A stretch of DNA of 64,000 bases from a virus (IMGVR_UViG_3300037391_000017:39415-103414), one strand, 5' to 3'. Shown: positions 1 to 64,000, counted from the first letter of the stretch. The notes: generated from the sequence alone by a model not told the origin. Numbers and translations are program-made.

Positions 1-1607
1 TTGTAAGTGAGGTACAGTTCGAGTTGTTGAATTGCATTGAGATCATTTCGGCAGAGGGTCGAGGCTGGAGCTTCCAACGGGAAGTAGAAAATATCCACGT
101 CGTTCGGCTTGTCTTTTTCTGGCTCGTTGACCACTCCCATCGCCTTCAAGAATGTGCCCACGGGGTTCTTTCTGTCCTCACGCACGCCCCGCCAAATGTA
201 ACGCGAGTAGCGAGTGTGAATTCCGGGTGAGCAATCAACAAGCTGGCTCACGGTGCCACTAGGCTTGACGCAGGTGATTGCCGCTGGCACAGGAATGCCG
301 AGCTTGCCCGCCCATTCCGTAGCGACTTCGATGGAATACAGACGAAGCTCATCGAGCAACGCGACCAACTCAGGCCCGTTCGTGGACATCATCCGATTGT
401 CCATGATGCCAGTCAAACTGACGCCAAGGAGCCGCTCCTCCTCAGCGTTCTTTTGCCATTCCTTGCGTAAGTAGCGGAACTCAGTCAGCGTGGACTGGAG
501 GCAGCCAAGAATGACAGCGCGGCGAATCTTTTGCTTGATGGTTTCTTTGGTGTCGTATGGGCGGCAGACCACTTCGGTCAGGTTGCAGAAGCCTTTGGGA
601 CGCAGGAGGATTTCAGCGCACGGGTTCAATCCGAAGTCGTAGTAATTCCCCTTCTCGTCTTTGACCGCACGGCGACCGTTTTTCGCCACATGCTTGCGGG
701 CACCCTCGCGGTTGAACAGGCCGCGCTCACCCGACTTCGACTCGATCAGTGTGAGAAATTCCTTCATGAAAATCTCAACGTCGGGCTTCTCCGTGTAGGC
801 AACGGAATTATTTGCCAGCCGCCGCCACGGGGTTGCGTCGTCCTCGTACCACTTACCATTCTTTGCATTCCGCATACGGTCGTCGCTCAGGTTTGAGAGC
901 GAGATCATGGCCGAACGGCGCACGCCGCCACAGACTACCACATCGGCGATCATGCACATTAAGTCATGGCACTCCAACGAGTTAAGCTTGCGGCCAGCGG
1001 CGTTCTGAAAGAGCTTTACGGTGAACTCGAAGAGCCTGTTGAGGGGCTCCGGGCCGCTCGCCCGTCCACCAAAGGTCTTCAGGATGCTACCTGCGGGTCG
1101 CACGGCGGATAAATCCCATGTAGGGATCAGTCCGCCGTACAGCAAGCTGATGAGTTGGCGAAACGATGACGCCCACCCGATCTTGGAATCCCGAACATGG
1201 ATAACGGTTTCAGTTGAGTAAAAAATCTCGGCGATCTCTGGCAATTTGTTGACGTGCTGGCGCTCCACACTGAAGCCGACGCCTGTGCCGCACATGCTGA
1301 TGTACATCGCTTCGTCGAAAGCTCTAGGATCATCGACGTTGATATAGGAGCAATTGTAACCAGCGCAGTTGTCTTTCTTCAGGGCCTCGCCTGCGGTCAT
1401 GAGGGCACGCATGGACGGCATGACTTCCATGTCGTAGATGGCCTGCTCTAGTTCTGCGGCGGTTGCCTCTCGATCAGTTTCAGGTAAGCGGGGCGCGAAG
1501 AAATTGATGTAGCGGTGAACTGTTTCGTCCCAGTTTTCTCTTCGGTTTAGTTCAGGTATCCAGCGGGCATAGCGAGACTTATGAATATACTGTTGGTACG
1601 GCGTCAT
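1..1607 (-). CDS. nrdJ: Class II (adenosylcobalamin-dependent) ribonucleotide reductase, 3' end outside window
   Basis: Hand translation from ATG 1607 gives MTPYQQYIHKSRYARW...VMPSMRALMTAG...NCSY...GTGVGFSVE...KTFGGRASGP...GGVRRSAMISL...NPCAEILLR...CNLTEV. It is absent from the ORF track because it runs off the window. Confidence 0.93.
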   Translation of the reverse strand, partial: MTPYQQYIHKSRYARWIPELNRRENWDETVHRYINFFAPRLPETDREATAAELEQAIYDMEVMPSMRALMTAGEALKKDNCAGYNCSYINVDDPRAFDEAMYISMCGTGVGFSVERQHVNKLPEIAEIFYSTETVIHVRDSKIGWASSFRQLISLLYGGLIPTWDLSAVRPAGSILKTFGGRASGPEPLNRLFEFTVKLFQNAAGRKLNSLECHDLMCMIADVVVCGGVRRSAMISLSNLSDDRMRNAKNGKWYEDDATPWRRLANNSVAYTEKPDVEIFMKEFLTLIESKSGERGLFNREGARKHVAKNGRRAVKDEKGNYYDFGLNPCAEILLRPKGFCNLTEVVCRPYDTKETIKQKIRRAVILGCLQSTLTEFRYLRKEWQKNAEEERLLGVSLTGIMDNRMMSTNGPELVALLDELRLYSIEVATEWAGKLGIPVPAAITCVKPSGTVSQLVDCSPGIHTRYSRYIWRGVREDRKNPVGTFLKAMGVVNEPEKDKPNDVDIFYFPLEAPASTLCRNDLNAIQQLELYLTY

Positions 1608-1764
1608 TATGATTCCTTACGAGGTCAGCGGCGGCTTAAAATTGTTTGCTCGATGTATTAGCTTTCGAGATTGGGTGAACGGGTTCACAGGCGTTTTTCA
1701 TTTCGCCTGTGTTGATGGGTTTTTCGTTAGAGCAATTTTTCGTTTTTGCAGTGTTGTTGGGAAA

Positions 1765-2538
1765 TTATTCTTTGGGCTGTCCGAACTCCCAGAAGTGCGG
1801 GGAGGTTAAGTCTTCAATACGGCGGAAAGTCCCTTCGAGATACTGGCTCTTGTCGTCCAAGTCTCCCTTGGTCATGTTGCCAGCGATGACGAGTTGCCCG
1901 CCGTGCTTGTACATCGCGTTGATGAGGTTGTACATCTCGCCCATACGGAACACGGACTTCTTGACCTTCTCAAATTCATCCAAGAACAGGTGAGTGGCGA
2001 AGCCATACCGCTGCTTGAGAATTTCGATCTTCTCTGCGGTTATCAATGGGCTCTCGATCTTACCGAGTTTCCAGTCTTGAATCATGTCCATCAGGGTGAT
2101 GGCATCCAACATAACCACTGGGTGATAATTGCCAATCCAAGCGCCTGTGTTCAGTACGATCTCTGGGCCGCAGGCGTAGAGAGCCTCACGGTAGAGGGCG
2201 CACATAAAAGTGGATTTAGACCAACCGCTGGGAGCGCAAAAAGCGTAGCCGCTCAATGGGGCGGCACGGAGCTTCTTAATGACCGCTCGTTGCTTCTCCA
2301 AAGGCATGTGAGACACGTCACTCGGCTCCAAAGTGCTAAGGTCTACATTTCGGTAACGCTCGGGAACCGTGCGCTGCCAAATTCTCTGAATCCCCTCACT
2401 GATCTTCTGGGACTTCTCGTCTCGATTCCGCTTCTCCCTCAGGGCACGAGCTTGAACTTTCTCCTCGGGAGAAAGAATCTTCGGTGGGTACTGTTTCAAC
2501 AAACGGTCAATTGTCTTCTCGTTGAATTGTTCTATCAT
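1765..2538 (-). CDS. DnaC/IstB-like AAA+ helicase loader
   Basis: VPERYRNVDL motif, degenerate Walker A (APSGWSKST), Walker B (LFLDEFEK) and RRIED; adjacent to initiator and helicase genes. Confidence 0.7.
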   Translation of the reverse strand: MIEQFNEKTIDRLLKQYPPKILSPEEKVQARALREKRNRDEKSQKISEGIQRIWQRTVPERYRNVDLSTLEPSDVSHMPLEKQRAVIKKLRAAPLSGYAFCAPSGWSKSTFMCALYREALYACGPEIVLNTGAWIGNYHPVVMLDAITLMDMIQDWKLGKIESPLITAEKIEILKQRYGFATHLFLDEFEKVKKSVFRMGEMYNLINAMYKHGGQLVIAGNMTKGDLDDKSQYLEGTFRRIEDLTSPHFWEFGQPKE

Positions 2539-3425
2539 ATTTCCTCTTGTTGGAACTTTGGTGTGGTGTGAACCGCAGGCTTCTTACTCTCCGCAGGAAC
2601 CTGACCGCTCATAGTCTCAAAGTGCTTCTTAAAGAAAGCCTCATCCCTGACTCGACCCCTCCAGAAAGGATCAGAATCGCTACCCCAATGCCAATCGACG
2701 ACGAGCTTAATCTGAGCGGCGGTCCACCCATCAAAAGGCGCAACCGACCACGGGTCAAACCCCACCTTCCGACGCGACCCCGCCGTAGATGAGACAGCGG
2801 TAGCTTTGATTTTGGCCTTACACTTACAGCCAGTTTGGAGGGCATGACACTTCAAACAGTGAATCTTGCGTTCTCCATCCAGATAACAGGGGCCGTTGCA
2901 GCGCATACAGGGTTCCGCGTGTGGGGTCTGGGTTGGAGCTTGACCATCCTGCGGAGCCGAAGCTTCTTCTACCTCTGCTTCTAATTCTTCTTCTCTTTCT
3001 TCTTCTACTTCTAAGTCTGTGCTGTTCTGTTCGAGCCCGTTCAACACCTGTTCAACACGTGTTGACGCCTGTTTAGCAGCCGCCGACGCACGTCCAGCAC
3101 GTGATTTGGCCTCAATCGCCGTCAAGGTTTTCCCATATTCTTCGGTAATTCTGTGGTGTTCATAGCCGTTATCCGTGAGGGTAAACATGCCCATCACGGC
3201 GTCTTTATTCTCTTTCCACACATCTTCGGGCACGTCCGCTAGAAGCATCAGTGTGGCGTCATCCGTGGGAAGGTAGGGTCGCGTGTTGCAGAATGGAGCC
3301 TCAAGACAGAGGGTTCGGTACATGTGCCGTTGGATGTAATTCTTGAGTCCCCGCTGAAACTTTGGGGAACTCAAGAACAATCCGTGATGGTAGGCAACGT
3401 ATTTGGGTAGGTAACGATCCGCCAT
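2535..3425 (-). CDS. Replication initiator-like protein (YdaU/DUF1376-like N-terminus, Cys cluster)
   Basis: N-terminal LPTDDATLMLLA...YEHHRITEE...KSRAGRASAA pattern, acidic linker and CxxC pairs; sits upstream of the loader. Start placed at MADRY. Confidence 0.6.
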   Translation of the reverse strand: MADRYLPKYVAYHHGLFLSSPKFQRGLKNYIQRHMYRTLCLEAPFCNTRPYLPTDDATLMLLADVPEDVWKENKDAVMGMFTLTDNGYEHHRITEEYGKTLTAIEAKSRAGRASAAAKQASTRVEQVLNGLEQNSTDLEVEEEREEELEAEVEEASAPQDGQAPTQTPHAEPCMRCNGPCYLDGERKIHCLKCHALQTGCKCKAKIKATAVSSTAGSRRKVGFDPWSVAPFDGWTAAQIKLVVDWHWGSDSDPFWRGRVRDEAFFKKHFETMSGQVPAESKKPAVHTTPKFQQEEI

Positions 3426-3426
3426 A

Positions 3427-5043
3427 TTATGCATCTTCCAGCCCCGGATCGACGAATTCGGTTCGGGTAGTTGGCGTGCTTGGAACCGACACATCCTCGT
3501 CGGTCATGAACTTCTCTGTTGAAGATGTTCCGCCCACAGCGGCTCCGATTTTCTCAACCACTCGTCCAGACCCGAGCACGATCTCCATGAGAGCCATCGG
3601 TGGGCGCTTGCCCTTACGCACCTTGAGCGTTTCCATGATGAGTTCGTTCTTGGCTTTGTTTTTCTCGTCCGAGTACACGGAAAAAATGTAGTCCATGTCA
3701 TGTTGATACTCAGAAAAGTTGGCGATGGCGTTAAGATCGTAGAACGTGCTCGTATCTCCGCTGGTGTTTTCTTCTTTTTCGGAGGCTTTCTTAGCCGCTT
3801 TGTTCGCTTCGCGGTTGACCTGCATGGGCGTCACAACCACGAGCCCGCGACCGTTGTGGTAGTTGCGGGTGAGGATTTGAGCCTTGTGGATGATGTTTTT
3901 GATTTCCAGATCGTGATAACGAGAATCCCCCGCCGTCTGTAGACGGGCGAGATAGTCGATGACTAAGAACTGGTAATTGGATTCGGAGAACGCTTCTAGG
4001 TAACCGACCACTCCCTCAAACGTGTTAATGTTCACGCTGGCCTGTACGTCGAGTCGCCCCGGAAGATTGACATGGGTTTTCATGTCCCGCAGGATGCGAG
4101 CCATGTGTGCCCTGATCTCGGGCGAGATCGTGATACCAGACTCGTCGTCTCGCGCCAAATCCCAGTCTGACAACGAGGGCAATTCGATGCCGCTATCCTC
4201 GTAGTCTTCATGTGAAGAATGCAGGAACGCCATGAACTCCCAAATCTCCAGTGGAGTGTGTTCGAAACTGATGTAAAGCCCATTGTACCCTTGCTTTAGC
4301 CAGTTGTAGACGATGGTGTTCTCAATCGTTGTCTTGCCGTCGCCGCTCATGCCCGCTATGCCGATGAAGCTCAGGTTTTGCGGCCCGATGATGCACGCTT
4401 TGTCGATGTGAGGCATCAGTGTCTTCATGCGGGTTACGGAGGATTCTTCAACTAGGCGGTTGTCGAGAGATTCGGCAACGCTGTCGATGTGTTCGTCAAG
4501 CCAACCCGACTCGATTTCTGTCTCAGTGTACACGTCATCCATGAGCCCTTTGAGCATCATGGCTTTCGCGTCCTTCGTTCCGCTGGGGTCTTTGAACTTT
4601 CCAACCTGCTTCGTCGGCCCCGCGTTAACGATTCCCTCGAAATGCTGACCGAGGAAGCGGTAATGGTCTTTCTCAGCTTCCTTGATGACGTTCTCAATCA
4701 GGACATTGATGTCGCTGATGGACTTCACGCGGGTCTCATCGATGTCGTTCAGGCTCTTGAGCGCGGCGACTAAGGTCTCTGACCACCCCATGCGAAGCTC
4801 ATGTTCCTCGGATGTCTTTACGAAATCGCGGAGAGCGTTTTTATTTGGTGGGAGTTGATGGAAGTGTTCCGAGTATTGGATGATGATATCGAGAATTTTG
4901 TAGCACTCATCGTCGTCTTGCTTCGGCCAGTTGCAGATTTTCTTGAGGGGCTTTACATTCTTGCGGAGGGTATCGAGCAGCGATTGATCCCCCGAGAGAA
5001 GGCGGTACACCAATACGTCAATTTTCACTTCGTTCACAACCAC
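3427..5043 (-). CDS. DnaB-like (SF4) replicative helicase
   Basis: IAGMSGDGKTT (Walker A), YISFE, LVIDYL, PMQVNR and LKVRKG motifs. Confidence 0.88.
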   Translation of the reverse strand: MVVNEVKIDVLVYRLLSGDQSLLDTLRKNVKPLKKICNWPKQDDDECYKILDIIIQYSEHFHQLPPNKNALRDFVKTSEEHELRMGWSETLVAALKSLNDIDETRVKSISDINVLIENVIKEAEKDHYRFLGQHFEGIVNAGPTKQVGKFKDPSGTKDAKAMMLKGLMDDVYTETEIESGWLDEHIDSVAESLDNRLVEESSVTRMKTLMPHIDKACIIGPQNLSFIGIAGMSGDGKTTIENTIVYNWLKQGYNGLYISFEHTPLEIWEFMAFLHSSHEDYEDSGIELPSLSDWDLARDDESGITISPEIRAHMARILRDMKTHVNLPGRLDVQASVNINTFEGVVGYLEAFSESNYQFLVIDYLARLQTAGDSRYHDLEIKNIIHKAQILTRNYHNGRGLVVVTPMQVNREANKAAKKASEKEENTSGDTSTFYDLNAIANFSEYQHDMDYIFSVYSDEKNKAKNELIMETLKVRKGKRPPMALMEIVLGSGRVVEKIGAAVGGTSSTEKFMTDEDVSVPSTPTTRTEFVDPGLEDA

Positions 5044-5273
5044 GTCCTTTTACAACCGGAATTTAACAACATTTCGGGTTTCTTTAAGCGAGAACACCGC
5101 CCTTTTTCGGAAAAAGTGGGGGTGGAAAGGGACGGTAACCACCCCCATGAACTCGGTCATCAACAATCAGACCGAGACGCATGTACCTGTTAATACCAGC
5201 TTTTCGGGGAAGTTCGGCGTATTAAACCTATGGCATCGATTTCACTCATTTGCGCTTTGCGTTTGAAAGGTAT

Positions 5274-5786
5274 ATGGACAACACTGTCGAGGTCAGGGTT
5301 CTCAAGTATCAGTTTCGGTTCAAGCCCATCTACTGGCGCGAAGAGTTAGGAATCAAACCAGACCCTACGCTCGACCGCAGGCGGCAAATTCTCGCTCACG
5401 CCTTGGTACAAATATCAGGATTGAAAATCAACAACATAACCGAAGCGACGAGGGTGTTCGTTGCCATTCCGCTTTCGATTATCGACCGCATTTTTACTGT
5501 GTACAAGGGGAGCCTGCCCGCACCGCGTATTTTCAAAACCATGGGCTTGTACAAGGCCCCAGAGCCGCTCAAATATGCTCGCCGCGTCGAGCGGGAGATC
5601 AGGGATCAGGAAGAAGAGGCGTTCCATAGAGCCGAAGAGTTGCTTGAAAGCAAATACGGCAAAGAAGAGCTTCGAGAAACTCGCGAGCTTGAGATGGCGA
5701 TCCTGAAGGGGTCGAAGCTGCGTGGAGCTACAAGAGCTACCCACGACCCGAGCGATGAGGAAATCAATGGCAAAAGAAAAAATTAA
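5274..5786 (+). CDS. Hypothetical protein, possible tail assembly chaperone
   Basis: Open frame coupled to the next gene, just upstream of the tape measure gene. Confidence 0.55.
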   Translation: MDNTVEVRVLKYQFRFKPIYWREELGIKPDPTLDRRRQILAHALVQISGLKINNITEATRVFVAIPLSIIDRIFTVYKGSLPAPRIFKTMGLYKAPEPLKYARRVEREIRDQEEEAFHRAEELLESKYGKEELRETRELEMAILKGSKLRGATRATHDPSDEEINGKRKN

Positions 5787-6921
5787 CCGAGCGGTATTCG
5801 GCGGTCAGTTTGAGGGCGCTCCCAAGCCCCGCCCACGGTCGGGAATCCGCCGCCCCCTGCCCACGGGTAAGGAGTTGCTGGAACGAATTCAAGACGGGCA
5901 ATACAAGCCCGCACCTACGGAGTACCTTGCCGCCGTTCGACAGAAGGTGTCGGAGAACATCGAAGAGATTCTTGAACTGGGAGCCCGCATCCGCCCTTTG
6001 ATGGCGGGGGACAAACAGATCGGGTGGGTCAGGGGCGTCCATGGCTCCGAGAGTAAGCAGCTTAAACGCTGGGTGAAGGACCCCAACGACTTCATCCACA
6101 ACATGCTTTTGCTTGGAACCTCTTTTTCCACCAGTGAGATAGACGCCATGTCGTCCACGGAAGTTTACGAGTTGGTTGAGATCGTCCGTAAGATGACAGA
6201 TTACGACATCTCCCTTTTCCCATACGTATCGGCATTTTCCACCACTCAAATGTCGGAGAACTTGTGGTTCAGTAAGGGGGTGGGGCTTACCAACTACGAG
6301 AATCGGGCGGTTACCATGCCCGATGGGAAGGTCGTAAGGATTTCCACACCGCCCGATCACACGCGGATGTGGTCGAGCCTGTGCACTTACCGCGAGCAGG
6401 CCAAGCGTCGGCTGGAGGAAAATTGGAATGCTTTGCTGATCGTTCGACCAACAGCGGGTAAGAGTGCCGACCCCGTTGCGACCGACCTGAAGGCTATCGC
6501 CCGATCATTAGAGACGGGCAGCATGGAGCCGTGGTCTCGAATCATCAAGAATGACGAGAAGAAACTGGATGACGGCTGGGCGCACGGCGGGGGTTCGTCT
6601 ATGGAAGAGTTGATGCGGGAAATGAACGCCATGATTAAGGGCGACAAACACGAAAAGGTCATGGATGCGTGGGGGGAGCAAATGGAGGCTGAAGAGAAAG
6701 AGCGATTCAAGAAAATGGATGAGGCTCGCAAGGCCCGCAATACTACGGGGCAGGCAGGTGTGGTGGACGAGCGAGTGGAGTTTTTCACCGAAGCGGAGAT
6801 GCGCGAACGTCAAGCCGCCCTCAAAGCGGGCAAAGTTCCACCCGTCAAGGAGCGCGTTAAAGAGCGGGATCGTCGGGAAACCTATGAAACTAATGTCTCT
6901 AAGCTCCGAAGATACCGATAA
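5767..6921 (+). CDS. Hypothetical protein, possible tail assembly chaperone
   Basis: 384-aa ORF, GAGG RBS, position before the tape measure gene. Confidence 0.55.
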   Translation: MAKEKINRAVFGGQFEGAPKPRPRSGIRRPLPTGKELLERIQDGQYKPAPTEYLAAVRQKVSENIEEILELGARIRPLMAGDKQIGWVRGVHGSESKQLKRWVKDPNDFIHNMLLLGTSFSTSEIDAMSSTEVYELVEIVRKMTDYDISLFPYVSAFSTTQMSENLWFSKGVGLTNYENRAVTMPDGKVVRISTPPDHTRMWSSLCTYREQAKRRLEENWNALLIVRPTAGKSADPVATDLKAIARSLETGSMEPWSRIIKNDEKKLDDGWAHGGGSSMEELMREMNAMIKGDKHEKVMDAWGEQMEAEEKERFKKMDEARKARNTTGQAGVVDERVEFFTEAEMRERQAALKAGKVPPVKERVKERDRRETYETNVSKLRRYR

Positions 6922-6971
6922 ACAACGATTTTCAAATTCTAACCTGTAGGTTGGATTATCAGGAGGATGTC

Positions 6972-7151
6972 ATGCCAGAAGAGAAAGAATACGATGGGTG
7001 GGGTCACACACTCGAAAGCAAAACGATCAAGGACGACTTGAAGGAGCTTGTGGGTTATCTTGCAGGCACCGACAAGCACGAGCAGGTGATGCAGAAGCTC
7101 GAAGAGCAAGTCCAAGAGCAAAACTCGACTAACCAGTCGAATAAACAGTAG
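6972..7151 (+). CDS. Small protein resembling the C-terminal part of the upstream gene product
   Basis: AGGAGG RBS; shares the DGWxH...DKHExVM motif with 5767-6921. Confidence 0.6.
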   Translation: MPEEKEYDGWGHTLESKTIKDDLKELVGYLAGTDKHEQVMQKLEEQVQEQNSTNQSNKQ

Positions 7152-7165
7152 CATAGGAGCGTTTT

Positions 7166-7852
7166 GTGGAAGAGCAAATTAAGCAATCGCCAGCCGAAAT
7201 TGTCATACAGGCGCAAGGCGAGATCGTCTCTCATTCGGAAGAAAGTTCCCTGTCTCTCGATGACATCGTTTCCGACCTAAAAGGGTTCGGGATCGAAGAC
7301 CTCGAAGAGATCATTACAATCAAAATGAAGAGTGGCAAAACCGCCAAGCTTCGTGTTTCGAATATTCCGTCAAACGACGAAATGGCATCGTTATTGGCCG
7401 TGGAGGGGCAAAAGGGCTACCTCTGGGTCAAAGCGGTGAAGATCGAAATCCTGTCGCGAGCAATCTCGTGGGTCAACGGAAGAAGTCTCCGCACACTAAC
7501 ACAAGAGCAGCGACTCGTAGTAGACCCGACCGCCGTGGACGAAGAAACTGGTAAGCCCATAACGGTGACGCGGGACATTCAAGTGGTTCTTCGAAACCTC
7601 CTTAAAGGGTGGGGCGAAGAGCTTGTCGAAATTCTCTGGAAGATTCTCATGACGCACTCACAGACGATTGAGGATCGATTGAAAGCGAGCTTGCCGGAAT
7701 CTGCTCTTATGACCGAAGTCGAATCCCGTCTGTTTGAACAGGCGCGGGCTCAGATCGACGCGGCGACAGATCAGATCATTCAAGAGTCAGTGGCGAAGCT
7801 GTATGACCCAGAGCTTGACGGGCCGCTTCCCGCTGTTGAGGAGAAGAAGTAA
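7166..7852 (+). CDS. Putative tail assembly chaperone
   Basis: AGGAG RBS, GTG start, acidic 228-aa protein immediately before the tape measure gene. Confidence 0.55.
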   Translation: MEEQIKQSPAEIVIQAQGEIVSHSEESSLSLDDIVSDLKGFGIEDLEEIITIKMKSGKTAKLRVSNIPSNDEMASLLAVEGQKGYLWVKAVKIEILSRAISWVNGRSLRTLTQEQRLVVDPTAVDEETGKPITVTRDIQVVLRNLLKGWGEELVEILWKILMTHSQTIEDRLKASLPESALMTEVESRLFEQARAQIDAATDQIIQESVAKLYDPELDGPLPAVEEKK

Positions 7853-7856
7853 CTAA

Positions 7857-10800
7857 ATGGGCGGAATCGGTGGAGTACCTCCGGGCAGCGGCGGCACCCC
7901 TCCCCCCTCTAATCCGGGTGGAGGTGGTGGTGACCCCAACTTTGAGTTTTTTAAGGACGCCGCTGGTGCCGCCAAAATCTACGCCGACTCTAACCTATTG
8001 GTCGCAAAAGCTCTAGAGGCGATGACGGGACAGGTAGAGACCGCCGATAAGAAGATCGCAAAATTCAGAGATAACCTACGCGGCAGCATCCTCATCGCCG
8101 ACAACACCACCGAAGCTTTGAAACTCATGACCGACCAGACCAAGGGTCTGGCCCGTGCCTTCTTGGAGAAGAAGGGATTCGAGAACGCCAAGAAAGCCTA
8201 CGAGGGCATGATCCACAACTTAAGGGAGATGGTGAAAGACGGCAAGGCCAACGAAAGACAGATAGCGGCGATGAACGGTCAGATCGCCAAGTTGGTGCAA
8301 GCCGAACATAAACTCAACGCCGTAGGCAAGGATTTGTTCGAGGCATCCGAAGAAGGTTGGAAGGGGGTCGCAAAGGACATAAACGGGGTTGCCGTAAGCG
8401 TGGCTAAATTGAATACCGCTCTCAGTCAGGTAAAGATGGGAAAGATCGGTACGGCAGTCGCGGGCGTGCGGCAAGACCTCATCACGTCGGGGTTGATGAA
8501 GGCTGGCAAGATGGAAAAGTTCATGGACATTGGTATGGCGGGCACCAAGCTCAGAGAACTTGGGAGACAAAAGAAAGAAGCGAAAACCGAGGATCGGGCG
8601 GGTATACGCGCACACGCTCAAGACACCCTGTTGGATTTGGAGAGGAAGGGCCACGTCAAGCTGAAGAAGACTGGTACAGGCGAAGTCGATTGGGCTGGCA
8701 TGGCAGCGATGAAGAAGAAAGACTTAAAGGGAGTGGGGGGAGTCGGCGGTAATTTAGGAACAACGATGAATCTGTTAGCCGATGCGAATACCGCACCCAG
8801 AGCGGGGTTGATGTCGAAGCTTCAGGGCGGCGGGCTCGTGCAGGATGCGATAGGTAAGGGCGCAGAGTTGGCGGGTCAGTTTGCCCTCCCGTTGGCAATC
8901 GCCGAGACGATCAAGGATTTGATCGTGTCGCTTATCGATAAAAATGCCGCGATGAATAAGCAGGCCGAAGCTGGTGGTGGTGGGCTCGGAGCATTTCTAG
9001 GCCCGGGTTCTGGCTCGGGTGCGGACACCATGTTGGCAATTCGTAACAACCTCGCTGGGCTGAGACCCGGAGAGTTATTCAGTAAATACGGCTTGGGGTA
9101 CGACCGAAACATCAAGATGGCACAATCCATCCAGCAGTCGGGCTATCTGATGCCTGAAATCGGGGAAGGTGGAGCCGCAGGAGCCGCAAGAGATACTGAT
9201 TTCGGCCCCGGAGCTTTTGGTGACGTTCAAAAGATTGCCGCTACGTCTGGACGTATGCTGGGTATGAGCGACGATCAGTCCATCCAAATGACCATGAAGC
9301 TGCTCATGCAGTACAGAGAGTCCATGGAGGGCACGCAAAGTTTTTTCACTAACTTGACGAAAGATTCTCGGGCCGCTGGGATATCCGCCACGAAGTACGT
9401 GTCGATCATTGATGAGATTCTCAGTGGCTTCGATATGATGAACAAAAGCTTGGATCAAGTGACGGGCACTATGCGTGTGCTGAGCCGCACGGGGAGAGGG
9501 ACTAGCGAAGACTTACAAGCCATGATGCAGTCGCTCACTGGTGCAGGCCGCGCACCGCTGGATACGGCTAGTATGACGTTTGCGGCTATTCAAATGAAGA
9601 AGGGCGGCGGACAAGCGGGAACCGTCTTAGAGTCGGCTCAAGAAGAGAGTCTCACTACCGCAGCAAATCAGATAACGAAATCGCTAGGGAAAATCGGCAT
9701 CAATTACGATGCGGGTTCCGTCAGAACCATGATGACCACCGCCGCTGGTCGTGACCAACTTCGTGCGGCTATCGACACCGCGAAAGGTGCGGGTGCAAGC
9801 GGTACGATGGTCACAAACGCTTATGCGACGGTAGACCAAGGACAGCAGAGAGCAATCGCCTTGGACGTAACCAAGAAATTCATGAAACCGGGAGCGAGCC
9901 CTCTCGACTGGTCTACTGGAATCAGCGCCCTTAAAGACCCTCAAATCATGGAACAAGTCCGCGCCACGCTGGAAGATTTCATGATGCAAAAAGCGGGTTA
10001 CACCCGAGAGGACATGATATCGGGGAGAGCCCTACCTCCGAAGTTGAAATTGATGTTAGAAGGAACGTTCCAAGGATTCCAAGAAACTGATATCGCGAAG
10101 CGGGCGATGGCGGCACAAAATGCCGCATCAGGGCGTTTCGGTGCTGCGGCTGGAAGAGACCAATTCATTGCAACTGGCAAGCCAACAGATGAGGTGGACA
10201 GAAAGAAATTCGAGGAAGCCCAAGAAGCGCAAGCGGAAAAGTTGGCCGATGAGCTTGGGAAGTTGATGCCCGACGATAAAGAGATGCAAGATCAACTCAA
10301 GGCTATGAGGGCTCTCAATCCTAAAGATCGAAACTGGGTCAGTCTCTTTAGGAAGATCGATAAAGACACAACCCAAAGCGGGTTCAAGGGGAAGATCATA
10401 CACGCCCTTTCGAAGTCCGATGGCACGTGGAAAGAGATTCTAGACGGTCAGGATACGGCTTTGAGTTCCCAGCAAGAAGCAGCTAAGCAAGCCGAGATTG
10501 ATGAGAAGGCTCAGTCCGTTGCGTCTGCCACACAGGACACGGCGGAAATATTTGCAAACGTGTTCTCCACCTACTTCAACAAGATCATCGGCATCTTGGA
10601 ACAAGTCAGGACGTGGATGGCTCACTCCAAATTCTTTGGCGGTCTATCCGAGGCCGATGAAAAGAAGGCGGCGGATTTGATAAAGAACCAAGAACAGAAC
10701 CTCAAGGACGCCAAGGCCGCTAACCTCATTCAGATCGATTGGTTGAAGTCACAGAAGAACGTAGAAACAGACCCGATAAAGAAGGCTCAGCTTCAGGCGA

Positions 10801-11300
10801 GAATAGACAGCGAGCAGAAAAAGCGGGATTACTCACTCAACAAGGGGGTGGGGGATTACGGCGTGAATTCAGGCCGCGATATTTACCAAGCTCAAGCTGA
10901 GTTGGCTGATGCCGCTGGTGAGCTTGGGGCTCAGTATGGCCCGCTAACAGAGGCGATGGGAAAACTGAACAAGCAGGCGGATGCTGCGGGAGATTTTACG
11001 CTTTCACCCGAAGAGTACAAGCGGTATCAGGGAGTAATCGACGCCTACCCAGCCAGCATGTTAGATGTCAAAACACAGAAAGACGCTTCGGGCAACGTGA
11101 CTAATATCACCATCCATGAGGTGCACAATTCCGTGGACATCCAGCATCAGAGCAACGCGGCGGATATTGCCAGTCGTGCTTCGTCCAACATCGCGGCGAA
11201 TGCGACCAGCGGACAAACCCCGTACACAGGGTCATCGCCCGGTTCAAGAGAATCGATTAACGCAGCGAGGGCAGCGAGAGGAATGCCGCTCCTTAAGTAA
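7857..11300 (+). CDS. Tail tape measure protein
   Basis: 1147 aa, Ala/Gly/Lys/Met-rich helical composition, first long gene before the baseplate genes. Confidence 0.75.
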   Translation: MGGIGGVPPGSGGTPPPSNPGGGGGDPNFEFFKDAAGAAKIYADSNLLVAKALEAMTGQVETADKKIAKFRDNLRGSILIADNTTEALKLMTDQTKGLARAFLEKKGFENAKKAYEGMIHNLREMVKDGKANERQIAAMNGQIAKLVQAEHKLNAVGKDLFEASEEGWKGVAKDINGVAVSVAKLNTALSQVKMGKIGTAVAGVRQDLITSGLMKAGKMEKFMDIGMAGTKLRELGRQKKEAKTEDRAGIRAHAQDTLLDLERKGHVKLKKTGTGEVDWAGMAAMKKKDLKGVGGVGGNLGTTMNLLADANTAPRAGLMSKLQGGGLVQDAIGKGAELAGQFALPLAIAETIKDLIVSLIDKNAAMNKQAEAGGGGLGAFLGPGSGSGADTMLAIRNNLAGLRPGELFSKYGLGYDRNIKMAQSIQQSGYLMPEIGEGGAAGAARDTDFGPGAFGDVQKIAATSGRMLGMSDDQSIQMTMKLLMQYRESMEGTQSFFTNLTKDSRAAGISATKYVSIIDEILSGFDMMNKSLDQVTGTMRVLSRTGRGTSEDLQAMMQSLTGAGRAPLDTASMTFAAIQMKKGGGQAGTVLESAQEESLTTAANQITKSLGKIGINYDAGSVRTMMTTAAGRDQLRAAIDTAKGAGASGTMVTNAYATVDQGQQRAIALDVTKKFMKPGASPLDWSTGISALKDPQIMEQVRATLEDFMMQKAGYTREDMISGRALPPKLKLMLEGTFQGFQETDIAKRAMAAQNAASGRFGAAAGRDQFIATGKPTDEVDRKKFEEAQEAQAEKLADELGKLMPDDKEMQDQLKAMRALNPKDRNWVSLFRKIDKDTTQSGFKGKIIHALSKSDGTWKEILDGQDTALSSQQEAAKQAEIDEKAQSVASATQDTAEIFANVFSTYFNKIIGILEQVRTWMAHSKFFGGLSEADEKKAADLIKNQEQNLKDAKAANLIQIDWLKSQKNVETDPIKKAQLQARIDSEQKKRDYSLNKGVGDYGVNSGRDIYQAQAELADAAGELGAQYGPLTEAMGKLNKQADAAGDFTLSPEEYKRYQGVIDAYPASMLDVKTQKDASGNVTNITIHEVHNSVDIQHQSNAADIASRASSNIAANATSGQTPYTGSSPGSRESINAARAARGMPLLK

Positions 11301-11305
11301 AACCT

Positions 11306-12841
11306 ATGCCTACACGTACCCCAATTTCGGTAAAGAGCCCCATCGTCACGTCGTTGGCTAATGCTATCGCGCTGGCGAATGGCTACAACGTGGTGGGCTC
11401 CATCCCGAACAAGAACAACAATCCGGGCAATCTGAAAAATGGAGATGTAGGGAGTGGTGTGGACAGCATGGGGAATACCATTTACCCGATTCCCGAGATG
11501 GGCAATGGGGCGCTGCAAGCTCAGGCCGCTCACATCCTCAACGGGGACAACAGAACCTTTAGCTACGACCCCACTCAAACAACGCTGAGTGCAATAGGGG
11601 TGATCCTCGCGCCGAATGATGCGACTTGGATAAAGAATGTGGCGTCATCGCTGGGAGTTTACCCGTCTACCAAGCTATCGGCAATTGCCAACGGCTCTGC
11701 GCCCGTCACCCCCGCTCTCCAAATTCTGCCCATCAACAAGCTGACGCTGCAAGGAACGTTGCCGGGGCAGGTACAGCCATCAGATGCGGCATCGGCGGGC
11801 AATCAAGTGGGATTAGATTTCCCCGTCGTAGCCGCAGTGCCCGTCGCAGGAACACCCATCAGTGGTGCGGCCACATCCGCTGCGACTGCCGCTACTTTGA
11901 ACCTTCAAATCTCCGATGCCAGTATGAGCGCCATTCCGTGGTACAGCGATACTCACTTGATTACGGGAAATCAACGCATTCGCAACAGTGCGGGCAACTT
12001 GGCAAACGGGACGCTCACGCTTCCAGTGTCGTTCCAAGCGTACTTGAGCAAGTCAAGTAACTCGCTGCTGATTAACCCAACCACGCAGAGGCCGATTACG
12101 GTGCAGTTGAATGCATCGATCAATCAGTTTAGTCTCTTGAGCAAGCACATTTTCACCCGTCAACCAACACGCACGGGAATGCTCATCACGTTCTGGGGTA
12201 TGGCCGCTGATGTCATTACAGGGTCGGGATCGACAGGCGTTTTCATGAACCAGTATGGAGTCACGGACTACTTCAGCACTGCCAAGACCACCGATGACAT
12301 CGCCACAAAAGTTGGCATGGCATTCAGCAACGATCCTGATGTGGAGCAGACCATAGCCACAAACCCAGAGGCGTACCGCGTGGCGGCTCAGGATGCTTTC
12401 GTGGAATTCCTGAAACTGTTCCAGATGAACGGCAACGTGTGGTATAGCTCATCGACGAACAACGATTCTACCCAATTGAATCAGAGTCAAGTCGCACCCG
12501 CTGTGTGGCAAGCAAACTCAGGTGCTACCAATTTCCAACAGAACTCCCGAAACAATGACGTGCGATCCAAAGGGTATGTCGTGATGACCTACAGAAACAA
12601 TAAGTATCTGGGGTACTTCAAGTCGCTTTCTTGGACGATGGATGCCGACAAACCGTTTCAATGGAACTTCAACTTCACGTTCCAAGTAGAGAAAACTCTG
12701 ACCGCACTGTACGTTCCGATTCAGCCCGCTCCGACTCTTACGAATGTTCCGCTCAATACTCGTCAGACACCGCTGTTGACGCCTAATGTATTGCCGCCGT
12801 CTACACAACCCGGGCCGTCAACAGGATCAACAGGAATATAA
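11306..12841 (+). CDS. Baseplate/tube-initiator-like protein with N-terminal NNPGN lysozyme-like domain
   Basis: NNNPGNLK motif; C-terminal YLGYFKSLSWTMDADKPFQWNFNFTFQVE tube-fold signature. Confidence 0.6.
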   Translation: MPTRTPISVKSPIVTSLANAIALANGYNVVGSIPNKNNNPGNLKNGDVGSGVDSMGNTIYPIPEMGNGALQAQAAHILNGDNRTFSYDPTQTTLSAIGVILAPNDATWIKNVASSLGVYPSTKLSAIANGSAPVTPALQILPINKLTLQGTLPGQVQPSDAASAGNQVGLDFPVVAAVPVAGTPISGAATSAATAATLNLQISDASMSAIPWYSDTHLITGNQRIRNSAGNLANGTLTLPVSFQAYLSKSSNSLLINPTTQRPITVQLNASINQFSLLSKHIFTRQPTRTGMLITFWGMAADVITGSGSTGVFMNQYGVTDYFSTAKTTDDIATKVGMAFSNDPDVEQTIATNPEAYRVAAQDAFVEFLKLFQMNGNVWYSSSTNNDSTQLNQSQVAPAVWQANSGATNFQQNSRNNDVRSKGYVVMTYRNNKYLGYFKSLSWTMDADKPFQWNFNFTFQVEKTLTALYVPIQPAPTLTNVPLNTRQTPLLTPNVLPPSTQPGPSTGSTGI

Positions 12842-12842
12842 A

Positions 12843-13946
12843 ATGGCAAATTCAAACGACATTAGCGACGTAAAGGCTCCATCGGCAATAGGGTCGCCGA
12901 AGACACTGCCCATTCGCGGAGAGAAGCGCATTCTCCCAATCACCGTCAATCCCGACTCACTGAGCAATACTTTCGAGCAGGAATGGTCGAAGTCGGGGTT
13001 GAAGTCGCCGCAGGACAAGGGTTACGCGCCCACGGGTCGAACTCAGCTTGTGCAGTACGACGATTTCTACGTTGCCGCCGCGATGAAGCCTTACGTGGAC
13101 TACGTGACTGTTCGTATCTTGAATCGTGGACAAGATGCCAACGGAAATCCTGATCCGACTACAAGTGCATCGTATCGGTTTCTCATCAACCCTAGTCAGG
13201 TTCAGGTTAGCCGTTCGACGCTTGACGCACAAGCCTTCGCTCGCTCCGGTTGGCAGTTCGGCGTTTGGGGTGAGGATTCGGTTTCGATCACGCTCGATGG
13301 GAAGACCGCAGGTCAATACTGGGCATTTGGGATCACCGATAAATACCAGCCGTTCAGTGAGTCCTACCGCAATCTGGAACAGCTTCAGGTCGTTTTCGAG
13401 AATAACGGGTATTGGTTTGAGGGGGAGCAGGCGGCGGGAGAAGGCCCACTCGCTACCGATTTCGCTCGCCGACGTATCAAAATGCACCAAGATGTGGAAC
13501 TTACGGTCGGGAATTTTATCTGGTACGGTATGTTTGAACAATTGGAAATTTCGCAAAACGCGGATGAGCCGTTTCTCATGAGCTTCAACTTGCAGTTCAT
13601 TGCATGGAAAGAGCGGTTCCGTTCTAGCTCGCCGTATGGAAACCAGATTTTGAACAGCACCCAGCGGGGGAATGCATACGGCGCATATTCGGCTACGCAG
13701 ACCACTCCATCCAACGTGTCCCCCACGACGGCCATCCCACCTCAACTCTCCGATGCAGTGGGCTTAGCCCCGCCAGCAAACCCCAACGTGAATTCAAGCA
13801 CGCCATCGGTGACGACGGCTAATAGTGCGCCGAGCTTGCCAACCGCACAAGCACCCGCTTACGACTACACCCCCATGACGGTGCCCGGTACGACGGGGAG
13901 TCCGTTGGCTCCCGGTGTTTCGCTTCTGACGGGGGTTCCAGTCTAA
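12843..13946 (+). CDS. Baseplate hub/tail tube initiator-like protein
   Basis: FLINPSQV...WGEDSVSITLDG...GMFEQLEISQNADEPFLMSFNLQF; paralogous to the C-terminal half of the previous gene product. Confidence 0.6.
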   Translation: MANSNDISDVKAPSAIGSPKTLPIRGEKRILPITVNPDSLSNTFEQEWSKSGLKSPQDKGYAPTGRTQLVQYDDFYVAAAMKPYVDYVTVRILNRGQDANGNPDPTTSASYRFLINPSQVQVSRSTLDAQAFARSGWQFGVWGEDSVSITLDGKTAGQYWAFGITDKYQPFSESYRNLEQLQVVFENNGYWFEGEQAAGEGPLATDFARRRIKMHQDVELTVGNFIWYGMFEQLEISQNADEPFLMSFNLQFIAWKERFRSSSPYGNQILNSTQRGNAYGAYSATQTTPSNVSPTTAIPPQLSDAVGLAPPANPNVNSSTPSVTTANSAPSLPTAQAPAYDYTPMTVPGTTGSPLAPGVSLLTGVPV

Positions 13947-16838
13947 ATGGCTACTCCTCTCACTCCAGCGCAGATAGCGGCAATCGTCAATACACCAGTG
14001 GAGACGACGACATCAACTCTCCCCGATGCAATTCCCGGCGGCGGAAGCGCGACCGCTGCTGCTTCTCAACCAGCAACTTCGATTCGCAACATCTCGCAGA
14101 CGGCTCAAGAGCGGGAGATCATCAAGACCGCCCCTGACCTAATCGTGTATCTGGATGGGCTACCGTACATTGTGAATTACTTCATCAGTGACGCGGACAC
14201 GAAGAACCCCTTCACTGTTGTAGGCATCAACGATTACGTTACGTCCTTCAACGCTGGTTACGACACAGAGAACTTGATTCCTTCCGCATCGATCCAGTTG
14301 CAGGTGCCGAACTACGTCAAACACTTGTTCCAGATGCCCGGTGGGAACAACCTCATCGCAACGATGATGCAAGTGCAGGTGTTTGCGAAGGGCTACTACT
14401 TTGGAAATGACGGCTCCACGCTGATGCGGCGGGTTTTCAAGGGAGTTGTAAGCCACATCTCTTACGCTGACGATGGGAAGATGCTTCAAATCCAATTGCA
14501 GTGTAACGGCATACTTCACTTGCTGGAAATGATGCAGTTGGAGTTAGCCCCCGGCGTGGTCTCGAACGCCCCTTTCGAGTCCGTGCCGTACAATACGAAC
14601 TTGGCATCGTGCAATCCTTATTTCATGCTTCAGCAGATGTTCCTCCGCAGCATCACGACAGAAGGTTTCTACGTCAACAGTTTGGAGGGCGGCGGTATCG
14701 TATCCGATCCAGACAACACGAACAACCAGTATTATGACGCGGTGAAGAATGGATACGTGGCTAAGTGGCAGAACATTCTTAACGGCATCAAAAATGACGT
14801 GCACTTCTATGGGCCGATATACAAAGACGGGGATGCAGGCAGAGCCCTCGGCACAACCTCGCCCGTCAAAGGTACGGAGGATTTGAGTTCTAAGGCGGAC
14901 ATCAACAATATTGTCCCCGCAAATAACGAAGCGGCACAGGTCGGTGATTTTGCATCCGTAACAAAGGATGGTGAAACGTTCCCGTCCATCCGACAGTACC
15001 TTCCCGACATGTCGGTGTCGTCGATCCAGTTGCTAAACGGCAAGATCGTAAACCGCATGGATCAGCTTCGTCAGATTATCCGCATGATCCTGTATGAAGG
15101 GTATCAGGATGTCGATGGCAAGATCATTTTCAAACCACCGTTGTACAATTTGGACGTGACGATGATTGGGACGGAGACAGACACCACATCTGGTCAAAAT
15201 AGCACCACTGCGGGTACGACGCCCCCAACATCCGGTACGAGCACCGTCAATCCGTCCAACTCCGTAACCGAAATCAATTCCACGAATAATCCGTTCATCA
15301 TCTATCTCTCGGAGATCATCAGCGAACAGGAGACCGAAGACGAAGCCGCTATCCGAACCACTCGTATGACGGTGCGTGGTAACTGGTGCACCTCGTTTCA
15401 AGTTAACGGCGCGGTTTACCTGCTCGACACCGTGGACTACATCGACATTCCCAAGATGCAGAAGTTTGGTCTTCGCGAAGTCCCCACCGTTCCCGTTGGG
15501 TGGTTCAGCGACGGTGATAAATACGGTCTATGGGCTTTCGCGGCATCGGAGACGGTTCGCAGCAACCGAGGCTACCGCATGTATAGTTGCACCATCCCGA
15601 TGCGCCCCGAACTCAAGTTGGGGTTCCCCGTATTCCTACCGCACAAGGACATATACGGCTACATCAAATCGATTCAGCTTCAATACAATCAGGGCGGACA
15701 GGCGACTATGTTCTTGACCCTCGATGCGATTCGCCGCCGCTTCCTGCTCCCAACCAATAGTACGGATTCTAACGGCAACCCAAAGCAGGTGTTCGTAAGC
15801 CAACCAGATTTGGTTTTACAGTGGACGACAGCGCCCAATCAACCATCCACGCCCACCTCACCAGCCACGCCCACCACGCCCACTACCACCTCGGCTACGA
15901 CGACGAATCAAACCACGCTGAGCCCATCGTCTGCGAATAGCGGCCCCGTACAGCAAAGCACAGATACGCCAGCAACCCTCGTAGGCCAGTCCGCCACGTT
16001 GCCGACAACCACGGATCAAGCCTTAACCCCCGAACAACTGGCAATAATCAATAATGCTCAGGTTACTATCTCAAATCGGTGGACAACCGAGTCAGATAAC
16101 CCCGGAGCCAGTTGGCGCTATCAGTTGGACACCTACGGAAAATACATCATGCCGCCAGCAGGTGCGGCTCCAGACGCACAGGGGACGTATGGTGCCGCTG
16201 GTGGTGGGGGTGTTTTCAAGGGCGGCTACAACCCGATCACGGGGGTGTTCGCATCGCCGCGCCATGTGGACTCGGGATACTATCACGACATTCGCCGCAC
16301 GATGCCGTTCACGGATTACAAAGGGTACGAGGTGATCTCGCCGTTCCCATGGGGTCGGTACATCTCTTTGCGTCAGGCGTTCAAAGAATTTACGCAAGAG
16401 GGATACATTGTCCCCACGCCTAATCCAACGCCAGATTCTTACACCCCGCCCGATCAGGTGCAGGCACTTCTCGCGGCTGGGTTGGTTACCCCCACAGGTG
16501 CGGGCGCAAATGGAGTAACGGCCCTGCAAACGCAAATGAATACCCAAAGCCAAGTGGCTCCCGACTACACAATTATTGTCCTTAAGTATACGGGGATGAA
16601 CACCGTGTCCGATTCTCAGTTGATGACCACCGCCCAGCCCGACGTAAATTCGGCGATTCAGCAACTTCAGAATACGGTTACCACTCAACAGCAGGCAATT
16701 GACGTATTAGTAAGTGGGAGCATTTCGCCGACGAAAGCCACGACAGAGGCACTGGCGATTACGCAGACACAGACTACCCCGGGGTCAACCGCCGCCACAG
16801 CAAGCCCACAAAAGGGATTGCCTCAGTTCGGAAACTAA
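13947..16838 (+). CDS. Baseplate hub protein (T4 gp27/Mu gp44-like)
   Basis: VFKGVVSHISY, YQDVDGKIIFKPPLYN and MRPELKLGFPV...GYIKSIQLQY motifs; gene order. Confidence 0.65.
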   Translation: MATPLTPAQIAAIVNTPVETTTSTLPDAIPGGGSATAAASQPATSIRNISQTAQEREIIKTAPDLIVYLDGLPYIVNYFISDADTKNPFTVVGINDYVTSFNAGYDTENLIPSASIQLQVPNYVKHLFQMPGGNNLIATMMQVQVFAKGYYFGNDGSTLMRRVFKGVVSHISYADDGKMLQIQLQCNGILHLLEMMQLELAPGVVSNAPFESVPYNTNLASCNPYFMLQQMFLRSITTEGFYVNSLEGGGIVSDPDNTNNQYYDAVKNGYVAKWQNILNGIKNDVHFYGPIYKDGDAGRALGTTSPVKGTEDLSSKADINNIVPANNEAAQVGDFASVTKDGETFPSIRQYLPDMSVSSIQLLNGKIVNRMDQLRQIIRMILYEGYQDVDGKIIFKPPLYNLDVTMIGTETDTTSGQNSTTAGTTPPTSGTSTVNPSNSVTEINSTNNPFIIYLSEIISEQETEDEAAIRTTRMTVRGNWCTSFQVNGAVYLLDTVDYIDIPKMQKFGLREVPTVPVGWFSDGDKYGLWAFAASETVRSNRGYRMYSCTIPMRPELKLGFPVFLPHKDIYGYIKSIQLQYNQGGQATMFLTLDAIRRRFLLPTNSTDSNGNPKQVFVSQPDLVLQWTTAPNQPSTPTSPATPTTPTTTSATTTNQTTLSPSSANSGPVQQSTDTPATLVGQSATLPTTTDQALTPEQLAIINNAQVTISNRWTTESDNPGASWRYQLDTYGKYIMPPAGAAPDAQGTYGAAGGGGVFKGGYNPITGVFASPRHVDSGYYHDIRRTMPFTDYKGYEVISPFPWGRYISLRQAFKEFTQEGYIVPTPNPTPDSYTPPDQVQALLAAGLVTPTGAGANGVTALQTQMNTQSQVAPDYTIIVLKYTGMNTVSDSQLMTTAQPDVNSAIQQLQNTVTTQQQAIDVLVSGSISPTKATTEALAITQTQTTPGSTAATASPQKGLPQFGN

Positions 16839-16841
16839 GCT

Positions 16842-19280
16842 ATGGTTCAAGACAATTCCATTTTCTATCCGCAAGCGCCCGTAACGCGGGGTCGTACTCA
16901 ATTGCAGTACGAGATTTTCATTGGTCGCGTGCTCTCCGTTGACCAAGAGCGGATAGTGTTGACACTAGAGGACATACGCGATGGCGTGATTTACAAGGAA
17001 GTTAACATCTTCCCGAGTGAGCATTCGTCGGTTGAATCAACCACCATTCACATGCCCGAGCAGTTCTCGATGTGCGTGGCGTGCCAAACACTGTACAATC
17101 AGGGGTTCAGTCAGGTCACCATCATAAGCTGGATCACGTCGAGCGTGACGAAGGCTCTGGACGCAATTGCTCAACGTCCGATCTCTGGCACTGTGGTTCA
17201 GGGAATGTCGGATCGTTTACGCGGCACCTACCGAAAGGCGTACCCCGGACAGAAGACCTCATCCTACACGGGTGGTTACACGGAAAAGATTGACACGGGC
17301 TGGGATCGCGCTGGGTATGACTTCAGTCGAGACCGTCTCGATCCAGAACGTCGGCAGTGGACTCAGGTCACGGGTCGGCATGTTGGGTACTCGGACGCTG
17401 GTCTCTCCTTCCGTGGCACAGTGAATCGCCCTAATGCGACCAACATTAAGCCCGCCGTGCTTCCCGATGGGAGCTACCAGTACGTGTATTATCTCGCGCC
17501 GGGATCGCAGCCCACTGACCGCTACCTATCGGGCAAACCCGACGTGATTCCATTCGTGGAAAACACGGAACTCACGCAGGAGTTCGCTCTCGATTATCCG
17601 CTACCCGTGGAGCTTATCCAGACTGATCTGTTCGATCAAATTCTTGGCACTACTCAATCCCCGTGGACTCGCACATCCGTTGGCGCATTACCCGTAACAG
17701 GTGCCGCTGTCGCCGAACCATTCTACGCAACAACGGGTAACCTCCCTCCAGCCGTCACTCCGAATGTTCTAGCGGATAATCAGACCTACCTCATTCAACA
17801 AGGCATTGACCACCCGTATGACACAACGGCAACTCCAGTCGGCCCAACTCTGAACGAGGGCCAAACCCCGCAACGTCGGGCATTCATTATTGAGAAGGTC
17901 GCTGGTACGCTGGTCGGCTACAACCGTTTTGACAAGGGAACCTATGGTTACGTGCTCAAGCCCGTTCTGTTTCCTTACACATCACAGGGTCGTTTCGGGG
18001 CGGATGTAGATAGTAGTTACTTGGCGGTTAAGGACTCGCCCAACCACGCTGAAGCCCGACTCGCTGCCTCGGCTCTCGCAATTCGGTTCCCCCACGAGTA
18101 CAACACGACTCGTCTCGATGTGACCAAAGAGGGATTCACAAGCATGGAAATTGGTTCTACGCTCCCGATGGAGAACAATCAGTTCGGAGGCGGGTATGAG
18201 CACCCGCACGGTGCTGGACGATCTTTGGAAGCCCACTTCGTCGGCAGCGTCAAGGCGGTCGTGGGTAAGAACCGCGATGAGGAAGAGGCCATCGATCTTC
18301 AGGCGTTAGGGCAAGTGGTTGTGCGTCTCGGGGCAGACGATCAGGGATTGCCCAATGCCCGTCGCAGCGTACAGACACAGACTCGTAGCAAGGCTGATGC
18401 CCCAGCAGCCCGCACATTGCAATATTGGGATGCTAACCATCTTGGGTTGAAAGTCGCGGGGGATTCAGGCGTCAACGCCATGGGCTACAACAAGACTGGA
18501 GCCGAAAGCATTTCGCTTCAGGCGGCATTCGACGGTGCGGCTGTTGTCCGCCTCGGTGCTCGTAACCCAGCGGCACTACGCCGCCATCTGATGAATGGCT
18601 ACATTGATGGCCCGGGCGTTCAAGCATGGAGCGTGGGAGATTCAGGTCGTATGGATTCTCATTCTCCGGGTCGTCCGAATTACGGAGGAGGAGACAGCAA
18701 GTATTCCTTCCACGACATGACAACCGCAGGTGCACCGACCTTGAACATGCTGCCGTACAACACGGCAGCATACAATGCACTCGGTACGCCAATCCCCATC
18801 AATCCGAATATAACGCCGCAGACGACGGCAATGGATCAGCACGGACTGTCGTTTGATTTTCACTCGGTACGAGACCTGTTGGTTCGCGTGGGGAAAAACC
18901 CAAGTTCTGGGCAGTCCATATTGATTGATTCGGCTGGCGGTTTGGTTGCAACTCTCGGGAAGGACAACCAAGGACGCTCGATCACGGCATCGTTTGACGG
19001 TGGGGTGCAGATCACCATTGCGGCAAACAACAGCGGCAAAGCCCTTCAGATCGAGCTTTTGGGTGATGTTGACATCGTACACGAAGGCAACTTGCAGTAC
19101 CTATGCACGGGCGATTTCGTCACGGAATGCACCACGTGGAACCATGTCAGCAAGACCGACACGGTATTTACGCAACAGAAAATGGTTCAAGCGTCTAACG
19201 CACGCCATACAATAGAGGCTCCCGATATCGTGCATAACCAAGGAACTCAGGTTTCAGCACCCGGGGGAGAGAATAGCTAA
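16842..19280 (+). CDS. Baseplate central spike (gp5/gpV-like)
   Basis: N-terminal OB-like GRVLSVD segment, C-terminal beta-helix-like repeats, follows the hub gene. Confidence 0.5.
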   Translation: MVQDNSIFYPQAPVTRGRTQLQYEIFIGRVLSVDQERIVLTLEDIRDGVIYKEVNIFPSEHSSVESTTIHMPEQFSMCVACQTLYNQGFSQVTIISWITSSVTKALDAIAQRPISGTVVQGMSDRLRGTYRKAYPGQKTSSYTGGYTEKIDTGWDRAGYDFSRDRLDPERRQWTQVTGRHVGYSDAGLSFRGTVNRPNATNIKPAVLPDGSYQYVYYLAPGSQPTDRYLSGKPDVIPFVENTELTQEFALDYPLPVELIQTDLFDQILGTTQSPWTRTSVGALPVTGAAVAEPFYATTGNLPPAVTPNVLADNQTYLIQQGIDHPYDTTATPVGPTLNEGQTPQRRAFIIEKVAGTLVGYNRFDKGTYGYVLKPVLFPYTSQGRFGADVDSSYLAVKDSPNHAEARLAASALAIRFPHEYNTTRLDVTKEGFTSMEIGSTLPMENNQFGGGYEHPHGAGRSLEAHFVGSVKAVVGKNRDEEEAIDLQALGQVVVRLGADDQGLPNARRSVQTQTRSKADAPAARTLQYWDANHLGLKVAGDSGVNAMGYNKTGAESISLQAAFDGAAVVRLGARNPAALRRHLMNGYIDGPGVQAWSVGDSGRMDSHSPGRPNYGGGDSKYSFHDMTTAGAPTLNMLPYNTAAYNALGTPIPINPNITPQTTAMDQHGLSFDFHSVRDLLVRVGKNPSSGQSILIDSAGGLVATLGKDNQGRSITASFDGGVQITIAANNSGKALQIELLGDVDIVHEGNLQYLCTGDFVTECTTWNHVSKTDTVFTQQKMVQASNARHTIEAPDIVHNQGTQVSAPGGENS

Positions 19281-22200
19281 TGGGAAGTGCACCTTCAGGC
19301 AGTCTTTTTCCGATCTTAACACCGGGGGCAATTGTCCGCCACACCCCTGCTGGCGATCCCACCATCGAGCAATACTACCACCAAGCGATGGAAGATGGGC
19401 GCTTGCTCGAAGCCTGCGTTGGGGATGCCAACAACTGGCTCCTCGAAATGAAGATGCGGATCACCAAGGATATCAACACTTGGTTGAGCATGAACCAACT
19501 CGCCGTGGATGGTCAGCTTGGTCACAGACCCCGAGTGCCGAAGTACATCGCGGATTCAATTCAGTTGTTGCATACCGTTAGCCAGTACCAGAAGGAGTTG
19601 GCGGGCGTTGCTACGGCTCTCAACCAGAACATCACGCTGCTGCTGACGATGAAAAACACCTTGACGGGATACGTTCAATCGACCTTGAACGCTCTTGCAA
19701 ATCTGTTGAATAACATCTGTAATTGGAATCTTCCGAAGATACCATCCCTTCCAGTTTTGCTTGCCAGTGGGCACTTCAATTGGAACGGGTTTCAGTTTTC
19801 ACCGTTGCAGGGGTTTGCTAAATCCATCGGCAACTTGCCAAATCTCAACTTCAATTTCTCGTTCAGCCAGTGCAACCTTTTGAGTTTGGGTGCCAACCCC
19901 ACTACTCAGCCGTCCTCGATCACCACGTTGGGCGGACTGACCATCAACCCGTCAGGATTGTTCACCCCGCCGCTCGGCGGCACCATAGCGACTGGAACCG
20001 AAACTCCAGCGCAAATGCAAGCGATCACCACGCCTCCAATCTACGGGCCTACATTCAATCCAAACTCCTCTATGTTGGGCGCGGTTCCCGATCCCCACAC
20101 AATCATCGACAACTACCAGATGCCGCCCGCCACATATCAGAGCAACATCGTGAGTATCGTGCCCGCTCTCCGTGGCGACACCATAGAACCGACTGATCCC
20201 GACTACGCTAATCCGAATCTGACGGTTCGACAGGCGAAGCTTCGCCAAGACTTGGTGCATTACATCACGCTTGAACAGGTGGTCGCGTCGAACTATGACC
20301 CGTTCATCACATCCGCGTGGTTGTTCTACTTGCAAATCTGCCGCACTGGGCGCGGCGGTAACTGGATTACGAATTTCCAAGCGGCCTACAATCAGTACAT
20401 CGTGCCGTCTCTCACTTCACTGGCAAACAATCCCGTTCCGTGGAACAATGTCCTCGGCAGTCTCGGTGATTTTTATGAGGGTGCGTGGCTCGTTGGAACA
20501 AACTATTTAGCTGGAGATGTGGTTGTCTATAACAGCACGTTCTACATCGCACTCGTCGCAAACACTGGGTTTGAACCCGATACCAACCCCGCCACTTGGC
20601 AAACCCCCATTCCCACGGACATCGTGTACCAGAACACGCCCACGGACATACCGCTGATCGATGTGCTCACCGCCGCAGGCGCGGGTACGCAAGCTCAACT
20701 GAACATTCTGTGGAAGCTGAGCTACGTTGAGGCGTCCTTGCTGGGTTACACTCGGACGACGCTCTGGGATGGCGGTGGGGATTCGAACTACCTTTCGGGA
20801 TTCACTGGAACTGATTTGGATTACGAGCCCACGGCTATCGTTACCACAAATACGACAAGCGAAATTCTGGGATCAGGTACGGCAGCGTACCCCGTGTCCG
20901 TCATCATTCCAACCGCAATCAAGGTGATCTTTGATGAAGTTGTGGCACAAGCGACTCTCAACATTGCGAATGACATAACGTATCAGTCGCCCTACCCGAA
21001 ATTCAAGTACGTTTACGATCAGTTCGCCGAGGCTACACTCGTAGACAGATTCACGCAATTCTGGCGGACTTTCAACTACAATTTATTGGTGCTGCTGGCT
21101 CAAGACCCATACCTCGTGTCGTTCGTGGTAACGTATGAAGGGGCGCTGGACTCCGCGATTGACCCGTTGGGTGACCCCACAGACTACAACGCCGTATCAG
21201 CGGATGCCGCGAGTCGCAACCGTGGTTGGACGCCCGGAACCCCGCTGTTGAATATCCCGACCGCACCCATCGTTGCATACGTCAATTCCACCCCGCCGAC
21301 CAGTGCGAACAACGGCTGGCTTTCGCCGACCCAATTTGATGCTAACGCATTCTTGATGCGTCCCGACGTTCAGGCACTTCCGATTCCAACGCAGTTAGCC
21401 ATGCTGCGGACGAACATTAGCTATGCGGGGCTGAGCCTCTTCCTACAACAGGCGATCACGGGGTTCAACACCGCGATTACCAACGCCCAAAACGCCATTG
21501 CATCGGCATCGCAGTTGGGGTTCTATGTGAGCGCCAATGGTCAAACAGTTACGTCCCCCGTGCCAGTAGTTTTTACAACCACAGGAGCCAACAATTTTGA
21601 CATGAGTGGGTACGTCACAGGCCCGTCCACGTTTACCATTCAGAACGCAGGAAACTTCGCGGGATACGGTGAGATTGACTGGGATGTGACTACGGCGGGT
21701 TCTTTTACCATCACGGTGACTCAGAATGGCATTCCGATTTCTACCACAACGTCAGACCTCGTGGTTGGATCACCAGAAGCCATGCAGTTCTCGTTCACAG
21801 GAAATTTCGCGATAGGGGACGTTATACAGGTGATTGCTCAGAGTACGTCCAGTTCACAGATTCTAACGACTGGCTATTTCAGCATGATTCAAACAAGCTC
21901 AACCCCCGCCCCCGCTCCTCCGTCAGTGGTTGTCATGGATGATTCAAGCCAGTTCACCGCTGACGCCACGATGATTGCGGGCACTGTAGTGCAGGTACAA
22001 CCCGATGGCGGGATAGCCCCGCTCAACTTGTTCGTGTCATCGTTGGATTCAACATTAGGAACAAACGCTCAGATTATTGCCCCGAATCAGATTCTCGTCA
22101 CCGTCAATGGGCATTATTTTGTTCCGAGTGACATCATCACGTTTACGGGTACGAGCGGCATAACCCCCGCCGTCAACGGGCCGACTGTTGCAGCGATAGT

Positions 22201-22867
22201 CACCGCAGTGACACCTACGTCGATCACCGCCACACTTTATGGGGTGAACTCTCCCATGTCGTGGGCACCATCCTCAGCGGTAACAAGCCCCGGAACCATA
22301 AATCTCATGGATCAATCGGGAGTCGTCGTTCAATACCCCCTCTCGGATGGTGTTCTAACGGCGGCGGGAGCGATCACCAGTAGCGTAGCCGCAGGCGTTA
22401 CCTATGGCGGGCAGTTCGGAGTGGTTGGAGCAAGTTTTGTGGTAGGTGGTTTGGTTTACGCGGGTATGGGCGGCGTCCTGACGCAGAACTATGCCGCGAT
22501 CACCGCTTCGCCTCTCACTATCACCGCAACCGCAACCGCTGGCGGCGTGCTTACCGTCACAGCAACCAGTCCAGTTTCGCTTGTCGGGGCTTCCGTGCTC
22601 CTGTACGACACAGCCGAGACCAGCACTTTGAACGGTCAAACGTTCGTCGTCACATCTATGGTTTCCTCGGGTTCCCCGCCGACCTACACTGGTTTCAAAA
22701 CCAGCAGCACATCTACGTCGGGCGTCACCATCCCTGATGGATTGAACAACTCGTCGGACACGGGCACCGCCAATCCAGCCGTGGATTATATCGTCTGCGT
22801 CGGTCGGGCGGTCTCAGGCACCGAACTCATCTACGAGCCCCACATCCCAACCCTCGTCGTCCCGTAA
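19280..22867 (+). CDS. Virion structural protein with CBM5/12-like module
   Basis: AWLVGTNYLAGDVVVYNSTFYIAL...PDTNPATW carbohydrate-binding-like motif; Thr/Ser/Pro-rich. Confidence 0.6.
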   Translation: MGSAPSGSLFPILTPGAIVRHTPAGDPTIEQYYHQAMEDGRLLEACVGDANNWLLEMKMRITKDINTWLSMNQLAVDGQLGHRPRVPKYIADSIQLLHTVSQYQKELAGVATALNQNITLLLTMKNTLTGYVQSTLNALANLLNNICNWNLPKIPSLPVLLASGHFNWNGFQFSPLQGFAKSIGNLPNLNFNFSFSQCNLLSLGANPTTQPSSITTLGGLTINPSGLFTPPLGGTIATGTETPAQMQAITTPPIYGPTFNPNSSMLGAVPDPHTIIDNYQMPPATYQSNIVSIVPALRGDTIEPTDPDYANPNLTVRQAKLRQDLVHYITLEQVVASNYDPFITSAWLFYLQICRTGRGGNWITNFQAAYNQYIVPSLTSLANNPVPWNNVLGSLGDFYEGAWLVGTNYLAGDVVVYNSTFYIALVANTGFEPDTNPATWQTPIPTDIVYQNTPTDIPLIDVLTAAGAGTQAQLNILWKLSYVEASLLGYTRTTLWDGGGDSNYLSGFTGTDLDYEPTAIVTTNTTSEILGSGTAAYPVSVIIPTAIKVIFDEVVAQATLNIANDITYQSPYPKFKYVYDQFAEATLVDRFTQFWRTFNYNLLVLLAQDPYLVSFVVTYEGALDSAIDPLGDPTDYNAVSADAASRNRGWTPGTPLLNIPTAPIVAYVNSTPPTSANNGWLSPTQFDANAFLMRPDVQALPIPTQLAMLRTNISYAGLSLFLQQAITGFNTAITNAQNAIASASQLGFYVSANGQTVTSPVPVVFTTTGANNFDMSGYVTGPSTFTIQNAGNFAGYGEIDWDVTTAGSFTITVTQNGIPISTTTSDLVVGSPEAMQFSFTGNFAIGDVIQVIAQSTSSSQILTTGYFSMIQTSSTPAPAPPSVVVMDDSSQFTADATMIAGTVVQVQPDGGIAPLNLFVSSLDSTLGTNAQIIAPNQILVTVNGHYFVPSDIITFTGTSGITPAVNGPTVAAIVTAVTPTSITATLYGVNSPMSWAPSSAVTSPGTINLMDQSGVVVQYPLSDGVLTAAGAITSSVAAGVTYGGQFGVVGASFVVGGLVYAGMGGVLTQNYAAITASPLTITATATAGGVLTVTATSPVSLVGASVLLYDTAETSTLNGQTFVVTSMVSSGSPPTYTGFKTSSTSTSGVTIPDGLNNSSDTGTANPAVDYIVCVGRAVSGTELIYEPHIPTLVVP

Positions 22868-22974
22868 CCAGTAACTCCATTGTTTTCAACGCAGGGATAA
22901 CCCCTTTCTTTTCAACACATGATGTAAGTCCTTTGTTTTCAACGTATAATTCCTATCTTTTCCTGATTATGGGC

Positions 22975-22983
22975 TGGTATAAT
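22975..22983 (+). promoter_or_regulatory. Extended -10 promoter (TGGTATAAT)
   Basis: Perfect TGnTATAAT in the AT-rich gap before the accessory and lysis genes. Confidence 0.6.
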
Positions 22984-23026
22984 AGTGGGAGCGATAGTAA
23001 AATGGAACGAGAGAAAGGGGACGACT

Positions 23027-23563
23027 ATGAAAAACATACGAGCACTTCTGGTACTCGCTGTTCTGACGATCACCCCGATTTTCGCTCGGGCACAGGCGGT
23101 GGACACCGACAAGGTGCACTCTCTGGCGGTCGCTATCGCCAAGGCTGAGGGCTTCGGCGTCAAGGGCACCGTCCCTACTCGCTACCACAACCCGGGCGAC
23201 ATCCGCAGCCGCCTGCCACACGCCTACAAGGGTCAGATCGGCCTCAACCATCAGGGGTACGTGATCTTCAAGAACGACAAAGCTGGCTTCGCGGCTCTCG
23301 AAACAAATCTGCTTCTGATGGCTTCGGGCGATTCCAAGTTCTATGGCCCTAGCATGACCATTACCAAGGTCGCCAAGGTGTACGCTACTGGCTGGCGGCT
23401 CTGGTCGAAGAACGTTTGCAAGACCCTCGGCGTGCCGCCGACCACCACCCTGCGGGCGTACTTCACGCCTGAGGAGATCGTGGCTCCGACCGTCCCCATG
23501 ACCTCCGTGATGATCGAACTCCCCAACATGGGAATTGTGCTTCCCATTCTTGCGGAAAATTAG
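23027..23563 (+). CDS. Secreted lysozyme-like (NPG-motif) protein
   Basis: Signal peptide MKNIRALLVLAVL...AQA; AIAKAEG...RYHNPGDIR...YA...W pattern similar to the N-terminus of 11306. Confidence 0.55.
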   Translation: MKNIRALLVLAVLTITPIFARAQAVDTDKVHSLAVAIAKAEGFGVKGTVPTRYHNPGDIRSRLPHAYKGQIGLNHQGYVIFKNDKAGFAALETNLLLMASGDSKFYGPSMTITKVAKVYATGWRLWSKNVCKTLGVPPTTTLRAYFTPEEIVAPTVPMTSVMIELPNMGIVLPILAEN

Positions 23564-23575
23564 TATCATAGAAGT

Positions 23576-23824
23576 ATGAAAGTAATCCGCGTTGATTTAC
23601 CACCTGAATTGCATGAGTACCTAACGACCGTCATCAAGCGGTATTCGTCAGCGGGCATCGACCCCGAAGAGGGGATGATCCTGTTCCACCTGTGGGACTT
23701 CGTTGCTAAGCGAGCGCAGGTCATCGAACTCGACATGCCGAAAGCCACTACCGCCCCCACTCCGCAGCCGCCAGTTCAGGTTCCTAACCCACCAGCCGAC
23801 GAGGATGATCTAGGGGATCGGTAA
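23576..23824 (+). CDS. Hypothetical protein
   Basis: Translationally coupled ORF. Confidence 0.6.
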   Translation: MKVIRVDLPPELHEYLTTVIKRYSSAGIDPEEGMILFHLWDFVAKRAQVIELDMPKATTAPTPQPPVQVPNPPADEDDLGDR

Positions 23825-24096
23825 TGCTGCCCCTTCTTCGCCTCTTCGTGTTGCACCATCTGCATCTCGCAATCGCAGTGGACGCCGCGCTCCATGGCTT
23901 GACCATCGGCCTGTCCATTCTCGCGTTGATCTGGACTTTCAAATTCATCAAAGCGGTTAGAGCCCATCCCCGAGCAACCAAAAAAGCGAAGTTGATTTCC
24001 TACTGCATGGTTCCGATTGTTCTGTCCTTCATCGTCAATACGTTCCAGAGTTTTTATGCTTGTGCTACTCAGTATCACCAATGGTGGAATCGATAA
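23824..24096 (+). CDS. Small membrane protein (two hydrophobic segments, possible holin)
   Basis: Two hydrophobic stretches separated by a basic loop; near the endolysin candidate. Confidence 0.45.
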   Translation: MLPLLRLFVLHHLHLAIAVDAALHGLTIGLSILALIWTFKFIKAVRAHPRATKKAKLISYCMVPIVLSFIVNTFQSFYACATQYHQWWNR

Positions 24097-24497
24097 TGAA
24101 ACGCATCCTCGCTGTCGTACTTTTCGCACTATCCGCAGTGGCTTTTGCTCAAACCCCAACTCTCACAGGCAAGTGGACAATCGAATGGATGAAACCGGGA
24201 GGCAGCAAAACAAACAAGGTCACGCTGACGGAGACCAATTCCCTAATCACTGGAACCTACGCCTCTGACTACGGCGAAGTCTGCAAGGTCAGTGGTCGTT
24301 CCGCCGAGAGGATCACGCTTCGTGTCGAGTGCGCCTACTGGCACATGACGATGGACGGCAAATTCTCGGATGACGAGATTGACGGCACTTACACTACCTC
24401 GGGCGAAACCCCTACGAATCGTCATTGGGAAGGCGCGGGCGAGTTTGACATGACGAGAGACGCCTGCTGGTTGCCTGAGGGCTGCGGCGGCAAATAA
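24096..24497 (+). CDS. Secreted beta-rich hypothetical protein
   Basis: Signal peptide MKRILAVVLFALSAVAFAQ; LTGKWTI start. Confidence 0.6.
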   Translation: MKRILAVVLFALSAVAFAQTPTLTGKWTIEWMKPGGSKTNKVTLTETNSLITGTYASDYGEVCKVSGRSAERITLRVECAYWHMTMDGKFSDDEIDGTYTTSGETPTNRHWEGAGEFDMTRDACWLPEGCGGK

Positions 24498-24673
24498 TGG
24501 CTGATCTAGACAACCCATATCGGATGCTCCCGACCGACGACGGCGGGCAAAGCTATCAGATGGAGTGCGTCTTCTGTAAAGAGTGGGGCAACATCATGTC
24601 CCGCAACCCGTTCGCCCACACCGCCGACTGTCCAGCGGGTATTCGTGAAAAGCAGCTTTCACCCTCTAAATAG
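24497..24673 (+). CDS. Small Cys/His protein (58 aa)
   Basis: TAATG coupling; MADLDNPY...CVFC...HTADC. Confidence 0.5.
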   Translation: MADLDNPYRMLPTDDGGQSYQMECVFCKEWGNIMSRNPFAHTADCPAGIREKQLSPSK

Positions 24674-24687
24674 AGGGATTGAAGGTC

Positions 24688-25473
24688 ATGCTAGACGATA
24701 AAAGCTTGCTGGAACTGTGTTTGAGCATCTCAGGGAAGTTTGAGGCCGTTGGCGCTCCTTCCTACTCCGATGTCGCGGGCAATTTTGACGGCATGGGCAT
24801 CTCCTGCGGTGTCCTCCAGTGGAATGCAGGCCAAGGCACCCTACAGACCCTCATCACCGCCATTGGCAACGCCATGGGCTGGGACAAGGCCAAGACGTTC
24901 TTCTCCTCCGACATCCAGCAGTTCAGCACTCTCAAGCCAGCAGACGCTATCGCGTGGTGTCAGCAGCACTACCTCACGACAGGTTCCACACAGATCGATC
25001 CGGGGGCAAAAGCCCGCTGGGTGAATTTTCTCGGCCAACCCGAATCCATCGCCGCACAGGTAGCCTCGGCAACCAACGGCGTTCTGGGGCACGCGAAGCG
25101 TGAAGTCACCGCGTACTGCCCTGATTATGTGGATGCCAATCGTCCGTATGCGTTTTTCTTTGATCTCGTCACGCAGGAAGGCGGCATGACAGTGGGACAC
25201 CAAACGGTGCCTCCGATTCCATCTGGTCAGACGCCTGATGTCTCAGACGCCCTCAGCTATGCCAGCACGCAGGATGGGGTTTGTGCGATGACGTGGAAGA
25301 TAAACTCGGACAGCGACAACCTCGCGAAACTTCTCCTGCACTACGCTTACGCTCGTTCGCAATTCGCGAATTCCAAATTTCAATGGGATACTCTCTCGCG
25401 GCGAGGCACCATCGCATGTCGCGGCGGTCGAGTTCACGAAGCCACGCTTGACCTTACGTCGATCCTCGATTAA
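24688..25473 (+). CDS. Putative endolysin (lysozyme-like glycoside hydrolase)
   Basis: SGKFE...AGNFDGMGISCGVLQWNAGQGTLQ and FFFDLVTQEG motifs. Confidence 0.6.
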   Translation: MLDDKSLLELCLSISGKFEAVGAPSYSDVAGNFDGMGISCGVLQWNAGQGTLQTLITAIGNAMGWDKAKTFFSSDIQQFSTLKPADAIAWCQQHYLTTGSTQIDPGAKARWVNFLGQPESIAAQVASATNGVLGHAKREVTAYCPDYVDANRPYAFFFDLVTQEGGMTVGHQTVPPIPSGQTPDVSDALSYASTQDGVCAMTWKINSDSDNLAKLLLHYAYARSQFANSKFQWDTLSRRGTIACRGGRVHEATLDLTSILD

Positions 25474-26102
25474 AGGGCTACGTCCAAATACGCTAAATCT
25501 TGGGCAAAATCGATACTTACAACCATGTGGGATTGAGAGGAATCGCCCGATACGGGAATTCCCGGGGCTGGAGGACTGCCTTCTATCAGGGCTGGTGCCT
25601 GATTCCCAGCGTCAGGTGTGTAGATGATGCTGATGATCCCGTCCGCATACGAAAGACCCGAGGGCGTGAATCCTTGAATCGCTAGTCCGGGTGTGGGTAA
25701 GAACGCCACGTAGTTGTTGCTCATCATGTACTGATCCGCCATCCCGAACGTCATCCACATCTTCAACTCATCCGCCTGCGGCACTGGCGTGCTCTGATCC
25801 AAGATCGTCATAGCCACGGGAGAAAGCAGTATTAGACCATAGGTGGGAAACGTCGCCTGATCGTCACGGTCGGGCTGAGGCCCGCTGGCGGTTGGATTAC
25901 TGAACTCTTTGTACCACGAAGCATAGATTGGGGTTGGCGGCGAACCGGGGGCAAATTGCTGTACTCCGTTGAGGTAATAGGTTCCATCTGCGGCGAAACC
26001 TGTGTGATTGTTTGTCGTCGGAAGATAAAAGGAGTCGTTGTTGTATGCCTGAATCAGGCAAGTGGCGACGATGTTCTGGGTGAGGTAGTTGTAATTCGCC
26101 AT
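25470..26102 (-). CDS. Hypothetical protein, virion-like composition
   Basis: AGGAG RBS on the minus strand; Pro/Gly/Tyr-rich; two GSPP motifs. Confidence 0.65.
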   Translation of the reverse strand: MANYNYLTQNIVATCLIQAYNNDSFYLPTTNNHTGFAADGTYYLNGVQQFAPGSPPTPIYASWYKEFSNPTASGPQPDRDDQATFPTYGLILLSPVAMTILDQSTPVPQADELKMWMTFGMADQYMMSNNYVAFLPTPGLAIQGFTPSGLSYADGIISIIYTPDAGNQAPALIEGSPPAPGIPVSGDSSQSHMVVSIDFAQDLAYLDVAL

Positions 26103-26200
26103 GATTGCTCCTACAAATGAGGGGCGTAGACCGAAAAGATGGCTCCCGAACTTTATTTTCCGAGGGTGAAAACAATAGTTTGACTTTCAGCCCCTTGGTT

Positions 26201-26737
26201 ATGGGGAAGCTTCCAAGATACGGTCGGCTAGTCGTTTGGGAAAAGATTGGCGAGGATTGCGTAGTGCAATGCGACTGCGGCAGCCCAAAGAAGGTTGTGG
26301 CTTGGAGTTCTCTCAAGTCGGGGGCGACCAAAAGTTGCGGTTGTCTTCGTCGGGAATTGCGGAAAAAGTACACGTCGCCCGTCTATGTGCTGAGAAACAT
26401 GGTGCTTGCTCGTTACCGTTCAGCGGCCCACAAACGGGGACTCGAATGGACGCTAACGAACGACCAGTGCAACATTTTGGTCGGCAGCGTTTGTCACTAC
26501 TGCGGCAGTAGTCCATCGGCTCTTCAGACCGCGAAGTGGACGAACGTGATTTTTGCTTACAACGGATTGGATCGAAAGGATAACGCTCTCGGGTACACCA
26601 CCGAAAACACCGTGGCCTGCTGCAAGCTGTGCAGTCATGCAAAAGCGGCGATGTCGTATTCCGAGTTTATCGCGTACCTTGTCAGGGCGGGAAGTTATCA
26701 GATGAGACAGGAATTCACGCTCAAGGCGGCAGTGTAA
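26201..26737 (+). CDS. Free-standing HNH-type homing endonuclease-like protein
   Basis: YGRLVV...CDCG...SCGC N-domain; CHYCG...NGLDRKDNALGYTTENTVACCKLC. Confidence 0.8.
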   Translation: MGKLPRYGRLVVWEKIGEDCVVQCDCGSPKKVVAWSSLKSGATKSCGCLRRELRKKYTSPVYVLRNMVLARYRSAAHKRGLEWTLTNDQCNILVGSVCHYCGSSPSALQTAKWTNVIFAYNGLDRKDNALGYTTENTVACCKLCSHAKAAMSYSEFIAYLVRAGSYQMRQEFTLKAAV

Positions 26738-26740
26738 AAT

Positions 26741-29700
26741 ATGGGCTCTTTCACTTTCGATTGGCAAAAAACGTATCCGACCGTCGTGTCCAGAACTCTT
26801 GATCCGACCTCAAAATCGCTTGTGACCGTCGTGGGTATGCACGACCGTCAGATCACCGACGCCGATATCAACCTGATTCAAGACCTTCAGGACTACAAAC
26901 GTCGGCGACAACTTAACGATCAAGTTACATCGGGTAGTCTGACCTACACCCCATTCCAGTACGCGACGTTGGTCTCGAACACGTTCTATGTTCCAGCGTT
27001 TGACATTCTTTTCAACGGCGAAGTGATCTCAATTCAGGGTAACAACTCATCCAACCTGACACTCAACGCGGTGACCCTACCCAATCCCCCTGTTTGGTCT
27101 CCGGGCACGCAAGAAGAAGATGCGAGACTTTACATCGCCTTCGTTGAAATCTGGTATCAGTCGTTGAACCCCCAGACGGGGCAGGGGTATTACATCGACC
27201 CGATCACAGGATTGCGCTACTTCTATCCGTATGGCGGCGTCAATCCAGTCTCTACGAACGCCGAGATAGTTCCCGACGATTCAGTTGATCCATTCCAAGG
27301 ATTGTTCACTACCGAGCGTGCACAGATTCAATGGCGCATCAGCGTTCAGCGTGTGGGACTCAACTACAACTTCTCGCAATTCCAGTACGGTCTCGATCCA
27401 TCGACTGCGACCCCAGCGTTCCCGAACATTTCCATGGCGGTGTACCCGCAAGCACTTCAGTCGGCTCCCATCACGCAATACACATACGCGAACATGGGCT
27501 CGCTCAACGGCGATACGGCAGCGTGGCGTGCAGGTGATGGCAACGTGTACAACTCGCTCGGCACCATGGACGGTTACAGCTACGCCTTCCCGCTCGCGGT
27601 CGTCTTCCAAAAGAACTCAGGTAATTTCGACATCGTTCAAAATTTGTATGGCTGTGGTAACGCCAATCCGCCTTACCCGATTACGTCGGGCACCAACGGC
27701 CTGCTCTCTTCGGGCATTTCGGGACGTTTCGATTCCCGCCTTGCTGACCAGATTTTCCAAGACAACGTGGTAGACACCCGTTCGACCATCAATCTCGCGG
27801 GCTGGGACATGGATTCTCTTTGCCGCTATGGGTTCGGCGACCTCGTACAGGGTGAAACTCAGCTTGCAATTTCACGCGGTGACCTGTCGGTTTCAGCGAC
27901 TTCGGCAGAAAACTGCGGTTCACGGTTGAACTACTACGTCGCTATGTCTCCGACTGGCATCATCAATACCAATACGATTGGCGCATGGGATGGGTTCTCG
28001 AACGGGTTTAGCACCGATCTCCGCACTTTCACGTCCACTATCGCGGTTTCGACCAGTAACAAATCGTTGGGCAGCAACGGCAATCCGTGGATCAGCGGAC
28101 CACCACAGGGTGACGCATTCACGATTACCTTGCCAGTCAATACGACGGCAACCATTCAATCTATCGCCGTAACCGCATTGGTGACCAACCCATCGACGAA
28201 CACTATCACACCCGCCGCCCTGCTGAACGGGCAGGTGACAATCAATGGGCTCGGTTCCAAATCGGTAACCGTACAGTTGACAGACGCGCTGGGAGGCACC
28301 GCATTTGATCCGGGCGCAAATCCCATCTACGCAACAATCGGGGTTCAATATCCCGCAGGGGGGAGTGGTCTCGTCCATGTCCCGTATGTGATTGACGGCG
28401 GTCAGTTGTTCGACAATTCCACGGGTATCACGATGCCCGTATACGGCGTTTCGGAGTACGAAGTGCAGTCGTCACAGCTTGCGTTGCAGGCATACCAAGT
28501 TTTTGCGGTCAACCCCGAATATTCGGATACGCAGTTCGGCACTCGAATCTGGGTTCAAATTCCGGGTTCAACTGGGCAAGCACAAACGCTGGGCACTCAG
28601 ACGTACACCACGTTCGTGATCCCCCGCACCGATCTCAATGAGTCCGTGAACGGTCTATACGGTATTGTAGCGTTTGATTTACTGACCAACGTGAATTACC
28701 CCATCTCAAATCGCGTGGTGAATGGGAATAATTTTGTCCTGACAATTCAGGCAGTAGTTCCCACAACTTCCACCATGGTTGTCGTTTTCATCGCACAGAA
28801 CACCGCGCAATTAGCTTACAACGCTCCAGTCAAGGGCGTCACCGAGATTGAGGAAACAGTTTTATTCGGTAACTTCAATGGGTCTTTCTTCACGATGGAT
28901 CAACGTGTGCAGGTGGTTTCGACGGTGTACAACGGCGCGATTGCAAACACCACCACGGTTATCTTGGCGGCTCAGCAGCCCAACATCAGCACCCTATCGA
29001 CTGGGTGCAGCATCAAAGGCATCTCGGGCGATGATGCGGGAAATCGATTCGTCTGGATTTCCGACAATGCCTCACCTACGCCCAACTTCACAGCTACGGC
29101 CATACCATCGACCAGCATTACCATCAACAACGGCGTCGTCACACTGATTATTCCGGGCAACCTGTCAACGGCCCAGTTCTTCTTTGTGGGATCAATTCTC
29201 CCCGCATTCGATCCACTTTCAAGTCTGATCGTCGAGATGCATTACATCCCGTATCAGGGCGAGGGAGTTTTGAACCGCGACTATGAGTTCCTGCACGCCG
29301 AGGACAACGCCCTCATCACGACCAACGGTACGGGTTCCGCCCCCATCGTTGGGTTGAAAGACATTTATCCGTACAACCGTGAGTTGCCGATTGCGATCAT
29401 GATGCCCGCACAGCCCGGTTGGAATGACGCCACGCTCACTAACGAAGCTCTTGAAACATTCTTCGATTCAAACTTCGTAGCAATGCGAGTGAATAACGTT
29501 GAGCACACATTCTTGGCTCCGATGCACACGAACGATTTCATCCCTCCGATTGACAGGGATATCCGCAAGTCCATACGTTTCATAGCGGTGTCCACGGGCG
29601 GTAGAGGATTTGCAACGGCGGTTCCGCATCTGGGCTTTGCAATTGCCCCGCCAACAGCCCGCACCGTGTTGGGCGTCAATCTACAGGCTACCACCGCCCC

Positions 29701-30622
29701 AATTACGTTGTACGTCAACAACGTCACGGGTCTGGACACTAACACAGGTTTGTCACTGAGTTCAGCAAAGCTGACAATTTTGTCCGCGATGAATGAGTTG
29801 CCGCCAGTCCTCAGCTTCCCGTGCGTTATCGAACTTGCGGATACGGGGGTGCCATACAACGTCACCAACATTCAGGGCAGCGGTGGATTGGAAGAAATTA
29901 CGCTGGGCGATGGTGTGAGTGAAAGTCTATTCGCGTTCGCTTTGGCTAACCTGTCCCGCGTGATTCAGGGCGAGGGTCGTTTGGTTATCTCGATTCAATC
30001 GGGAGCGACCGATCAGGCGGTCATCGACGCCACAGGATTTTCGGGTACGGGCTTAGGGCCGACGTATGCGTTCTACATTGATACGAGTCGCGTGATCTTC
30101 AATGGCATCGTGTTCAAAGGATTCCAGAGTTCCGCCATCAAAGGGAGAAATGCCGACATTCAGTTTGTAAATTGTGGCTGGGTGGATAACCTTCAAGCAG
30201 GTTCTTACGAAGAGGCGTGCGGCGTTGTCATCGACGGAGGCAGTATCACGCTGCCGAGTTCAGGTGTGGGGCACATCGGAACAGGCGGTACAAGCATCAG
30301 TGCTACGAGTGTCAACATGCTTTTGGAGACGAGCCCCGCCGCTTTGAACACGGCTCCGTTCTTTGTAGTTGAGCGCGGATCGAACCTGACACTCATGACG
30401 CACGGTGTCAGCGGCTTGCAGGAAAATCTCCCGCAAGTATCTCCGTTCATTATCGTGGCTCAAGCGGAATTGAATAGTAGCGTTGTAGTTACGGCAGATT
30501 TTCAAACTTGGGGAAGTTGCGTGCTTGAAGCAAATTCAGTCTTGGCTCAGACCGTTCAAACAAATTCGTTTCTCGGCGGTGTGATAGCGGACGTTACGTC
30601 AAGCACAGTGACACAATTATAA
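26741..30622 (+). CDS. Large virion/baseplate structural protein with C-terminal beta-helix-like region
   Basis: 1293 aa; VSRTLDP...DADINLIQDLQ N-terminus; LYVNNVTGLDTNTGLS...AKLTI motif. Confidence 0.6.
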   Translation: MGSFTFDWQKTYPTVVSRTLDPTSKSLVTVVGMHDRQITDADINLIQDLQDYKRRRQLNDQVTSGSLTYTPFQYATLVSNTFYVPAFDILFNGEVISIQGNNSSNLTLNAVTLPNPPVWSPGTQEEDARLYIAFVEIWYQSLNPQTGQGYYIDPITGLRYFYPYGGVNPVSTNAEIVPDDSVDPFQGLFTTERAQIQWRISVQRVGLNYNFSQFQYGLDPSTATPAFPNISMAVYPQALQSAPITQYTYANMGSLNGDTAAWRAGDGNVYNSLGTMDGYSYAFPLAVVFQKNSGNFDIVQNLYGCGNANPPYPITSGTNGLLSSGISGRFDSRLADQIFQDNVVDTRSTINLAGWDMDSLCRYGFGDLVQGETQLAISRGDLSVSATSAENCGSRLNYYVAMSPTGIINTNTIGAWDGFSNGFSTDLRTFTSTIAVSTSNKSLGSNGNPWISGPPQGDAFTITLPVNTTATIQSIAVTALVTNPSTNTITPAALLNGQVTINGLGSKSVTVQLTDALGGTAFDPGANPIYATIGVQYPAGGSGLVHVPYVIDGGQLFDNSTGITMPVYGVSEYEVQSSQLALQAYQVFAVNPEYSDTQFGTRIWVQIPGSTGQAQTLGTQTYTTFVIPRTDLNESVNGLYGIVAFDLLTNVNYPISNRVVNGNNFVLTIQAVVPTTSTMVVVFIAQNTAQLAYNAPVKGVTEIEETVLFGNFNGSFFTMDQRVQVVSTVYNGAIANTTTVILAAQQPNISTLSTGCSIKGISGDDAGNRFVWISDNASPTPNFTATAIPSTSITINNGVVTLIIPGNLSTAQFFFVGSILPAFDPLSSLIVEMHYIPYQGEGVLNRDYEFLHAEDNALITTNGTGSAPIVGLKDIYPYNRELPIAIMMPAQPGWNDATLTNEALETFFDSNFVAMRVNNVEHTFLAPMHTNDFIPPIDRDIRKSIRFIAVSTGGRGFATAVPHLGFAIAPPTARTVLGVNLQATTAPITLYVNNVTGLDTNTGLSLSSAKLTILSAMNELPPVLSFPCVIELADTGVPYNVTNIQGSGGLEEITLGDGVSESLFAFALANLSRVIQGEGRLVISIQSGATDQAVIDATGFSGTGLGPTYAFYIDTSRVIFNGIVFKGFQSSAIKGRNADIQFVNCGWVDNLQAGSYEEACGVVIDGGSITLPSSGVGHIGTGGTSISATSVNMLLETSPAALNTAPFFVVERGSNLTLMTHGVSGLQENLPQVSPFIIVAQAELNSSVVVTADFQTWGSCVLEANSVLAQTVQTNSFLGGVIADVTSSTVTQL

Positions 30623-30631
30623 GGATCAAAA

Positions 30632-33600
30632 ATGCCTAATCCTCCAAATCTCGGTTACGTAGGTCCAGTATCGGCGCTCATTGATAACAACAATGTCCTG
30701 ACCGTTAGCTGGGTGCCGCCGACAGGCCCGGACTACACAAACTGGGAAATTATTCTCAATGGGATTCCGACCGCCTCCGTGCCCGCACCATCCCCGTATT
30801 TAGGGACGCCATTGTTTTACACGACGACCTTAGCCGCAGGCTCGTATACGATGGACATGCTGACCAACGTTGCTGGCTCCCCGCCCGCATCGTTTGACTG
30901 GGAAGCGTTTAACTCGACTCTTAATGTATGGCAGTCCGTTGCTCCCCCGACCGGATCGTATCTCGCTTTCCCCGACGCTATCCCTTCGGCGGATGTCGTA
31001 TTCAGCAGCCTCACCCTCGAACTTGGGCAGCCTTTAACTCTTACGCTCCAGCCTGCGTACACGGGTGCCGACCAATGGCAGGTTCTTTGGCCTGATGGTT
31101 CGAATACGGGATGGCTGCCGTTGTCAGCATCTCTCTTGACCAAGCAATTCTCGATCACGGGTCCGTTGGACGTTGTAATTCAGACTCGCAGACTTTACAA
31201 CACTTCGTCAAACAGCCCAGCCGTCATTCTGATGCGGCAACTTACGGTTCAAATATTCGTTGTCGATCAGCAGTACACGGGGACGACCACGACCTCATCT
31301 TCCTTGACAGGCACGCTGGGTATCGGCGGTCAACAGGGATTTGAGATCACAGGCGCAACGGGCGTAGGCTCGGTCGCCAATCCATGGGAAGTGGCTGCTC
31401 GTGCGATTGTACGTGACACGGTTACTAACGAACTCAAGCTGCTCGTTGCGACGACTCGCTTCTCCAACGCTTCCTCCCTGCTAGGTACGATGGGTATCGA
31501 CGTATTCCCCATCGGAGGACGCCCGAAGGACAAGGAACTGATCGCACCTGTCTACGAGAACAGTTTCAACGCTCTCACATCTTCAATCCCCGTGAATATC
31601 ACGACGACGCAACTACCGACGAGCATTTACGTCGGCAAGGCCATGGCGGAATTCCAGATGCAGGCATCGGGTGGGAACACGCCGTATGCTTGGTACACGG
31701 ACGGTCTCCCTGCTGGTTTGAAGTTAAGCATCAATGGCGTGTTGAGCGGAACCCCGTTGACTTTGGGTACTTTCTCCATCAATTTCGCCGTACAGGATTC
31801 TAGCGTGCCGTTCTACATCGCCGAGGCCGCGTTCCCCATCACTGTCAGTACCGATTTGTTAGTGCAGATCGCGCTAGGCCAGACCGATGCCAACGGCAAC
31901 CTGCTCACACCGCTTGGAACTTCGCTTGGTGTGGCGCAAGTTGATACGCCTTACGCAGTCCTGATGGCAGTTGGAAATATTAACCCATCCAATCCTATTC
32001 CGGGCGGCTTGCCGCCGTACACGTGGAGCATCCCCGCTGGCAATTTGCCCGCTGGACTCAGCATCAACGCGACCACAGGGTTGATCTCGGGTACTCCGAG
32101 CACGTATAATTCATCTTCGGATTTCACCAAGACGTTCCCAGCGGTCGTTCAGGTGACGGATGCTATCGGTGCCATCGCCACGCAGACGTACACGATGACA
32201 CTGGAACCCGCCGCATTGCAGTATGGGAACATTGAACAGTCGCTCGTCTACGCGAATCAACAGTTCGGATTGACGATTCCAATCTTCGGTGGGTTCTCGC
32301 CTTACTACCTCCTTCAATTTCTTGTCCCGCCGCTGCAAGGCACATATTATGGCCCAGCAGCCATCGTAGATGGGCAAGTTCAGGTTGATGTCAACTACCC
32401 AACTGCGGGCACGTACTCGTTCATCGTTGTCATTCAAGACAGCGCGTCCCCTGTTGGGTATACGCCCGTAACGCCCGCCAAGCAGATCACGCAACAGTTC
32501 ACCATCACTGTTGAACCTGCGATCAGTGATCCTATCCTCGTCCCCGCTTTCGTGGATCATGTGTGGAACTTTGGAGACATCTACAAAGCAACCCCGCTCG
32601 CTATCACTGGAGACCTTGCAGGCTTCACTCTCGGCGGGACATTCATCAGTCTAAATTCCGCTATCCCCGTCATTGGCGGTGTTGTGTATACCGATACGCC
32701 CGGATTTTGCAGCGGCGGTGCTGGCGATGCTTATGCGAACCTGACTTTCATTGTTTCGGGATTCCAGCAAGCAAAAAACAACGGCACATTTTTGTGCACG
32801 GCGTCTACGGCGACCTCATTGACTTTGAATAACACGGCAAGCGTACCGGAGACTATCCCCGCACTCGGCTACGGCTATCCGCTTACTTCAGCCGCCCCCA
32901 CGCCTCTTCCATCGGGCTCCACGGGTAATCTCGCAAGTCCTATCGCTCCGTTCTCGTTGACGACAACGTATACATTCGCCACTGCTCAACCGAGTGCGGC
33001 ATTGAATGCTCTTGTCGGACAACAGATCGTCGTAAGCGGCTTCGTGACTAACCCTTCCAACAACGGTCCGTTCTACTGTGTAGATTCCACTGCGACCCAA
33101 TTGATACTGAGTAATAAACTCGGTACGAACGAAAATGCTCCGAGCAGTACGTATTCGTTAATTTCGGCGATTAGCGGGAGCGCCTCAGCATCTCCAGTCA
33201 CTCTGGAACTTGGCATCGCGGCAAATTATGCCATCCTTGCATACAGTGGAATTACGGGTTCGGGTTTTGACACGATCACAGGCGGTGACATTGGTACACA
33301 GACGGCTACAATCACTGGCTTCAACCCACCGCCCGCCACTGTTGACAACGCTGACGCGGCCAATGCACGTATCGCTGGCAACGCGGCATATCTCTACTAC
33401 AGCGGGTTGACTCCCACCCTCTCGGGCCTGTCGAATCTGAGTACCAGCGGTAACGGTTCGAGCGCATCGACTTATATTCCGGGTGTCTATGTTGGCGCGT
33501 CCAGCTTGAACATCCCCACCACAATCACTCTCGATGCTCAGGGAAATCCGAATGCCGTGTTCGTGTTCTTCGCCGGTTCGACAATCATGCTTCAAAGCGG

Positions 33601-36600
33601 AGCATCAGTTCTATTGGTTAACGGAGCGCAGGCAGCTAACGTTGTTTGGTGTGTTGGAAGTTCCTTCACACAGGTCGGGTCTGCCGATACAATGGTCGGC
33701 ACCATCCTTGCCTACGCGAGCATCACGTTGAATGGCGGAAACCTAAACGGTAGAGCGTTAGCCGTAGGTGGTGGTAACGGAGCCGTGACAATCGCGGCGG
33801 CTGAGGTGGTTACAGTATCGTCTGGAAGCGGTTCTCCTTCCACTACAGTTTACGCCGCCGAACCGGGCACGTTCCCACTGTCGCTGTCGGGTAACTTCAC
33901 AGTCACAGGATTTGACTACGCTGGAAATAACGGCATATTCGCTATTGTATCGGTCCCCTCAACGAGCGAACTGATTTTGGCTAACCCCAACGGTTCGCCG
34001 ACCATCGACTATGCTGCTGGTAGTCCTCCAGTCGCCGCAGCTACTCAGATAGCGGTAGCGGTACAGGCGGCAGCGAAGGCATTGCAAGTACAATCGGGTG
34101 CAGTTTTGGCGGACGGCATCGTAATCGCCATCGATCCAATCATTCCAGAAGTAGAAGTCAGTGGGCCTCCATCGGGGGTTTACGGTAACGTGCAGTACAT
34201 GCTGCCTCTCCTGCTTCAGTTGGCAGGTGTCACCGAAGCTACGGCGTCTCAGCCGTACACATTCTTGACGCACAACGATTCGGCGGCTCTCGGCTGGGTA
34301 CAGGGTACGGACATTGGGGTGATAAGCACAACCACACGTCCCTACATTGTCGGAGAAGTTGTCGGTCTGAACCCGCGTCAGCCGTACTACAACTCGCCCT
34401 ACGTTCCTTCAATTACCCCTAATCCTGCGCCAAGTGATGCTCCGTGGAGTGCCACGATGCCTGCTACGGTTGGAGGTAAGGCGAACGGACTGCCGCCGGG
34501 TCTTTCACTCGATGCAAACACGGGATTGATTTACGGTACGCTCACGGGCACCGTGTCCCCAACTTTCACCAGTGTCATTCAGTACACAGGTGCGACTGGT
34601 ATAGTCCACGGTGTGTTGACAATCACTTGGAATACTGTAGCGAGTGCTTTCGCCTTGATCGATAACATTCAAGACGGTATATCTCTCGGCACGATGCTGA
34701 CAGGTACGACGAGTTCGCCTACCATGTACATAACCGTACCTGCGGGCGTCACGCCGATCTCGGCTTCCGTTTACTACGCAAGAGGCGTTCTCAGCGGCAC
34801 ACTTCCAGCAGGCTTAGTCCTAAGCTCTACCGCCGATATAAACGGCAATTTCTACATCACGGGTTCGGCTACAGAGAGCGGATATTTCGATGTTTGGTTC
34901 CAAGTCATCGCGAATACGGGCATTGCGTATCTGCATCACCGCCTCTCCGTTAATTTTGCCGCTCCGTTGACGATTGTCAGCACATCGCTGCCAAACATCA
35001 GTGCCCTGTTTTACGATACGCAACTGCAAGGATTTGGTGGACAACCGTCCTACACATGGTCGGCGGTCTTCCCAGCGGGAGCCGCAGGGTTGAGTATCAG
35101 TGCATCTGGGTTAATCACTGGTACGTTGTCCTCGCCTCCGGGGTCTAGCCCCACTGATCTCGGTAACGTCGCGGTCACCTTGACGGATCAGCGAGGCCCA
35201 AGTTCCGCCGTCACAGTGCAGCTTGACCTCACGTACAACAACAATCTGAGTATCACAACGCCATCGCTGGGTATAGCGACGGTCACCGATGATCCTAACG
35301 GATACGCATTCCAGATGCAGGCCGCGAGCGGCACACCGCCGTACACGTGGAATCTTGTCACGGGTACTCTGCCGACAGGCATTACGCTCAGCAGTTCGGG
35401 GTTGTTGTCAGGCACTTACGCAGGTGCGCTCGGCGGGTCTTACCCCGTGAATATTTCCGTTACAGACTTTGTGTCCACGGTTGTATCCCGCAACTTCACC
35501 GTGACTACGGGCGTCCTGACTGGAAGCATCAACGATAGCGGGGTGGGACTCATACCGCGAGGCGCGGCATACCAAGGAACACTCGTGGCGACGTTGTGCA
35601 TGATACCGCCGATACAGTGGCAGGTTGCACCCACCACGGGTTATCCGAACCTCCTTCCTTCGGGTCTGGCATTGCAGGCAAATGGTGCGGGAGCGACGGC
35701 GACGATTGCCGGTACGTACCCATTACCCCCATCTCTGATCGCCCCCATACTGGTCGATTACCCAGTCAGGGTTGTCGCAGTGGACAGTTTGGGCGACACG
35801 GCAGAGATCATCCTAGAACTCAGCACCGACACAAATCTGGTCATCATTGGATGGGATACTGTGCCCGCATCGGGTACGGTTCAGTCGTTCCCATTGCCGA
35901 ACGCGGTTATCACCGCTAATTACGGCCCAATCCAACTCGTCGCGATTAACGGCGTACCCGTGGTGGTGGATGGGGTTGATGGTGGGGCGTACAACCAATA
36001 CAACTGGAGCAGCGTTCCGACATTCCCATTCAACGGGCTTTCACTTTCAGGAAGTGGATCGACGGCAGGTCAAATTTCGGGTGCAGCTTCGACGCGGTTC
36101 ACCCAGAGCTTCGTCTTCACGGTGTCGGACAATCTCACGCCGCCCAACACGGCACAGATCACCACGACGCTTTCTTCGCAGACATCATCACTGACCATTA
36201 CCACTGCATCGCTACCGTCCGCAGCGGCAGGTGTTCCGTATTCAGCCCCGCTGACAGAAACGGGCGCACAGGGCACTCCTACATGGTCTATCGTTGGCGG
36301 GGCTCTACCGTCAGGGCTCTCGTTGTCGTCTACGACGGGCAGCACAATTCAGATTGTAGGCACCACGATTCAGGTTGGGCCTGCTTCCATCACGTTCCGG
36401 GTGACGGATGTTGGCGGACCTAACAACGGTGCGTACTTCAACAAAACCCTCACCCTCACGGTCGCTTCAGGGTTGACATTGCAGACTGGGATCGATTACA
36501 CGGACTCGACCACGTACAACATCCTCGGGTACGTCGATAAGGGCAACGTGGTTTCCATTTCCCCGCGCCCAAACCTGTCGTTCTATGTGGTTGCAACAAA

Positions 36601-36883
36601 AGTGGTCAGTACCAGCCCAAGCGGGCTCACGATAGTTGCTCCTGCTGGATTTACAGCGACCGTTGTGTCTCTCACAGGCCCATCGGGGAATGCTGTGGCT
36701 CAGATTCAGGTGACTGGGCCGTTCTCGTCGGGGACGCTTGGGAATAACAATTTCAGCATTTCGGTAACGGATTCAGGTGTTACGAAAACAGGAACCTTTA
36801 TATGGGTGGTCTACGATGACGGGGCGCTGCGGCTGGCACCGCAGACGGGTTCATTCCCAGTCAAGTTGACGACACCGAACTAA
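30632..36883 (+). CDS. Giant virion fibre/decoration protein with repeated Ig-like (He_PIG) domains and a DUF3494 ice-binding-like domain
   Basis: 2083 aa; repeated GG.PPYTW...LPAGLS...G.ISGTP units; DUF3494 motif at about 33200-33800. Confidence 0.75.
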   Translation: MPNPPNLGYVGPVSALIDNNNVLTVSWVPPTGPDYTNWEIILNGIPTASVPAPSPYLGTPLFYTTTLAAGSYTMDMLTNVAGSPPASFDWEAFNSTLNVWQSVAPPTGSYLAFPDAIPSADVVFSSLTLELGQPLTLTLQPAYTGADQWQVLWPDGSNTGWLPLSASLLTKQFSITGPLDVVIQTRRLYNTSSNSPAVILMRQLTVQIFVVDQQYTGTTTTSSSLTGTLGIGGQQGFEITGATGVGSVANPWEVAARAIVRDTVTNELKLLVATTRFSNASSLLGTMGIDVFPIGGRPKDKELIAPVYENSFNALTSSIPVNITTTQLPTSIYVGKAMAEFQMQASGGNTPYAWYTDGLPAGLKLSINGVLSGTPLTLGTFSINFAVQDSSVPFYIAEAAFPITVSTDLLVQIALGQTDANGNLLTPLGTSLGVAQVDTPYAVLMAVGNINPSNPIPGGLPPYTWSIPAGNLPAGLSINATTGLISGTPSTYNSSSDFTKTFPAVVQVTDAIGAIATQTYTMTLEPAALQYGNIEQSLVYANQQFGLTIPIFGGFSPYYLLQFLVPPLQGTYYGPAAIVDGQVQVDVNYPTAGTYSFIVVIQDSASPVGYTPVTPAKQITQQFTITVEPAISDPILVPAFVDHVWNFGDIYKATPLAITGDLAGFTLGGTFISLNSAIPVIGGVVYTDTPGFCSGGAGDAYANLTFIVSGFQQAKNNGTFLCTASTATSLTLNNTASVPETIPALGYGYPLTSAAPTPLPSGSTGNLASPIAPFSLTTTYTFATAQPSAALNALVGQQIVVSGFVTNPSNNGPFYCVDSTATQLILSNKLGTNENAPSSTYSLISAISGSASASPVTLELGIAANYAILAYSGITGSGFDTITGGDIGTQTATITGFNPPPATVDNADAANARIAGNAAYLYYSGLTPTLSGLSNLSTSGNGSSASTYIPGVYVGASSLNIPTTITLDAQGNPNAVFVFFAGSTIMLQSGASVLLVNGAQAANVVWCVGSSFTQVGSADTMVGTILAYASITLNGGNLNGRALAVGGGNGAVTIAAAEVVTVSSGSGSPSTTVYAAEPGTFPLSLSGNFTVTGFDYAGNNGIFAIVSVPSTSELILANPNGSPTIDYAAGSPPVAAATQIAVAVQAAAKALQVQSGAVLADGIVIAIDPIIPEVEVSGPPSGVYGNVQYMLPLLLQLAGVTEATASQPYTFLTHNDSAALGWVQGTDIGVISTTTRPYIVGEVVGLNPRQPYYNSPYVPSITPNPAPSDAPWSATMPATVGGKANGLPPGLSLDANTGLIYGTLTGTVSPTFTSVIQYTGATGIVHGVLTITWNTVASAFALIDNIQDGISLGTMLTGTTSSPTMYITVPAGVTPISASVYYARGVLSGTLPAGLVLSSTADINGNFYITGSATESGYFDVWFQVIANTGIAYLHHRLSVNFAAPLTIVSTSLPNISALFYDTQLQGFGGQPSYTWSAVFPAGAAGLSISASGLITGTLSSPPGSSPTDLGNVAVTLTDQRGPSSAVTVQLDLTYNNNLSITTPSLGIATVTDDPNGYAFQMQAASGTPPYTWNLVTGTLPTGITLSSSGLLSGTYAGALGGSYPVNISVTDFVSTVVSRNFTVTTGVLTGSINDSGVGLIPRGAAYQGTLVATLCMIPPIQWQVAPTTGYPNLLPSGLALQANGAGATATIAGTYPLPPSLIAPILVDYPVRVVAVDSLGDTAEIILELSTDTNLVIIGWDTVPASGTVQSFPLPNAVITANYGPIQLVAINGVPVVVDGVDGGAYNQYNWSSVPTFPFNGLSLSGSGSTAGQISGAASTRFTQSFVFTVSDNLTPPNTAQITTTLSSQTSSLTITTASLPSAAAGVPYSAPLTETGAQGTPTWSIVGGALPSGLSLSSTTGSTIQIVGTTIQVGPASITFRVTDVGGPNNGAYFNKTLTLTVASGLTLQTGIDYTDSTTYNILGYVDKGNVVSISPRPNLSFYVVATKVVSTSPSGLTIVAPAGFTATVVSLTGPSGNAVAQIQVTGPFSSGTLGNNNFSISVTDSGVTKTGTFIWVVYDDGALRLAPQTGSFPVKLTTPN

Positions 36884-36890
36884 GGAAAAC

Positions 36891-39575
36891 ATGGCTACCG
36901 TATCAGAGACAATCGTCGTAACTGTAACGGGTGTAAACCCGCAAACGAAGGACTACTCTGTCCTCGTGAACACCGCCACGGGCGATGCCGTGAGTAATCC
37001 GCTTACGATCTCTTACGTGGGCACAAATGCGGGTACTGACCAGATCGTAGCGACCATGCCCTCGCACTCGCTCACGTCAAACACGGCGGAAATTGTATGG
37101 CAGGGGGTAAACGGCACGGTTGCCGTGAGCGACACCATCAACGGTACTGTGTACGCGAATTCAGGACAAACTCCGGGGTGGATTGGATTCGGCGGTGCAA
37201 ATCAAGGTTCCTTCACAACGAACTCGTTGATCTTCAACGAGGTCATCCAGAACACGCCTCTTAGCCCGTACTGCGAACCGAACAACGTCTCAGGTTGCGG
37301 CGGCGGCTACAAGAAAATTCCGATGGACGCCCTGCAACAGGCAACCACGGGAGGGGTTTGGGTGAGTAATAAATCGGTTCCGGGTTCGGGCAGCGGCTCA
37401 ACTGGCAACCCGTTCATCATGGACTTAACGGGGTACTTCATAGTTGGCACTCCCGGCACTTACACCATCGCTATGACCTTCGCAAACGTGAGCACCCCCG
37501 CTCTCTGGATCGGTGGGGGGGCTTCGATTGGTTCGAACGGAATCACTAACGGAGGTGCGAATCCGTTCCCAGCGGCAGGACCGAATACAACCTTCTGGAA
37601 TGCTCAAACTCCGACTTCCAGCCATCTTGCTCTTGCCAGTAATGAGAATCCCGGTCTATACGGCGGTACTGTCAGTGCATACGTCACCTTCTCGGCTGCC
37701 GGTAAGTACCCGTTTGAGGTGGTCTACAACCAATACAAACCCTGTCAGTTCGGTGGCGACAACAACAGCTATTTCCAAATCATTTTCGTATCGGGACAAA
37801 GCACCATCTACACCAACAACGAGGGGAACGGACCCCAATGGCCGACGATGCTGCCCGTAGCCGTCGTAGCTCCTCCAGCGCAAGGGGCGGTGGGGTCACG
37901 AGCATTACAATTGTCGGTCACCTCGGGTATCGCCACACCAACTTCCTTCACATCCGAATTAGAACCTCAGGGTACAACTCAAGACTTGTACCTGACAGTC
38001 GGTCACGCGGTTCCCATAGCCTACACCACCATTCCGTACATCCCCGTCTTGGAAACCGTTGCGGGTAGCGTTTTTCTTTACGACAGCGGAAGCGTGTTCA
38101 ATTTCGGCGGTCAGAACTACGGCGGGCAATCGGTAACTGGAATGGCTGCCCCCGCCATCGCAGCGGGAGCGATAGCTCTTTCGGGCGACAACACGGCTTG
38201 GCAAGGACTGTTCAACATCACCTACAGCGGCCTCAACCCCACTGGATATGGTGTGTTGGCGTTTAATGGCGGTTCAGTGGTGTCGGGTGTCGATGTCACT
38301 AACTTGGTAATCACGGCAGATGACATTGCATGGTACAACAGCGCGAACACCAGCGTGGACTTGTTCACCGCAGCCAGCGGCGGCGATTTGCAATACCCAA
38401 TTCAGGTAGCATATATGGTCATGCCTGTCCGATCAGGCATCACGGTTACCCCGTCTACATTGCAGGCCAACGGCTCGGCTCAGACTCTTACGGTCAACTT
38501 GCCGAAGCCGATGAGTCCCGAACAACAAGGATTGTACGGCACAGGTAACACGGTCAATACTCCCACAGTTTCAGCCACGGGCGGCGTTACAATTTCTACT
38601 CCCCCTACCCCAGTCCTGAATGGCAGCGGATGGCTCACGGGTTGGACTATGAAAGTCACTGTGCCCTCAAGTCCATCCAGTGGCTCTTTCCAATTGACCT
38701 TTGGCGTTACGGGCACGCTCACGTACTTGAATGGAACCTCGTTTACGACTGGCACCGTCACCTACATTTCGGGTTCGAGCGCACTCGCCACGATTGCTAC
38801 GACAGGCAACTCGTATACTCAACCCACTAACTATTCCTTTGTGGTCAGCGGCGGCAGAACGGGCACAGCACCGAACTATACGATTACCGGAAGCATCACT
38901 CTGACGGCGGTCATATTCAGCACGGACAATGGCTCGTTCGCAAACAACAGTTTCTTCCGCATCCACAGTGCGACAAAGACAACGATAGGCACGGGCACCG
39001 TCACGGCTGGGCCTACTCCTGTTGCTGGCGGCTACCATACCACTATCGCCATTACGACCACCAGTGCTTACGCTTGGGGAACGCCCGTTAGCCTTGGGTA
39101 CACGGCAACGGATTCGTTGAGCACTTACAGCGTCAACTACACCGATTCAAACACGTACAACAACGGCAACCCAGAACCGGGCGGCGGGGGCGGTGGAGGG
39201 GGCGGCGGGGGCGGGTGCTTCACGGGTTCAGTTGAACTCAAAGCTCCCGAAGGCTTCGTAGCATTTGAAGACTTCCCGAGAGGTGAAGCATTTGAGATCG
39301 TCAATGAGACGGGCACTCACATGGCCGAACTCTTGGTGCACGAGAACTACGCGGGATGGATGGTTGTTCTCGATGACGACAAGCTCGTCACCTTGAACCA
39401 CTTGATGAAGATGGCTGATGGTGCATGGGATCGTGCGGATGAGAAGTACGCTGATCTGCCGCATGTGTGGTTCGAAGGCACTGTCTACAACCTGCACGTG
39501 CTGTCTGACAATGAACAAGACAAGCACTACATCTTGTTCAACGGGGACGTGGCGCACAACCTGAAGGAAGTGTAA
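36891..39575 (+). CDS. Tail fibre/receptor-binding protein with PA14/GLEYA-like domain and C-terminal Hint domain
   Basis: LTGYFIVGTPGTYTI...GKYPFEVVYNQ; poly-Gly followed by CFTGS...VYNLHV...HYILFNGDVAHN. Confidence 0.7.
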   Translation: MATVSETIVVTVTGVNPQTKDYSVLVNTATGDAVSNPLTISYVGTNAGTDQIVATMPSHSLTSNTAEIVWQGVNGTVAVSDTINGTVYANSGQTPGWIGFGGANQGSFTTNSLIFNEVIQNTPLSPYCEPNNVSGCGGGYKKIPMDALQQATTGGVWVSNKSVPGSGSGSTGNPFIMDLTGYFIVGTPGTYTIAMTFANVSTPALWIGGGASIGSNGITNGGANPFPAAGPNTTFWNAQTPTSSHLALASNENPGLYGGTVSAYVTFSAAGKYPFEVVYNQYKPCQFGGDNNSYFQIIFVSGQSTIYTNNEGNGPQWPTMLPVAVVAPPAQGAVGSRALQLSVTSGIATPTSFTSELEPQGTTQDLYLTVGHAVPIAYTTIPYIPVLETVAGSVFLYDSGSVFNFGGQNYGGQSVTGMAAPAIAAGAIALSGDNTAWQGLFNITYSGLNPTGYGVLAFNGGSVVSGVDVTNLVITADDIAWYNSANTSVDLFTAASGGDLQYPIQVAYMVMPVRSGITVTPSTLQANGSAQTLTVNLPKPMSPEQQGLYGTGNTVNTPTVSATGGVTISTPPTPVLNGSGWLTGWTMKVTVPSSPSSGSFQLTFGVTGTLTYLNGTSFTTGTVTYISGSSALATIATTGNSYTQPTNYSFVVSGGRTGTAPNYTITGSITLTAVIFSTDNGSFANNSFFRIHSATKTTIGTGTVTAGPTPVAGGYHTTIAITTTSAYAWGTPVSLGYTATDSLSTYSVNYTDSNTYNNGNPEPGGGGGGGGGGGGCFTGSVELKAPEGFVAFEDFPRGEAFEIVNETGTHMAELLVHENYAGWMVVLDDDKLVTLNHLMKMADGAWDRADEKYADLPHVWFEGTVYNLHVLSDNEQDKHYILFNGDVAHNLKEV

Positions 39576-39578
39576 GAC

Positions 39579-40916
39579 ATGGCTACCACAAATCCGTACA
39601 CGTATGCCTACACTGGGCCTCCGTTCAATTGGCTCGGGCATGTCTCCGAGACTCAGTTCAAAGCCTTTCAAAGTTGGTACACAGCTTTGAATATCAGTGC
39701 GCCCGCGTCTTCCGCCGCCACGTCTCCCGGAAGCACGAGCACAAATCCCGCCGCCCCGCCGAGCGCGGGAACCACCACTCCCATAACCCCACAGTCGAAT
39801 TCGTCAACCACCAGTGCAGCGGCTCTGGCTGCGACCATCGTCAAGAATTTCGAAGGATTCAGTGCAACAGCATATCCCGATCCTGCGGGACAGACGAAAA
39901 CGTATTCCATTGGGTATGGGCATCAGATTGTTCCGGGTGACGGGCTTTCTACGTCATCGGTAGTGACGATGGATCAAGCGAATACGCTTTTGATGTCCGA
40001 CCTGTCGGCGTCGATCAATACCGTCAACAATTCCGTAATGTCGCCGACACCCTTGGAGCCCACTCAGACGGCGGCTTTAGTCTCGCTGGCGTACAACATC
40101 GGCGGCACTGCTTTTAAGAATTCTACACTGGTTTCTGATCTCAACAGCGGCAATACGGCTGCGGCAGCGGCTCAATTTAACAACTGGGTGTACGCTGGCG
40201 GGACTGTAAATTCGTCGTTGGTTGCTCGGCGTACACAGGAGCAAGCACTTTTCAGCACGGGCGTGATCCTGAGCAACACGGGCACCCCGACCGTCAACGC
40301 CGCCAATGCCGCCAACAGCGGTGGGTCGATGACCACCCAGCTTCACTATCAGATTCGGGCTCAGCAGCTACGGAAGACCGCAGGAGCCTTGGAACAGTTT
40401 TACATGACGGTCAATGACGAGCAGCTTTCCACCACGTTTACGAAGGCTGCATGGCAGCCCGCGTCGGCAGGACACTTTCAGTACGCCCATCGAGATGACC
40501 ACCTACCCATGGTCGCTATGGGCAAAATCAAGGGCTATCTGAAAGAGCGGCTCCAGCGTCAGGACGACTCGGTTTTCCACATGAACCACGCCCGCAATAT
40601 CATTGAAAAGGTTGAGGATAAGGCACAATATCAATCGGACGCCATGACGCAAGTCCCCAATCTGATTTCTCAAATCAACGGCTATTTTGCTCTTCCGCAA
40701 TACGCTCCTGTTCTAGTGAAGGACCAAACGGACGTGTACCCAGCGGGTTCGACAACGCCTCGGTATCGGGTACATGAGCTTGATCCTCCGACAATTTGGG
40801 AAATGGAACAGCACGCACGGGCTGTGCCCGGTGGCTCCATCAACTTGAAGGAGACGCCGCAGCCAGCAACACCGAATCCCGCTGCTACCGCTACCTCCAC
40901 TTCCACCAATGGTTAA
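39579..40916 (+). CDS. Virion protein with internal GH24 (T4-type) lysozyme domain
   Basis: FEGFSATAYPDPAG...SIGYGH...ALVSLAYNIG...FKNSTL...WVYAGG...LVARRTQEQALF. Confidence 0.85.
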   Translation: MATTNPYTYAYTGPPFNWLGHVSETQFKAFQSWYTALNISAPASSAATSPGSTSTNPAAPPSAGTTTPITPQSNSSTTSAAALAATIVKNFEGFSATAYPDPAGQTKTYSIGYGHQIVPGDGLSTSSVVTMDQANTLLMSDLSASINTVNNSVMSPTPLEPTQTAALVSLAYNIGGTAFKNSTLVSDLNSGNTAAAAAQFNNWVYAGGTVNSSLVARRTQEQALFSTGVILSNTGTPTVNAANAANSGGSMTTQLHYQIRAQQLRKTAGALEQFYMTVNDEQLSTTFTKAAWQPASAGHFQYAHRDDHLPMVAMGKIKGYLKERLQRQDDSVFHMNHARNIIEKVEDKAQYQSDAMTQVPNLISQINGYFALPQYAPVLVKDQTDVYPAGSTTPRYRVHELDPPTIWEMEQHARAVPGGSINLKETPQPATPNPAATATSTSTNG

Positions 40917-40918
40917 CT

Positions 40919-41713
40919 ATGTCATTTGACTACAATGTTTTGGTGATTGATCCGTTGACGCAACAGCCCATCGGTGCCTGCGACCATCAGCAGAGCTTCG
41001 AGCGGTATGTCGTGGATTTCAATGACTTTCGCACGTTGCATTACGCGGGGAACACTGCGTTGAACATGCGGGCTCCGATCAACGGCCAAGCCATGGTTCA
41101 AATGTGGATTTCAGATGAAGAAGTCCAGCAGGGTGATCCGACGTATGGTTGGACACTTGTTCGCGATCCTGACCGATTGGACGCCGTTAACTCGACCGAT
41201 CAGTTTTACAAGCTCATGTTCATCAATCCCGTCCGCCTTGTGGTGCCGCTGATCGAGGTGTCGTATTTGACATCGCAGGGATACTGCCTGAAATGCAGTG
41301 CGATGGGGTTTCTGAACGATTTCAAGAACGCGGCCTCGGGAAGCTTCGTGCAGATCACCCAACAGTCGAAACTGGCTCAAAAGGGCTTGAAATGGATTTT
41401 GACATCCCAATGCGTCTTCTATCCAACATTTGTTTGCCCGCTTAAGAGTTATGTGGGCAAGAAATTGGGTATTCAATTAACAGACACCGACATTCAGAAT
41501 GCGGTGCAGACCGCCCTGAACACGATGCAGACCGTCCAGCAGGCTCAGAACACGGTTCAGGTGCTCGATCCGTTGGAAATGATTCAAGATATTCAGTATG
41601 TTACGGCAGAAGTCGCGGCGGATGACCCGACGACCATACAGGTCGCGGCTCTGATTACGACCTTTGGCGGTACGTCAGTTCCCCTGTCGTTCCAGATGAT
41701 GGTGAATAACTAA
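40919..41713 (+). CDS. Baseplate wedge protein (gp25-like C-terminus)
   Basis: Position before the J-like gene; C-terminal DDPTTIQVAALITT pattern. Confidence 0.5.
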   Translation: MSFDYNVLVIDPLTQQPIGACDHQQSFERYVVDFNDFRTLHYAGNTALNMRAPINGQAMVQMWISDEEVQQGDPTYGWTLVRDPDRLDAVNSTDQFYKLMFINPVRLVVPLIEVSYLTSQGYCLKCSAMGFLNDFKNAASGSFVQITQQSKLAQKGLKWILTSQCVFYPTFVCPLKSYVGKKLGIQLTDTDIQNAVQTALNTMQTVQQAQNTVQVLDPLEMIQDIQYVTAEVAADDPTTIQVAALITTFGGTSVPLSFQMMVNN

Positions 41714-44700
41714 TGCCTACACCAGTAACCACTTTGACCGCTCTTCAGTTGGTGACGCCGATATTGCCGAATAATGTCCAGACGATTTCCGTGGACTCTT
41801 CGGTGCTTCCCATCGTGGTTACTGCCGATGCGAATACCACCCGCATCGAGGTATCGATCTACAACACGACCTACGCGGTGACAACTTTCACATCCGCAAC
41901 GGTCAATGGGGTGACTCAAAACACGTTTTCCGTCAGCGTGCCTCTGACCCCCTCAGTTCTGGAGACCACGGTTCAAATTCTTGCGCGAAACTACAATCCT
42001 TTCGGTGTCTGGACGCCTCTCACCGCGTTCCCGACAGGTTACACATTTGTCGATCCTAATGGAAACGTGCAGGTCGCCACTGTTGGCGGTGTTTCAGGCA
42101 GCTACGGACAGACTGGCAGCCCGCCCACCATTCCCGTGCAGCCTACGTGGAATACTGCGGTGGATGGAATCACTTTCGATGGCAGCGGCAGCACAATCAT
42201 CACGTGGACATGTCTCGGTGTCCTCGCCGTTTCTCCGACCATCAAGTTCTCGCTGATCTTTTTCCAGAGCAACCTCGCAGTCCAGATCGGCCCGCCATCG
42301 GCTATTCAGGCGTTTAAGAACCAGACCGACTGTACGCTTCAGTGGGCAACTCCATCATACCCCGGATTCATCGGGGTACGTGTGATGCTCTCAACTGACC
42401 CAGCGGGTATCAGTCCGCCATACACCCAGTTTGGCGATTTGATTACCGATGTTTCAAGCTCGGTCAATACCGTGATTGATTCGGAAGTCACGACCGCCAC
42501 TGGAACAGCAGACCCCAATACGGGGCAAGTTACAACCGTTACTACCACCTCTTCGACTACAATGCCGACAAACTACAGCACCGTGGACGTGCCGTCGTCG
42601 TATTTTGGCGCTACCACAGAGTTTTACGCGATGTTCAGCACGGTCATTCAGGAAACACAGCCCAATTCGACGACCGTTTACGAATCTCAGCAAAACGGCC
42701 CTCTGACGTGCGGGTACGTGAACCTTAAGGTAGTCAGTCCAACAGACTTCCCCGTGCTCCAGCGGCAACAGGACATCGCGGGACGCCTCATTGGGCAGAT
42801 TATGCGGCAGCAACCGAACCTCGACTTATCACCGCGTTCGGAAATCCGTGACACCATCGTTGATCCAGTTGCGTATGAACTCTCAAACATGAGCATCCGC
42901 GAATGGTTCGCCCGCTGCTCCACGTCCATCTCGGCCATTAGCCAGATCGACAACGCGAGCGGTAACGGGGTATCCGATCCGTTCAATAGCAGTCCATTCA
43001 AACAACAGATCGCACGCGCATACGGATTGAATGCGACCAACACTCAAAGCCTGATTGACACCCAGTTCAACATTCTCGGCGAGCAGGCGGGGCTGACTCG
43101 TGGCGGTGCGACTTCATCCACCGTACTACTGACATTCTTTACGTACACGCAGCCCACGCAGAGTATCACGATCCCCGAGAATGCGACCGTCGCCACTATC
43201 GCCGATGCAAGCACCCCAGCGTTAAACTTCATCACCCGTGGATCGGCGGTGTTGGACGTAAACAACTTGGCCTCGTTCTACAATGCAGTGCAGGGTTGGT
43301 GGGCAGTCACCGTACCTGCCGAATGTGCTACGACAGGTTCCGTGGGCAACGTCGGTGCGGGAACCATTCGTTCTATCGTAAGCGGGTTGCCAGCAGGTAT
43401 CAACGTCACAAACTTAACGTCGGCGGCTTATGGCTCTGACCAACAGTCCAACGCTCAGTTTGCGGCCTTAATTCAGGCGCGTCTCGTCACTGGAGTGGAT
43501 ACGGGCACGCGGCATGGTTACCTCGTAACCGCCTTGCAGACTCCGGGTATCATAGCGTGCGTCATCGTTGCGGCTGGTGATCTGGATATGCTCCGCGATT
43601 GGGACCCGATCCGTCAGAAGCATGTTTACGGCTGCGTGGACATCTATGTCGAGGGCACTACGCTTTCCCAGCAGAATGAGAGCGTCACGTTCACATACGG
43701 GACTGTGGGAACCTACGGTCAGTTATCGACATACCTGCCTCTTACGCTGAGCGATCCGAATTTGATTCGCTTCAATATCCCGACATTCAGCACGTTGGCT
43801 TTCCCTATCTACACGGCTGTTGAACTCGCCGTGACTCGTGGATCAAGCACCTTTTACCTTGGCATTGAACGCGCCCAAATCGACAACGTGGGCGGCAATA
43901 TTTTCATCAACCCGAACGACCTGTGCTATCAGTACGTGGGATCGGGAGCTACCACGGCTAAGATTCCGCAGCTTATCAATAGCATTCCAGCGACCAACAG
44001 GGTTGCCGTCGCCGCCATTGCTGGTGCCTCGGGTTCCTACACATTCGGATTATTCGCACGGCTTCAGTCGTCACTGCTTCACACCCCCGCTCTTCAGCCA
44101 GTCATTGATGTAGATTCAGTTGTGGGTGAGACGGGTGAAACGGGGACTGTGGGCAGTTCCTTGATTGAACTTATCCACACGTCCGACTTCCTGTTGTACG
44201 GCGGGTCAAACAACGCTGGGGATGAGGTCTACGTAGCTACAACAACGAGTGCTCCAGTCACCAAGACCATCACAGCGAGTACGGCGACTCCCGCCATCAT
44301 TGACATCGCCATGGATGTGCCTCTGAGCGCAACTGGCGTGCCGCAGAACATTTTATCTGTTCTGAGCACCGATCTTTCGACCTCATACGTTTGGGGAGTG
44401 GATTACACCATTGTTCCGCTGGATACCTATCACACCTACGGGTTGAATTTGCTTACTTCCTCGACTCCGATCACTCAAATCGAGATCGTGAACGGTGTGT
44501 TAACGGTCACGACTCCTAACAATTTCGGCATAGGGGCTCAAGTCACGTTGAGCCAACTCGGGGTTGCCACGTTTTTGAGTGGAGCCATTCTCACTATCGC
44601 CACAGCCTCTTCGTCGCAATTCACGGCGTTTTACAATCCAGTCCTCAACTACGCAGCGGCCACAGATTCGGGCTTCGTCACTGGGAGCGCCATCCAGAAC

Positions 44701-46041
44701 TTCGAGCAGGTGGTGGTCACGTACAACCAGTTCACGGTGTACGAGCGTCCGTCGTTTATCACTGGCGAGCAGCAAATTCTCACGGGAGTAATTCCGACGC
44801 CGCTGAACAACGCTTTCAGCTTTGTGGATAACATCTGGTTGCCAGAAAGCTATGCTCCGGGCGTACCTGTTTATCCGCCAGACCAGTATCACACCCTCAC
44901 ACTCGATGGCTGGGACGGTCTGTACAACACTACGGATGGTGGGTTAGATGTGACGGGATCAGCGGCGGCTTCGGCTGTCATAGTGGATGGCGTTACTCTC
45001 GGGTATACAACTTTGGTGGGTGCTCAAGTTCCCTATCTCAACCGTTACATCAAAGTCACCTATAACAACGGCTCAGCTAACTTGGTCATGCGTGAGAACA
45101 TTGATTTCACTCTCAATCAAAACTCCGCTACGCAAGCGTGGCAGATAACCCGTATCGGGACTGGCGGCATTCCAGACGGACAGACCGTCACTATTTCGTA
45201 TTTTGCCACGGAGACATTCACGGTTAGCACCGAGTATCCAGCCTTCGTGCAGATTCTTGCGAATGAGATTGCAATTACCAAGTCTGCCGCTGCGGACGTG
45301 CTCATTAAGGCGATGGTCGCAAGTCCAGTGGACATCACCATGACCGTTACACTGGCTGCGAATGCGTCACCTGATGTGGTTGATTCCCCGATTCGCACAG
45401 CAATCAGTATCGTGCTGGACAACGCGGAAGGTACACTGTACCAGTCCGAACTCATCAGTCAAGTTCAGGCGGTCGTGGGCGTCACCAGTGTCAACTTGCC
45501 GCTGCTCCGTTGCGCCAAAGCCGATGGCTCGTATGATATCGGAGTTGTTATCCCCACGAATACCGTGTGGATTCCACTGGCGCAAGACCCAGACTTTAGC
45601 GGCGTCGGAGTGCCAGCGAACAGCTTCATCTCAGCGTCATCCGTCCTACCCGACAGCACCATCCCGTCTGGCGGGCAGGCTAACGCCGTTGTTGACCTGC
45701 TATATCAAGGGCAGCTATTCCGCCGAGCAACGTCGGTCGCTGATTTCTTGGCTAACAGTCCTGCGGCAACGCATCTTGCAAGCACCGCCGTACCGGGGTC
45801 ATTCTACATCTTCGGCGAAAATGACAACGTTAACGGCAATGCGACCTCCGCATACGATGGGAGAATCGCAATCGTGGTGCCTTTGGATGTCACCAACCCG
45901 GGCCTCTACAGTTACTTTGTGACCTATCAGGTTTACGACGAGACTGGCGCAAGCGATATCACCGTATCGTCCACGGAGTACCTAACGGCAGGCAACATCG
46001 TCATCAACTACGTGACGCCTACTTCCACGACAGGAGTATAA
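41713..46041 (+). CDS. Baseplate J-like wedge protein (extended)
   Basis: DLSPRSEIRD, GLTRGGA, VPAEC...GSVGNVGAGTI...VTN...GSDQQSNAQF, LYQSELISQVQAVVGVTSV. Confidence 0.8.
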   Translation: MPTPVTTLTALQLVTPILPNNVQTISVDSSVLPIVVTADANTTRIEVSIYNTTYAVTTFTSATVNGVTQNTFSVSVPLTPSVLETTVQILARNYNPFGVWTPLTAFPTGYTFVDPNGNVQVATVGGVSGSYGQTGSPPTIPVQPTWNTAVDGITFDGSGSTIITWTCLGVLAVSPTIKFSLIFFQSNLAVQIGPPSAIQAFKNQTDCTLQWATPSYPGFIGVRVMLSTDPAGISPPYTQFGDLITDVSSSVNTVIDSEVTTATGTADPNTGQVTTVTTTSSTTMPTNYSTVDVPSSYFGATTEFYAMFSTVIQETQPNSTTVYESQQNGPLTCGYVNLKVVSPTDFPVLQRQQDIAGRLIGQIMRQQPNLDLSPRSEIRDTIVDPVAYELSNMSIREWFARCSTSISAISQIDNASGNGVSDPFNSSPFKQQIARAYGLNATNTQSLIDTQFNILGEQAGLTRGGATSSTVLLTFFTYTQPTQSITIPENATVATIADASTPALNFITRGSAVLDVNNLASFYNAVQGWWAVTVPAECATTGSVGNVGAGTIRSIVSGLPAGINVTNLTSAAYGSDQQSNAQFAALIQARLVTGVDTGTRHGYLVTALQTPGIIACVIVAAGDLDMLRDWDPIRQKHVYGCVDIYVEGTTLSQQNESVTFTYGTVGTYGQLSTYLPLTLSDPNLIRFNIPTFSTLAFPIYTAVELAVTRGSSTFYLGIERAQIDNVGGNIFINPNDLCYQYVGSGATTAKIPQLINSIPATNRVAVAAIAGASGSYTFGLFARLQSSLLHTPALQPVIDVDSVVGETGETGTVGSSLIELIHTSDFLLYGGSNNAGDEVYVATTTSAPVTKTITASTATPAIIDIAMDVPLSATGVPQNILSVLSTDLSTSYVWGVDYTIVPLDTYHTYGLNLLTSSTPITQIEIVNGVLTVTTPNNFGIGAQVTLSQLGVATFLSGAILTIATASSSQFTAFYNPVLNYAAATDSGFVTGSAIQNFEQVVVTYNQFTVYERPSFITGEQQILTGVIPTPLNNAFSFVDNIWLPESYAPGVPVYPPDQYHTLTLDGWDGLYNTTDGGLDVTGSAAASAVIVDGVTLGYTTLVGAQVPYLNRYIKVTYNNGSANLVMRENIDFTLNQNSATQAWQITRIGTGGIPDGQTVTISYFATETFTVSTEYPAFVQILANEIAITKSAAADVLIKAMVASPVDITMTVTLAANASPDVVDSPIRTAISIVLDNAEGTLYQSELISQVQAVVGVTSVNLPLLRCAKADGSYDIGVVIPTNTVWIPLAQDPDFSGVGVPANSFISASSVLPDSTIPSGGQANAVVDLLYQGQLFRRATSVADFLANSPAATHLASTAVPGSFYIFGENDNVNGNATSAYDGRIAIVVPLDVTNPGLYSYFVTYQVYDETGASDITVSSTEYLTAGNIVINYVTPTSTTGV

Positions 46042-48699
46042 ATGGCGACAATAACCAACATTGTCGAGACAGCGGGCAGCGTTGTCACCCTTACCGTCAA
46101 TGGTGGGTACACGTTCGCGGCGGACAACCTCGTCGAGTTGTGGGGATTGACCACGGGCACGTGGTTGAACGGGCTGATCGTCACTCTTTTGACGGGCACA
46201 ACTAACACGTCGTTGGTGTTTGCCGACCCGTCGTTGCACGGCCCTCAACCTTCAACTGAAGAGACGGGCAAAGCAACAGTATTCACGCCTCAAAACCCGC
46301 TACCAGATGAGTTGTACCTCCAACCGAGGGAGAGCCTGCTCCCTTACGAAGATGCACGCATGAACTCGTTAATTCAGGCCGTGGCGAATTTCTACATGAC
46401 TCGCAACGACCAGAGTACGTGGGGCAACTGTCTTCGAGCAATCGCCATGGAGTTGTCGAGGCTCGAATATTTCTACGCCTACGACCTCATCAACAAGATT
46501 CCGTCCTACTTGACGCCGCCAGATATTCGCCGCCGTTGGGCTGATCCCTGCTACGTGAGTTCCTATTGGCCTAGCCCCACGCAGTTTGACATCAATTTCA
46601 AGACGATGATCGTGGATTTGATCGCCGCTTATCGTCTGGGTTCCACGGTGGTCAGCATTCAGGATGTAATCTTCGCCTACACGGGCATCAACATCGTGGT
46701 GGAAGAACTCTACAAATTCATCGGGGATGGTTTCTACGACCAGTCCGACCGCAACGCGATCAAAGTTAGCGTCGAGGTGGGCGGCACCAATTCACTGCAA
46801 GACATCACCAATCTGGTTCAGCTACAGGCCATCGTCCAGAGCCTCTATGGGGCTATCGATCTCGCGAAGGCCGCACATGTGGGGCTCGAATTCACCACGG
46901 TCTTCGGTGAGGGCGAGGATTTGGACTGCCTGCTTAGTCCGATGTACGTGACGCAACAGCAGTACGATACTCTTTCGACCACATCGCAGGCGTACTACAA
47001 CCTGAATGCTTATGTGACGATCAACCCAGTTCTGTTCTGGAACCCCCTGACATCGTTTGTCAATCCCAACCAAACAAACGGACTGGGGCTCGTCATCGTG
47101 GATTCAAACGGCAACCTCCAGATGGTTACCGCGATTACGGGCAACGGCCTGAGCGGGGCTACGCGACCAGTCTGGAACATGACCGCTGGCGGCATCACTG
47201 TCGATGGCGGCATAACGTGGACGAACATCTCCTCCGCAGTTGCGACTGTCGAGATTGTGAACAATCTCCTGACAGTGACGGCGAACAATACGCTTCTTCC
47301 AACCTCCCCTGCTCCCGCTACGATCAAGTTCGTGGGTCTGGGCAACGCTGCCTTCCTTAACGGGCAACAAGTGACGGTACTTACGTCGAGTCCGACAGGG
47401 TTTACGGCGACTTACGTTAGCAACGCATACGTCACTAACATCGAGATTGAGGGAACGACACTCACCGTACTGTGCGCTAACAACTTCCAGCCCGGTATGA
47501 CTATTGAGTTTTCGGGCCTGCTCGCTGCGACTTTCTTGAATGGGCAATCGGTGATTGTAGATACCATCATATACGGCGGCTCTCCTACCGCCCCCATTGG
47601 ATTCACGGCGACATTCGCGTTCGGTTCTCCACCAATCGACTATCCATCCTTGGCTGATTCAGGTACGGCGGCTGTGACCAACTACCCACTTACGGCTGAT
47701 TTAGGCACTATCGCGTTCTTCCCAGCTACGTCGATATCCATCGCCCAGTATGGGGCGTTGACATCTCGTCTTCAAACGCTGTATCAAGCCCAGTACGTCA
47801 ACAATTGCTGCCCCGACTATTTGTCAGGCCCGCTCAATCCTGTGAAGTGTTCGCCCGTACCTGTGGGCATCACTGATACACTCCGCATCATCATTCGCGA
47901 GATCGAGCAGCCGCCATTCGCTCCGATGTTGATTCAAGCCCCAGTTCTGGGCGCTGCGGCGATGGCAGGCGTTCTCACCCCGGCTGAGCTTGTTGAGTGG
48001 AACAACGAAGTGAAGAACACACTATTCGGCGTCGAGCCTACGACTACGCTCGCGGCTTGGGGCTACAGGCTATCCCTGTCTCCTGATCCAAACCTCTCCA
48101 ATGTTACGACAGGCCCGAAGCTCACGCCCGCACAGTGGGCGGCTTTGCCAGCGATCACTTTCACAATTACGAACGCGGTCTCAGACGGCAGGAATGCGAC
48201 GTACACGTACACCGCGCTTTCGAGCACCGCACCTCTCCTTCCGCCCGATTTGCAGTTGCACGAGGGAGAGCTTGTAACCATCGCAGGCTGTGCGAATAGT
48301 AAGTTGAACGGCACCGCGAAGATCAATGATGTGACGGCAACAACATTCACGATCCCGAACCCTAATGTGATTGCAGCCGCCAATCAGACTGCTTCAGGCA
48401 ATGTTGCTCCACTGCTTCAGTCGGCGTGGACGCTTCAGTACGGGAGTTATCAATTGCTTCTGGCACCGCCTGCAACTTTGCCGCCGTATCTCGGAGTTTC
48501 ACCAATTCTCAGTTCACCGTCAAACTGGATCGAGATTGTATTCAACGCCGCCACGATGCCGAACGAGTACAACCTGATCGTCACAGGTGAAGTTGCAAAC
48601 TGGGATCAGACACATCAGATGGGCTTGCTCGCTCCGCGCCTCGATCAGGTATGGGAAGTCAGCGGGGGCGACCAATACTTCATCTTCGAAGAGACTTAA
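46042..48699 (+). CDS. Baseplate wedge/tail protein (gpI-like core with inserted beta modules)
   Basis: Follows the J-like gene; AYRLGSTVVSIQ...IDLAKAAHV core. Confidence 0.6.
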   Translation: MATITNIVETAGSVVTLTVNGGYTFAADNLVELWGLTTGTWLNGLIVTLLTGTTNTSLVFADPSLHGPQPSTEETGKATVFTPQNPLPDELYLQPRESLLPYEDARMNSLIQAVANFYMTRNDQSTWGNCLRAIAMELSRLEYFYAYDLINKIPSYLTPPDIRRRWADPCYVSSYWPSPTQFDINFKTMIVDLIAAYRLGSTVVSIQDVIFAYTGINIVVEELYKFIGDGFYDQSDRNAIKVSVEVGGTNSLQDITNLVQLQAIVQSLYGAIDLAKAAHVGLEFTTVFGEGEDLDCLLSPMYVTQQQYDTLSTTSQAYYNLNAYVTINPVLFWNPLTSFVNPNQTNGLGLVIVDSNGNLQMVTAITGNGLSGATRPVWNMTAGGITVDGGITWTNISSAVATVEIVNNLLTVTANNTLLPTSPAPATIKFVGLGNAAFLNGQQVTVLTSSPTGFTATYVSNAYVTNIEIEGTTLTVLCANNFQPGMTIEFSGLLAATFLNGQSVIVDTIIYGGSPTAPIGFTATFAFGSPPIDYPSLADSGTAAVTNYPLTADLGTIAFFPATSISIAQYGALTSRLQTLYQAQYVNNCCPDYLSGPLNPVKCSPVPVGITDTLRIIIREIEQPPFAPMLIQAPVLGAAAMAGVLTPAELVEWNNEVKNTLFGVEPTTTLAAWGYRLSLSPDPNLSNVTTGPKLTPAQWAALPAITFTITNAVSDGRNATYTYTALSSTAPLLPPDLQLHEGELVTIAGCANSKLNGTAKINDVTATTFTIPNPNVIAAANQTASGNVAPLLQSAWTLQYGSYQLLLAPPATLPPYLGVSPILSSPSNWIEIVFNAATMPNEYNLIVTGEVANWDQTHQMGLLAPRLDQVWEVSGGDQYFIFEET

Positions 48700-48702
48700 T
48701 AG

Positions 48703-49758
48703 ATGGAAAAAACGGGATACATTTCGCCGCCACAAGGAGTTCTGGAACTCAACGTCATTCGTGACGCGAACGCCCGTGTGATCCTCAATCTAGACCTCGG
48801 AATTCCCAATTTTACTGTGTTTTCCATGACCTTGCCGCTGGTGGAGAATCAGCCCCAAGCCATGAGTGAACTTTTGGCTGAGGCGATCCACGTCCTCTGC
48901 GACGAGGTTGCGAACTTCATGCTCGTGATGGACTATCAGCAGGAAGTGATCGTTCAAATCTACAGCACCGTGCTCAATTGCTACAAGGGGATGAGCAGGG
49001 AGACGGACACCGACAAGACCACGGGGGAGTTGACCGAGGACGATTTCATCAAGACATATCACGGCACATTCAACCTGCCGCAATCATTCGTAAACGAAAC
49101 ACAGAATCATGTGGTCACCGCAGGCAAGACGATTAAGCGTCCACCGAAGTACCGCAAGATTGATCTCTCGGTGGAGAAGCCCTGCAAGCCTACTACAAGT
49201 GACGTGGCTCGGGTCATCCGCCAATACAGAGGTCGCTCACTCAAAACACAGCCTAAGCCGCTGTTCGTTGTGGTGTACGATCAATTGGGTAAGCCATCGG
49301 GCACGCTCCCGCTCGGCCCACAGTTCAAGAACAAGCTGCTCAACTTGGTCAAGAAGCAGGGCTCTGCGGAATTTACTAACGCAGTCACGCTGGATAATGA
49401 ACACGAAATGCGCTATCTTGCGGTGGACGGCATTCCCGGAACGATCACAATCGACGGTCGTATCTACAGACCATCAGCGACGGCGGGGCTCGATACGGCT
49501 TTGTATTCGGGTGACGCTGGCGACTGGCTGGTAAAGCTCTTGGACGGGCGGATCGTGGGGCCGTTTCCGGGGCGTCCGAATATCGCTTCATTGCGCTATT
49601 TGAACTACCCAATTCCGAAGAACCGCTACCGCTGGCACCTCTTGAGTGAGGGGGATATTCCTGATCCTGAGCCTGAGGAGCCCGAGGAAAATGATGAAAA
49701 CGCGGTATTAGAACCTGAGGGTGGTCAGGACACCAACGCAGGGAAAATTACCCTTTAA
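48703..49758 (+). CDS. Hypothetical protein
   Basis: 351-aa ORF within the operon. Confidence 0.65.
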   Translation: MEKTGYISPPQGVLELNVIRDANARVILNLDLGIPNFTVFSMTLPLVENQPQAMSELLAEAIHVLCDEVANFMLVMDYQQEVIVQIYSTVLNCYKGMSRETDTDKTTGELTEDDFIKTYHGTFNLPQSFVNETQNHVVTAGKTIKRPPKYRKIDLSVEKPCKPTTSDVARVIRQYRGRSLKTQPKPLFVVVYDQLGKPSGTLPLGPQFKNKLLNLVKKQGSAEFTNAVTLDNEHEMRYLAVDGIPGTITIDGRIYRPSATAGLDTALYSGDAGDWLVKLLDGRIVGPFPGRPNIASLRYLNYPIPKNRYRWHLLSEGDIPDPEPEEPEENDENAVLEPEGGQDTNAGKITL

Positions 49759-49786
49759 GACTATCCCTTGCTATATCGAGGACATT

Positions 49787-50416
49787 ATGCGTAATTTTGA
49801 CCAATTCGGCAACGTCGTGTCGGACTTAAACGTCACCATCAGACGGCAAGACACGGGCGAGATTCTGTTCGAGGATCACAACGTTATCGTCAACACCTCC
49901 AAATGGCTATTCGCTCGCCTTATGGCGAACGTATTCCCCAACGATCCGAATCCGCCCTACCAGCAAGGACACGAACCGCTGTACGGCGTGTGGGGCTTGG
50001 CTCTCGGTGCAGGCTCGGCGCAGTGGGCTCCTCAAACGCAGCCCGATCCGACGCCCGTTCAGACGGCCTTGATCGCCGAATTTTTGCGTAAGCCATTGTC
50101 CAAGGTCAACTTTGTGGACAGCAACCAAAACCCTTTGAGCACGCTCAGCACCATGGTCGATTTCCAGACCACGATCAACGCCACAACCGACAACATCACA
50201 CAGGGTATCCGTGAAATGGGCTTGATCGGCGGCGGTACTTTCGGCACCAACCCGCCATCGACCGCCACTCAGATGCTCACGGCTCCATACTTTAATCCAA
50301 CCGCAGTTCCTCCGGGCCCAGCGAATTCGGTGGTGCTCATCAACTACCTGACGCTGCCGCCACTTCAACTCCCGCCCGGTGTGAACGTAATCATCAGTTG
50401 GGTACTGGCATTCTAA
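49787..50416 (+). CDS. Tail collar/fibre-attachment-like protein
   Basis: HNVIVN...LALGAGS...QTALIAEFLRK...IREMGLIGG motifs. Confidence 0.6.
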   Translation: MRNFDQFGNVVSDLNVTIRRQDTGEILFEDHNVIVNTSKWLFARLMANVFPNDPNPPYQQGHEPLYGVWGLALGAGSAQWAPQTQPDPTPVQTALIAEFLRKPLSKVNFVDSNQNPLSTLSTMVDFQTTINATTDNITQGIREMGLIGGGTFGTNPPSTATQMLTAPYFNPTAVPPGPANSVVLINYLTLPPLQLPPGVNVIISWVLAF

Positions 50417-50562
50417 TGGCGTTCTTCAAACGATTCGCAGCGAAGGTCAACGAAGGGGATAACGTCGTCTGCACCACGGAAGAGCTTGACGATTTGATGG
50501 AAGACCGCAAGAAGCGGAAGAAGAAAAAGAAGACCGACGACGACCCCGACAGCGATTCCTAA
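50416..50562 (+). CDS. Small charged protein (48 aa)
   Basis: TAATG coupling; RKKRKKKKK followed by an acidic tail. Confidence 0.45.
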   Translation: MAFFKRFAAKVNEGDNVVCTTEELDDLMEDRKKRKKKKKTDDDPDSDS

Positions 50563-50590
50563 AGTCGCTCCCACCGCAGTATTAACCCCT

Positions 50591-51385
50591 ATGGACAACG
50601 CAGCACGCCAGCTTGCCGAGCAACGGTTCAAGGCTGATCCAAACAAGTGTTTCCAGCGGCACCTGATTGAAGCATCGGCGGAACTCAATCCACGGGAAAA
50701 ATACCCCAAGGAATTCCTTGTCCCCGATGCTGTGCGAGAAATCACTCGCGCTGAGTGTGCGGCATTCATTGAACAATATGAGTACCTCGGCACCCTCGGT
50801 CGCGGCAGCGTTTACTACGGATTGTTCATGCCAAATGGTGAGATGGTTGGAGCCAACTGCTTCTGCACCAGTGGCGGCGGGATAGGGAATATCTGCGGCC
50901 CCGAGTACGTAACCAAAACCGCCAATCTCGCACGCGGCTGCTGTGTGCTTCACGCTCCTGAGAACGCTGGCAGCTATTTCACCAGCCGTTCAATCAAGAT
51001 GGCGTATGCGAAATACGGATGGCAGGTGTATTTTGCCTATAGCGACCCCAGCGCCAGCGAGAATGGTAAGCTGTATAAAATCCTGAACTGGTGCTACCTC
51101 GGTACAGGTCTCAACCACAGCGGCGGTCACTCCGATTGGGTGAAGGGAAGCATCAAGGTCAAGAGTTACGCCATATTCCGTAATGACGGCAAGGCGCTGG
51201 CGAAGTACGGCTATCCCGTGGGCTCAGGTTTGTCCAAGTGGGAATGGCTTCGCGGCGATGGCTGGACGCAGATTGTCGATCCAGATAAGGGGAAGTTCTG
51301 CTGGTTCGAGGGGAACAAACGGGAGGTACGTGCGGCGAAGGCTGCGTGCAGGTATCCTCTCAATTTACCGTATCCTGAAAAATAA
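50591..51385 (+). CDS. Mom-like (GNAT fold) DNA modification protein
   Basis: VREITRAECAAFIEQYEYLG...YGLF...LARGC...PENAGSYF...AYSDP...GKLYKILNWCYLG resembles the phage Mu Mom family. Confidence 0.7.
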   Translation: MDNAARQLAEQRFKADPNKCFQRHLIEASAELNPREKYPKEFLVPDAVREITRAECAAFIEQYEYLGTLGRGSVYYGLFMPNGEMVGANCFCTSGGGIGNICGPEYVTKTANLARGCCVLHAPENAGSYFTSRSIKMAYAKYGWQVYFAYSDPSASENGKLYKILNWCYLGTGLNHSGGHSDWVKGSIKVKSYAIFRNDGKALAKYGYPVGSGLSKWEWLRGDGWTQIVDPDKGKFCWFEGNKREVRAAKAACRYPLNLPYPEK

Positions 51386-51420
51386 ATTACGTGGTACTAT
51401 GGAAAAGGAAAGGGCACAAT

Positions 51421-51639
51421 ATGCAACGGCATCGACGGTGTTCAGAGCATAGGAAATTCGCAACACAAAAAGAAGCTGACGATGAGTTGGGTAAGGTCGC
51501 GCTGTGGGGAATGAGACGTGGCGGCAGCACGTGGCGACTGCTTAAGGTGTTTTCCTGTGGAGATCACTGGCACATTGGTAGAGATTGGGCATCGAGATTC
51601 ATGCTTCCCGAAGATAAATCTGTGGGGAAGTCTGCTTAG
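51421..51639 (+). CDS. Small hypothetical protein (C...C.D.WHIG)
   Basis: Extended -10 at 51392 and a purine-rich RBS. Confidence 0.55.
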   Translation: MQRHRRCSEHRKFATQKEADDELGKVALWGMRRGGSTWRLLKVFSCGDHWHIGRDWASRFMLPEDKSVGKSA

Positions 51640-51869
51640 TTCATCTGCTGGGGGTTAGGCCCAACGTTCTTTGGGCCGATGAAGATGTCCACTTTGCCGC
51701 CGAATTGCTTGAACCGAGTCTGTATCTCCAGAGCTTCCGCTTCAGTCTTGGCAGTGGCGTAGTCCACTAGCACCCCATCGTAAAAGCGTGCGACGATAAA
51801 CGCGGGCTTCTCTGCATCGACGTAAGCGAAAAATTCTTCGAGCTTGGATGGAAGGTTTGGCGGTTTCAC
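51636..51869 (-). CDS. Hypothetical protein
   Basis: Overlap-coupled to the upstream minus-strand gene. Confidence 0.55.
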   Translation of the reverse strand: MKPPNLPSKLEEFFAYVDAEKPAFIVARFYDGVLVDYATAKTEAEALEIQTRFKQFGGKVDIFIGPKNVGPNPQQMN

Positions 51870-52699
51870 TTAGCCCCCGGATAGCCGTTACGCGGCTTGC
51901 CTTCCCCCAGCCGCACACGCTCATATTTATCGAACTCACAGAGGCAGTTCTGTAAGTCCTGCATGTGAATGTCTGGCATACTCACCGAGGCGACCAACGG
52001 TTTGATCTGCCGCCGCAGATCGAGCATGGTATCCAACCACATCGACTCCTGCCAAACCTGATCCACGGGATAGTTCATGACGCGGTTCAAACCGCGTTTA
52101 CTGCCCGGCCCGCTGCACGCCCAATCCGCCCAGTCCACGCTGTTCACAAGCAGTTTGGTATACTTCGTGTCGCACACGACCTGTCCCGCAAGAAAGCTGC
52201 CCATACCGTTGTACTTCATCAGTTGCTCGTGGAAGTCCGCGAGGCTGTACGCGGACTCAGTAATGTCGTTACGCTGGCACCACATCGGATTGAGAACCTC
52301 GCTGGCGATGTATCTCGCCTTGGATGCAAAGCCTGCCTTTGCGGGTACGATGTAGACGCCCGTGAAGACTTTTTCCTTCGCCTGCTTGCGGCGTTCAAGC
52401 ACTTCGATGAAATGCATGGGGTCGAACGGGACGGGGTAGCCAAGCTCTTCGAGTGTGTCAGGCCAATTCACGAGGCGGGCGACCGTCATCGCGAACCATA
52501 CCTCGGGACTATCGTAGTGCGTATCGCGCCAGTGCTCGGCGATCCACTGCGTCACCTTGTCGAGTTCGCGGTACACGTTGCAGAAGCGATAGGCTTGCAG
52601 GATGGGGTCTTCTGTCCAAGGTTTCGGGTATCCAGCGTTCTTGGCTTCGTAGATCGCGTGGCGTTCGGTGATCCACGCGAAAAGGGCTTCGACTCTCAT
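51866..52699 (-). CDS. Alpha-glutamyl/putrescinyl thymine pyrophosphorylase clade 1 (amino acid:DNA transferase)
   Basis: ERHAIY...PWTEDPILQAYRFCNVYRELDKVT...GMGSFLAGQVVCD...GPGSKRGL...QNCLCEFDKY. Confidence 0.88.
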   Translation of the reverse strand: MRVEALFAWITERHAIYEAKNAGYPKPWTEDPILQAYRFCNVYRELDKVTQWIAEHWRDTHYDSPEVWFAMTVARLVNWPDTLEELGYPVPFDPMHFIEVLERRKQAKEKVFTGVYIVPAKAGFASKARYIASEVLNPMWCQRNDITESAYSLADFHEQLMKYNGMGSFLAGQVVCDTKYTKLLVNSVDWADWACSGPGSKRGLNRVMNYPVDQVWQESMWLDTMLDLRRQIKPLVASVSMPDIHMQDLQNCLCEFDKYERVRLGEGKPRNGYPGAK

Positions 52700-52758
52700 C
52701 TTTCAATAATACCACAATCTCTTCGCTTTCGACTCTATTACTGAGGGACTTTTCTCCG

Positions 52759-54165
52759 ATGAATCCACTTTTCCAGAAAAAGACAAACGACGATCAGGAC
52801 CCAATCATCCTGCCGCAAGATGATAACGAGCAAGGAGATATGCTCGATCCAGCGACTCAAAAGGTCGCTCCCCCGCCGCCCGTCGCCCCAGCCGAAGACG
52901 AGAAGCTCGTCGAACCGAGCCGCATGGCCTCCCAGAATCCCCTGCTTCGGAAAGACGGTGCGGTCGCACCCTGTTTCAAGTGCAACCAACCTATTCAGCA
53001 GGGTGAAATGGTCTCACTGGAAGGCGGCATGGAGTCCCACATGAACTGCCCAACTGTACCGGGCGCACAGGAACAGAGTCGTATCATGTTTCCCAAGGGG
53101 CAACAACCTAAGAAGCCCCAGATGGGTACACCGCCAGCCCAAACCCCACAGCGGGCTCCTAATAAGCCGCAATACGCATCTGCGGAGAAGGTCGCCACAC
53201 GGCGTAAGATCAGCGGCTTCGTGCCAGCCACAAGTTGGGGCGTGCCACAGGAATACGCCCACCGAGTAGCTCAGACCCTCGCCAACGCGGGTATGCGAGA
53301 CTTTGACGTGGCGACGGATGAAAGTCTACACGTAGCCTACTTTTCATTCGGGAACGAGGCCGAGATGGAGGTTAGCGCAGATATCGTCTGCGAATTCTAC
53401 CGTCCCGAGATTAGCGCCTCCAAGGGCAGGTGGGTAGGCTGGCAGTGCCGTCCCGAGCGTCAACCCGGAGTGCCCGATGTGAATATGCCACTGAGCAAGA
53501 TGAACAGCCAGAAGCGAGCGGGCGCTATCGACAAACTGAGGGCTGCGGGCATCAAGACCACGGCTGACCTCGACAAGTGGATCAGGCAGCACCCCCGTAA
53601 GATCACCAAAGGCCCGTATACGGGTCAGACGGAGTATGCTTCCCGCTTCGAGGCCCTGACCGAGCTTGTTGGTGGGGATGCGGCGACACAAATTCTCCAT
53701 GAAATGGCGACCGACGCCGCCGCCAAGGAGCTTCCACGTAAGCGCGGTTTCTTCTCCCCCGAGGATGCCAAACGGTTCCGCGACGACAATCAGGGCAGTA
53801 ACGTTGCCTTGAATCAGGATGAAGAGGGTAGCCAACTGTGGGAGAAAGTGCCCGCACGAACCCCTGATAACGAGTTGCTTAAGCACGCTGCGGTCGATCC
53901 GAGTCAATACGAGGGTGGTACAATCGAGGAACAGGTCGCAAACTTGATGGAGAAGCGGTCGTTCTCTGAGGACGGCAAGGGTGACGGCTGGGTGATCTAC
54001 TCTCGCAACACGGAATACAAGGGCGACGGCACGTGGCTTAAGGTGTTCTTCAAGGACGGCAAGGTCGCCAAGACGGACATGTTCGATGAGGAGCCCGAGA
54101 ATGTGCTGGAAACCCGACTGGGATTTGACGGCCTCCACTCCTTCACTCAGGCGTTCGGCGACTAA
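52759..54165 (+). CDS. Hypothetical protein with LIM-like zinc knuckle
   Basis: 468 aa; CFKCNQPI...HMNC; Pro-rich linkers. Confidence 0.65.
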   Translation: MNPLFQKKTNDDQDPIILPQDDNEQGDMLDPATQKVAPPPPVAPAEDEKLVEPSRMASQNPLLRKDGAVAPCFKCNQPIQQGEMVSLEGGMESHMNCPTVPGAQEQSRIMFPKGQQPKKPQMGTPPAQTPQRAPNKPQYASAEKVATRRKISGFVPATSWGVPQEYAHRVAQTLANAGMRDFDVATDESLHVAYFSFGNEAEMEVSADIVCEFYRPEISASKGRWVGWQCRPERQPGVPDVNMPLSKMNSQKRAGAIDKLRAAGIKTTADLDKWIRQHPRKITKGPYTGQTEYASRFEALTELVGGDAATQILHEMATDAAAKELPRKRGFFSPEDAKRFRDDNQGSNVALNQDEEGSQLWEKVPARTPDNELLKHAAVDPSQYEGGTIEEQVANLMEKRSFSEDGKGDGWVIYSRNTEYKGDGTWLKVFFKDGKVAKTDMFDEEPENVLETRLGFDGLHSFTQAFGD

Positions 54166-54199
54166 TTTTCGAATTTCCTAGCCAAAATTCCCTGACTTC

Positions 54200-54208
54200 T
54201 GGTATCAT
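54200..54208 (+). promoter_or_regulatory. Extended -10 promoter (TGGTATCAT) of the tmRNA gene
   Basis: Motif lies directly upstream of the acceptor piece. Confidence 0.6.
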
Positions 54209-54214
54209 GTATTA

Positions 54215-54545
54215 GATGGTCGTAAGCCCTGCAAGGGGCAAAAGGCACTGGTACTGATTTTCAGACAGGGGTTCGACTCCCCTCAGGTCCACCATATCCG
54301 AAGTAACTTCGGGTGTGTTTCGGTGAGTGCTCCACCAAACGGTTTGAGCATTGACCAAACACACCCGATCAATATGGGCCTGCCCCGGTTTCGATGAAGA
54401 CGGTATGGGATGGCAGCCAGCGATCCGAGGGAAGGATGATTCCTCGTTAAACTCCATTCAAAAACATAAACGCTACTGCTCCAAAGGCAATGGCTGCTCA
54501 CGCTTAATTGCGTAGCACAGACCCCGTGGGTCTGTTCCTCAACAC
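54215..54545 (+). ncRNA. ssrA: tmRNA, circularly permuted (two-piece); tag (A)ATAPKAMAAHA*
   Basis: The 3' part (GACAGGGGTTCGACTCCCCT CAGGTCC ACCA, ends 54294) precedes the 5' part (GGGCCTG CCCCGGTTTCGA, starts 54376). Acceptor stem has G3:U70. H2 pairs TGAAGA/TTTTCA and CGGTAT/GTACTG. A PK1-like element precedes ATAAAC and the resume codon GCT at 54472; stop at 54505-54507. Outer ends are approximate. Confidence 0.92.
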
Positions 54546-54554
54546 GGCAAAAGA

Positions 54555-54580
54555 ACCCGCGCAAGCGGGTATTTTTGTTT
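54555..54580 (+). terminator. Intrinsic terminator after tmRNA
   Basis: ACCCGC-GCAA-GCGGGT followed by ATTTTTGTTT. Confidence 0.8.
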
Positions 54581-54623
54581 CTGGTTGACAATCTGAATTC
54601 CAAAGGCTATTGTAGGGGCACTT

Positions 54624-55571
54624 ATGGCAGACAAAATTCAGGAAGCAATCACCGCCGCTACGAGCTTCAAAGCACGCGGTATCAAGAAGGCCGCTCTGGA
54701 CGTTGTAGCCGACTACGAAGCCAAGAAACAGTCTGCTCCCGGTGATCCAATTCAGCGTGATGAACCCGCTGCCCAAGCCGATCCCGCTACACCCGATCCG
54801 ACTGCCCAGCCAGTCGCACCCGTTGCCCCGCCTGAAGCTCCCGTAGAGGAAGCTGAAGAAGCAGAAGAAACCATCGAAGCTAAAGCCGCCCGTGTGCGTG
54901 AAGCACTTGAGACCGAGCTAGGTGACGACGATCTGGTGACAGCAGTCATCGAATTTCTGGAAGCCGAAAAATTCGACTACGACGATTACAGCGTTGATGT
55001 CACGGACAATAGCGACGGCACCTGTACGGTCGCTGGTTACATCATTGCAGCCAACGATGACACCCCCGAGCGTATCGCCCTCGAACAGGTCCGCAGCGAT
55101 CTAAGCGACCAGCCCGAACTTTTCAATCAGGACTGGCTCCAAAGCCACATCAACGAAGAGCGTCTCCGCAATGACCTATGGTCGGACGTGGAAGAAGGTA
55201 TCCGTCAGTCGCCCGACTCTTATGGTTGGGAGCCCGGTGGGGGCGAAGAACTCGTCCGTTACAACGCTGAGGGCGAGGAAGAAGACGACGGCGAGTACGA
55301 TTCGGCTGGCGAGCCTATTCAAGAAGAAACAGAGCCTTCCGAAGACTGGCTCGAAGCGAAAGTCACCGAACTCCTCCGCTACCCCGTGCAGTACATGCAG
55401 GAAATTTACGGGGACGCAGACGGTATCAAGCAGGCAATCACGATTGCTGGGATCGACATTAACGCAGCGGCAGAAGAGGCGGTCTCAGCCGATGGCTGGC
55501 AGCACTTCCTGTCCCGTTATGACGGCAACAGCTACGACTTGCCGTCTGGCGGCGTTTACTGGAAGGAGTAA
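54624..55571 (+). CDS. Highly acidic hypothetical protein
   Basis: 315-aa ORF with AGGGG RBS. Confidence 0.7.
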   Translation: MADKIQEAITAATSFKARGIKKAALDVVADYEAKKQSAPGDPIQRDEPAAQADPATPDPTAQPVAPVAPPEAPVEEAEEAEETIEAKAARVREALETELGDDDLVTAVIEFLEAEKFDYDDYSVDVTDNSDGTCTVAGYIIAANDDTPERIALEQVRSDLSDQPELFNQDWLQSHINEERLRNDLWSDVEEGIRQSPDSYGWEPGGGEELVRYNAEGEEEDDGEYDSAGEPIQEETEPSEDWLEAKVTELLRYPVQYMQEIYGDADGIKQAITIAGIDINAAAEEAVSADGWQHFLSRYDGNSYDLPSGGVYWKE

Positions 55572-55572
55572 C

Positions 55573-55776
55573 ATGGGGCAAATCAGTCCCGTCTACCACG
55601 TAAATCGCCACGGTGGGGCTGCCTGCGAGCACTGTTTGGGTATTGTCCGCCACGCCTCATGGTGCCTCACTAAAAACACCAACATCTTCTACGCCTACGA
55701 CATCCTTGTCCATCCCGAAAACCTGACCGAAGAGGACAAGATCAGCCTTCACGCACTCGGCGTGCTCTGGAGTTAA
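55573..55776 (+). CDS. Small CEHC-motif protein, paralog 1
   Basis: AAGGAG RBS; ACEHCLGIVRHASWC...FYAYDILVHPE...LHALGVLW. Confidence 0.75.
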   Translation: MGQISPVYHVNRHGGAACEHCLGIVRHASWCLTKNTNIFYAYDILVHPENLTEEDKISLHALGVLWS

Positions 55777-55778
55777 TC

Positions 55779-56015
55779 ATGGAGCAGGCTACCCTTTTTC
55801 ATTCCAACAAGTACAGTGCGGATTCGGCTTGTGAGCACTGCGAAGGCATCATCCGCCACGAGTCGTGGTGCATCACCACCAATCCCCGCGTTTTCTACGC
55901 TTACGACGTTATCGTCCACCCAGAAAGCATGACCCAGCAGGATCGGATCATCCTTCATGCCCTTACCGTGCTTTGGAACCCCGCAGTTTGTTCTGGAAAA
56001 TGCCCTAAAACCTAG
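55779..56015 (+). CDS. Small CEHC-motif protein, paralog 2
   Basis: ACEHCEGIIRHESWC...FYAYDVIVHPE...LHALTVLW. Confidence 0.75.
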   Translation: MEQATLFHSNKYSADSACEHCEGIIRHESWCITTNPRVFYAYDVIVHPESMTQQDRIILHALTVLWNPAVCSGKCPKT

Positions 56016-56036
56016 TATTATCCATAGATAGCGTGA

Positions 56037-56279
56037 GCCTCGGTGATCGCGGGCAGCAGACGTTTCTTATCCCGAAAGTAATCCCGCGAGTGTACATGAC
56101 TTTGCCACGGGCAAAAGGGTTGCTGGTGCCCTCCGTGGTCGGTTCGCAAACACACCGTAAGCACCGTAAGGGTCGAAAGCGAACTAGGCCCTCCTTGGTT
56201 TTAGGCGATATGCTGAGGCAATGCGGTGGTCAGGCGGTTGAGCCATGGTGACATCGGAACGGAACTCCATGGCCGAGGC
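56037..56279 (+). ncRNA. Candidate structured non-coding RNA of unknown class
   Basis: Intergenic; closing helix GCCTCGGT/GCCGAGGC plus at least four internal helices; T-run downstream. Confidence 0.5.
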
Positions 56280-56297
56280 GAATTTTTTGGAGGACGT

Positions 56298-56483
56298 ATG
56301 GGTTTAGGTGCGAGAATGCGGAAGATCGTTAACGAACAAGTTGCATTGAATCCAAACAGTGTCCTCTCGAAAAAGAGAACGGCGGCAGTTCTCGCCGCAC
56401 GTGCGGGACTGGTAGAGCAAATCGAACTCGCCAAAGAAAAGCTTCGAAAGTTCGATAAGGACTACGACATAAAGGAAGCATAA
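56298..56483 (+). CDS. Hypothetical protein
   Basis: GGAGG RBS before MGLGAR. Confidence 0.6.
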   Translation: MGLGARMRKIVNEQVALNPNSVLSKKRTAAVLAARAGLVEQIELAKEKLRKFDKDYDIKEA

Positions 56484-57331
56484 TGAATCTCAAATTTTGG
56501 GAGTGGTTCAAGAAGAAGCAGGAGTCCGATCCCAATCTCCTCGACCCCACGGACGCGGCAGTGCTTCGAGAGTATCAGGACGCCATAGGAATACAGCGCA
56601 TCCCGATGTCTACTATTGACCGTCACAGTCTCACCACGGGCGAAGTAACCAATCCCGACCTCGGTAAAGATGACGCCGAGACCCTCAAGAAGAAACTCAA
56701 GTTCGGCATCCACCAGTCCGTAATGGCAGGCTCCGACACGCACAGTGTTAGTGGCGTGCGAGTAATATCGGAAGAGGGCGGCACCGTAACGGTCATCAAG
56801 AAGATCGACAAGTCCAAGCTGTACGAGCTTGGCTACGACATCGAAGACGAGAACGAGACTTTCGTGAAGAACCTCGGTCTGGTGCCAGAGAAGACTACGG
56901 AGACCTCAACCTACACCGTCACCGAATCTGAAATTCCTCTGCCCGAAGGTGCCACGGCTGACACACCCGAGTTAGAACGGCTTCGCTTGGAGGGCGTTGA
57001 CTTCCATCGCTACTCGGGCAAGCCGCAAGATCGTCCGTGGGAAATGAAACCTAACGAGCCTATGACGGAAGAGGATCAGAAGCGGGAGAGTCAGTCAATG
57101 GAACAGTTCATGGCTCCGACCACTACGCTTGTCGTGCCTGAGATGGAAGCAGAAATTGCGGCCCGCATCGAGGCGTTCCACGCCAAGGCGAAGGAGCACG
57201 ATCCGTCCTGTGGATTGTACGAACACTACACGGAACACATCGACAAGATGGCTCAGGAATACGACTGCTTCCACGTCTGTAATTGTAAAGGAAATCATGG
57301 AGACGATCAAGGGGACGCTGTTCCTGTATAG
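56483..57331 (+). CDS. Hypothetical protein
   Basis: 282-aa coupled ORF. Confidence 0.7.
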   Translation: MNLKFWEWFKKKQESDPNLLDPTDAAVLREYQDAIGIQRIPMSTIDRHSLTTGEVTNPDLGKDDAETLKKKLKFGIHQSVMAGSDTHSVSGVRVISEEGGTVTVIKKIDKSKLYELGYDIEDENETFVKNLGLVPEKTTETSTYTVTESEIPLPEGATADTPELERLRLEGVDFHRYSGKPQDRPWEMKPNEPMTEEDQKRESQSMEQFMAPTTTLVVPEMEAEIAARIEAFHAKAKEHDPSCGLYEHYTEHIDKMAQEYDCFHVCNCKGNHGDDQGDAVPV

Positions 57332-57671
57332 CGAGACGGGAACGGAAGGCGGGTACTGGGCGATTCAGGATGAGAAGTTCATCGGTAAACGCGACGATGG
57401 CTCTCCATACTGGTCGTATGACGGGTTGCACCCGCTCGAAGACGGCGACCACCTAAAGATTTACCATCCTGACGGCATACTCGTTTGGGAAGGCGAGATC
57501 AAGCTCAAGCAGCATCCCGTCTTTACAGAATCAGTTGACGTGCATGATGAAAGCTCGGGAGTAAACCTCGGGCTGTGGATTCATGCCGATCAGATTGGAA
57601 TGAGTCGTCACGATTGGGCGTACCCATTCATGAAAGAGTACAAAGGGGAGTTGACGAAGCATGGCAAATGA
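57297..57671 (+). CDS. Hypothetical phage protein (ETGTEGGYWA motif)
   Basis: AAGGA RBS before METIKG. Confidence 0.65.
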   Translation: METIKGTLFLYSETGTEGGYWAIQDEKFIGKRDDGSPYWSYDGLHPLEDGDHLKIYHPDGILVWEGEIKLKQHPVFTESVDVHDESSGVNLGLWIHADQIGMSRHDWAYPFMKEYKGELTKHGK

Positions 57672-57825
57672 CGGTTACGATCCGCTAGGCTCCTGTTTTC
57701 TGTTCGACTACGATCCAGTCGCGGCGGGGTTGAACGTTGTGCCCATCTCTGATCGACCAGACAAGGCCGTAGAATTTACGAATGAAGACAAGAAGTGGCT
57801 CAAGGCAATGGATGGAGCGATGTGA
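57661..57825 (+). CDS. Small hypothetical protein (54 aa)
   Basis: GGGGAG RBS; fills the gap and is TGATG-coupled to the next gene. Confidence 0.5.
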   Translation: MANDGYDPLGSCFLFDYDPVAAGLNVVPISDRPDKAVEFTNEDKKWLKAMDGAM

Positions 57826-58091
57826 TGGCGAAGCGAAGCAACATAGTCACTGTGGGGAAGGTAATCGAACGCGAGCTTGGCTATCCCAGTATGATCTACG
57901 ACCGTCCAAAGACTTACGCCGAAATTCGCAAAATGCGAAGGGAACTCGCCCCGCACAATCTGGGAGTTCGCCTGAGTCGTCGATACGTTCGCGTTGCCCC
58001 ACTGGATGACAGTGAGAATGCGCCTCTCGCAAAGAATTGGCTATGCATCGCAGATGAGATCGTGTTTGAGAATGGTGGAGGCTGTCAATAA
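57825..58091 (+). CDS. Hypothetical protein
   Basis: GGAG RBS, coupled start. Confidence 0.6.
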   Translation: MAKRSNIVTVGKVIERELGYPSMIYDRPKTYAEIRKMRRELAPHNLGVRLSRRYVRVAPLDDSENAPLAKNWLCIADEIVFENGGGCQ

Positions 58092-58348
58092 TGGACGCAT
58101 GGTTGGTAATTCGACACAACGAGGCTGAGTACATCGAGAAGTTCAGACTGTTCTCGGACAGCAAGACCGCGTATCAGTTTGCCCGTTTCTGGGGATACGA
58201 AGACCCGTTCGGAATGGGTGACGATGACCGCCCGGGAATGATGAACACCTATCAGGCTGGCGACGTGCACATCGGCGTCATCCATTTGGAGACTACGCCG
58301 CAACCTATTCCTGTGGAGGAGCGAAATGAAAAACGCATGGTTAGATAG
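58091..58348 (+). CDS. Hypothetical protein
   Basis: GGAGG RBS, TAATG coupling. Confidence 0.6.
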   Translation: MDAWLVIRHNEAEYIEKFRLFSDSKTAYQFARFWGYEDPFGMGDDDRPGMMNTYQAGDVHIGVIHLETTPQPIPVEERNEKRMVR

Positions 58349-58469
58349 GGCCTTGTGGTTGGCGTGGCACCCCCTTGAACTCCTGCGACTGATCCTCGGT
58401 TCGATTGTCATTGCCGTGGTGATCGTGGCTTCCTTCGCGAAAGAGGCCATCGACGAAGCCAAAAAATAA
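58326..58469 (+). CDS. Small membrane protein (47 aa)
   Basis: GGAGGAG RBS; one hydrophobic helix. Confidence 0.55.
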   Translation: MKNAWLDRALWLAWHPLELLRLILGSIVIAVVIVASFAKEAIDEAKK

Positions 58470-58503
58470 TTCGAAAAATAGTTGTTGCAAATTTTCCAAC
58501 TAC

Positions 58504-58512
58504 TGGTATTAT
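58504..58512 (+). promoter_or_regulatory. Extended -10 promoter (TGGTATTAT) of the Pth2/RNA-array unit
   Basis: AT-rich gap, followed by AGGAG RBS and ATG at 58532. Confidence 0.65.
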
Positions 58513-58531
58513 GTCTTTAGGAGCTACTCAC

Positions 58532-58954
58532 ATGCGTAAGGCAATCGTCGGCGATCTGTAGGTTAATCAGCAGCAACCATCGTACTACTTCCTCTTTGTC
58601 CGTCAGGACATTTCCTTTGCACAACAGCTAGTCCAAAGCAACCACGCCACGTTTGAAATGGCGAAGCGTTTGCCCATTGATTACGACCAAATCCCAAATC
58701 TTGTCCTCATCGGTGTCCCCGATAAGGCCGCTTTATTCCGTGTTATCAACAAGTTAAATGACAATGCCATCGGCCATGAAGTGTTCTATGAGCCCGATGA
58801 CAACCTCGGGTTGACCGCAGTCGCGACCTACCCGCTCACGCAGGAGCAACGCCGTGTGCTTTCCAACTATCGGTTGTGGAAGTCCGACGTTGCCCCTGCA
58901 CCAATTCCCATGATCGTACCGAAATTCAAGGAGGCTGTGGCCTGTGAAAGTTAA
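58532..58954 (+). CDS. Pth2-family peptidyl-tRNA hydrolase with in-frame TAG at codon 10 (read-through required)
   Basis: MRKAIVGDL*VNQQQPSYYFLFVRQDISFAQQLVQSNHA...LVLIGVPDKAAL...FYEPDDNLGLTAVATYP...LSNYRLW; TAG at 58559-58561. Confidence 0.78.
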
Positions 58955-59573
58955 GGAACTCATCCGTCTTTTGCAAGAGGAAGACCCGGAATCCGAAGCG
59001 TGCGTGCACAACGCCGACATCGAAAGCGTCTACGCAGCGCAGGCGTACTACGACGGGCGGTTGCAAGTGCTGGAGCGTGACGCCGAGGGATACGTTGTAG
59101 GCGGTAAGTACACGTCGAAGGGCTGGAAGGTAAACATCTGCCCATCGTCTATTACCGATCAGATATGGGGCGACCCCGAGTTTAAGGTCGATTATAGTGA
59201 GCTTGGCGGCTCCGCAGAGAGGTACATCGAGTCCGACAACAAGACGCGACAGGCATCACGCGATGTCGAGAAGAAAGTTGCGATGAGCGGATTCTACCGC
59301 TGGGCCAAGAAGAAGGCCGAGGAGATTCGTGATGGTGATGGCGACATCCTTTATTCGGCGAACAAATTTTGGGAAGAGAATCTGCACGTGAACGATCCGC
59401 TTCCCGAATTGCCGAAGGGGAAGCGCCTCGATAATGAGGGCAAAGAGTATGAGTTTTGGCCGAGTGTTTGCGACCGTCAGGAGCATGGCTGGAACCAGAC
59501 GATTGAAGTTTATTGGCGCGGCGGCTGGGGCCTTCGATTTAAGAACGGCTCTGCCGATAGCGGCGAGTATTAA
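58944..59573 (+). CDS. Hypothetical protein
   Basis: AGGAGG RBS; MKVKELIRLLQEEDPE start. Confidence 0.7.
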   Translation: MKVKELIRLLQEEDPESEACVHNADIESVYAAQAYYDGRLQVLERDAEGYVVGGKYTSKGWKVNICPSSITDQIWGDPEFKVDYSELGGSAERYIESDNKTRQASRDVEKKVAMSGFYRWAKKKAEEIRDGDGDILYSANKFWEENLHVNDPLPELPKGKRLDNEGKEYEFWPSVCDRQEHGWNQTIEVYWRGGWGLRFKNGSADSGEY

Positions 59574-59579
59574 AAGTTT

Positions 59580-59614
59580 GGGTGAGAGTTGCTGAAAGGC
59601 GCTTTTGCCCACCA
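59580..59614 (+). ncRNA. NCCA-ended minihelix (array element A)
   Basis: GGGTGAGAGT-T-GCT-GAAA-GGC-GCTTTTGCCC-ACCA; several G:U pairs. Confidence 0.55.
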
Positions 59615-59615
59615 T

Positions 59616-59697
59616 ACGCGGGTAGCTCAGTTGGGGTTACAGAGTGCCGAGGCGCAAGCCTCGGAGGTCGAAGGTTCGAGTCCTTCCCCGCGTGCCA
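59616..59697 (+). tRNA. tRNA-like RNA without anticodon loop (element B)
   Basis: ACGCGGG/CCCGCGT-GCCA acceptor; intact D and T arms; anticodon arm is CCGAGGC-GCAA-GCCTCGG. Confidence 0.85.
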
Positions 59698-59751
59698 AGT
59701 TTATGCTCTTGAGAGCACTTTAAGCGATTTAAGATGCTCTTGAGGGCACAT

Positions 59752-59898
59752 GGACACACGCTGGTTTGGAAACGGAGAGCACCCCGCCAGCAGCTTGCAG
59801 AGCCAAGTACGGCTGACTGAAAGCACGGGAAACATCGCGATGAGTACCGTGTGAGTAATCTGCACTCGCCAGAGGTTCGATCCCTCGGGTGTCCACCA
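59752..59898 (+). ncRNA. Expanded tRNA-like RNA, 147 nt (element C)
   Basis: GGACAC/GTGTCC-ACCA acceptor; T arm GAGG-TTCGATC-CCTC; internal helices GCTGG/CCAGC, TGCAGA/TCTGCA and CACGG/CCGTG. Confidence 0.7.
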
Positions 59899-59911
59899 AA
59901 GTTTTGTAAGG

Positions 59912-59986
59912 GCCCGTGTAGCTCAGTGTTAGAGCACTTCGTGTTTAACGAAGAGGTCGGGGGTTCAACCCCTTCCACGGGCTCCA
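59912..59986 (+). tRNA. Atypical tRNA, loop TGTTTAA (nominal TTT/Lys, lacks U33) (element D)
   Basis: Full cloverleaf GCCCGTG/CACGGGC-TCCA; anticodon stem CTTCG/CGAAG. Confidence 0.8.
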
Positions 59987-59987
59987 T

Positions 59988-60078
59988 GGGCGAGTAGCTC
60001 AGTGTTAGAGCGCCTGTGCAAAGGCCGCAAGGCCGACGCCACAGGAGGTCGGTGGTTCGATTCCATCCTCGCCCACCA
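59988..60078 (+). tRNA. tRNA-like RNA with extended GNRA-capped anticodon arm (element E)
   Basis: GGGCGAG/CTCGCCC-ACCA acceptor; arm is CCTGTG-CAAA-GGCC-GCAA-GGCC-GACGC-CACAGG; canonical D and T arms. Confidence 0.85.
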
Positions 60079-60079
60079 C

Positions 60080-64000: not shown

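Follow-up and report, generated by a model that had tools for sequence, protein, structure and literature searches.

A small gene of the Pth2 (peptidyl-tRNA hydrolase) type in a large bacteriophage opens with a ribosome-binding site (RBS), an ATG and a short leader that runs, in frame, into a TAG stop codon, and the conserved core of the protein lies behind this stop. The same arrangement recurs in a broad set of related loci, often close to phage-encoded tRNAs with the anticodon CUA, and comparison of these loci makes it probable that synthesis of the full-length Pth2-fold protein depends on the phage suppressor tRNAs. We refer to the early TAG as the gate, and to the whole stretch of DNA analyzed here, 64 kb in length, as the window. 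The window is the right-hand part of one 103,414-bp virus record (39415-103414). It derives from a large phage, of which it is a fragment, and has large structural genes, a permuted tmRNA and 23 ARAGORN calls (tRNAs and tmRNA).

The locus lies on the plus strand and begins with a putative, sigma-70-like promoter at 58485-58512 (TTGCAA, 16 nt and TATTAT, with a TG upstream), the sequence of which is nearly unchanged in the relatives L003, L058 and L001. A Shine-Dalgarno sequence, AGGAG (58519-58523), is located 8 nt ahead of the ATG at 58532, and an RBS for the leader ATG is found in related loci as well. From this ATG, nine sense codons (MRKAIVGDL; 58532-58558) lead to the gate, an in-frame TAG at codon 10 (58559-58561) in the context CTG TAG GTT, with G as the next base. 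Behind the gate, and in frame with the leader, 130 codons encode the Pth2-fold region and end in a TAA (58562-58954, the TAA itself at 58952-58954). The initial annotation of the window had described the AGGAG, the ATG, the nine codons, the TAG and the open frame to 58954, and all of its coordinates were right.

When the frame was read codon by codon, the stretch from the TAG to the core (YYFLFVRQD...QSNHA) contained no ATG, GTG or TTG, and none of the near-cognate starts CTG, ATT, ATC, ATA, ACG, AAG and AGG was present ahead of the invariant Arg. The first in-frame ATG behind the gate is at 58658-58660 on the plus strand; it is the start chosen by gene callers and would give a product of 98 aa. 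The codons thus agree with the initial annotation, which had noted both the absence of an earlier start and the position of this ATG. A start at 58658 would drop strand 1 and helix 1 (model residues 8-34), which are formed by the region behind the gate in our structural model, together with R14, Q25 and H28, which are invariant in a 45-sequence alignment (A2); the accompanying statement that such a product lacks the core is correct. Because the 58658 start would lose invariant residues, the conserved N-terminus must be translated.

Within the 103-kb contig, an RBS and ATG followed by at most 15 codons, a stop and a long coding frame with no start of its own occurs as a single case, the one at the TAG described here; there are zero cases of the same design with TAA or TGA in the contig, and a search for a second gated frame within the window found none. 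The gate arrangement is beyond chance. No stable RNA structure was found around the gate, where the fold of 58515-58640 has a z-score of 0.07 against shuffled sequences.

The arrangement was then followed across homologues. A protein search returned 67 relatives, the closest of which were all called from an internal ATG; many other relatives were called as M/V-FVRQD, which suggested that a common block lies upstream of the called starts. For the comparison at the DNA level we used 48 viral contigs, 80 metagenome contigs and 4 genome contigs together with isolate phages, and removal of duplicates left 99 gene variants from viral, metagenome and isolate-phage records. An RBS and ATG, 1-19 further codons, an in-frame stop, 5-17 codons and the core follow one another in 87 of these 99 variants. 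TAG serves as the gate in 85 of them, TAA in 2 and TGA in none; a check proposed by the initial annotation, that the early in-frame TAG be sought in homologues, is thereby answered in the affirmative for 85/99 variants. Leaders in close relatives read MRKAIGDL, MRKAMGDINDL and MRKIDEGNITGL, and since their lengths differ by whole codons, leader and gene stay in frame across the TAG. Conservation of the protein between the TAG and the first start codon holds to ~30% identity. We take the early TAG to be real, conserved and no error, because it recurs in dozens of assemblies made independently of one another and in the genomes of isolates.

The isolate phages, which were independently sequenced, also illustrate how the gene has been handled in annotation. 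It is annotated as a shortened CDS in Cronobacter phage GAP32 (MAQ-TAG), is given a start behind the gate in Acinetobacter phage ME3 (MT-TAG), and in Salmonella phage Arash (ML-TAG) appears as a shortened CDS named 'peptidyl-tRNA hydrolase'. In Serratia phage BF (L049 2977-3314; MTH-TAG) it is unannotated and falls in a gap, in Ralstonia phage RsoM2USA (L054 1907-2350; ML-TAG) it is unannotated, and in Yersinia phage fHe-Yen9-04 (L179 3477-3814) it again lies in an annotation gap. Annotation pipelines miss or shorten the gene because so few codons precede the stop. Gate and amber suppressor are found near each other in GAP32, ME3 and Arash, and presumably in fHe-Yen9-04 as well. In Arash, the CUA tRNA called by ARAGORN sits where the annotation has a tRNA-Phe. 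The two TAA-gated variants, L109:5974 (MSGFS-TAA-ATT) and L117:3159 (MSGFL-TAA-ATT), both come from AT-rich metagenome contigs, and a search of the two loci detected no suppressor tRNA.

Of the 87 gated variants, 84 have a purine directly behind the gate (A in 45, G in 39); the other 3 have C, and T is absent. The base that follows the 17 true TAG terminators of the contig is T in 5, C in 5, G in 4 and A in 3. A purine 3' of UAG reportedly favors amber suppression in E. coli (Bossi 1983; Miller and Albertini 1983).

Two tRNA-CUA genes are encoded 2.3 kb downstream, as the initial annotation had stated, and lie on the same strand; both ARAGORN and Rfam support them. The first (60876-60951, plus strand; Rfam tRNA 41.8 bits) has an A1-U72 pair, discriminator G, an encoded CCA and an atypical T-loop. 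The second (60969-61047, plus strand; Rfam tRNA 61.2 bits) has a G1-C72 pair, discriminator A and an encoded CCA, and resembles 'tRNA-TERM' of Sinorhizobium phage phiN3. Both have orthologues in related phages. A nearest-neighbor comparison with 233 typed phage tRNAs gave best similarities of 0.29 and 0.46 and no usable assignment of the amino-acid identity of either.

Many gated loci carry one to three tRNA-CUA genes at ARAGORN standard settings, often adjoining the gated gene, and the distance from gated gene to tRNA-CUA has a median of 804 nt. The association test was restricted to variants flanked on each side by 3 kb or more; in this set, a tRNA-CUA is present in the locus of 32/40 gated and 1/9 ungated variants (Fisher 2e-4, a value that ignores shared ancestry). 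Some of these tRNAs are easily overlooked. One at L028:6851-6954 carries a ~30-nt insertion in its variable region and scores 59 bits with Rfam, yet it is missed by ARAGORN at default settings; another, near 5590 in L113, has an insertion of similar length (~30 nt) in the variable region and was found by a motif scan for the anticodon loop; and in L106, two further tRNA-CUA were initially missed by ARAGORN. Since insertion-bearing tRNA-CUA are missed at ARAGORN defaults, surveys of suppressor tRNAs undercount them. A separate observation concerns L001:8365-8444, a tRNA directly behind a CUA tRNA, to which ARAGORN assigned a four-base anticodon (ctag).

The linkage is not complete. In 8/40 well-flanked gated loci, no CUA tRNA was detected in the flanks. 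For G001 (the L013 record) and G002 (the L015 record), the tRNA-bearing regions were fetched and run through ARAGORN, and no CUA tRNA was found in them; G002, which belongs to one of the eight loci, is rated 100% complete and has 31 tRNA matches. Phage XacN1 has two CUA tRNAs, yet in this phage the gene is a fused version with no gate. The eight loci and XacN1 both count against gating by a tRNA.

In one close relative, L003, the gate is bypassed. Its flanking genes are 81-96% identical to those of the window, and it retains the promoter, the RBS and the leader MRKAIGDL, together with the TAG and the nine codons that follow it, as an orphan remnant. Right behind this remnant, an Endonuclease_7 gene (PF02945, 2.8e-13) has been inserted on the minus strand at L003:5288-6054, and the Pth2-like gene now has a fresh ATG start and a new N-terminus, MTHIYIFVRQD. 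At the syntenic site between flanking tRNAs, L003 is without the block that in the window consists of the HNH-like gene and both CUA tRNAs; the record is ~36% complete, and this absence holds for the syntenic site, with CUA tRNAs possible elsewhere. L003 is in effect a natural experiment, in which a working gate and the CUA tRNAs appear to have gone together.

Taken together, the comparison supports well a suppressor-dependent decoding of one gated gene, which would operate as follows. Ribosomes would initiate at the ATG at 58532 and reach the UAG at codon 10. Where RF1 acts, only a nine-residue peptide would be released; where a phage tRNA(CUA) decodes the UAG, a Pth2-fold protein of 140 residues would be made. 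We infer that the tRNAs are expressed, charged and able to decode codon 10. Output of the protein would then be conditional on, and roughly proportional to, the amber-suppressor activity of the phage, and the gate would act as a natural feed-forward lock and key in an otherwise standard-code phage. The TAG falls in a variable N-terminal tail ahead of strand 1, and for this reason the inserted amino acid should not matter. A cost has to be set against this reading: a strong suppressor would be costly, because TAG terminates 17 genes of the phage and presumably many of its host as well, and a search for back-up stops close behind TAG-ended genes gave no signal. More speculatively, the purpose may be to supply a Pth-like recycling or rescue factor, its gene being close to that of the phage tmRNA, at a dose tied to the read-through that the suppressors impose in the infected cell.

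The initial annotation had proposed that the protein is made only upon UAG read-through, either by the phage tRNAs or when RF1 termination is impaired. The first part is strengthened by the specificity for TAG, the co-location and the L003 case, all of which point to the CUA tRNAs as the likely key, while RF1 sensing fits less well. Although both factors compete at the same codon, the data suggest feed-forward dependence on suppressor tRNAs rather than an RF1 sensor. The further proposal, a termination-sensing switch like RF2 autoregulation, is unsupported, with neither a frameshift nor a stimulatory RNA structure at the gate. Ribosomes pass the early in-frame UGA of the RF2 gene prfB by shifting to the +1 frame, helped by a Shine-Dalgarno-like stimulator; RF2 itself recognizes this stop, which closes a feedback loop. 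The phage gene is similar in that an early in-frame stop makes synthesis hang on termination versus alternative decoding; unlike in prfB, the leader continues into the gene with no shift of frame, and no stimulator was found. To our knowledge, no feedback of a Pth2-like protein on UAG termination has been described.

A different account would keep the TAG as the true stop of a minigene, with the Pth2-like frame translated by termination-reinitiation or from a non-canonical start just behind the stop, and no suppressor involved. The leaders lend this some weight, since 61/87 consist only of the ATG and one codon, as in known minigenes, and so do the codons right behind the TAG, which are ATG, GTG, CTG or ATH (ATT, ATC or ATA) in 43/87 gated variants and ATG in five loci; the eight gated loci with no CUA tRNA in their flanks would also be accommodated. 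However, reinitiation gives no reason for the use of TAG, and the gate codons stand at 85 TAG, 2 TAA and 0 TGA. In the window and its clade, moreover, the codon behind the gate is GTT or GTC, two changes from AUG, and neither a canonical nor a near-cognate start lies ahead of the invariant Arg. Reinitiation also leaves both the linkage to tRNA-CUA and the L003 case unexplained, and we consider it unlikely.

The early TAG might instead be a strong attenuator that restricts a potentially harmful hydrolase to traces arising from rare read-through by near-cognate host tRNAs, with the phage tRNAs irrelevant. A stop so early in the frame would make aborted products cheap, the gate lacks a stimulatory RNA structure, and some gated phages are without a detectable CUA tRNA, all of which would agree with low-level expression of this kind. 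For such a purpose, though, a weak RBS or a weak start would suffice, yet the RBS is strong (AGGAG with 8-nt spacing). Attenuation predicts neither the co-location with tRNA-CUA, nor the purine behind the gate, nor the joint loss in L003. We regard this explanation as quite improbable, and return to decoding by the phage suppressors as the preferred reading.

It could also be asked whether TAG is a sense codon throughout this genome, as in phages that use 'code 15', so that the Pth2-like gene would be one of many recoded genes. The phage CUA tRNAs would be expected under such recoding, as would a strong preference for TAA, which is seen on the plus strand, where the large structural genes lie (36 TAA, 7 TAG and 1 TGA; 29 TAA, 10 TAG and 12 TGA on the minus strand). 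But TAG terminates 17/95 predicted genes of the contig, high-scoring ones included, and reading through TAG hardly extends long frames. No TAG with coding potential on both sides was found in the 103-kb contig, nor any other gated frame. On these grounds we rejected genome-wide recoding, to which we assign very little probability. That the gene is a pseudogene, or its TAG an assembly error, as its omission or shortening by gene callers and annotators might suggest, is scarcely credible and was rejected in view of the 85 non-redundant early-TAG variants from independent assemblies and isolates, whose frames are otherwise intact and protein-conserved, with no further decay seen.

The relation to phages with a recoded TAG is nevertheless instructive. 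In crAss-like, Lak and other phages, TAG is read as Gln (bioRxiv 10.1101/2021.08.26.457843, PMC9523058). As is proposed for these code-15 phages, the gated locus would have a phage tRNA-CUA decode an in-frame TAG inside a standard-code host, and in both settings the in-frame stop may be viewed as a timing or regulatory device. In code-15 phages, however, in-frame TAG codons are spread over many genes, chiefly late ones for structure and lysis, and TAG has been given up as a terminator; here, there is one TAG at the start of one small gene, none in structural genes, and the 17 TAG-terminated genes among 95 remain.

Parallels exist in other large phages and in engineered circuits. In XacN1, in silico read-through of 18 amber stops found no target gene for the CUA tRNAs (PMC5852040). 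The situation is alike in that CUA tRNAs occur in a large standard-code phage, and unlike in that a conserved candidate target is visible here. A gated target of this kind escapes read-through searches because no more than 2-20 codons precede the TAG, in a frame that annotations never include. A survey of jumbo phages notes PTH2 genes with no mention of an in-frame stop (PMC7824862). Synthetic feed-forward 'leak dampener' circuits based on suppressor tRNAs have been described in E. coli and express an amber-codon gene only together with a co-regulated suppressor tRNA, much as we propose for the phage gene (PMC7969014). The circuit is engineered, whereas the phage gate is natural, is spread over many phage lineages and is tied to one protein family. 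Our literature search found no paper that describes the gated design or that joins PTH2, suppressor tRNA and bacteriophage.

The product of the gated frame is, on the strength of its profiles, its relatives and its predicted fold, a divergent branch of the Pth2 superfamily. The initial annotation had called it a Pth2-family enzyme; fold, profile and relatives favor this, whereas the PF01981 HMM gave no match. Neither the read-through product nor the 98-aa product matches any Pfam family at E <= 1, PF01981 included. Ten family members were sampled against PF01981, for which the gathering threshold is 23 bits: P0136 scored 29.4 bits and P0202 24.9, and six more scored 17-20. Against PHROGs, the unnamed family phrog_34073 and weak matches only were obtained. 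The 45-sequence profile A2, when compared with the PDB, matched 24bt_A, a 'peptidyl-tRNA hydrolase', at E 8.6e-5, followed by 2zv3 at 0.032 and 1q7s (Bit1) at 0.8, and the alignment spans the N-terminal core R-x-D ... Q-x-x-H-A. An AlphaFold2 model was obtained with a pLDDT of 91.6 and a pTM of 0.79, and the best 12 PDB matches in Foldseek are all Pth2 (probability 1.00, TM 0.55-0.71, E 5e-6 to 2e-4). The family is large, with 3,770 clusters at 50% identity (E <= 1e-3), and some members are fused to an HD domain.

Like archaeal and eukaryotic Pth2 (PF01981; PDB 2zv3, 3erj, 1q7s, 1xty), the protein is predicted to have an alpha/beta fold and contains the R-x-D ... Q-x-x-H-A motif; unlike them, the window protein has no PF01981 match and differs at two positions of interest. 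The catalytic residues of Pth2, which we take from Sulfolobus Pth2 to be the Lys of the GKGK loop and the Asp of DAG, correspond in HMM alignments to Q21/Q22 and E77, respectively. The Lys presumed to be catalytic thus aligns with a Gln in the phage protein, and the Asp with a Glu. Peptidyl-tRNA hydrolase activity is plausible.

The genes around the locus deserve a brief description. The end of the Pth2-like gene is overlapped by 11 nt by a 209-aa gene of unknown family (58944-59573, plus strand), which has a GTG start and its own AAGGAGG. This gene lies next to or near the Pth2-like gene in 29 loci, L003 included, and it is possible that it is linked to the gate. Upstream, a permuted two-piece tmRNA with the tag ATAPKAMAAHA is encoded at 54198-54598 on the plus strand (ARAGORN; Rfam RF04321, 52.9 bits at 54237-54501). 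Many related loci likewise have a tmRNA ahead of the Pth2-like gene, on its strand and at a distance of 1-5 kb, and in the window's clade the gene lies between the phage tmRNA and the tRNA cluster.

Three further elements were observed downstream. A tRNA-like gene at 59616-59694 (Rfam 47 bits) has an anticodon loop of 8 nt and received no ARAGORN call in the window; to its counterpart in L006, ARAGORN assigned a four-base anticodon (gcaa). Either a tRNA that reads quadruplets or a degenerate one may be encoded here. The tRNA at 59988-60078 (Rfam 57 bits) has a 23-nt insertion in the anticodon loop and is called Leu(aag) by ARAGORN, and Arg(acg) in relatives; it may be intron-bearing or degenerate. 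Between tRNA genes, a 168-aa frame at 60379-60885 has no Pfam match, and its DNA matches a Streptomyces phage gene annotated as an HNH endonuclease; the TAG stop of this frame (60883-60885) falls inside the first tRNA-CUA.

A broader reading would join the gate, the CUA tRNAs, the Pth2-like protein and the tmRNA into one self-regulating module. Here the Pth2-like enzyme would act on the suppressor tRNA or on what it produces, for instance by deacylating this tRNA or by clearing peptidyl-tRNAs and stalled complexes that result from read-through, and UAG-dependent synthesis of the enzyme would determine how much amber suppression occurs during infection. We hold this reading to be doubtful. If it were true, the locus would parallel RF2 autoregulation, with tRNA as its basis, and a standard-code phage would thereby rewrite host termination in a controlled way.

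Amber suppressor tRNAs are found in many large standard-code phages, and their purpose has so far been obscure. The locus described here offers a concrete and conserved candidate target for such orphan amber suppressors, namely one small Pth2-fold gene behind an early UAG. If dependence of this gene on the phage suppressors is true, it would represent a natural genetic-code switch that acts on a single gene, and would provide a ready-made part for synthetic biology. It could also be an evolutionary stepping stone to full stop-codon recoding in phages.
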